Positions 1-64,000 of a stretch of DNA of 64,000 nucleotides are shown piece after piece; the first letter of the stretch is position 1, and each line of letters starts with the position of its first letter. The translations under genes and the position numbers were made by a program. The notes beneath the pieces were generated by a model that was not told the DNA's origin, ran no database searches, and saw only the letters and a program-made list of their open reading frames with translations. The stretch is taken from the NCBI RefSeq assembly GCF_009914755.1, contig NC_060941.1. One strand, 5' to 3'. This DNA comes from the human T2T-CHM13v2.0 reference genome, Homo sapiens.

Positions 1-383
1 AGAGAAACCAAAACTATATTCTCATTGGTGACTTTTCCAGTTACATTTTAACTTTTCAACCTTTATGGAAGAACAGAAAGTATAAGGGGGGAAAAAAGAG
101 AGTTTTTATAAAATAAAAGGAAAGAAAATTTTAAATCAGAAATGATTCCAATTAAGAAAACCAGTTATCAAAATCATTTTTAAAAAGGAGTAACAGTGTG
201 TTGAAAGAATTCAGAGCAAAATCTTAGGGGTTAATTGGAGAAAGGAATGCATTAAATATATTTCAAGCAAAATTTCGATTAGCAAAATCAAGCAGCATTC
301 ATTTGAAGATTAATGCTTAAGGTGTTAGCATTTGAGCAACATTTGGTTAAACAAGTTTTTTGCTGAATGCTTCACGAGCTCAC

Positions 384-617
384 CACTCTCTTCAATTGAC
401 AGGTTTTGATCTGAAGTATTTTCTGCCTCTGCAGTGGTGGTACCACTTACACATCCATCTACAGCAACCCCGTTACTGGCCATTAAACTGGGATACTTCT
501 TACTGGAACCTGGGCCTAGGGCTTTGTGGCCAACTTCAGAAGCATTTAATTTAATTTGTTCCTGCCCAGATGTACTTATATCACAAGATACTAGGAACTT
601 CTCCTCCAAGGAAGGGC
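384..617 (-). CDS. SYNRG: SYNRG exon 7 (234 nt, [15 protein letters not shown]...NLSIEES), symmetric phase 1-1
   Basis: Acceptor tgtttag|GC, donor AGTG|gtgagc; overlaps ORF 325..609. Confidence 0.93.
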
Positions 618-700
618 CTAAACAAAGAGCATGAAGGATTATTTGTATATAACTGTATATGTCTAATCTTTTTAACCATCCATCTCCACCCCCATATTCT

Positions 701-1001
<301 letters not shown>

Positions 1002-1051
1002 CACCCCCATATTCTAAAGGGAGGCCCTGCCACGTATAATGTAAACATTGT

Positions 1052-1367
<316 letters not shown>

Positions 1368-2133
1368 TCACTGCACATTTGTATAGGACTTGAGAGACTT
1401 CAGAGATTTTAGAGAATGTAAACATAATTATCTACTGTGATTCTAAAGAATTCTATGAGACAGTAGGTGGAAGAGTGTAGTGGAAGGAGCACTACCTTTG
1501 AAATCTGACAACCTACATAAGATAACACTTCCACTAACTCCTAGGGAGGCCTCTGGCCAGTAACATCATCATCATCTCTTGGTCTGTTTCCATGTCCATC
1601 AAATGAGACAGTCTGGACTAAGTACATGTCTGCCAAGATCCCTCCCAGCACCCTGTCTCAAGCCAGGATGTGTAGCTGTCTCTATTCATTTTATAGATGA
1701 CAAAATCTAAGGCACACCAAGGACAAATTGACAGTAAATGGACAACCTGGGCTTCTGCCCCCAAGTGCCCTGTCACTGAAGCTGAAAGAGTACTTTCTAA
1801 AGAAGCCTTTCCTAGCTCCTTATTCTTAAGAAAATGATATCGGTGAATCTCCCAAACAACAATCTTCTGGAAAAATCAGAAGATTTCTTTTAAAGTTATA
1901 AGGCAGTTTAAAGTGCTCCTAGTTGAGGAGCAAAAGTTTTAAATCACCTTTCTGGAATGTCAAGACCCCAGAACTTAAAAATCTAGACACTTGTTTTGTT
2001 GAATTTCAACAGCAGTCATACATTTATGTGCATGTTTATTTGCCAACATCACTGGATTATTCTACTTATATAACAGAAATAAGTTATCCCAGGATATCTT
2101 AAGAATATTTTCATTAATAATGCTAAGAGTTAC

Positions 2134-2436
2134 CTGCTTCTGGTACACTGTGTGAGGCTGAAGCAGTAGAGAAGTAAGGAATTTGCCCAGGGACGCCATG
2201 TAAGGCAAAAGGCACTGGACTCTGACTTGGAGGGAGAGGCTGTGTCCCAGCCTTCTGTGTATGCAACTGGCCAAGTGGGGTGGAGGGGTGGAAAGACTGA
2301 AAGGGCTGGGACGTGGAAGAAGGCCCACATGGGGGAACTTCAACAGGCCCCTGCATAAAGTCACTGAATTCTTCTTCATCAAGAAAGGCAGGTGATGGGG
2401 AGACAGTTTTAGTAGAATGAGATGATGTGGGGCAAT
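2134..2436 (-). CDS. SYNRG: Candidate alternative SYNRG cassette exon (303 nt, 101 codons, DCPTSSHSTK...LDEEEFSDFMQGP...HSVPEA)
   Basis: Long pyrimidine tract then ttgcag|AT; donor GCAG|gtaact; stop-free, phase 1-1 like its flanks; non-repeat; lies inside ORF 2123..2572. Confidence 0.78.
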
Positions 2437-3477
2437 CTGCAAAATGGAAAATGGCAATGAAACACACAAAAATGGAAACCAACAGAGAAAAAGGAATTAA
2501 GATGTAGTACAATTCCAAAAGAATATATTGAAACATAAATAGTGGAGGTGAACAAGAAATAACAAGTAACAATAGTCAAATGGAATTGCATGATGCATGT
2601 AAAACACTTTGATGTCTATTTATACACAATTTTATGTCTTTTTAAAGGGGAGTTTTAATAGCTATTTTGTATTTGGTTCAAAAAAGGTAAAACTAAAAAT
2701 ACATGTATCTATTCATTTATTTTAGAGACAGGATCTTGCTCTGTCACCTAGGCTACAGTGCTGTGGCATGCTCATAGCTCATGATCATAGCAGCCTGAAA
2801 CTCGTGGGATCAAGCAATCCTTCAGCCTCAGCCTCCTGAGTAGCTAGGAATATAGGCACATGCCAGCATACCCAGCTAATTCTTCCTTTCTTTTTTTTTT
2901 TCATAGAGATGGTGTCTCACTATGTTGCCCAAGCTGGTCTCGAGCTCCTGGCCTTGACTGTCTTTCTTTTATTAGATTAATAATTTTTCCCCTGAGACCA
3001 TTAATGATTTACATCAAAGTGATGATTATTTTTGCAGTTGAAATGATCTGTTTATCTAGATAATATTATCTCAAACCAATATACATCAGATATAAGAAAA
3101 CCTACCAATATAGTGCTGAATACATTTTGGACAGATATATACCATGATGACTAAATTTCATTATTTATTAAGAAATTCAGTAAGAAATAATGCACAATAC
3201 AAAGCTGTAATTTTTGAAATATCATGCCCGATCCACACACTTGCATAGATCATATTTCAGTAAAGTTACCATATGAGAAATAAAAATTACAAAAGAACTT
3301 TTTTTTTTTTTTTGAGATGGAATCTTGCTGTGATGCCCAGGCTAGAGTGCAATGGCATGAGCTCAGCTCACTGAAACCTCTGCTTTGTTCCCCCGGTTCA
3401 AGAGATTTTTCTGCCTCAGCCTCTCAAGTAGCTGGGACTACAGGTATGCACCGCCATGCCCAGTTAATCTTTGTATT

Positions 3478-3772
<295 letters not shown>

Positions 3773-3856
3773 TGATCTACCTGCCTTGGCCTCCCAAAGT
3801 GCTGGGATTACAGGTGTGAGTCCCCACGCCCAGCCCAATTTTTGTATTTTTAGTAG

Positions 3857-3985
<129 letters not shown>

Positions 3986-4261
3986 TAAACACATTATTAA
4001 GGTGATATTTTCTTGTGAAAAGCATCAATATTAGGATATCATGAAGAGCTGAATCAAACAACTATAGTCAATTTAAGAAAGTAAACCCTGCCTGAAGACT
4101 ACAACTACCTTTAAAAGATCTTTGGCACTAAAGGATATAAATGTCACTGTGGCTTTTTATTGTTAAATGTAAAATTCACTTATGTAATAAACCTGCTCTA
4201 CTGGGGCTACATTTAACATGAAGCTCATTAACAATACTATTTTATTGTTGCTTCTTCACAT

Positions 4262-4297
4262 TTATTATTATTATTACTATTATTATTATTATTATTA
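4262..4297 (+). repeat. (TTA)n microsatellite derived from an Alu tail
   Basis: Read directly; one interruption. Confidence 0.85.
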
Positions 4298-4520
4298 TGA
4301 TACTGGGTCTCCCTCTGTCATCCAGGCTAGAGAACAGTGGCACAATCTCAGCTCACCGCAACCTCTGCCTCCCAGGTTCAAGTGATTCTCGTGCCTCAGC
4401 CTCGCAAGTAGCTGGGACTACAGGTGCCCATCACCACGCCCGGCTAATTTTTGTATTTTTAGTAGAGATGGGGTTTCACCATGTTGGCCAGGCTGGTCTC
4501 GAACTCCTGACTTCAGGTGA

Positions 4521-4944
<424 letters not shown>

Positions 4945-5574
4945 TAGTAGAGACAGGGTTTTGCCATGTTGGTCAGGCTGGTCTTGAACTCCCGACCTCA
5001 GGTGATCCACCCACCTCGGCCTCCCAAAGTGCTGGGATTATAGGCTTGAGCAACCGCACCTGGCCTCCCCACATTTTAAATTACTTTGAATTGCTTTAAT
5101 ATGACTAAAGTCTATTGTCACAATAAGCAGTCTTTTTTTTTGTCACTGACTTGAAGCTCAGGAGTAGTCTTTTTTTTAAGAAATGGCTCTTGTCTGAAAA
5201 ATGGAGACCCTGCATACTTCTTTCCTCTCTTTAGGATCAATGCAATAAAACCTGGATGCACTGAAAGTTCTAAGAAAGATGCAAAATATGCAAAATTATT
5301 GCCTTAATCAAGTTTGTTTAAAAAAGAAAAAGCCCTCCCACATTGTATTCCAAGTCTCCCAACAATTACCAAGGCTGGATTTAGGTTCTCAATTTGGGTT
5401 CCCAGCTACTTAAAATATTTTTTAAATGGACCCTATTTCCTTGGGATATACTGTAAAGACCAAACCAATGTTTCTTTGCATTTGGCTGGAATGTGTGACT
5501 TCTACATGGAATATATTTTGGCCCATACCAACTCTAGCAGCTAGGTATATGATTAAAAAGAAGTATAAAAGTTA

Positions 5575-5718
<144 letters not shown>

Positions 5719-5991
5719 CTAGGCGTGGTGGTGCGCATCTGTAGTCCCGGTTACTCACGAGGTTGAAGTGGTAGGATTGTCTGAGCCTGGGGGGTCATGG
5801 CTGCAGTGAACTGTGATCATGTCACCGCACTAGGGCAATAGAATGAGACCCTGTCTCAAAAAAAAAGTTATATGATCAATATAGTTTGTATATTCAGTAT
5901 TTTAAGATAAACAATCTATAAAGAGAAATTTAAAAGGTGCCTTTGGTGGTAGAATGGCTGGAAACTCTTTTTATAAATACTTTAGGACTAG

Positions 5992-6213
<222 letters not shown>

Positions 6214-6740
6214 TGAACTCCTGACTGCCTTTCTCTACTTTTCCTAACCTCCAGCCTAGGTCTAGTTTTAGTATTAACTTCTAATATATATTCCTAAATT
6301 ACTTCTTGACTAGCTTATTCACCTTATAATTTTCATTTTTAGATATGTTTTTCCTTTCTAATCTCAGCCTGATTGCTAATATCTGTTTTCTTTTCAATCT
6401 TGTATATTTTATTTTGGGGCATACTTTTGGAATGGGAATCTTAAGTGAAATTAACAGAACAGAGTCAAAGTTGTCCCGGAAAAATCAAGAACTGGTTACT
6501 ATGCCAGTGATTATTCCCTCTTGATATCACCCATGAAAGGTACTATAATACAAGGGTTCAAGATAAAATTTATCAATGCAACATTTTCCAGCAGAAGATA
6601 GTACTTTCTTGGCTGGCTAAATGATTTATGAAAACTGTTCACCTATTAGGTATGTTTTCTTGGAATCAGCTGATAAAATGTCAAAACGTTGAATTTGTTT
6701 TTTGTTGTTTTTTGAGATGGAGTCTTGCTCTGATGCCTAA

Positions 6741-6998
<258 letters not shown>

Positions 6999-7650
6999 TG
7001 AAATGTTGAATTTTTAAAAATAATGTGGTAACAATTATGCAAATACAAGACTCATTTCAACTGCTAAATGTTCAAAAGAACAACCAAACCCCAACCTCCA
7101 ATCCCTTTACCCTGCTCTAAAACAGGGACGTTTCTTTTTGCTTACCTGACAATAAATGATGATAAAAATTACAAAGAAATGCATTAGGGAAACTAACATT
7201 TCAAGAAGAGCATTATTATACTCATGATTTTCTTAAATGAGGCATTTTAAGAATTTGTAAGTTTAATCACATTAAGTAATGGAATCAGAGCTAGTTCATA
7301 AAAATTACTATAAAACAATGAGAATTAAATGGTAAACTCCTTTATTACATTTGCTCTGAGTGAATAGATTTTACTAATGTTAACATATTTATATACAGAA
7401 AACTTACAGGTGAAATTGTCATACTGATATTTAATTAGAAGACAAAGAGGTTTTTTCCTCCCAAGACAGTTGTTATCCAGACCAGAGCTCTTAAGCCACT
7501 GTATATTTGAGAACATCCAAATCTGTACTTAGCTTGAAGGAAGAGTTCTACATTGACTTTTCACACACACATATAATGGCGAGGTAAAGAAACAGGGACT
7601 ACATAAATCACCTTCCCAGAAAAGAAAAATATAATGCCTCTTAAAACTAC

Positions 7651-7762
7651 CTGGTTTCTTGGGGTGCGATGCTGGAGTAGGGTGCATTTTTGCATCTCTG
7701 GAAAACCCATCTAAATTTCCTTTTATGGCTTCCAAAGCATCATCTCTACTCTTCTCTCCTGT
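7651..7762 (-). CDS. SYNRG: SYNRG exon 6 (112 nt, TGEKSRDDALEAIKGNLDGFSRDAKMHPTPASHPKKP)
   Basis: Acceptor ctcttag|ACA, donor CCAG|gtagtt; overlaps ORF 7529..7735; ends phase 1. Confidence 0.93.
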
Positions 7763-8327
7763 CTAAGAGACAACAAATATATGCGTATTTCTTTACTTAT
7801 CCCTCACTGTATCCTAAACCCTCCCAAATTAAGAAAAGCACAGATATTCATCTATTTCCAATATTTTTACCACATACTTCTGATAATGAATTATCCAAGT
7901 CAGCAAGACATTGGTAAATGATTAAACAATGACACTCCACAGAAAATAAAAACATTACAAGGCCAATGTATAAATACTTTAGGATAGACCTGTTTGATAT
8001 TAAGTGTCCTGTGAAGGCTCTAAGAGAAATATGAAATATCACTGAATTCAGGATTACTGCTTCCCAAGAAAAAGATTATAAACATTGCCATGATACTAAA
8101 AAAGAGCTGAAAAGATAATGGCTGATAGCCTATTCTCATTGACAGCAGTGTATCTTTACAGAAAATGAAAAACCCTTCACATTAGTAATTAGGTAAACCA
8201 AAATGAGAAGAATCAATCACAGCCTCAGCTTGGGCTGGTGCCCCAGTGACGAAATCCACTCAATGAGTGGGAAGAGGCACATTCAGGGTGTGTATGTTCT
8301 GGGTGAAGAGAAGTATTGAAATACTAC

Positions 8328-8433
8328 CTTGGGTTTCACACTGCTCAAAAGTCTGAGCTTTTGCTTCTGCTCTTCAAACTGGCGTCTTTTTCTTTCTTCT
8401 TCTAAGAGTTTTTGCTGCTGTTCAAATCGTTTC
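8328..8433 (-). CDS. SYNRG: SYNRG exon 5 (106 nt, coiled-coil KRFEQQQKLLEEERKRRQFEEQKQKLRLLSSVKPK)
   Basis: Acceptor cttcag|G, donor AAG|gtagta; phase 2 to 0. Confidence 0.93.
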
Positions 8434-8779
8434 CTGAAGGAAAAATGATCTAATAAAGAACCAGCTCCCGGGATTATACACTGTGTTTTATATTCAGATT
8501 TCTAACAGTTTCAGCAATATCATGTTGCACTTCCAGAAGTGTAAATTTCATTGCTAAATATCTAGTTTTCTTACGACAATCCTGTTTCCTCACTATATTA
8601 ATTCCAAAATATTTGACATGAGTCTAAAGAATGATTTACCTAAATTATGTATATGAATTTATTTCTCATCTAATTTGCAAGAGGAGGAAACAAGCTTTTG
8701 CATATAAAAGTATTCTCGAAAAACAGGCAGACAAACATAAGAACACACTTTGCTCTGCATATTAAAAAAGAACCTGCTT

Positions 8780-8970
8780 GGGAAGGCAGTGTCATACAGC
8801 AGAAAGAGTAATGATTTGGGAATCAGGAAGCCTGCCTTTGGGTCCAGGCTTTGCTGGTAACTGTGTAACCTGGACTGACAAGTTGTTTCATTTTCCTGGA
8901 CTTCACTTTCACTAGATATAAAACAAGAGGGTTGAATTACAGGATCTCTAAGGTCCTTTTTGACTCTAAA
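8780..8970 (+). mobile_element. MIR SINE (similar copies near 1470-1640, 19405-19570, 23570-23670, 33545-33770, 37590-37800, 43110-43260, 45810-46030)
   Basis: MIR core motifs such as CAGATGAGGAAA(A/C)TGAGG and TGTGTGATCTTG..CAAGTTAC. Confidence 0.6.
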
Positions 8971-9162
8971 CTTATAATAATGGTAGTTTAAAGAGGCTTT
9001 TTTGTTTTTGTTTTTAAACAGGGTCTCACTCTGTTACCGAAGCTGGAGTACCGTGGCATGATCACGGCTGACTGCAGCCTCAACCTCGGGGCCCAGGTGA
9101 TCCTCCCACCTCAGCCTCCTGAGCAGCTGGGACTACAAGCATGAGCCACCAAGCCTGGCTAA

Positions 9163-9297
<135 letters not shown>

Positions 9298-9421
9298 TAA
9301 GAGTTTTAAAGACAACTTTTGACTGTTTTAGTTTCAAATCTGCACTAGAGATCATTAGACAATTCTTAAGATAGATGCTATAATGTATCTTTGTTATCCT
9401 TTAATTCTGGTGATCTCTTAC

Positions 9422-9552
9422 TGCTGCTCTTCGGCAAACTGCTTCTGCATGTCTGGAGTGTACTGTGGGCCTGGAGGACGCATGCCCAGGAAGGGTGCTT
9501 GTCCTAGGTAAGGCATTCCCGCTGCTGGCATTGGTCCCATTGGTATTCCTGC
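9422..9552 (-). CDS. SYNRG: SYNRG exon 4 (131 nt, AGIPMGPMPAAG...QFAEEQ)
   Basis: Acceptor ttctag|GCA, donor CA|gtaaga; phase 0 to 2. Confidence 0.93.
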
Positions 9553-10439
9553 CTAGAAGAAACAGACAAAGGCTTAAAAAACACAATTTATCCCTTTAAT
9601 TATCACACACAAAAATGTGACTTCCATAAATTCTATCTTAATACTCTTATTTGTAAAAAATAGAAATATATTGGATTAAAAGATGCAAAGATGCAAATAA
9701 ATAAAAGAAGCAAATATACAAAGAAATATATTATATTAAAAGATGCTAAAAATGGAAGGCTCCCCTTAATATCTAACCCCTCCATTCCCTTCACTGTCCC
9801 AGAGGTGACCACTGTTAATAGTCTGATTGGTGTGTTATGGAACTATATGCCCACAAGTTATATTCTTGTGAGCTCACTAATCCTCTTTGAGAAGAGGCAT
9901 TATATCTTATATATTTTCATATTTGCAATAATAGGTAAGAGCCTGGCATATGGTAAACATACCACAAATGAAATTAAATCTGATTTTCCAATATATATGA
10001 GAGGATAATGAATATTTTGATGTTATCAAAGGCCTAATAGTCAAACTTTTATAGAAAATGACACATATTCAATAAAAAATTACATAATATTATAAAGTTT
10101 GTTAAAGTGTCCAGAAATAAGAATAACACAATAGCTAATCACAAAATTTAATAATATTATGTTTTTAGAGACAGGGTCTCGTTGTGTCACCCAGGCTGGA
10201 GAGCAAAGGCGCAATCACAACTCACTGCAGCCTCCAACTCTTGGGCTCAAGAGATCCTCCCGCCTCAGCCCCAGAGTAGCTAGGGCTATAAGCGTGTGCC
10301 CTCGATGGCACCTGGCTCAAAATCTAATATTAAGAATGATGACAATGACAATAATTAAATGGCTAATTTTTAATGAGTGAAAACTCTTCTACTACTCAAC
10401 CTTCTCCCTGAAAAGTTCCTCTTCTGTCCCTAACTAAAG

Positions 10440-11260
10440 TCTGTCCGTGAAACACTCTCATTTGGAGACTGCTACTTCTCTTCTATATTTCCTGTAAGTG
10501 GGGAATATTCCTCCTTGCTTCTTCTAAACCTTTTCTCTTCTCTCTACCTTCAAAAACCTGAATACATTTTAATTTCTCACTAACAGACTTCATCATCTAC
10601 TATCCGATCTTGTTCATGTCATCTACTGACCCTCAACTTCCTCACTCTTCAGTTGAACACTTCAGACATTGCTGTCTTCCATTCTACCCCCAAACTGCTC
10701 TTGGTAACGTCAACAATCACCCACATGGGTAACTCACCTAACACTGTGTGGTCTTCCAGGTCTTTAGCCTCCTCATCACAATCATGCCCAACATACAATT
10801 CCAGCTTCCCATTCCATGGTAATACCCATGATCTATCTGCACCAAAGACTGTGTCATGTCCAAAATCTGGATGTTAGGCATCCCGACACTTGACCACCAC
10901 CTCCTATCCTTCTAGCTCATCTAGATCAGTAATTCTCCTATCTCATTAATATCTCCCACCTGTTAATTTATTTTTTTTCCGTGAGCTTATTTTGTAGGTT
11001 CCACCTGTTAATTTTGCCACTTTTCTCATGATTAATCATCTTCATTATATCCTCACTTCCCTTCTTGCTCAACTTAGATTCTAGGGTTCCATATTAAATG
11101 CCCTTGTAAATATCCTTAATTCCCTTAATTGTCAATTCCTTAACATGGTCTCCTGGGAAACTTCACCCCTGATTAGAATCAACTAATCGACTTCTCTATG
11201 CTTATACAAAAACCACTGAACCATGCTGGAGAGAAAAACATTGAGGATTCACTTTAAATT
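10440..11260. mobile_element. L2 fragment
   Basis: Pyrimidine-rich L2-like ORF2 remnant (TGACCACCACCTCCTATCCTTC). Confidence 0.5.
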
Positions 11261-11475
11261 CTTTTTTTTTTTTTTTTTTTTTGAGACAGGATCTCACTCT
11301 GTCACCAAAGTTGGGATGCAGTAGGGCAATCTCAGCTCACTGCAACCTCCACCTCCCGGGCTAAAGTGATTCTCCCACCTCAGCCTCCCAAGTAGCTGAG
11401 ACTACAGGCATGTGCCACCACACCCAACTAATTTTTGTATTTTCAGTAGAGATGGGGTTTCACCAGGTTGGCTAG

Positions 11476-11691
<216 letters not shown>

Positions 11692-12129
11692 TAGTATTGA
11701 TCTCTTGCTGCTAAAAATTAGTATCACAGTCCTAGAATTATTCTTTTTTTTTTTTTTTACTCATTTCACCCAAAGTATATAAAATACAAAAGAAACTACC
11801 CAAATCATAGAGATTAAAAATAAGGCAAAGTATTCTACAAAAATAATAAAGAATGAAAGAAAGAAAGGTGTTATGCATATTGCCTTCTTATTTACAAACT
11901 CCTTTCTTGAGGAACATTCAAATTTACTAAATGGCATTTTGTGTTTCCCCTACACCTGGAAAGGAGGGACTGTCTAACTTTTAACAGACTTTTGAAACCT
12001 AAATAAACTAAAAGGTTAAGAGATACTAGTCTTTAATTATATACTGAATGGATGACATAACAAAAGAAAGAACTCAGAAATCTGAGATACATTTGATAAA
12101 CTACTGATGGCACTTAAGATTTCAATAAG

Positions 12130-14050
<1,921 letters not shown>

Positions 14051-14059
14051 GTAGGACAT

Positions 14060-15935
14060 GACTACCCATATTAAAAAATCCCATGGAATCCACAAAAAAA
14101 TTCCCAGAGCTAATAAAATGAGTTCAGTAAGGTTGAAGGATATAAAACAAACATAAACAATCAATTGTATTTCTATATACTAGCAATGAATATGTGAACA
14201 CTGACATTTAAAAAACGCCATTATAATTACTCAAAAAATCAAAATATTTAGATGTAAATCTAACCAAACATGGATGTGACTTTTATGCTGAAAACTATGT
14301 AAATGATAGTTTACACAGTCTTCTGATAGAAGAAACCAAAGATCTAAACAAATGAAAAGACATCTCATATTGATATGTTGGAAGACATCAATTCTCCCTA
14401 AATTCATACAGAGGTTTAACACAATGCCTATCAAAACTCCAGCAAGAGTTTTTCCAAAGATAGACAAGACTATCCCAAAATTAATATGGAAAGACAGAGG
14501 AACCAGAATAGTTAAATTTTGAAAAGAAGAAGAATGTAGGAGGAATCAACCTTATCGTATAGCTACCGTCATGAAGACTGTGTTATTGGTGAAGGAACAG
14601 GCATATACATAAAACAATAGAACAGAACAGAGAACCTAGAGAAAGATCCATACAAGCATGCCCAACTGATTTTTGACAAAAATGTGAAAGCATTTCAATG
14701 GAAGCAGAATAGCTTTTTCCACAAATGTTGCTGGGGCAATCACACTTGCATAGGTAAAAAGAGAGAGATAAAAAACAACCTCAATCTAAGTCTTAGATCT
14801 TACACAAAAATTAACTTAAAATGGATCACGGACTTAAATTAAAACTATAAAACTTTTAGAAAAAAATAGGAGAAAATCTTCAGAATCTAGGGCAAGGCAA
14901 TGAACTCTTAGAGTTATACCAATGCATGATCCATAATAGGAAAAACTGGTAAATTAAATTTCATCGAAATTGAACTTTTGCTCTGTAAAAGACCCCGTTA
15001 AGAGGGTGAAAAGACAAGCTAAAGACAAGAAGAAAATACTTGTAAACCACATATCTGACAAAGGACTAGTACCTAAAAGATATAAAGAACTCTCAAAATT
15101 CAATAGTAATACCAAAAAATGCAATTAGAAAATGGTCAGAAGCTATGAAAAGGCATTTCTCTGAAGAAAATGTAATGATGGTAAATAAACAAATGAAAAG
15201 ATGCTCAACACCATCTGCACATTAAAACCATGCAAATTAAAACCATGAGATATTACAACGTACCTGTGAGAATGGCTAAACAAAAAATAATGACACTAAA
15301 TGCAGGTAAGGATGCAGTATAATTGAACCTCTGATACATTGCTGGTGGGAATGTAAAATAGTACAGCTACTCTGGAAAAAAGTTTGGCAGCATCTTAAAA
15401 AACTGAAAATGCAATACCATGCAACCCAGTAATTGCACTCTTGGGCGTTTATCCCAAGAAATGAGGACATATGTTCACGCAAAAACCTTTATTTGTAATA
15501 GCCAAAAATTGTAAACAACTCTGATGTCCTTCAGTGAGCAAAAGGTTAAACAAACTGTCATACATCCACACCATGGACTATTACTCATCGATTATAAAAA
15601 AAATGAACTACTGATACATGCAACAATTTGGATGAATCTGAAGGGATTATTCTAAGCGACAAACGCCAAACCCAAAAGGTTAATGATTCAATTTATATAA
15701 CATTTTTGAAAACACAAAATTATAGAAATGGGGAACACACTAGTGAATGCAAAAGGAGTAAGGTGGGGCAGGAAGGAAGTGAATACAGCTACAAAAGGAC
15801 AATGTGAGGAGATCCTTGGGGAGATGGAAATGTTCTGTATCTCAGCTGTGCCAATGTCCATATGCTGGTTGTGTTACTATATTTCTACAAGTTTTACCAA
15901 TAGGGGAACTGGGCAAAGGATTTCTATTATTTCTT
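14060..15935 (+). mobile_element. L1MC-type LINE fragment (ORF2 3' part and 3'UTR)
   Basis: L1 ORF2 motifs (TCAATTGTATTTCTATATACTAGCAATGAA, CAACTGATTTTTGACAAA); decayed. Confidence 0.8.
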
Positions 15936-16066
15936 ACAATAACACAACAGTTTGCAACAGGTTTACACATGTCCATCATGTGCTCTAAACTTGCCTAGAT
16001 GTTTGAAATGCTTCAGAATAATAATTTTAAAATGTATTGTACATCATGAGGAGTGTTTTCTTTTTA

Positions 16067-16490
<424 letters not shown>

Positions 16491-16589
16491 CTAAAGGAAC
16501 AATGGGTTTGCTTCATGTATGTCCCTGATTGGTTAGGGCTATTGAGTTTCGGGGTGGGGGGAAATAAAATCTGGATGTTTTTCTCCTTA

Positions 16590-16947
<358 letters not shown>

Positions 16948-17160
16948 TTAAAGAAAAAGACTTTGGCTGCTTTGTCTTAGAATCATTAATACACAAGCTT
17001 CTGATATTCAGGGACATTATTAAGGTACTAACAACTCTCATAGTTTACTTTTTTCTTATTGTTCTGCATATTAGAGACTCTTACTGTTTTTGGTTGTTTC
17101 AAACTCTAAAAACATTTTTCAGATAATTGTGTAAGTCATAAAATAATGTTTATGAATATT

Positions 17161-17290
17161 ATTTTAATTATATTAATTACAATATTAATTATTTTAATTA
17201 TATTAATTACAATATTAATTATTTTAATTATATTAATTACAATAATATTAATTTTAATTATATTAATTACAATATTAATTATTTTAATTA
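17161..17290 (+). repeat. AT-rich minisatellite, 30-bp unit ATTTTAATTATATTAATTACAATATTAATT, about 4.3 copies
   Basis: Three exact units, one variant unit and one partial unit. Confidence 0.92.
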
Positions 17291-17767
17291 ATATTTAATA
17301 TTAAAATAAAAATTAATGATTTAAAATTTGTATCAATTGTTAAGATTCAGTATTAAGCTTAGGAAGTCTTAATTTAAAATACATTGTATTCTATGGTAGA
17401 TTGTTTTTAGTTATTTGCTGCCTTTCTTCTTCTTTTTTTTTTTTTTTTTTGAGATGGAATCTCACTCTGTCGCCCAGGCGGGAGTGCAGTGGCGCAATCT
17501 CAGCTCACTGCAACCTCTGCCTCCTGGGTTCAAGCGATTCTCCTGCTCAGCCTCCTGAGTAGCTGGGATTACAGGCATGCACCACCACGCCCGGCTAATT
17601 TTTGTATTTTTAGTAGAGACGAGGTTTCACCATGTTGGTCAGGCTGGTCTCGATCTCCTGAACTCATGATCTGCCCACCTCAGCCTCCCAAAGTGCTGGG
17701 ATTACAGGTGTGAGCCACTGCTCCCAGCCATTTGCTACCTTTATTCTAAGAGAACTACACATCCCTA

Positions 17768-18080
17768 TGTGGTTTACATTCGTCCTGGTATATTCCTCCC
17801 CTATTGATGTTAAGGCCACATTACTTTGGTGAGCAGAAGTGACTAATAAATGCTACCTCCAAGTGTTAGCTTTAAAAGACATCACAGGGTTTGGCCATCT
17901 CTTTTTCCTATGCCAAGAGCCTAGGATGTCCTGGCTGAGGGTCTTAGGATAAAGAAAACATGGAGCAGAGTCAGCACTAACCCATAAGGATATGTATCAC
18001 GAGTGAGGAATAAACTTTTCTAAGTCACTGAGATCTGGGGACTGTTTCTGCAGCACACCCTAGTGAAAGCTAGCTTAACA
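17768..18080 (+). mobile_element. Old MLT1(I/J)-like LTR
   Basis: TGTGGT start; GAGCAGAAGTGAC and AATAAAC...AAGTCACTGAGAT motifs. Confidence 0.55.
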
Positions 18081-18349
18081 TGAATTAAAAACCTACACAA
18101 TTTCAATGTATTCCCTTCCTTCTAGAGACAGATAAAAAATGACACTGGAAGTTTTCCTGACCCTTTAAACACAAAACAGAAGCTTTATTTGCATAATCGA
18201 CTTCAAAACAACAATGGTTTCAACTTAAAATTCTGGTCATGAAGTCCTAATATCACTTATTTATAAGTTATATACATGTGTTACTGTATAAAAGTATATA
18301 CTGTATAACAAAACACACAGAAATAGAAAATGTTAAAGTATTAGGTAAA

Positions 18350-18637
18350 TAAGTAAACTAACGCAGAAACAAAAAACCAAATACTGCATGTTCTCACAAG
18401 TGGGAGCTAAACACTGGGTGCACATGGACATAAAGACAGGCTCGACAGACATTGGAGACTACAAGACGGGAGAAAGTGGGGGAAGGGTTGAAAAACTACC
18501 TGTTGGTACTATGCTCACTACCTGGGTGATGGGTTCCATCATACCCCAACCCTCAGCATCACACAACATATTAGTGTAACAAACCTACAAACGTGCCCCC
18601 TGAATCTAAAATATAAGTTGAAAAAAGCAAAAATAAG
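18350..18637 (+). mobile_element. 5'-truncated L1PA/PB 3' end with a 16-bp TSD
   Basis: CATGTTCTCAC..AAGTGGGAGCTAA 3'UTR motif; TAAAGTATTAGGTAAA at 18334-18349 and 18638-18653. Confidence 0.85.
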
Positions 18638-18694
18638 TAAAGTATTAGGTAAAAAAGAAATACAGTATATGGCCTTCAAGATAGCTGTTAATAG

Positions 18695-19019
<325 letters not shown>

Positions 19020-19192
19020 TAGCCTTTTCCCTCACTCTTGGAGGGTGAACACATCTTCATTTTAGTTTGAAGGAAGCCATTTATTTATGCTTATTTCTAA
19101 TTGTAACATTAAGCTCTTAGCCTGTAGCTCTTGATATATAAACGTAACAACAAACAATAACTTTGTAAGAAACCAACTAAAGAAGCAAGTAC

Positions 19193-19314
19193 CTGCATAG
19201 CAATAGGTCCTTGGGACATCTGAGAGCTGTAATTCATTCCCATAATGCCTTGCATATTAGGCTGCATGACAGAGACCATAGGAAATCCTTGTTGCTGCAT
19301 CGGCATCAGGCCTG
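19193..19314 (-). CDS. SYNRG: SYNRG exon 3 (122 nt, AGLMPMQQQGF...GPIAMQ)
   Basis: Tandem acceptor tttcag|CAG; donor CAG|gtactt; overlaps ORF 19109..19306. Confidence 0.93.
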
Positions 19315-19589
19315 CTGAAAATATAAAGACATTATTAAAGTCAATGTGTTTTAAAGTTTATTTTCTTAAAACCATAAGTACCTAAAGGACTTGTTACTTG
19401 GCAGGAAGCAGAGTGTAATGGAAAAAGCACAGGGTCCTGAGTGAGACAGATGTGAATATGAATTCCAACTCCATCATTTACTTAGCTGTGTGATCTTGAA
19501 CAAGTTACAAAACTTCATCTGTAAAATGAAGATAATATCTCTTCTATGGAATTTGTATGCATATTAAAAAACAGTATGGCCTAATTGGG

Positions 19590-20392
19590 GTACTCAGCCT
19601 TCAAGATGGCCTCCAATGACCTCTGTCTCCTGGTATTCATACCCGTGTGTTGTTCCATTCCATACTGAATGGGGCTGATCAGTATAACCAACAGGATACT
19701 GTGGAAATGACAGCATGTAACTTCGAAGGCTAGTTATTTTTTTTTTCTTTTGAGACAGAGTCTCACTCTGTCACCCAGGCTGGAGTGCAGTGGCATGATC
19801 TCAGCTCACTGCAACTTCCACCTCCTGGGTTCAAGCCTCCCAAGTAGCTGGGACTACAGGTGCCTGCCACCACGCCCAGCTAATTTTTGTATTTTTTAGT
19901 AGAGATGGGGTTTCGCCATCTTGGCCAGGGTGGTCTTGAACTCCTGACCTCAACACCCGCCTCAGCCTCCCAAAGTGCTGGGATTACAGGTGTGAGCCAC
20001 TGTGCCTGGCCTGAAGGCTAGTTCTTAAAAGACACTGTAGTTTCCTCCTGGTTCTTTTGGATCACTTGCTCTGGAGCAAGCCACTGCCACGTCATGAAAT
20101 ACTCAATAAGACCTATGGAGAATCCATGTGGTAAGGTACTGAGGTCTTCTGCCAAAAGGCAGCATGAATTTGCCATCTATCTCAGCGAGCCACCTCGGCA
20201 GCATCTCCATGAAACTTTCAGATGACTGCAAGCCTGGCTGACATCTTCACTGCAATCTCATAAGAGGTCTTGAGCCTGAACCACCCAGCAGAGCTACTCC
20301 TAGATTCCTGACCGAGAGACACACTATGAAATAATAAAATGTTTACTTTTTAAAGTTTGGGATAATTTGTTACACAACAGCAGATAACTAAC
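19590..20392 (+). mobile_element. MLT1F-like LTR with an inserted minus-strand Alu (19737-20011)
   Basis: MLT1 motifs (CAAGATGGCCTCCAATGA...; ...GATAACTAACA end); Alu TSD GAAGGCTAGTT. Confidence 0.75.
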
Positions 20393-22409
20393 AAAATAAC
20401 AGTTAGGAGCATGAACTCTGGGAGCCAACTAGAAATGACACATACTATTTTGGAACCTTGGGCAATCTGCTTCTTTCTATGCCTTGGTTTATCATTTGTA
20501 AAACTGTTTAATACTTACTATGCTCAAAGAAATGTTATTCTTCTTCCTTTTTCTTACATGAATAGGTAATATAACAGTTACCACAAAATAGCCATCAGCA
20601 TGTGCAATGGCAGAAAACTATCACGAATGTATGATTTAGGCTAGTGTTTCCCAAACTTTTCCAAGAGCAGAGGTGAATGAATATACATCCCTTTGGGATT
20701 TTAATAAATACTAAATGCTTATTATATGCTAGGCATAGTTCTATGTGCTTGGTACACAAGAAGTGAATAAAACAAAATCCCTACATAGTCTGAGCACAAA
20801 TTTCATTCTAATTTTGCATTCAAACTACATCTATGTTGGTTCTACCATAAGGAACTTTATATCAAACTGTCAGTTTGAAAAATTAAAGATCTAGGAAATT
20901 ATACCATGTTTATCTTATGGTTTTTGTGTACCTCCCAGGTTATTTATAACCTAGCCTAATTTCAGAAGCATGGACATCCACATTTGTGGCTAACAGTTAT
21001 TAGAGGTAGGCCATTCACTTATTCAAGTATTTGAAGCCTACTCCGTATTAGGCACTGTTCTAGGGACATAGCCATGAACAAAACCAGGTCTTCACTCTCA
21101 TGGAACTTACACTGTAATTAGGAGAGATAGATAACAAAAAAATAAGTACATGTCAGGTGGTGATAAGAGCTAGGGCAAAAAATAAAGCAGGGCAAGGGGG
21201 AATGGAGTGGTTGCTATTTTACATAGGGCAATCAGAAAAAGTTTTACCAACAGGGTAGTATTTCAACAAGAACCTCAAGTAAATAAAGAACCAAGCCATG
21301 CAGATGTTTGGGAAAAATATTCCAGACCAAAGAACACCAAGTACAAAGATCACGAGGTGTCAGGGAGAATTAGAATACACAGATTGAAAATAGCCACAGT
21401 AAGATGTTTTCCGTCTTATTTCTTTGGACTTAAAGTTTTATTGATTTTAACTGATTTTATTTTATTTCTGAATGGGTAACTCAGATATCTGGCATAATAT
21501 TTCAAGGCACAAAAGTGTACACAGTAAAAAATAGGTCTCTTTCTCTCCTCTGTCTCCGGTTCAAGTACTCATGATCTTGTGGCCATGACCTTGCTGTCGG
21601 TTTCTTACATATGTTTTCAGAAATGATCCATGCATAATTTAAAGCCTTCAAATGATCAAAAAGTCCATTCTAACAACTGTTTAAAAAAAAATCTCCAAAC
21701 CAATTCCAAATTCCCTAAGAAAAAATATCAGGCAACACTTTGGGGTCTCTTCTTGTCCAGTTCCTTTGCTCCATATGCATATTTTTACTTGAAAGTGTAT
21801 AGAAATGCAAAATAACAAACATGATAATGGACACATAACTCTGTAATACCTTCCTAAAGAACAAAAGATCTCAAACCATTTGATCTCAATCTGGGACACA
21901 TCTAATTACAGATAGCTTAAATAATGCATAAATGTGAACACGATGAAAAGAATACAACTGAGCCTTGGAAAAACTTACCTGAAACCCAACCACCATCACT
22001 GATTATAAATGAAGACAAAGTCAGGATGAGCCACTGACCACCTGCTACTGAGCTGCTCTTTATCTTTTATCTCTACTGCTGACCTAGGAGTCTCTGTTTC
22101 TTTAGCAAATCTATGACAACCAATCAACGCTGGCTTTTTAAGAAGAGCCAGTTTTCAGAAGCAGCTTGGTGTGAGGGGAGAGGGAAGACTGTCAGAGTGA
22201 AAGAAATGAGCGGAAAGAAGCCAGATGAAGGCAGATCTATTCCTTCTTCACTGTTGTGTCCCAGTTGCATGGCAGCATGGGTCAAAATTATATTCCTTCA
22301 CTACTATTTCCTTGAAGATAAAGCTAGAATTGATATTGGTGGGTCCTAGTCTGAGACCAAGAGAGAAAAGGTATACTTAGAGAAATTTCTAGGAATAGAA
22401 CTGAGACTT

Positions 22410-28164
<5,755 letters not shown>

Positions 28165-30454
28165 TATTCAGTTTTTAAAGACATTACTCATATGCTAAAA
28201 TTGATACATTCAGGAGCAATGAATACATTTAAGTAATCAAGCTGTCAAGATTTTTAAAAATCAGGCTTAAACATTTAAATTAGTCATATGGCCTAGAGGC
28301 TCAAAAGAATTGGAAACTCGTGTATATTTTCTTTCTTCCAGCTTTGCCATAAAGTAACTGTGAAGCTCTGTGCAATCTCCTTTACCCCCTGTCTGGTTTC
28401 CCCTCTGTCAAATGAGGACGTAGAATCAAGGCTGCTAAAGTCTCAGCTAAGACAATCACATAGACATGAATACATAAACAGATGTATAAAGGTTACTTTG
28501 AAAATGAAATAAAAACAAAATACTGTCAAACATGACTTTCTCTAGTAAGAATTTAGCAAATCGAACTGCTTAGTGACCTATGAAAAATTCATATTTTTCT
28601 CTGAAATGTTTAGACAACTAATAACAACATGCTTAAAGATTGGTTAGATAAGCAGTTAAGGCATTAATAAGACAGTAAAAGCTTGGCAAAAAACTGGGCA
28701 GGAAGGTGACCAACAATTTAATTTCAAAGGTAAAACCACTAATTCTTATATTACTGACATCTCGGTATGAAAGCAGAGCTCTGTCACTTACCTATCTCAT
28801 CCGTCCCTCCTTTTCAGTTACCTTTGCTACTAACCTAGATTTGACACTAGGCTTCACTTCTTAGGCCTAAACTCCTACATAAAGACTTCCTAATGGATCT
28901 CCCCACCTCCAGACTCTGGTTTCTAATTCATCTGATGCAGCACAAGTGAGAGACATCTTTCTAAATGATGGACCATTACGCAATAATTAAATGGTCCTTT
29001 AGCAAGACGCACCCCTGAAGTTAAAACTATGAAATGATTTCCCTGAAACTGAATTTCCTTAGTTTAAACTCAAGGCCCTCTCTAGTTTGGGCACAACTCT
29101 ACTTTGCAGTTTTATCTCACAAAACTCTTCTCTGCCACTCAGAGCCACAGTCATCTGGCACTGCAGGTACATCGTTTCCTTAGTGTTGACTAGGCCTTCC
29201 CATCTCTGTGACGATCTCTTGACCGCTTCCTCTTCCTCTAACTCTGTGGGCCAAATGAAATACCACTTCTTTGCCTTTGATATAGCTGAAATCCACAAAT
29301 ATTTACAGAATGTTTTTTATGTGCAAAAATGTGCTAGAAGCAGTGAAAGAAGAAAAGATGAGGAAGCCCTCTAAAAGCTTGTAAAAGATCAGGAAAAAAT
29401 AGACAAGTTCACAAATGATAACATCCCAGAAGAACGTGACCTCTTTGTTCCACTTTACTTTGTACCACAGTTATTTTGTACATTCTCCAAGGATGGGGAC
29501 CATGTTTTGATGTCTTTTTAATTCATTACAGCATCAAGAACAGTACCTTACCCATGTAAGCATTCAATGACTACAGACTAATCCAGATCTTTCAACTCTT
29601 TTTTTTTTCTGCCTTGATTAAAGAAAAAAAAAATTTATACTTCTCATCTCTTGGGCAAATTTTGCCCTTTATACAACTCTACCATTTATTCTAAAGTAGC
29701 TCATCCAGGACACCAATCAAAAGTAGGGTAATATTAAATTTGGAAAACGTTATTGTGTTTTGCTTAGCCTCTTAGAATATAGAGAAGTATCTAAACAATA
29801 CAGTCAGTTATAGTTCATGGATTTTCTCCATTAAAGGTGTAGAGAAGTTGCCTGTTTTTTTTCTTCAAATATACTTAGGTTGCCATAATGTTAAGTTTCC
29901 TTATAAAATAATTTCAGGGAGGGTGGGTGGCAAAAAGAAAATTAAAAAGGAAATAAAATAACTTCAGCCTTTACACCATTACTCTCTAAAAAAAATAATA
30001 TTCCTTTTTCTATTGAGGATACAGCTTCTCAGCCTCAGAAAGTTGCCAATATATGTAACATATGTACCATACATTTTTCAAGGTAAGAATCATTTTAACC
30101 ACTTCTTTCTCTCCTGTATATCGTTTACAGTTTTAGAATGCAGATGTTGCTACATTTACAAAGGGGGGAAATTTTAAAATCATTCTAATTTCTATCAAAA
30201 TTCAACCCATATTTATTTTAAAAATTTGTGTCCATGGACCAATGATACTCAAATACTGCAAACTAAAGGGAATAATGCACTTGAATTTCTGAACCTGAGG
30301 TCCTCCCCATCCAAAAACATTTTTTAAGTAAATAAAAATTTGGGCCTAGATATCAATTCTTCTAAGTTTACATTTTCCCAGAACTTGGTGCCATGATTAA
30401 TCATATACTTGATCAAATTAATACCATCCAGGGACATTTTAGAAACTGTAATCA

Positions 30455-31039
<585 letters not shown>

Positions 31040-31879
31040 TTATTTTTTAAAAAACCCTCTAATGAAACAACGGAGAGAACAAAAGAGAAAGCAAAAAGTT
31101 TAAAAATCTAAAGTTAAAGATGTGCAGAGGAAATGAAAAATGGGGTTACACACAGGTGGTTTATTGAACAGCCACTGCTCGTTTCCTGACAAGCACCTGC
31201 AAGAGGTGATAACTTTAAGGTCCTTACACTTTTGTAGTGTTCACGACTCCGAAATTGAAACACTGCATATAAAAAAAAAACCTAACACTTCGTTTTCCAA
31301 AGACAATTTAGGATACTGAAGATGCAAAGCTACTTTTACCTCCAAATGTGTGTGCTGTTGTGTGTTGGTTAGTAAAACAAAATCAGACTAGGTCATTATA
31401 GAAGTGGAGTGAAAACTTCCTAGAATAAAATATTTCCTTAAATGATAACGAATCTGTCAGCTTGTAAAACGTACATCTCCCTTACCATTCTGGGTATAAG
31501 AACCACGGCAGTTCTTGGCTGAAATGTGGCAGAGGGCAGATTTGTTTAAGGGCTGAGTCTGGAAGCTTTGTTCTAATAAATGCGCAACTGCTGTTTAACA
31601 GTGCACTTTCTTTGTTTTTAAATGCCTTTTTAAAAAGAAGACAGACAAGTCTTAAGAGTTAGTGTACAAGACAAGAACTCTATCTCAAGACCATTACTAA
31701 TTCAGAGGTCTTTAGATGTTCCTGCTGTTTGTCGCGGGTTAAGGAAATAAAGAGGACAGGACACTCTAAAAGGGGAAGAGACAAATAGTCCACACACACA
31801 CCCCCCTTGGAAACAGTCCTCCAGCTTTGTGAACAGATTTTTAAAGCCCTCCCTCCAACATATCCGGTTAAGTCTAGAA

Positions 31880-32690
31880 AGCCCAAGGAAAGGGAAGACC
31901 CTGGTCGCTTCAGAGGCAGCTAGGACTAGGAGCGGAGTCGCGGTTCCTGATTTGCCCCGCCCCCCCCCCACCCCAAGAGGACCCTCATCTTCTCTCCCCT
32001 CCCACACTGGGCGCGCGCTCGCTCCCCGCTCGATTCCAGGCGGCCGGCGCCCCCAACTGATCCCGGAACACCAGCGTCCAGCACCTGGGCTCCACACGCC
32101 CCTTTCGGCCTGGGTCCCTGGGGGATGACCCTCCTCCCGCAGCCCAGTTCCAAGGAAAAGGATCAGGGCTGGAGAAAACTGCCATAACTGCCAAGCGCCC
32201 CTCGCCGCCCCCGCGGAGGCCAGCGGGCTCCCGCCCGGCTCTTCACACCTACCCGCCTCCCCCGGCGGACCCCGCGCCAGCTCCCGCGGCCCCGCCGCCA
32301 CCAGAACCAGCTCCTGGCCGCAGCGCCATCTTGCTCCCGACCTGCCGCTGCCTTCGCCGCCGCCACCTTATCAGCAGCTGTCAGCTGAACACAGCCACTT
32401 CCGGGTCAAACACCAGGCCCCACCTCGCCGCGGACCGGGCGATGGGGCGGGGCCTCGCGCCCACGTGACTCCCCCGGCCCTCGGGGAGGCGTGGCGCGCC
32501 CACGGCACGTGACCCGGCGCCGCAGGGGTCCCCCAGATTCAATTCTAGCTCTCGGGCTGGTGGGGCGGTCGCGGGCGCCTCTCCAAGGGAGCTGATTCAT
32601 TGTCTGGTAGGCCCTCTGCAGGGCCCAGCTGGCGGCCCAGTGGCAAAGCGCCGTTGGTCCTCCGTTTGAAAACCATGATCGCGGTTAGTG
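31880..32690. promoter_or_regulatory. CpG island / SYNRG promoter
   Basis: GC- and CpG-dense. ETS CCGGAAGTG (32396-32404, minus), GC box GGGGCGGGGC (32444-32453), E-boxes CACGTG (32462-32467, 32506-32511), YY1-like AAGATGGCG over the start codon. Confidence 0.9.
32253..32329 (-). CDS. SYNRG: SYNRG coding exon 1 (77 nt, MALRPGAGSGGGGAAGAGAGSAGGG)
   Basis: ATG in Kozak context CAAGATGG at 32329-32327; donor GG|gtaggt; ends phase 2. Confidence 0.95.
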
Positions 32691-32746
32691 GAAAGAGTAG
32701 GCTGAGTCCTGATTTTTAAACTATACGGTGGGTACACTGGTGTTCT

Positions 32747-32752
32747 TTTATT
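32747..32752 (-). terminator. Candidate distal DDX52 poly(A) signal AATAAA
   Basis: Plus-strand TTTATT just outside the SYNRG CpG island; fits my recollection that the DDX52 3'UTR reaches the SYNRG promoter. Confidence 0.55.
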
Positions 32753-33101
32753 GTTACTCTTTACACACAAAGAACAGATAGGTCCTGAAGGGCCCTTTGA
32801 TAGTCTCGCAGCACTGATGAGTGATCAGCTCTCCCCTCTTTCTCTGGAACTCGGTAGCTTCATGTTGGCACCTATCACAGACGCTGAAGGCATTTAAATT
32901 TTATTTTAAATCAACCAAGAGCCCAAAAACCCAACCCATATTTCGAAAAAACTCCAAGGTGTACTACTCTTGTTTGGTTCTGCCATCCTGCCACCTTACA
33001 GTCCTTTTGTTTTTCCTATTCTTGCAGGCAAGTGCAAAACAGTGGTTTTTGGAAGGCAATTCATAATTACTCTGAAGCTATTTCGGCATATTTTTTACTG
33101 A

Positions 33102-33332
<231 letters not shown>

Positions 33333-34158
33333 TAGGCTCAAGCTATGCTCCCACCTCGGCCTCCAAGTGCCAGGGTGTGAGCCACATGCCTGGGCTGTGA
33401 TTTTTTTTTTTCTTTTAATCAAACTACTGTCTGGAAGTAAAACATGAAAGTTGAGTAATTTTCTCAAGCACGTAGTTTGCTTGCTAACAAGTAATGGATT
33501 AATTAGCTTTACGTTTTCACTCTTGTCTCAAGGTTTTTACTGGGTAATAATTTGTAATAAGTTATTAGGCACAAACCACTGGTCAGGAACTGTACACGCA
33601 TTTTAAAAAATCCTCAGTATCCTTAGGAGTTACAATTGGCATCTTACAGATGAGAAAATCAAGGTTAGAAACAGTTACTGTCATTTGTCCAGATCATACA
33701 GCTACAAGCAATGAGGATCAGGATTCAAATCCAGGCCAGTTTGACTCTAAAGTCCTTGCTCATTTCACCAGAGCCAGCTATTCAATTTTTATGTTTTTTC
33801 TTTTGCTGTAACTGCCTGTTCACTAATTTCACTCCTTCCCTTCCTTGTGTGAAGCTGAAATTTATGTAGCACATAGTTCCAACTGCTTTGAAGGAGCTAA
33901 ATTTAGTATTAATACACTGACTAAGTTGATACAGGTTACTGTAGATACTTTAAGCAGACACAATAAAGTCAAGGATCATAGATGTGACCTCAGTTTGTCC
34001 TGGAATCCTTTTTGTTCCTCTTCTTTGCCTATTGGTTTTTACATTTGCAGGATTCAACTCAGGATGTCGGCCTTCCATGACATCCCCAATCTGGGTTAGA
34101 TGCCCTCTTGTGATGCTTTAGCATCATGGCCTTACATCTAACAGAGCACTTGCCACAC

Positions 34159-35620
<1,462 letters not shown>

Positions 35621-36723
35621 TATTTGCTCCTTTATCTCTAACATTACATTGTAAGGGTAAGGACTGTGTTATCAAGCCTGTATTCCTAACAAAATCTATG
35701 TTTAAGAAATATTTATTGTGAGTTTACTATGTATCAGGTACAGTGCTAGGTACTCACAATTGGAGACATAATTTTATAGATGAGAACACTGAAACTCTGA
35801 GAAATTAAGAACTTACTCAAAGTCACACAGCTGGCAAATGGGTTGCACCAGTATACCTACCTCCAGAATATATATTGGGTAAAGGATCTGTTTGCATGAA
35901 CAAACAAAAAAATCATATTCTTGTAAGTATTTTTACACCCTGTACCAGTAGATCTTTCTTTAAATAAATTCCGAAGATGAACAATTTTTGTCCCATCTAA
36001 AATATTCAAAGCAAAGTCCACCTGTTCTGACTCTAGAACAAAAAGCTACAAATAGAGGAAATAAATAAGTTGAATTCAAATGCTGCTGAGAAAAGGCAAT
36101 GTATATTATAGTTCTGTGGTAGTACTGATAACATTCAAGTCATTCTTAGGCACCAGTCTTACGTATATGAAGTCACTTTTTCATTCCATTGTACAAAACT
36201 CATATTTTGAGAAAAATCTAATAGCTAATAGTCTCCAACACCATATGATCATAATCCTTTAGCTTAAGTAGAGATCTACTTATTAAATGAGGCACCATCA
36301 ACCTAAGGAAAGATAAGCTGTAAGAGAATGAAGACAGAGGTATATCAAGTAACAAGAACATTCTTCCTTATCAGGATAAAATGTTTATCAGTATTCAAAT
36401 AAAATATCTTAAATGGAAAGAGACAGGAAAGAACATGGTTAAATCACAGAAAATGAAGAAAGGGAGAAGCTGATCATGATCTTGTACAACATTATGACAG
36501 CACTAAGGTATTACGTATCCAATACAAGGATACTTAATAGACCAAAGAATTTAAAATCCCAGGGAACTGGAATAACCAGCCACAAAAGAGGCCTCTCTTT
36601 GTTGTGGTTCACAACACAAAAGGCCATCAACAAATTAGGAAATATTAAAATTAAGAGAGCAGCAGGTTTCTTCTTGGTAGACAGCTCATGCTACCATCCA
36701 CAAAGTGAGCAGTGGAAGGGGTA

Positions 36724-36743
36724 TTTAATGTCAAGGCTTTATT
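36724..36743 (-). terminator. Candidate proximal DDX52 poly(A) signals (AATAAA 36738-36743, ATTAAA 36724-36729)
   Basis: Two hexamers about 530 nt past the stop codon; usage not shown. Confidence 0.45.
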
Positions 36744-37267
36744 TTGAATTTCTGTTCCAGATGCCTCTCCACAGCATTCATCACACCTTCCTTCACACTT
36801 GAAGGGAAAAGTCCTTAAGAGTTCACCACATTTTGGTGTTATTTTTAGCATAAACATTTGTTTTTCTATAAGAAGTATCTCTCTGGATTCAAACCACAGA
36901 AATGTCAATGAATGTTATTTCCATTGTATAATCATTTAAAAGTCACCTACAGAGCTGGGTGCAGCAGCTTGTGCCTGTAATCTCAGTTACTCAGGAGGCT
37001 AAGGCAGGAGGATTGTGTGAGGTCAGGAGTTCAAGACCAGCCTGGACAACATGGCAAGACCCTCATCTCTACAGGAAAAAAAAAAGGCACCTACAAATTG
37101 AAACTGACTTGATAGTTTAGGATCATTTATCACCAGTCCCATGTACTTGTAGTTGATTTCAAATGTTTGGTACAGGTGACTGTAAGACTTCAAGTATTCC
37201 ATGAAAATAACATTCATGCTGGGATCATAAAATTACATTTCTGGGACAGTATTTTTAAAGTCTGTTT

Positions 37268-37325
37268 TTAACTTTTGTCTTCAAGAGCTACTTTCTTCTT
37301 GCTGTTCTGACCAGTGACCTTTTTC
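37268..37325 (-). CDS. DDX52: DDX52 last coding exon (KKVTGQNSKKKVALEDKS*)
   Basis: ttacag|G; TAA at 37270-37268. Confidence 0.92.
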
Positions 37326-37902
37326 CTGTAAAGAGCAAAGTAAGAAAAATTGAATAAAAAATTCTACGTATATTTACTTTCCATAACCCTACCACCAGTT
37401 TAATAAACATTTACTGAAACCTACTGTGTATCAAATAATGAGGCACTAGGAACACAAAGATGCATTAGACATGGTCTCTGCCCTTTAGAAAATCACAATC
37501 ACCTAAGTGAGGCAGAACCATCACAGTAAACTACATTACTACATGGTATGACACATAGGTTCGGATCCTGACCTAATGAGTTCACAATGATTCAGTGCTT
37601 ACTGCATGCTAGAAACGGTTACTAAGTGCTTTACATGTATTAACTCGGGTAATTTTCCTAACAACTTATGAGGAGTATTGTATTATTATCCTCCGTTTAC
37701 AGATGAGGAAAATGAGGCACAGAGTGGTTGACTTGCCAGTCATCACTCACTGGTAATCCATGTTAGACACGAATCCTATCAGTCTGATCCTATAGCCTAG
37801 TGAAGGTTGAATGTCATTAACTAAGTGGTAACAGACAAAGGAAAAAAGTTTTGAGAAAATAATCAATGTTTGCAAACTATTATTATAGTAATACAAAGTT
37901 CT

Positions 37903-38011
37903 TTGGTGTATATTAACTCATATAATCCCAAATCCCAACTCTACACAGGGAAGTAGATATTAGAACCAGTTCTTCTGGCTCCAAATCCAGTTCCTCCCCG
38001 ACTCACTGCAT
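37903..38011 (-). ncRNA. MIR378J: MIR378J hairpin in the last DDX52 intron; mature ACUGGAUUUGGAGCCAGAA at 37991-37973
   Basis: Mature sequence recognised; GAGCCAG-AAGAA-CUGGUUC stem-loop visible; MIR-SINE-like context. Confidence 0.8.
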
Positions 38012-38366
38012 GGGGCTGAGTTTGTGATGCCTGAAGTGAGGTCCACTAGGCAGCAAGGATTCAGGTTTGTAGCTCAATGGGGAAGTTGGGGCTGAAGATA
38101 ACGACCTTAAGAGCGATCAGCACAGAAATATGAGCTGAGCCTATAGGCATGGGTGGGATCATTAAGGAAACATCTATAGCATAGAGGTAAGCCAGAGTTG
38201 GATCATGATGGGTCTTGCTTGTATGCTATGTTAAGTAGTATGGCCTTTACATATGAAGAAAATGGAGACACAACCAAAGCACCTTAAGCAGGGGGCTGAT
38301 ATGACAAGATTTATATCAAGTGTCTTCGAAGTCTTAGTACAAATTAAGTTTTAATAACCTCAGAAG

Positions 38367-42689
<4,323 letters not shown>

Positions 42690-42739
42690 ATGTATATACA
42701 AAGAGACAGACAAAGATACAGGTAAATTCAAGATTGTAC

Positions 42740-42811
42740 CTTAGTAGTTTCTGAAAACCTTTTATGTATTCTGGTACAGGACACCCAGCCTGCTGTATAA
42801 CATTAGCAACG
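42740..42811 (-). CDS. DDX52: DDX52 exon 13 (72 nt, [23 protein letters not shown])
   Basis: ttttcag|C ... AAG|gtacaa. Confidence 0.93.
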
Positions 42812-43844
42812 CTGAAAAAGAAACCCATAAACATAAACTTGTATCTTTGCTAAATTGATGTTTATGAATGTAAACCCTCTGCACAACCTTACAGGGAACT
42901 AAAACTACACAAAGTAATCCACAAAGTGTTCTGATATATTATCAATTATTACCTGATGTAAGCACATTGGATTACAGAGAGAACTATCCACTGGGCTGAA
43001 ATTAATGCACTGATGAATAACTATAGATAGCAGCTATTTCAACATTTATCAAGCCCTACAAAACTGGTAAACTCAATCTTGGAGGAAGCACTGACTGAAG
43101 CCAGAGTCAAGCTTAAATTCATTAAGTGAAAGTGCCTACTATGGGGTTGGCACCGTTGCCAAGTTTTTTGTGTATAGTAACTTCTTCACTCTTCACAACA
43201 AGCCTGTGTTGTAAATACTATCACTGTCCTCATTTCACAGATGGAAAACTGAGGTGCATAGTTTTACACTAATATTTGGGTCATGGGATTCACATGCTTG
43301 GAGTTGCTGAGGCCTATGGTGGATCTAGGTTGTTGGAATATACCCCTCTACACACGCACATTTGAATCTGCTTAAAGCGATATAAAGGCTGACAGGTGGC
43401 AGAGCCAAAGCTCAGAAAGCACAACCAAAATATTTACCAAAACTGATAAACAGATCTAAGTACAAACCTCCTTTGGCCAAAACTAGATTAGCTAGAAATG
43501 TGAAGTGTTAATCATCATCAACCAAAAATTACTATAGGCAGTCAAAATGCAGGAAACTCATCTTCTACATTAAAATCTAACATCAACCATTGAAAGAGTC
43601 CTGAGTCTGAAACTTACAATGAACATTCCATTTTGAATATGTATTTCCAAATTCTAATAACGGAAGGGCAAAAACAAGGCCTTTTGATCATTTTTCCTTT
43701 CCCATGGCTAAAATTTGGTCAACTAACACCATTATCAGTAGAATTTGGGACATAGCCATTTTGTAATTATCTCTTAATTGAATATACATATAAGAATAAT
43801 GAAGCAATTTTGCCAATAACACTAGGTTATTTTTTCTAATTTAC

Positions 43845-43920
43845 CTTCTTAATAATGGCTTATCATCCTCAGTGAAAAATGTAATTGCTTTTCCCTTATT
43901 CCCTGCTCTTCCAGTTCGAC
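43845..43920 (-). CDS. DDX52: DDX52 exon 12 (76 nt, GRTGRAG, completes motif VI)
   Basis: ttcttag|GT ... AAG|gtaaat. Confidence 0.93.
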
Positions 43921-44098
43921 CTAAGAAAAATTAGACCATTAAAAAACACATTTTGGGGGGAAGGAGGCTCTCAAAATTCATTTATAAAAGTCACTGGATT
44001 TTCACAGCACTAAGAAGTGAGCATATGTGCAGGGAATAGCAGGGGTCCTAAGACAGATCAGTGGGTGACAGAGGGGAAGGAAAAAAAAGACAACTCAC

Positions 44099-44249
44099 CT
44101 ATCCTGTGGATATATTCCACTGAGCTAGTTGGAAAGTCATAGTTGATCACCAAGTTCACACCTTTAAAATCAATCCCTCTTGCTAGCAAGGCTGTACAAA
44201 TCAGAACCCAGATTTTTCCTGCTCTGAAACTGTGGACTGTGTTATCTCT
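44099..44249 (-). CDS. DDX52: DDX52 exon 11 (151 nt, motif V ARGID, YIHRI)
   Basis: aaccag|AGA ... ATAG|gtgagt. Confidence 0.93.
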
Positions 44250-44369
44250 CTGGTTAACAGAATATATATTAAATTGTTTTAGAATGAAAACAGGTACTTC
44301 ATAAATTTAATGTCAATAGTTTAAAATCAAGTAGTTCTTCTGAGTTTCAAAGTATATATTTGACTTTAC

Positions 44370-44492
44370 CTGTTGTTGTGTTCTCTCTGCATGAATAACA
44401 TCCACATTAATACCTTCATATATGAGCTCATGAAAAAGTTCTTTAGCCCTTTCAATGGACTGAACAAAAACAAGAACAGGTGGATTGAAACC
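44370..44492 (-). CDS. DDX52: DDX52 exon 10 (123 nt, motif IV LVFVQS ... IHAERTQQQ)
   Basis: ttttag|GGT ... CAG|gtaaag. Confidence 0.93.
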
Positions 44493-45239
44493 CTAAAAGA
44501 AGACAAAAATTGGCATACATAACTCAATCAAGAATACAATTGGTCATTATTTCATAATTTGATTGTAGCTTTTAAGAACCCAATTCAATTTAGTGTACTT
44601 TCTTGGCCAAATTTCTTGGGCTAGTGGTCTAATTCTGCCTCCATCTTCGTCACCATTCTCTCCAATTGGTTATTTCCACTCAACTTGAAATATATTCTCC
44701 ATCTTGCTAATTCCAATAATGTTGTCTAATCAATCCCCCTACACCCCACTATGGTAACAGATGCCTCAACTTTGAAATAATCATCTCTTGACTTCTGTGC
44801 CTCAAAACCTTTTTTTATTCTGCTTAAAATGAAATAATTATCTTTTTAATTCATTGGGTTTTTTGGGGTGAAATTAATTTTTTTATTCTTATGGATTTAG
44901 GGGTACAGGTGCATTTGTGTTACACAGATATATTGCATACTGGGGAAATCTGGGCTTTTAGTGTACCCATCACCCCAATGGTGTACACTGAACCCCACAG
45001 GTGGTACTTCATCCCTCATTAACTCATTATTTATCCTAACTCTGGTGCTCTCCCCAAGCTTAGTCCTTGGTTCTCAGTTCTTTCAATATAATCTTTATTT
45101 TACTGAGTTGAATCTCTACTACTATCTCTAAGTAAACATTTTTTTTTTTACTACATCTGATGTCTGTGAATCTAAACAAATTATTTTTACATTTACACTA
45201 TCAAACCCTTACTCTCTCTCAAACCAGCTATCTTTTTAA

Positions 45240-45396
<157 letters not shown>

Positions 45397-46239
45397 TAGC
45401 TGGGATTACAGGTGTGCACCACCACGCCTGGCTAACTTTTTTGTATTTTTAGTAGAGATGGGGTTTCACCATGTTGGTCAGGCTGGTCTCGAACTGCTGA
45501 CCTGATGATCCGCCCGCTTCGGCCTCCCAAAGTGCTGGGATTACACCGGTGAGCCACCACGCCTGGCCGAGTTTCTTAGCCTTTTTATGATGGCTTAAAC
45601 ATCTCTTTTGGAATCTAATGAAAGCTAAGAAACTTTCTAATAAGTAACTACTCATTCACACAAAAATCTTACGTATAATTTTAGAGGGTTTGCAGACCTC
45701 CCAAAGCTCAAACATGGCTGAAAACCTCTGGTGTATAATCTCCAAGGAATATCCTGGAAAACCTTAAATTTCCTAGTACCAAATGATTCTCTTAAGAATA
45801 TTAATAAAATACATTTAGCATTTACTATGTGCCAAGCACTATTATATAATAAGTACTATGCTTGTACTAATGAATTAATAGTAAAACAGCTCTATGAGGT
45901 AGATATTATTATCCCATTTTACAGACAAGGAAAATGTGGAAGAGAGGTTAAGTTGTGCAAAGCTATAGTGGTGGAGCTAGAACTACCCAAGTAGCCTGGC
46001 TCCTGAGTCCATGGTCTTAACCACTAAAGCAAACCATTCTATAGTCACCAGGTACTTGCAAACTTTTCCCTTCTAGCCTCCAACTATACTTAATGTCTCA
46101 CCACTAAGGCTGCTGCCCTTATTTCTTCCTCATCTCTGCCTACCCCAGTTTAAAAGCCTGATTGGTTTCCTTACTTTCCATCTTTCCCATTACAATTCAC
46201 CTTACATATTACTGTTTAACTAATTTTCCTTAAAAATTA

Positions 46240-46521
<282 letters not shown>

Positions 46522-47318
46522 TCATTAGTCTTCAAACACATGGTGTTCACTTCCACCTCTTAAGGGTTTACTCAAGCTGCTCCCCCAGCCGTCAATGCTC
46601 TTCCCCTCCACGTTTTATCCTGAAAATCCTTCAAGGATCAGTTTAGTAGCATTTCTTCTATAAGGCTCAACCAATTTGGCTCACCCTGGTGGCCCCATTA
46701 TGACTATATGGATGCTTAAAAAAGTACTCTTTAGCCCTTTATGACACTTTATCAGAGACTATCTTACACAAGTGTATTTATTTTATCCCTCTAAACAAGA
46801 CTAAATTCCAGGGGCAGGGCTTAGGAGATTTCTTGTATTGTCCAGTGCTGACACCTCAGTACTTTTTAACTATGGCTTCTACTCAGTTCTTACTGAAAGG
46901 ATAAAAACAGAAAACCCCACTCAGTGTCCTACAACACCCCAGTTCTTCTATAAGAAACCAGAGGAGGGATGGAGCAGGCAAATGTGGAAAAATGAGATTC
47001 TCAGGGCATCAGATAGATCGTTTCCTAGCCTAATCTGAGCTGCGAAAAGACAACTTACCATATTCTGAGAGGCAAGCTTCTGTCCCTTGGGATAAGAGCT
47101 GGGACAACACGCTTCTTAACCATTTACTCCTAGATTACTAAATACGATGCAGGATGATCATATAGTTAGCACAATGTACTTTCTTATCAATTTACCAATG
47201 GATTACTGAATACGAGCCAAGATGATGATGATACAGTGCTACCACTGTAATAGCCTCCCACTAGTAATATAAGACTTGGCAAACTTTACCAAAATTCAAG
47301 AAGGTAATACAAATATAC

Positions 47319-47409
47319 CTTTTTAACAAGTTCTCTCATGGCCAGAAGTTTTCCGGTCTCAGATCCAACAAAGAGAAGCTCTTGTTCTACAGTTTCTACT
47401 GCAGAATTC
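47319..47409 (-). CDS. DDX52: DDX52 exon 9 (91 nt, [15 protein letters not shown]...ELVKK)
   Basis: ttcccag|G ... AAG|gtatat. Confidence 0.93.
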
Positions 47410-47948
47410 CTGGGAAGAAAATATACCTTGTAGTTTGTAAGAGTTAATTTTTGCTTTTTCCCCTGAACTCTAAATAAATGAAAAAATTTACACACAACTC
47501 CAACAAAATCAATTTTTCCACTGTCAATATTAATAAGTACTGAATTATTTATACTTTAACTTGAAGACAAAATTGTTATTTTTAAATGCTTTCTTCTAAT
47601 TTTAAAAATATCTTGAAATGCCACCCATTAAAACTTATGTTTCAGTCATAAATTTTCAGGTATTTGATTAGTTATAAAAAATTTCTAACTGTAAAATTAT
47701 TGAGTAAAATAATAAAAATATTTTTAAGGTTGTTATTACACATGGTTAAACATTTTTCATAATGATTAGCAAAGATTTATTTATAGACCAACAGTTAGGG
47801 GTGAGATATATTAAGACTTTATTAATACTCTGTAAGATGTTACAATGTACTGTGTTGTATCATAAATATTTTTCCCATTTAATTATTTTTATCTAAATAT
47901 ATTTAAATATACATTAACCATATTTAAATATGTTTAATTTCCCATTGA

Positions 47949-48373
<425 letters not shown>

Positions 48374-48869
48374 TAGCTACAGTCTTCCTACATCATTTCA
48401 GGGGTTACATAATAATCCATCAGGTAGCAGTATCATAATTTCTTTAAACTTTTTTCTGTCACTGAGCATTTATTTAGCATAAAATGCTCCCCAAAATATT
48501 TTTTAAAAGGAAATATATATCAAGTGGCTCAGTGACATCAGGTTCTTCCTCTGTGGTCCACTTATTTAAGCCATCAAAGAAACTAAATCTTCTAGGTGGC
48601 CACAGAGCTCATGTTATACTCTGTGGATGGAAAAAAACACCTAAAAGCATGATGACAGGAATGTTAATATGACAATGTAAAAACCTTCTTTTAGATTACT
48701 CTAAAATAGAAAATCCTTAAACAATCTTGGCTTAAAAGAACACATTTCAATCAGTAAAACTCTCTCCCTTGCTAGTCTCAGGCCAAGAAACCTATCTCCT
48801 TCAGTCTTTAAAAAAGACTTGTATTTAAAAAAAAAATCAGTGTGATAATGTTGAGAAACAATTAAATAC

Positions 48870-49073
48870 CTTGCTCCAATGGACACACTGATGACATTGT
48901 CCAGGTTGAGTTTGCACCACTGTTCAACATCATATGCAAAAGTTGCACTGAACATAGCTCTTCGGACCTTGTGGGATGTGCAGGCCAGGAAAATGGAAGC
49001 CAGCTGGTCTCTGAACCCAGTTTTGCCATCTTCAAACAGTTTATCTGATTCGTCTACTACAAGCCACTCAACA
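48870..49073 (-). CDS. DDX52: DDX52 exon 8 (204 nt, motif II DESD and motif III SAT)
   Basis: ttcttag|T ... AAG|gtattt; ORF 48701..49120. Confidence 0.95.
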
Positions 49074-49231
49074 CTAAGAAATAACAAAACAACTTGTGGA
49101 TACTGAACTGAAAGATCCAAGACACTTCACTAAACTGTGGGGACAGTGGACACATGAGGAAGTCAAACTATAATGCTGCTTCTCAGATCCACTTTATCAT
49201 ACCAAAAAAAAAAATAAGAAACACAAGCAGG

Positions 49232-49521
49232 TGTCATGGTTTGGCTGTGTATCCCCACCCAAATCTCATCTCGAATTGTAATCCTCACGTGTTGAGGGAG
49301 GGACCTGGTGGGAGGTGACCGGCTCATGGGGGCACTCTCTCTCTCTCTTCCCCATCTGCCACCATGTAAGATATGTCTTGCTTCCCCTTCTGCCATGACC
49401 GTAAGTTTCCTAAGGCCTCCCCAGTCATGCCCTGACTTGTGGGTCAATTAAACCTTCCGTTCTTTATAAATTACCCAGTCTCAGGTAGCTGTTTAGAGCA
49501 GCATGAAAACGGACTAACACA
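49232..49521 (+). mobile_element. MaLR solo LTR (THE1/MST type, internally deleted)
   Basis: TG...CA ends, TGGTTTGGCTGTGT..CCCCACCCAAATCTCATCT start, 5-bp TSD GCAGG on both sides. Confidence 0.85.
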
Positions 49522-49761
49522 GCAGGAAAAAGGTAAAAGGAAGATAAACATAGCTTAATGTACCTATTCCAATAGCCTCAAAGATACGAGGTTCCATTTC
49601 TTTTCTATGAATTTTTTTAAAAAACCATTATTCTCAGTGCCAACACTGACTGAAGGTGGCAAACAGCAAGCTCCAAAGACAAAAAATACAAGCAATAGAG
49701 GACAAAATATAATTAACTAAATTAAAAATACACACGAAAGACATGAAAATATCATCTATAC

Positions 49762-49834
49762 CTTGCTAGGTCGATTCCGGGGGGATCTTGCTTTAATAAA
49801 TAGATTAGTCGATTTGGAGTAGTCACAAGAATAT
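49762..49834 (-). CDS. DDX52: DDX52 exon 7 (73 nt, motif Ib-like TPNRL)
   Basis: cctatag|AT ... AAG|gtatag; phase 1 to 2. Confidence 0.93.
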
Positions 49835-50170
49835 CTATAGGAAAAACAAATGGTAGAAATTGCAAAAACAGGATTTATCCCTCTTGAACTAGGAATTAAG
49901 CCTCCTCAACTTCAGTTAATAACCTGAAGTGGGAAGTAGTCATAGCCAACAACACAAAACTATTATATCCCTACTTTCCTTTTAATATATCTGAGCAGCT
50001 TTCTCTTTCTTTTTGAGACAGGGTCTTGCTCTGTCACCCAGCCTGGATGGAGTACAATGTGTGATCATAGCTCACTGCATGCAACTTCAAACTCTTGGGC
50101 TCAAGAGATCTTCTGGCATCAGCATTCTGAGTAGCTGGGACTACAGGCACATGCCACTGCACCTGGCTAA

Positions 50171-50311
<141 letters not shown>

Positions 50312-51123
50312 TAGCTGGGACTACAGGCGCCCGCCACCACGCCCGGCTAATTTTTTGTATTTTTAGTAGAGATGGTAAATTTTTTTTTTACTTTTATTTT
50401 TGTAGAAACAGGGTCTCCCTATGCTGTCCAGGCTGGTCTCGAATTCCTGGGCTCAAGCAATCTCCCTGCCTCAGCCTCCCAAAATGCCGGATTACAGGCA
50501 TGAGCCACAATACCCAGCCTCTTCTCAATTTCTAAGAGGAAAGAACAATTTAATTTTCAAATCTTTTTTTCCCCCAGGAAAATCATTTTTTTTACATGGA
50601 ATTTTATGCAGAGGCCCAAGATTTAAACAAAACAAAACAGATGAAAGCTTATCTCCAAGTGGACAATGTCAAAAAACAAAAAGAAAAAAAAAAAAATGAA
50701 AGCAGATTCTCTGGCTGATATAAGGGTGAGGATGTAAGCCGTTCTTTTTGTTTTTTTTAAGATGGAGTCTCACTCTGTTGCTCAGGCTGGAGTACAGTGG
50801 TGCAATCATAGCTCATGGCAGCCTTGAACTCCTGCGCTCAAGTGATCTTCCCACCTCAGACTCCCAAGTAGCTAGGACTACAGGCATGCACCACCATGCC
50901 TGGCTAATTTTTTTTTATTTAAAAAATTTCTTTTAGAGATGGAGTCTCGCTATGTTGCCAAGGCTGGTCCCAAACTCCTGGCCTCAAGCAATCCTCCCAC
51001 CTCAGCTTCTCCATAGCTATAGGTATGGAGAAGATTACAGGTGTGAGCCACTGCACCCAGCTATGCATGCCATTCCTGTCTGCCAGAGTATTTCCATGGC
51101 AGATTAAAAATCAATGGTATAAA

Positions 51124-51355
51124 TCAGAATTTTTTAGCCTCAGCACTGTTACCACTTTGGGCCACTAAGTGTTCGTTGCAGGGGACTGTCCTGTGCACCG
51201 CAGAATGTTTAACAACATCCTTGGCTATAGGCTAGTAACTACAGGCTAGTAGCACTTCTCCCCAGTTGTGACAACTACAAATGTCTCCAAATTATTGCCA
51301 AATGTCCCTGTGGTGAAAGGTGGGGGGCAAGATTGTCTCTATTTGAGAACTACTG
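51124..51355. mobile_element. MER20 (hAT-Charlie) MITE
   Basis: CTGTCCTGTGCACCGCAGAATGTTTAACAACATCC ... GTTGTGACAAC ... GAGAACTACTG. Confidence 0.75.
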
Positions 51356-51533
51356 GTATATATTTATGTATAACTTCTCAGTAGAGTGAGAAGGGGATCG
51401 CTTTAGTTCTTCTAAAATTCAAATTTTATACATACATGACTATACTTTAACAACACTTACATAGCAATTAGGATATTTATAATTTCCAGATTCCTTACAT
51501 GCTCTATCTACATCCCATGTATGAATTCCTTAC

Positions 51534-51645
51534 CAAACTTTTTAGATGATTTAGGTCCAAATTTCTTGGCTGCCACTGCTGCTTTGTGGATCATGTGTAT
51601 CCTGAATCCTGTTCCCTCAGAAATTTTTATTAACTCTCTGTGAAT
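51534..51645 (-). CDS. DDX52: DDX52 exon 6 (112 nt, [11 protein letters not shown]...SSKKF)
   Basis: Poly-T tract then tag|ATT ... TTTG|gtaagg. Confidence 0.93.
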
Positions 51646-51877
51646 CTAAAAAAAAAAAGATTAAAAACATTAGCTGCTAACATACTTGGACAAGATGTAT
51701 ACTCTTTTACATGATTAATGAAATAAATCTATTACCAACCCATGAATATCTGAAATTAAACTCATAACAATCTGTAGATTAACCTGAAATCTCAGCATTT
51801 TGAAACTTCAATGCCTAATAAGATTCAATAATTTCTTCAGGTGGAATAAACTAGTTCCCAGAGATAAAACTAACCTA

Positions 51878-52258
<381 letters not shown>

Positions 52259-52360
52259 CTATTTCATACTTGATATGTGTTTCATATTAAGCACATTGGG
52301 AGGGTAGAACAGATCACTGTATACTTTTCCCTTCTAAAAAAAACAAACTGAGATGAGTCA

Positions 52361-52588
<228 letters not shown>

Positions 52589-52994
52589 TCACACCACTGC
52601 ATGCCAGCCTGGGTAACAGAGTAAGAATCTGTGGCTAAAAAACAAACAAATAAATAAATAAAAACCAAAACTAAGATGAGTATTCATTTTTTTTAGATGA
52701 GAAAAATAAATGTCCAAGCAGGGCTATATTTAATTAGCCTTTCAACTTCAAAGACCTTAAAGCATTTACCAAAGAAGTGTAAATATTAAAATCACTGTGT
52801 TTTAGAAACTTACAGAAAGACTTAAAAGACTTGCCCACATGGAGTAAGATCCGGAGCACTGTGCTGTGTAGAGGATACTTGACCATGACAGAAGACGTGG
52901 GCCTTGCTTTTTAAGATCTTTTTATTACCTTCAAATAAGAAAGATCACTGAAGTAAAAACCAATCGCATACTCTTCAAAAGCTACAAGTCATAC

Positions 52995-53138
52995 CTGGCT
53001 GGCAAGTTCTCGTGTTGGTGATATAATCAGGGCTCTGAAGCCTTTATTTGCGGGTTGTTTCAGCTGCATTAAAATAGGAATGCTAAAAGCTAATGTTTTT
53101 CCAGATCCAGTTGGAGCAGAAGCCAGAAGTTCCCGACC
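52995..53138 (-). CDS. DDX52: DDX52 exon 5 (144 nt, motif I APTGSGKT and motif Ia SPTRELA)
   Basis: ttttag|GGT ... CAG|gtatga. Confidence 0.95.
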
Positions 53139-53555
53139 CTAAAAACATAGGGTATATTAAATACTACAAAGAAAGTACATAAATTTTTCAGAGCCTGGTC
53201 AAATAACGCTACCAGCCATAGAAAAAAACAAATACAATTTTACATAATGAATCTAATCTTTCAAGTCATATCTGCTTTCCTAACATCATCCATCCATGCC
53301 ACCATCACCCCAACAAAGTTTCTGAGCATTGCCCTTAAATTCCCTTTGAATGAGTGTAAAGAATACGGGTAACTAAAACCCAAAGATAATCCATAACCTA
53401 AGTTATATCCATTATTTCAATTTTTCTTTTCCACTAAACTATTGTCAAAATAAAATTATAAAACCAACTTTTTGTCCTGGTATCTGTATTGTTCAATCAC
53501 TAGGGAAGGTTTTATTGAACAACAAAATGGCTGAAGAAATAAAAAATGGCAATGA

Positions 53556-53877
<322 letters not shown>

Positions 53878-54149
53878 TAGAGGCGTGAGCCACCGCACCT
53901 GGCCCACTGTGATTTTTTAAGCTTTAAGCTAAAGCCATGACAGAAACAATCTTAAACAAAAATTAAAAGCAAATTTACTATAACATAAGTCAACAGCATC
54001 ATTTAAATGTATGAATGTATTCTCATTTCATCTCTCAAAGAAAATGAAAAGGACTAGTATAGAGATGAAAAGGTATCTTACATCCTTTGGAAACCAGAAC
54101 TGAAGGCCATCTCGGTTACATGGGGAAAAAACCCAACTCTTATTGCTAC

Positions 54150-54605
54150 AGAAACAAACCTCAGAAAAACTTAACGTCCGAAAACCTAAGTTAATCCATA
54201 CCTCTATCAACAAGTGACTGGATAACAAATTGTGGTATATTCATACAACATAATACTACTTGGTAACAAACTATTGCTCTATGTAATACAGAAGAATCTC
54301 AAAGCATTACGCAAAGTGAAAGAAACCAGAAATAAAAGATTAATGTGTGATTCCACTCATATAAAACTCTAGAAGAGGCAAAAGGAATATACAGCAGTAG
54401 AAATCAGAATAGCAGTTGCCTCTGAGCAGGGGCAGGGTGAGGACTGAATGGAAAGGGCACAAGAAAATTGTCTGGGGTAATACATATGTTCTCTATCTTC
54501 ACTGGAATAGTGGTTACACAGGGCATGCATTGCTGAAACTCACTAAACTGGGCACTTAAAAATCTATGCATTTTATTGTATGTAAAGTATACTTTAATAA
54601 TAAAA
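54150..54605 (+). mobile_element. L1M 3' end
   Basis: GGATAACAAATTGTGGTATATTCATAC ... CACTTAAAAATCTATGCATTTTATTGTATGTAA. Confidence 0.7.
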
Positions 54606-55077
54606 AGTATTCGGAAAAATAAGTCAGTTTATGTACAAGAACTTTAGAAAGCATTTGTATTTCTGGAGTAGTTCCTGGGCATTATAAACTAAATAATGAA
54701 TGTATGAATGAATAGAACATAATCCCCATTCTCCAAGGGGTTACACACTAGTAAAATGAAAAAGATAAATATGATTGGTGCGAATACAAAGTAGTTTAAA
54801 ATGTAAAATAAATGTTGCAAGGAAAAGAACACACCAAATACCATGGAAGAACTGCAGTGTGGGGGAAAGGGTACTAGAAAAGGAAGAAGATCACATCTAG
54901 ATGGAGTGATCAAGACAACTTTTATGGAGGCACAGGCATTTGATGAACCTTAAAAGGAAGTGAAGGATTTTAACAGGGGAGATAAGGTGGAAAGAAAGAG
55001 TTCAAGAAGAGAGGGAAGAGAATGAGCAAACACACAGAGGAAGGAATGTTACAGGCATTCTAGATCTTCATACTCAC

Positions 55078-55263
55078 ATGCAGCATAACTGGGATGGCTT
55101 GCATTTGGATTGGCGTAGGCATTTGGAAACCTGCATCTAGAATGTTCTGAAGTAGTCGAGAATTGATTTTATATTCCTGGTCAAGTTGCTGAAATGTAGC
55201 AATTGGGTCAGGAAGATCGGTTCCTTGGACGTGAATTTTGTGTTTATTCCGCAAGAAGTTTAT
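55078..55263 (-). CDS. DDX52: DDX52 exon 4 (186 nt, Q motif GFQMPTPIQ)
   Basis: ttcag|ATA ... CAT|gtgagt; ORF 55060..55254. Confidence 0.95.
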
Positions 55264-56252
55264 CTGAAAAGTGAAGTAAAGAGGCCACCATGGATATGGC
55301 CAAATAAATACATTCTCAGATGTTATAAAGCAACATTAACAGTTTCTGGGATAACCTTTAGCAGCATATGAAACTTTTTGGTTAAATCCAAGAATCAAAA
55401 CATCACAGATATTAGGTACATTTCATGCCCTTTCATAGAAAACCTTCATAAAATGTCTATGCTTTCTTCATATTAATGTGTTATTGTCATAGTCATAACT
55501 TCTAACCTTAAATAAACTTCTTAGAAGGCAGGCATTGAACCCATCTACTATTTTAATATGGTGGTTAACATACAAGTATCATTGCTTTTTGATGATTTAC
55601 CCTAAAACTCTGATTATTAAAACTGAGTGCCAAAAAGTGGAGTCTAGTAGTGTTGATTTGGTTTGTTTCCCCATTCTCTGGACCAGAGACAGCCAAATTC
55701 TGGTTTCTGGGTTACTGAAGCATTGCCATAGTAATCCCTGAAGTGAGCTGAATACACCTCTCCATCAGGAATACGGCAGGTGTACAGCAGACACAAAAAA
55801 GGTATATTTGTTGTTTCTTCCATATCCTACTCCTCTTATTCCCAAGTCATAAAATACCTTTCTTAAGAATTCTAACCCTCTAATCTGTGTCAGAGGAAAT
55901 CCTTCTAAACCGGTGAGCTCAACAGAGAAGAAAGGGAGCCAAATTTTGTTTGTTTATCGAAAGCAGTTACGAAATTTTAAAAATTTAATTCTAAACATAC
56001 TATCAATCTTGAAACTTGAGCAGGTCAAGAATTTTATATATGTATCAGCAATTTAAACTTTAAAATGTTCACCCACAGCACAAATGCCTACTTTGCTTTA
56101 AGTTTTCATTAAAGTAAAATCTAAATGAATGTAATTAACCTTCTATCTTAACAAAACTATATTCACATTAACAACAGAATAACCCAAATCCAGCGAATAA
56201 GTCACTAGGTCAGAAAATATATATACTTTTGGCCCCAAAATATTTTTCTAAC

Positions 56253-56383
56253 CTTTTCTTTTCTGAGATTCTCCAACTTTCCGGAAGTTAGTTTACTTTC
56301 TCTCTGAACTTTTTTGTCTTCAATCTTTGCTTCTACAGATGACATCCACTGTATAGTAGCACCTTCTTCTTGGGAAGCAATTT
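56253..56383 (-). CDS. DDX52: DDX52 exon 3 (131 nt, [16 protein letters not shown]...LRKEK)
   Basis: ttttag|AA ... AAG|gttaga; phase 1 to 0. Confidence 0.9.
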
Positions 56384-56536
56384 CTAAAATATATTTTTAA
56401 AAAGTAAAAGATTTTAACAGTCTAGGCAACATAGTGAGGACCCGTCTCTTCAAAAAAAAATTAAAAATTAGTCAAGGGTGGGTGGTGGTGCAAGCCTGTA
56501 GTCCCAGCTACTTAGGAGGCTGAGTGGGGAGGATCA

Positions 56537-56689
<153 letters not shown>

Positions 56690-57075
56690 CTAAAAAAGGA
56701 AAAAGTACAGCTGATCCAACTAGATAAGAGAAAGTAATAGGATGTATAAAAATGGAAATGAAAAGGCAAGTTCTGTGTTGGTATGATCAGAGTTCTGAAG
56801 CTTACTATCTTCCCTTTGTTGGCTGTTTCAGCAGTGTACTTAGTATACTTGAAAACAACAGGGGATTAATTGAAAAGCAACTTAAACAATGATAAATTTC
56901 TTTCCTTTTTTTTTTTTTTTTTTGTTTGAGACAGAGTCTTGCTCTGTCGCCCAGGCTGAAGTGCAGTGGTGCGATCTCGGCTCACTGCAACTGCTGCCTC
57001 CCTGGTTCAAGAAATTCTCTGCCTCAGCCTCCCAAGTAGCTGGGATTACAGGAATCCGCCACCATGCCCGGCTAA

Positions 57076-57477
<402 letters not shown>

Positions 57478-58169
57478 CTAGTTACTCAGGAGGCTGAGGC
57501 AGGAGAATCACCTGAAGCCAGGAGGTGGAGGTTGCAGTGAGCCAAGATTGTGCCACTGCACTCCAGCCTCGGCAACAGAGCAAGACTCTGTCTCTAAATA
57601 AATAAATAGCAATGAACATAACACAATACTTTGAACTACTCAGTATTATAAAGATAGCCTTTCTCCCTCAATCTATGAAGAACACTAGCCAATTAAAAGT
57701 AATGGCAGAATTGTTTTGGTGACTAGATCAGCTGACTTAACAGTTTGTATGGGAGAATAAATATGTAAGACTAACCTAAATTTTTTTTTTTTTTTGAGAT
57801 GGAGTCTTGCTCTGTCACCCAGGCTGGAGTGCAGTGGCATGATCTTGGCTCACTGCAACCTCTGTCTCCCAGGTGATTATCAGCCTCCCGAGTAGCTGGG
57901 ACTACAGAGGCATGCCACCATGTCCAGCTAATTTTTGTATTTTTAGTAGAGACGGGGTTTCACCACGTTGGCCAGGCTGGTCTCAAACTCCTGACCTCGT
58001 GATCCGCCCGCCTCAGCCTCCCAAAGTTTTGGGATTACAGGTGTGAGCCACCGCGCCTGGCCTAACCTAAAAACATTTTAAGTTTAACAAGCAAAGACTA
58101 GTTCTACAAAGCAAAGACTAGTTCTAATTTCTAAATTAGTTCTAAAACTAGCAAAGACTAGTTCTAATT

Positions 58170-59400
58170 TCTTAATTTTTTCAACTTCACTGAGGCATAA
58201 ATATATACAATAATCTGCATATATTTAAAGTATCTAATTTGCTGAGTTTTGACATATCTACACACCCAAAAAACTATCACCACATTCAAGGTTATTTCTA
58301 TCACTTCTCCAGATTTCCTCATGACACCTTATAATCCATCACTCCATGCATAGGCAACCACCAATCTAATTTCTGCCACTATAGACTAGTTTGCCTTTTC
58401 TGGAATTTTATATAAACGGAATCATGTCATATGTACTAATTTTTGTCTGGCTTCTTTCACTCAAGATAGTTGTTTTGAAATTCACCTATGTTGCACCATG
58501 TATCAACAACTTACCGTTTTATTACTAGGTAGTATTCCATTGTAATGGATGTACAGTTCATCATTCACCTGTTGAGGGACATTTGGGTCATTTCCAGCTT
58601 TTGGCTATAAGCAATGTTGCTATGAAAATTTGTGTACAAGTCTTCCTGAAGATGTATATTTTCCTGTCTCTTAGGTAAATATTCCAAGTGGAATAGCTGG
58701 GTAATATGGTAAATATATGTTTAACTTAAAAAAAAAGTCCCAAACTATTTTCCAAAGTGGTTGTACCATTTTACCATCAACACTGTGAGAGCTTGTTTCT
58801 GTACATCCTTGCCCATACTTGGTATGGTCACTCTTTTTTATTTTTAGCCATTCTAATGGGTATGTAGTAGTACTGTATTGTGGTTTTAATTTGCCTGATG
58901 GCTACTGATGTTGAGTATCTTTTATGTGCTTATCACCATGTGTATTATCTTCTTTAGTGAGTAGATACAAGTCCTTTGATATACATTTTGCAAATATTTT
59001 CCCATCTGTGGCTTGCCTTTTCATTTTCTTAATGTTATCTTTTGAAGAATGAAAATTTTTAGTTTCGATAAGTCCAATATATCAATTTTTTCTTTTTAAA
59101 GAATTTTGTTGTTGTTGTGCTAAGGAACCTTGACATATCTCAAGGCCACAAAGATTTTTTTCCTGTTTTCTTCTGGAACTTTTATAGTTTTAAAACTTCA
59201 GTCTGAGTCATTTGAAGTTAATTTTTGCTTACAATATAAAGTTAGGTTTGATGTTCACTTTTTTCCCCATGGATCCAGTCCGTTTGTCGAAAAGACTTTC
59301 TTTTCCCCGCTGAATTACCTTATTACCTCTGTTGAGAACTAATTGACCATATATGCATGGGTTTGTGGACTAGCTGTTCTGTTTCACTGATCTATATATA
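58170..59400 (-). mobile_element. L1M 3' region (resumes at about 61245-61350 after Hsmar2)
   Basis: TTTTCCAAAGTGGTTGTACCATTTTA and GGCTTCTTTCACTC motifs of a minus-strand L1. Confidence 0.75.
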
Positions 59401-61244
<1,844 letters not shown>

Positions 61245-61684
61245 TTTCTACAAAAAAAATTCTGCTAGAATTCTAATTGGGATTGCAATGATTCTGTAGA
61301 TCACTGTAGGGAGAAAACATTGAGTTGCCTAAAATATTGGTATGCCTCTCCACTCTACTGGATTTTATAACATATAAGGCCATAGTATTTAAAACAAGCT
61401 AGTATTGGTGTACAAATACAGAAACAGAATAGAAGAGGTCCAGAGACAGACTTGAATGTATATGGAAAATAAGTATACAATTAAAGTTGCGTTAAAGTCC
61501 AATAGAGAAAACACGGATTATCAACATATGGTATTAAGACAATTAGTCAACATAAGATAAAACACCAACATATGGTATTAAGACAATTATGTTATTAAGA
61601 CAATTATTCAGACATCTGAAAAAAATTTTAGTTCCCTATTCACTCCTTATACCAAATAAAATTTCACAGGGTCAAAGATTTTAA

Positions 61685-62074
<390 letters not shown>

Positions 62075-63836
62075 TAAATAAATAAGACAAGTGACATATG
62101 ACAATCTGGAAACATATTTGTAAACATAATATGGCAGACATAGAGCTAATTTCCTCAATATATGAGGTTTAATAAATTAAGAAGAAACAGAAGAACGTAA
62201 TATGATAAGGGAACAATGTAATACAATAAGGGTACAACGTACACGAAGAGACAAATTTACAAAAAGAGAAAAGTCTCATACCTTGCTGGAAGGCATCGCA
62301 AAGTAGAATAACTTTAAAAAAATTTTGTTCCCTTTATGAGACAGTTGGTACTAAATGACCCAAATCATTACTAATTCACAAGCTATTCAATTTTCCAGTT
62401 AAAAATAGATACATGCCTGGCTGGGCGTGGTGGCTCACATCTGTAATCCCAGCACTTTGGGAGCCCAAGGTGGGTGAATCACGAGGTCAGGAGATCGAGA
62501 CCATACTGGCTAACATGGTGAAACCCTGTCTCTAATAAAAATACAAAAACAAAATTAGCTGGGCGTGGTGTCGGGCACCTGTAGTCCCAGCTACTCGGGA
62601 GGCTGAGGCAGCAGAATGGCGTGAACCCAGGAGGCAGAGCTTGCAGTGTGCCAAGATCGCGCCACTGCACTCCAGCCCCAGCCACAGAGTGAGACTCAGT
62701 CTCAAAAAAAAAAAAAAATTGATACATGCCTACACATTTATCATAGATCTACGGCCTAAATACATTTGTTGCCACAATGGTTACAGTACATAGCTGTATA
62801 TTTCTGGTGGCCCAAAATTTGAATCCTTTTCCTAAGTTTGTGGCGTGTCTTTCTTATTGGTAAAGGTTTTATCAAACTTCCTTGCAGCCAGGGAAGAATG
62901 ACTTTTACTGCAGCACTTAACAGCAAAAGCATGCAAACAATGTACTAAATGCCCACACAGTAACATGTCAAATTGATCATGGGGCATCCCTACAATGTAT
63001 GATGGGCTACTATGCTGTGTTACAATGAACAAGGCAAAGTACTTCCTACTGATGCAGTGTTTCTGGTGGATACATCTATTTGTTAACTCTGCAATTCCAC
63101 TTCTAAGAATTTATGGGACAGATATACTCACATATACATGCAAAGATAAGTAGAATGACACTGCAAAACTACAACAGCAAAAATGTGAAAACAAACTATA
63201 ATTATCCATCACACAGGAACTTGTTAAGTCAATTATGCAATACACACAATGGGATACAATGCTGTGTTAAAATGAACAAGGCAATGTACTTCCTACTGAT
63301 TCCAAACAACCTCCAAGATACATTGTTTTTAAAAAAGGGGAAGGTAGTAGCAGAGGTTCCCAACAGAGTGTATATAAAATAATCAAAGTATATAAACAAA
63401 GTATGAGGAGTATTTGTTTTTCTTTGAGTCAGGCATAAATACATAGGAATAGTGTCCCCAGAAAAATACAAAAGAAATTGATTAACAGTAGCTGCGTGTG
63501 GAGAAACAGGGGACTGGAGAGAAACAGTAGGAAGGAACTTTACTTTTCATCATTGTATAACTCAAGTGTTTACCAAAAAAAGGTAAATGACTAGGAAACT
63601 TAATATTATAGATTAAAAAAATATAAACAGCCCTAGAGTACAGTACAAGAAAAAAAAAAAAAAAGGCCAGGCGCGGTGGCTCACACCTTTAATCCCAGCA
63701 CTTTGGGAGGTCGAGGCGGGCAGATCACGAGGTCAGGAGTTCAAGACCAGCATGACCAACATGGAGAAACCCCGTCTCTACTAAAAAATACAAAAATTAG
63801 CCAGGCGTGGTGGGGCACACCTGTCCCAGCTACTCA

Positions 63837-63998
<162 letters not shown>

Positions 63999-64000
63999 GT

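What the first reader, a model, noticed from the sequence alone, without database searches (positions are those of the whole stretch)
2134..2436. Hidden in-frame 101-codon SYNRG exon with an extra gamma-ear-type motif (DEEEFSDF)
Seen: canonical splice sites, 303 nt, phase 1-1 matching exons 6 and 7, no stops, non-repeat, Pro/Ser-rich, with LDEEEFSDFMQG at about 2348-2383. Established: synergin gamma, aftiphilin and epsinR bind AP-1 gamma-ear/GGA GAE domains through acidic DFxDF/DDFxxF motifs. Recalled, unverified: canonical human SYNRG joins KKPG directly to PSLEEK, while rodent Synrg has a similar DCPTSSHSTK segment. Inference: a conserved, regulated exon that adds an adaptor-binding site ahead of the EH domain.
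Basis: partly seen in the sequence, partly recalled or inferred. Interest (0 to 1): 0.8.

Follow-up and report, generated by a model that had tools for sequence, protein, structure and literature searches.

The report
Annotated SYNRG cassette exon with adaptor motif
This is a real, deeply conserved but already annotated alternative exon of the human trafficking gene SYNRG that adds one more likely docking site for the AP-1/GGA clathrin adaptors; it is a modest, testable addition rather than a discovery.

Summary
Window 2436..2134 (minus strand) is a 303-nt open exon with ag|…|gt borders. It is phase 1-1 and fits between SYNRG exons 6 and 7. LDEEEFSDFMQG lies at 2383..2348.

It is not hidden. 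The RefSeq table lists 2134-2436 as an exon of other SYNRG transcripts. 30 of the 120 listed protein hits are human "synergin gamma isoform X…" models that contain it at 100% identity.

It is conserved as coding sequence across amniotes: primates, two marsupials, birds, crocodilians, turtles and squamates. Human-sauropsid identity is 50-59%. That is higher than for neighbouring exon 7, which the selected transcript includes.

The acidic EFSDF block is the conservation peak. It fits [DE]Fx[DE][FW] in 71 of 71 aligned orthologues. It also meets the published gamma-appendage motif [D/E]FxD[F/W] (Mills 2003).

Most likely the exon is a disordered insert that gives synergin one more AP-1 gamma-ear/GGA-GAE site, just upstream of the EH domain.

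Five text searches found no paper describing the exon. Interest is low to moderate.

The parts
2134..2436 (-). 303-nt, phase 1-1 cassette exon of SYNRG (101 codons counting the two split codons). It is absent from the selected transcript NM_007247.6 and present in other RefSeq transcripts.
   Evidence: Sequence and borders. Translation. Hub table lists 'exons of other transcripts 2134-2436'. 100% identical in 30 human model rows. Amniote orthologues.
2348..2383 (-). Codons for LDEEEFSDFMQG. The core EFSDF lies at 2357-2371 and is a candidate AP-1 gamma-ear / GGA GAE binding motif.
   Evidence: place. (motif definition [D/E]FxD[F/W]). (71 of 71 orthologue segments fit; conservation peak 0.96 over EFSDFMQGPV).
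2437..2461 (-). 3' splice site: pyrimidine-rich tract (13 of 17 Y at -20..-4), a TTCAT branch-point-like word 22 nt upstream, and the ag.
   Evidence: Unnamed ORF fragments that read through this flank keep 'FHFAD' in sauropsid-like sequences.
2126..2133 (-). 5' splice site CAG|gtaactct. It matches 8 of 9 consensus positions, with a non-G at +5.
   Evidence: The read-through fragments keep G-N-S/K-S/N-M/N-I after the exon.
7651..7762 (-). Upstream constitutive exon 6. It ends in phase 1 (…KKP + G).
   Evidence: hub table. Mean column conservation 0.94.
384..617 (-). Downstream exon 7 (78 aa, PSLEEK…). It is itself alternatively spliced and also phase 1-1.
   Evidence: Page 1999: rat clones lack aa 197-274. 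40 of 120 primate models join the cassette directly to the next exon.

Best explanation
Window 2134-2436 (minus strand) is a bona fide alternative coding exon of SYNRG, conserved across amniotes. It inserts about 101 Pro/Ser-rich, probably disordered residues after residue 196, between the N-terminal region and the EH domain.

Its functional core is an acidic DEEEFSDF block of the [D/E]FxD[F/W] class. This class docks on the basic patch of the AP-1 gamma-adaptin appendage and the homologous GGA GAE domains.

Including the exon would raise the strict [D/E]FxD[F/W] sites in synergin from three to four, and the looser DDFxD/EF-type sites from five to six. It would also place one site on the N-terminal side of the EH domain. 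That should increase avidity for AP-1/GGA coats or change the geometry of binding.

Shown here: the exon, its frame, its existing annotation, its conservation and the motif match. Inferred: disorder, binding, and any effect on avidity or regulation.
For: - Canonical splice sites, as good as those of the constitutive exons in the window: donor 8/9, pyrimidine tract 13/17.
- The frame is preserved between exons 6 and 7.
- RefSeq lists the exon (hub table).
- One search gave 729 protein hits at E<=1e-3. All 120 listed rows are primate synergin gamma models at 97-100% identity.
- One search gave 69 hits from squamates, turtles, crocodilians, birds and 2 marsupials.
- All 120 and all 69 rows carry the acidic-EF[SN][DE]F-[MI]QG block.
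- Of 71 extracted segments, 69 read EFSDF, 1 EFSEF and 1 EFNDF, all motif-compatible. This block is the conservation maximum of the exon.
- In a 20-species alignment E219, F220, S221, D222 and F223 are invariant, as well kept as the known DDFxDF sites.
- Mills 2003 defines [D/E]FxD[F/W], measured 13 uM for a synergin peptide, and explicitly accepts EFxDF (passages read).
- Page 1999 reports five DDFXD/EF repeats and maps the gamma-ear binding region (passages read).
- A motif of this kind is unlikely by chance: 371 of 200,000 shuffles.
- No Pfam domain matches the cassette, and 57% of its residues are P/S/T/Q/G.
Against: - No binding test was possible.
- Synergin already has several such sites, so one more may add little.
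- The motif starts with E rather than the DD of the synergin repeats, so it fails the strict DDFx[DE]F pattern.
- In Page 1999 a GST construct covering aa 168-517 did not pull down gamma-adaptin. That construct lacked this cassette, so it says nothing directly about it.
- The selected human transcript skips the exon.
- All 120 listed rows that contain it bear model-type names ('isoform X…'). 609 of the 729 hits were not listed.
- No paper or peptide evidence was found.
- Rodents, amphibians and fish were not examined.
- Disorder is judged from composition only.
Confidence: 0.6

Rival explanations
1. The exon is real and translated, but the conserved acidic FxDF block serves another purpose. 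It might be a different partner of acidic-aromatic motifs, an intramolecular contact, or a phospho-regulated element next to the SPSP sequence. Alternatively the insert may act mainly as a spacer before the EH domain.
For: Other positions of the cassette are also invariant in 20 species: S202, H203, F242, Q253, K258, P265, G280, P283. So the motif is not the only constrained part. Binding was not tested.
Against: The block meets every sequence requirement of the gamma-appendage motif. It also sits in a protein whose established function is gamma-ear/GAE binding through the same motif. The tolerated substitutions (S to N at x, D to E at +3) are those the motif allows.
Confidence: 0.25
2. In humans the exon is a low-level, model-only splice form with no physiological protein product.
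For: It is absent from the selected transcript (hub table). All listed rows containing it are predicted 'isoform X' models. The 1999 rat brain clones were reported only as lacking aa 197-274, with no insertion mentioned. No publication mentions it.
Against: An open frame, the motif and both splice-site flanks are kept between human and lizards, turtles and birds. That cannot be explained without selection on a translated product in at least most lineages. Human is 97-100% identical to other primates. Missing peptide evidence is expected, because trypsin yields 52- and 46-residue peptides.
Confidence: 0.1
3. It is a chance open reading frame in an intron, flanked by chance AG and GT.
For: Shuffled introns reach a 150-codon open run in 4% of trials.
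Against: Annotation (hub table) and orthologous protein matches down to E 1e-40 in sauropsids within named SYNRG proteins.
Confidence: 0.01

Closest known systems
Gamma-appendage / GAE-binding short linear motif [D/E]FxD[F/W] of epsinR and gamma-synergin (Mills et al. 2003, PMC2172650). A related database regex, recalled from memory and not from any call, is [DE][DES][DEGAS]F[SGAD][DEAP][LVIMFD].
   Same: EFSDF preceded by DEE satisfies the published pattern and the recalled regex. It lies in a low-complexity region of a known gamma-ear ligand, and it is conserved.
   Different: It is encoded by an alternative exon. It lies N-terminal to the EH domain, whereas the known sites lie C-terminal to it. 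Binding is unmeasured.
The five DDFXD/EF repeats of gamma-synergin (Page et al. 1999, PMC2169493)
   Same: Same protein, same F-x-[DE]-F spacing and an acidic lead-in. The following residue M matches the DDFADFM site.
   Different: It starts EEF rather than DDF, so it fails the strict repeat pattern. It is not part of the 1999 sequence.
The neighbouring SYNRG cassette, exon 7 (aa 197-274; window 384-617), reported as alternatively spliced in 1999
   Same: Same insertion point (after residue 196) and same phase 1-1. The two are included independently in the models: 80 of 120 have both, 40 of 120 have this cassette only.
   Different: Exon 7 has no [DE]Fx[DE][FW] motif. It is less conserved: mean column conservation 0.56 against 0.77. 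It is in the selected transcript.

Membership tests
Gamma-ear/GAE-binding motif [D/E]FxD[F/W] (Mills 2003) | Sequence match to [D/E]-F-x-D-[F/W] | tested here: met
   EFSDF at residues 219-223 of human model P0074. Definition read.
Gamma-ear/GAE-binding motif [D/E]FxD[F/W] (Mills 2003) | Acidic context that can meet the basic patch of the appendage | tested here: met
   D-E-E precedes the motif in human. The three preceding residues read DDE, DDD or DEE in 68 of 71 orthologue segments, GDE in 2 and HDE in 1.
Gamma-ear/GAE-binding motif [D/E]FxD[F/W] (Mills 2003) | Located in an accessible, non-globular region | tested here: inconclusive
   No Pfam match for the cassette and 57% P/S/T/Q/G.
Gamma-ear/GAE-binding motif [D/E]FxD[F/W] (Mills 2003) | Conservation of the motif among orthologues | tested here: met
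   71 of 71 segments fit [DE]Fx[DE][FW] after dropping 1 mis-extracted row. 120 of 120 and 69 of 69 full-length rows carry the block.
Gamma-ear/GAE-binding motif [D/E]FxD[F/W] (Mills 2003) | Direct, Phe-dependent binding to the AP1G1 ear or GGA GAE | not testable with these tools
This needs ITC or a pull-down.
Synergin DDFXD/EF repeat (Page 1999) | Strict D-D-F-x-[DE]-F | tested here: not met
   The strict pattern finds the five known sites, not the cassette (EEFSDF).
Frame-preserving cassette (alternative) coding exon | Canonical AG/GT borders, length a multiple of 3, no stop in frame | tested here: met
Frame-preserving cassette (alternative) coding exon | Both inclusion and skipping forms exist | tested here: met
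   Skipped in NM_007247.6 and listed among the exons of other transcripts (hub table). Present in 30 human model rows. This rests on annotation, not on reads.
Frame-preserving cassette (alternative) coding exon | Junction-read support and tissue-dependent PSI | not testable with these tools
   No RNA-seq resource is reachable. Ling 2022 reports a cell-type-specific SYNRG exon but the held text does not say which one.
Frame-preserving cassette (alternative) coding exon | Coding-type conservation | tested here: met
   At protein level only: 50-59% identity between human and sauropsids over 100 residues, with at most 4 gap positions. Nucleotide-level dN/dS was not possible.

The most novel reading that the evidence does not exclude
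The cassette may be a cell-type-specific switch. It could be the SYNRG exon that Ling et al. 2022 found restricted to excitatory neurons and glia. Including it would add an AP-1/GGA docking site right beside the EH domain. It would then retune how the aftiphilin/p200/synergin complex engages clathrin coats in some cell types. It is better conserved than the exon that the reference isoform carries at the same position.
Probability: 0.15. Interest if true: 0.5.

Novelty: new member of a known kind. Interest (0 to 1): 0.3.

Why it matters
Synergin gamma is a standard marker and accessory protein of AP-1 clathrin coats. It is usually studied as the reference isoform, which lacks this exon.

If the cassette site binds, isoforms would differ in their number and placement of adaptor-binding sites. 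That would bear on interpreting knock-down and rescue experiments, interactomes and variant annotation in this exon.

The gain is incremental. The exon is already in RefSeq, and the motif class and the protein's use of it have been known since 1999-2003.

Tried and rejected
- Complex prediction of the gamma-adaptin ear with the cassette peptide. I located the AP1G1 ear exon in the assembly through PF02883 (after two unanswered tries). Seven aligned ones are naive ORF fragments that read through the introns. PMC4601534 only cites synergin papers.\n- Hirst 2005 (PMC1087257) is not held.\n- A scan for splicing-regulator words found four YCAY within 40 nt of the 3' splice site and no GCATG downstream. 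It had no chance control and I draw no conclusion from it.\n- I considered AP-2 alpha-ear FxDxF, FFAT-like and LIR-like readings of the acidic-aromatic block. By inspection the spacing or the required residues do not fit. No tool test was made.

Full report
**1. What is in the sequence**

On the minus strand, window 2436..2134 is a 303-nt stretch bounded by ...ttttccattttgcag| and |gtaactct.

SYNRG exon 6 (7651-7762) ends ...AAG AAA CCA G|gt. Exon 7 (384-617) begins ag|GC CCT TCC TTG GAG GAG AAG.

The cassette starts with AT, which makes GAT (Asp). It ends with G, which remakes the Gly codon. So it is phase 1-1 and inserts D + 100 residues without a stop.

LDEEEFSDFMQG is encoded at 2383..2348, and EFSDF at 2371..2357.

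The peptide has 18 Pro and 17 Ser in 100 residues, and 57% P/S/T/Q/G.

The exon's G+C content is 0.52, against 0.41 for the 7033-nt intron.

**2. Is it more than chance?**

The exon is the longest of 35 AG..GT, phase-1/1, stop-free candidates of 150 nt or more in the intron. The open run around it (150 codons) is the longest in the sense strand of the intron. Shuffled introns still reach that length in 4% of 300 trials, so the open frame alone proves little.

The splice sites are as good as those of the 18 other annotated internal exons in the window. The donor matches 8 of 9 consensus positions and the tract has 13 of 17 pyrimidines.

The exon is single-copy in the assembly by DNA. By six-frame protein search the next best E is 0.45. 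It is therefore not a repeat or a paralogue.

**3. It is already annotated**

The hub's RefSeq table lists 2134-2436 among the exons of other SYNRG transcripts.

A search with the 100-residue translation found 729 proteins at E<=1e-3 among 887 candidates. All 120 listed rows are primate 'synergin gamma isoform X…' entries at 97-100% identity.

Thirty of those rows are Homo sapiens, with 15 distinct labels: X9-X12, X14-X23 and X28. All listed names are of the predicted-model type. 609 hits were not listed, so I cannot say whether any curated isoform carries the exon.

In these models the cassette follows ...HPKKP. It is followed by exon 7 in 80 of 120 rows and directly by the next exon (VGVFPS or VRVFPS) in 40 of 120.

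**4. Conservation**

The search of representative proteins returned 8 hits. The 7 that I aligned are naive ORF calls that read through both introns. Four of them are 51-57% identical to human in that alignment.

Using one of these as the query returned 69 proteins among 91 candidates. Apart from 1 unnamed row and 2 with generic names, they are named synergin gamma. They come from squamates, turtles, crocodilians, birds and two marsupials.

I extracted the cassette segment from 72 proteins: 3 primates and those 69. One row (P0194) was mis-extracted and dropped. Of the remaining 71:
- 69 read EFSDF, 1 EFSEF and 1 EFNDF, so 71 of 71 fit [DE]Fx[DE][FW].
- The three preceding residues are DDE, DDD or DEE in 68, GDE in 2 and HDE in 1.
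- The next residues are [IM]QG in all.

On the full-length sequences, 120 of 120 rows and 69 of 69 rows carry the block.

For per-column conservation I dropped 10 further partial or aberrant gene models and collapsed identical segments, leaving 55 rows. The best 10-residue window is EFSDFMQGPV at 0.96, against an exon mean of 0.79.

In a 20-species full-length alignment, E219, F220, S221, D222 and F223 are invariant.

Mean column conservation by region:

| Region | Mean column conservation | Human-sauropsid identity |
|---|---|---|
| Cassette (2134-2436) | 0.77 | 50-59% |
| Exon 7 (384-617) | 0.56 | 32-51% |
| Exon 6 part | 0.94 | |
| EH region | 0.94 | |

The cassette that the reference isoform skips is thus better conserved than the alternative exon it includes.

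The read-through fragments also keep 'FHFAD' before the exon and G-N-S-like residues after it. This indicates conserved splice-site flanks.

Rodents, amphibians and fish were not examined.

**5. The motif and the likely mechanism**

Page et al. 1999 (passages read) described gamma-synergin as an alternatively spliced gamma-adaptin-ear ligand. It has an EH domain (aa 295-377) and five DDFXD/EF repeats. Three of these lie in the mapped binding region, 518-786.

They also noted that rat clones lack aa 197-274, which is exon 7 here. They mention no insertion at that point.

Mills et al. 2003 (abstract and passages read) defined the gamma-appendage motif as [D/E]FxD[F/W]. They measured 13 uM for a synergin peptide, counted three copies in synergin and explicitly noted EFxDF copies in Drosophila epsinR.

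In a human model with the cassette (P0074):
- The strict pattern finds EFSDF (219) plus DFQDF, DFADF and DFADF.
- The DDFx[DE]F pattern finds the five published sites but not the cassette.
- A database regex that I recall from memory (from no call) matches EEEFSDF.

A motif of this kind arose in only 371 of 200,000 shuffles of the exon peptide.

Pfam finds only the EH domain, at 417-472 of that model, and nothing in the cassette.

My reading is that the cassette is a disordered insert. Its constrained core would be one more gamma-ear/GAE docking site, and the only one N-terminal to the EH domain. It would add to the multivalent engagement of AP-1 and GGA coats.

The exon, frame, annotation, conservation and motif match are shown. 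Disorder, binding and functional consequence are inferred.

**6. What could not be done**

To test binding in silico I located the AP1G1 ear exon through PF02883.

The sequence search of solved structures found nothing for the cassette.

No expression data are reachable. Ling et al. [quoted passage not shown] The held text does not say which exon, and Fig. S2 is not held.

Five text searches found no description of this exon or its motif. Supplementary tables of splicing and proteomics papers, which I could not search as a whole, may well list it.

Trypsin would give 52- and 46-residue peptides over the cassette. Missing peptide evidence would therefore not be informative.

**7. Verdict**

The exon is real, conserved and carries a bona fide gamma-ear-type motif. 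It is not hidden, and its regulation and binding remain untested.

Relative to what is known, it is a further, undescribed instance of a known motif class. It lies in an already annotated alternative exon of a protein that is already known to use that motif.

Interest is low to moderate (0.3).

Noticed in passing
window 384-617 (-): Exon 7 of the selected transcript (78 aa) is itself a cassette at the same insertion point. Rat clones lack aa 197-274 (Page 1999), 40 of 120 primate models skip it, and both marsupial models used lack it. It is less conserved than the 2134-2436 cassette (0.56 against 0.77 mean column conservation).
   Followed up: partly
window 2134-2436 (-), translated: The cassette has only two Lys and no Arg, so trypsin yields peptides of 52 and 46 residues. 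Standard shotgun proteomics would probably miss the exon.
   Followed up: partly
window 2437-2480 (-): There are four YCAY words within 40 nt upstream of the 3' splice site and a TGTGTGT run at 2462-2468. There is no GCATG within 600 nt downstream. No chance control was made.
   Followed up: no
P0122-P0128, P0199, P0200 (unnamed library proteins): The large protein libraries hold naive ORF calls from vertebrate genomic DNA that read through introns on either side of an exon. They act as accidental probes of splice-flank conservation: 'FHFAD' before the cassette and 'GNS' after it.
   Followed up: partly
window 19193-19314 (-): The hub table lists an alternative exon form, 19193-19311, that differs by 3 nt from exon 3 of the selected transcript. 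Its 3' end (donor side on the minus strand) is unchanged. A 2026 paper places a lymphocyte-count variant that creates a 3' splice site in 'SYNRG exon 3' (PMC13755413, passage read). I did not check whether these are the same site.
   Followed up: no
G000:C1:103964331-103964528 (locus L007): A PF02883 (adaptin appendage) match with an internal TAG stop on chromosome 1. It is possibly a processed pseudogene of an adaptin or GGA gene.
   Followed up: no
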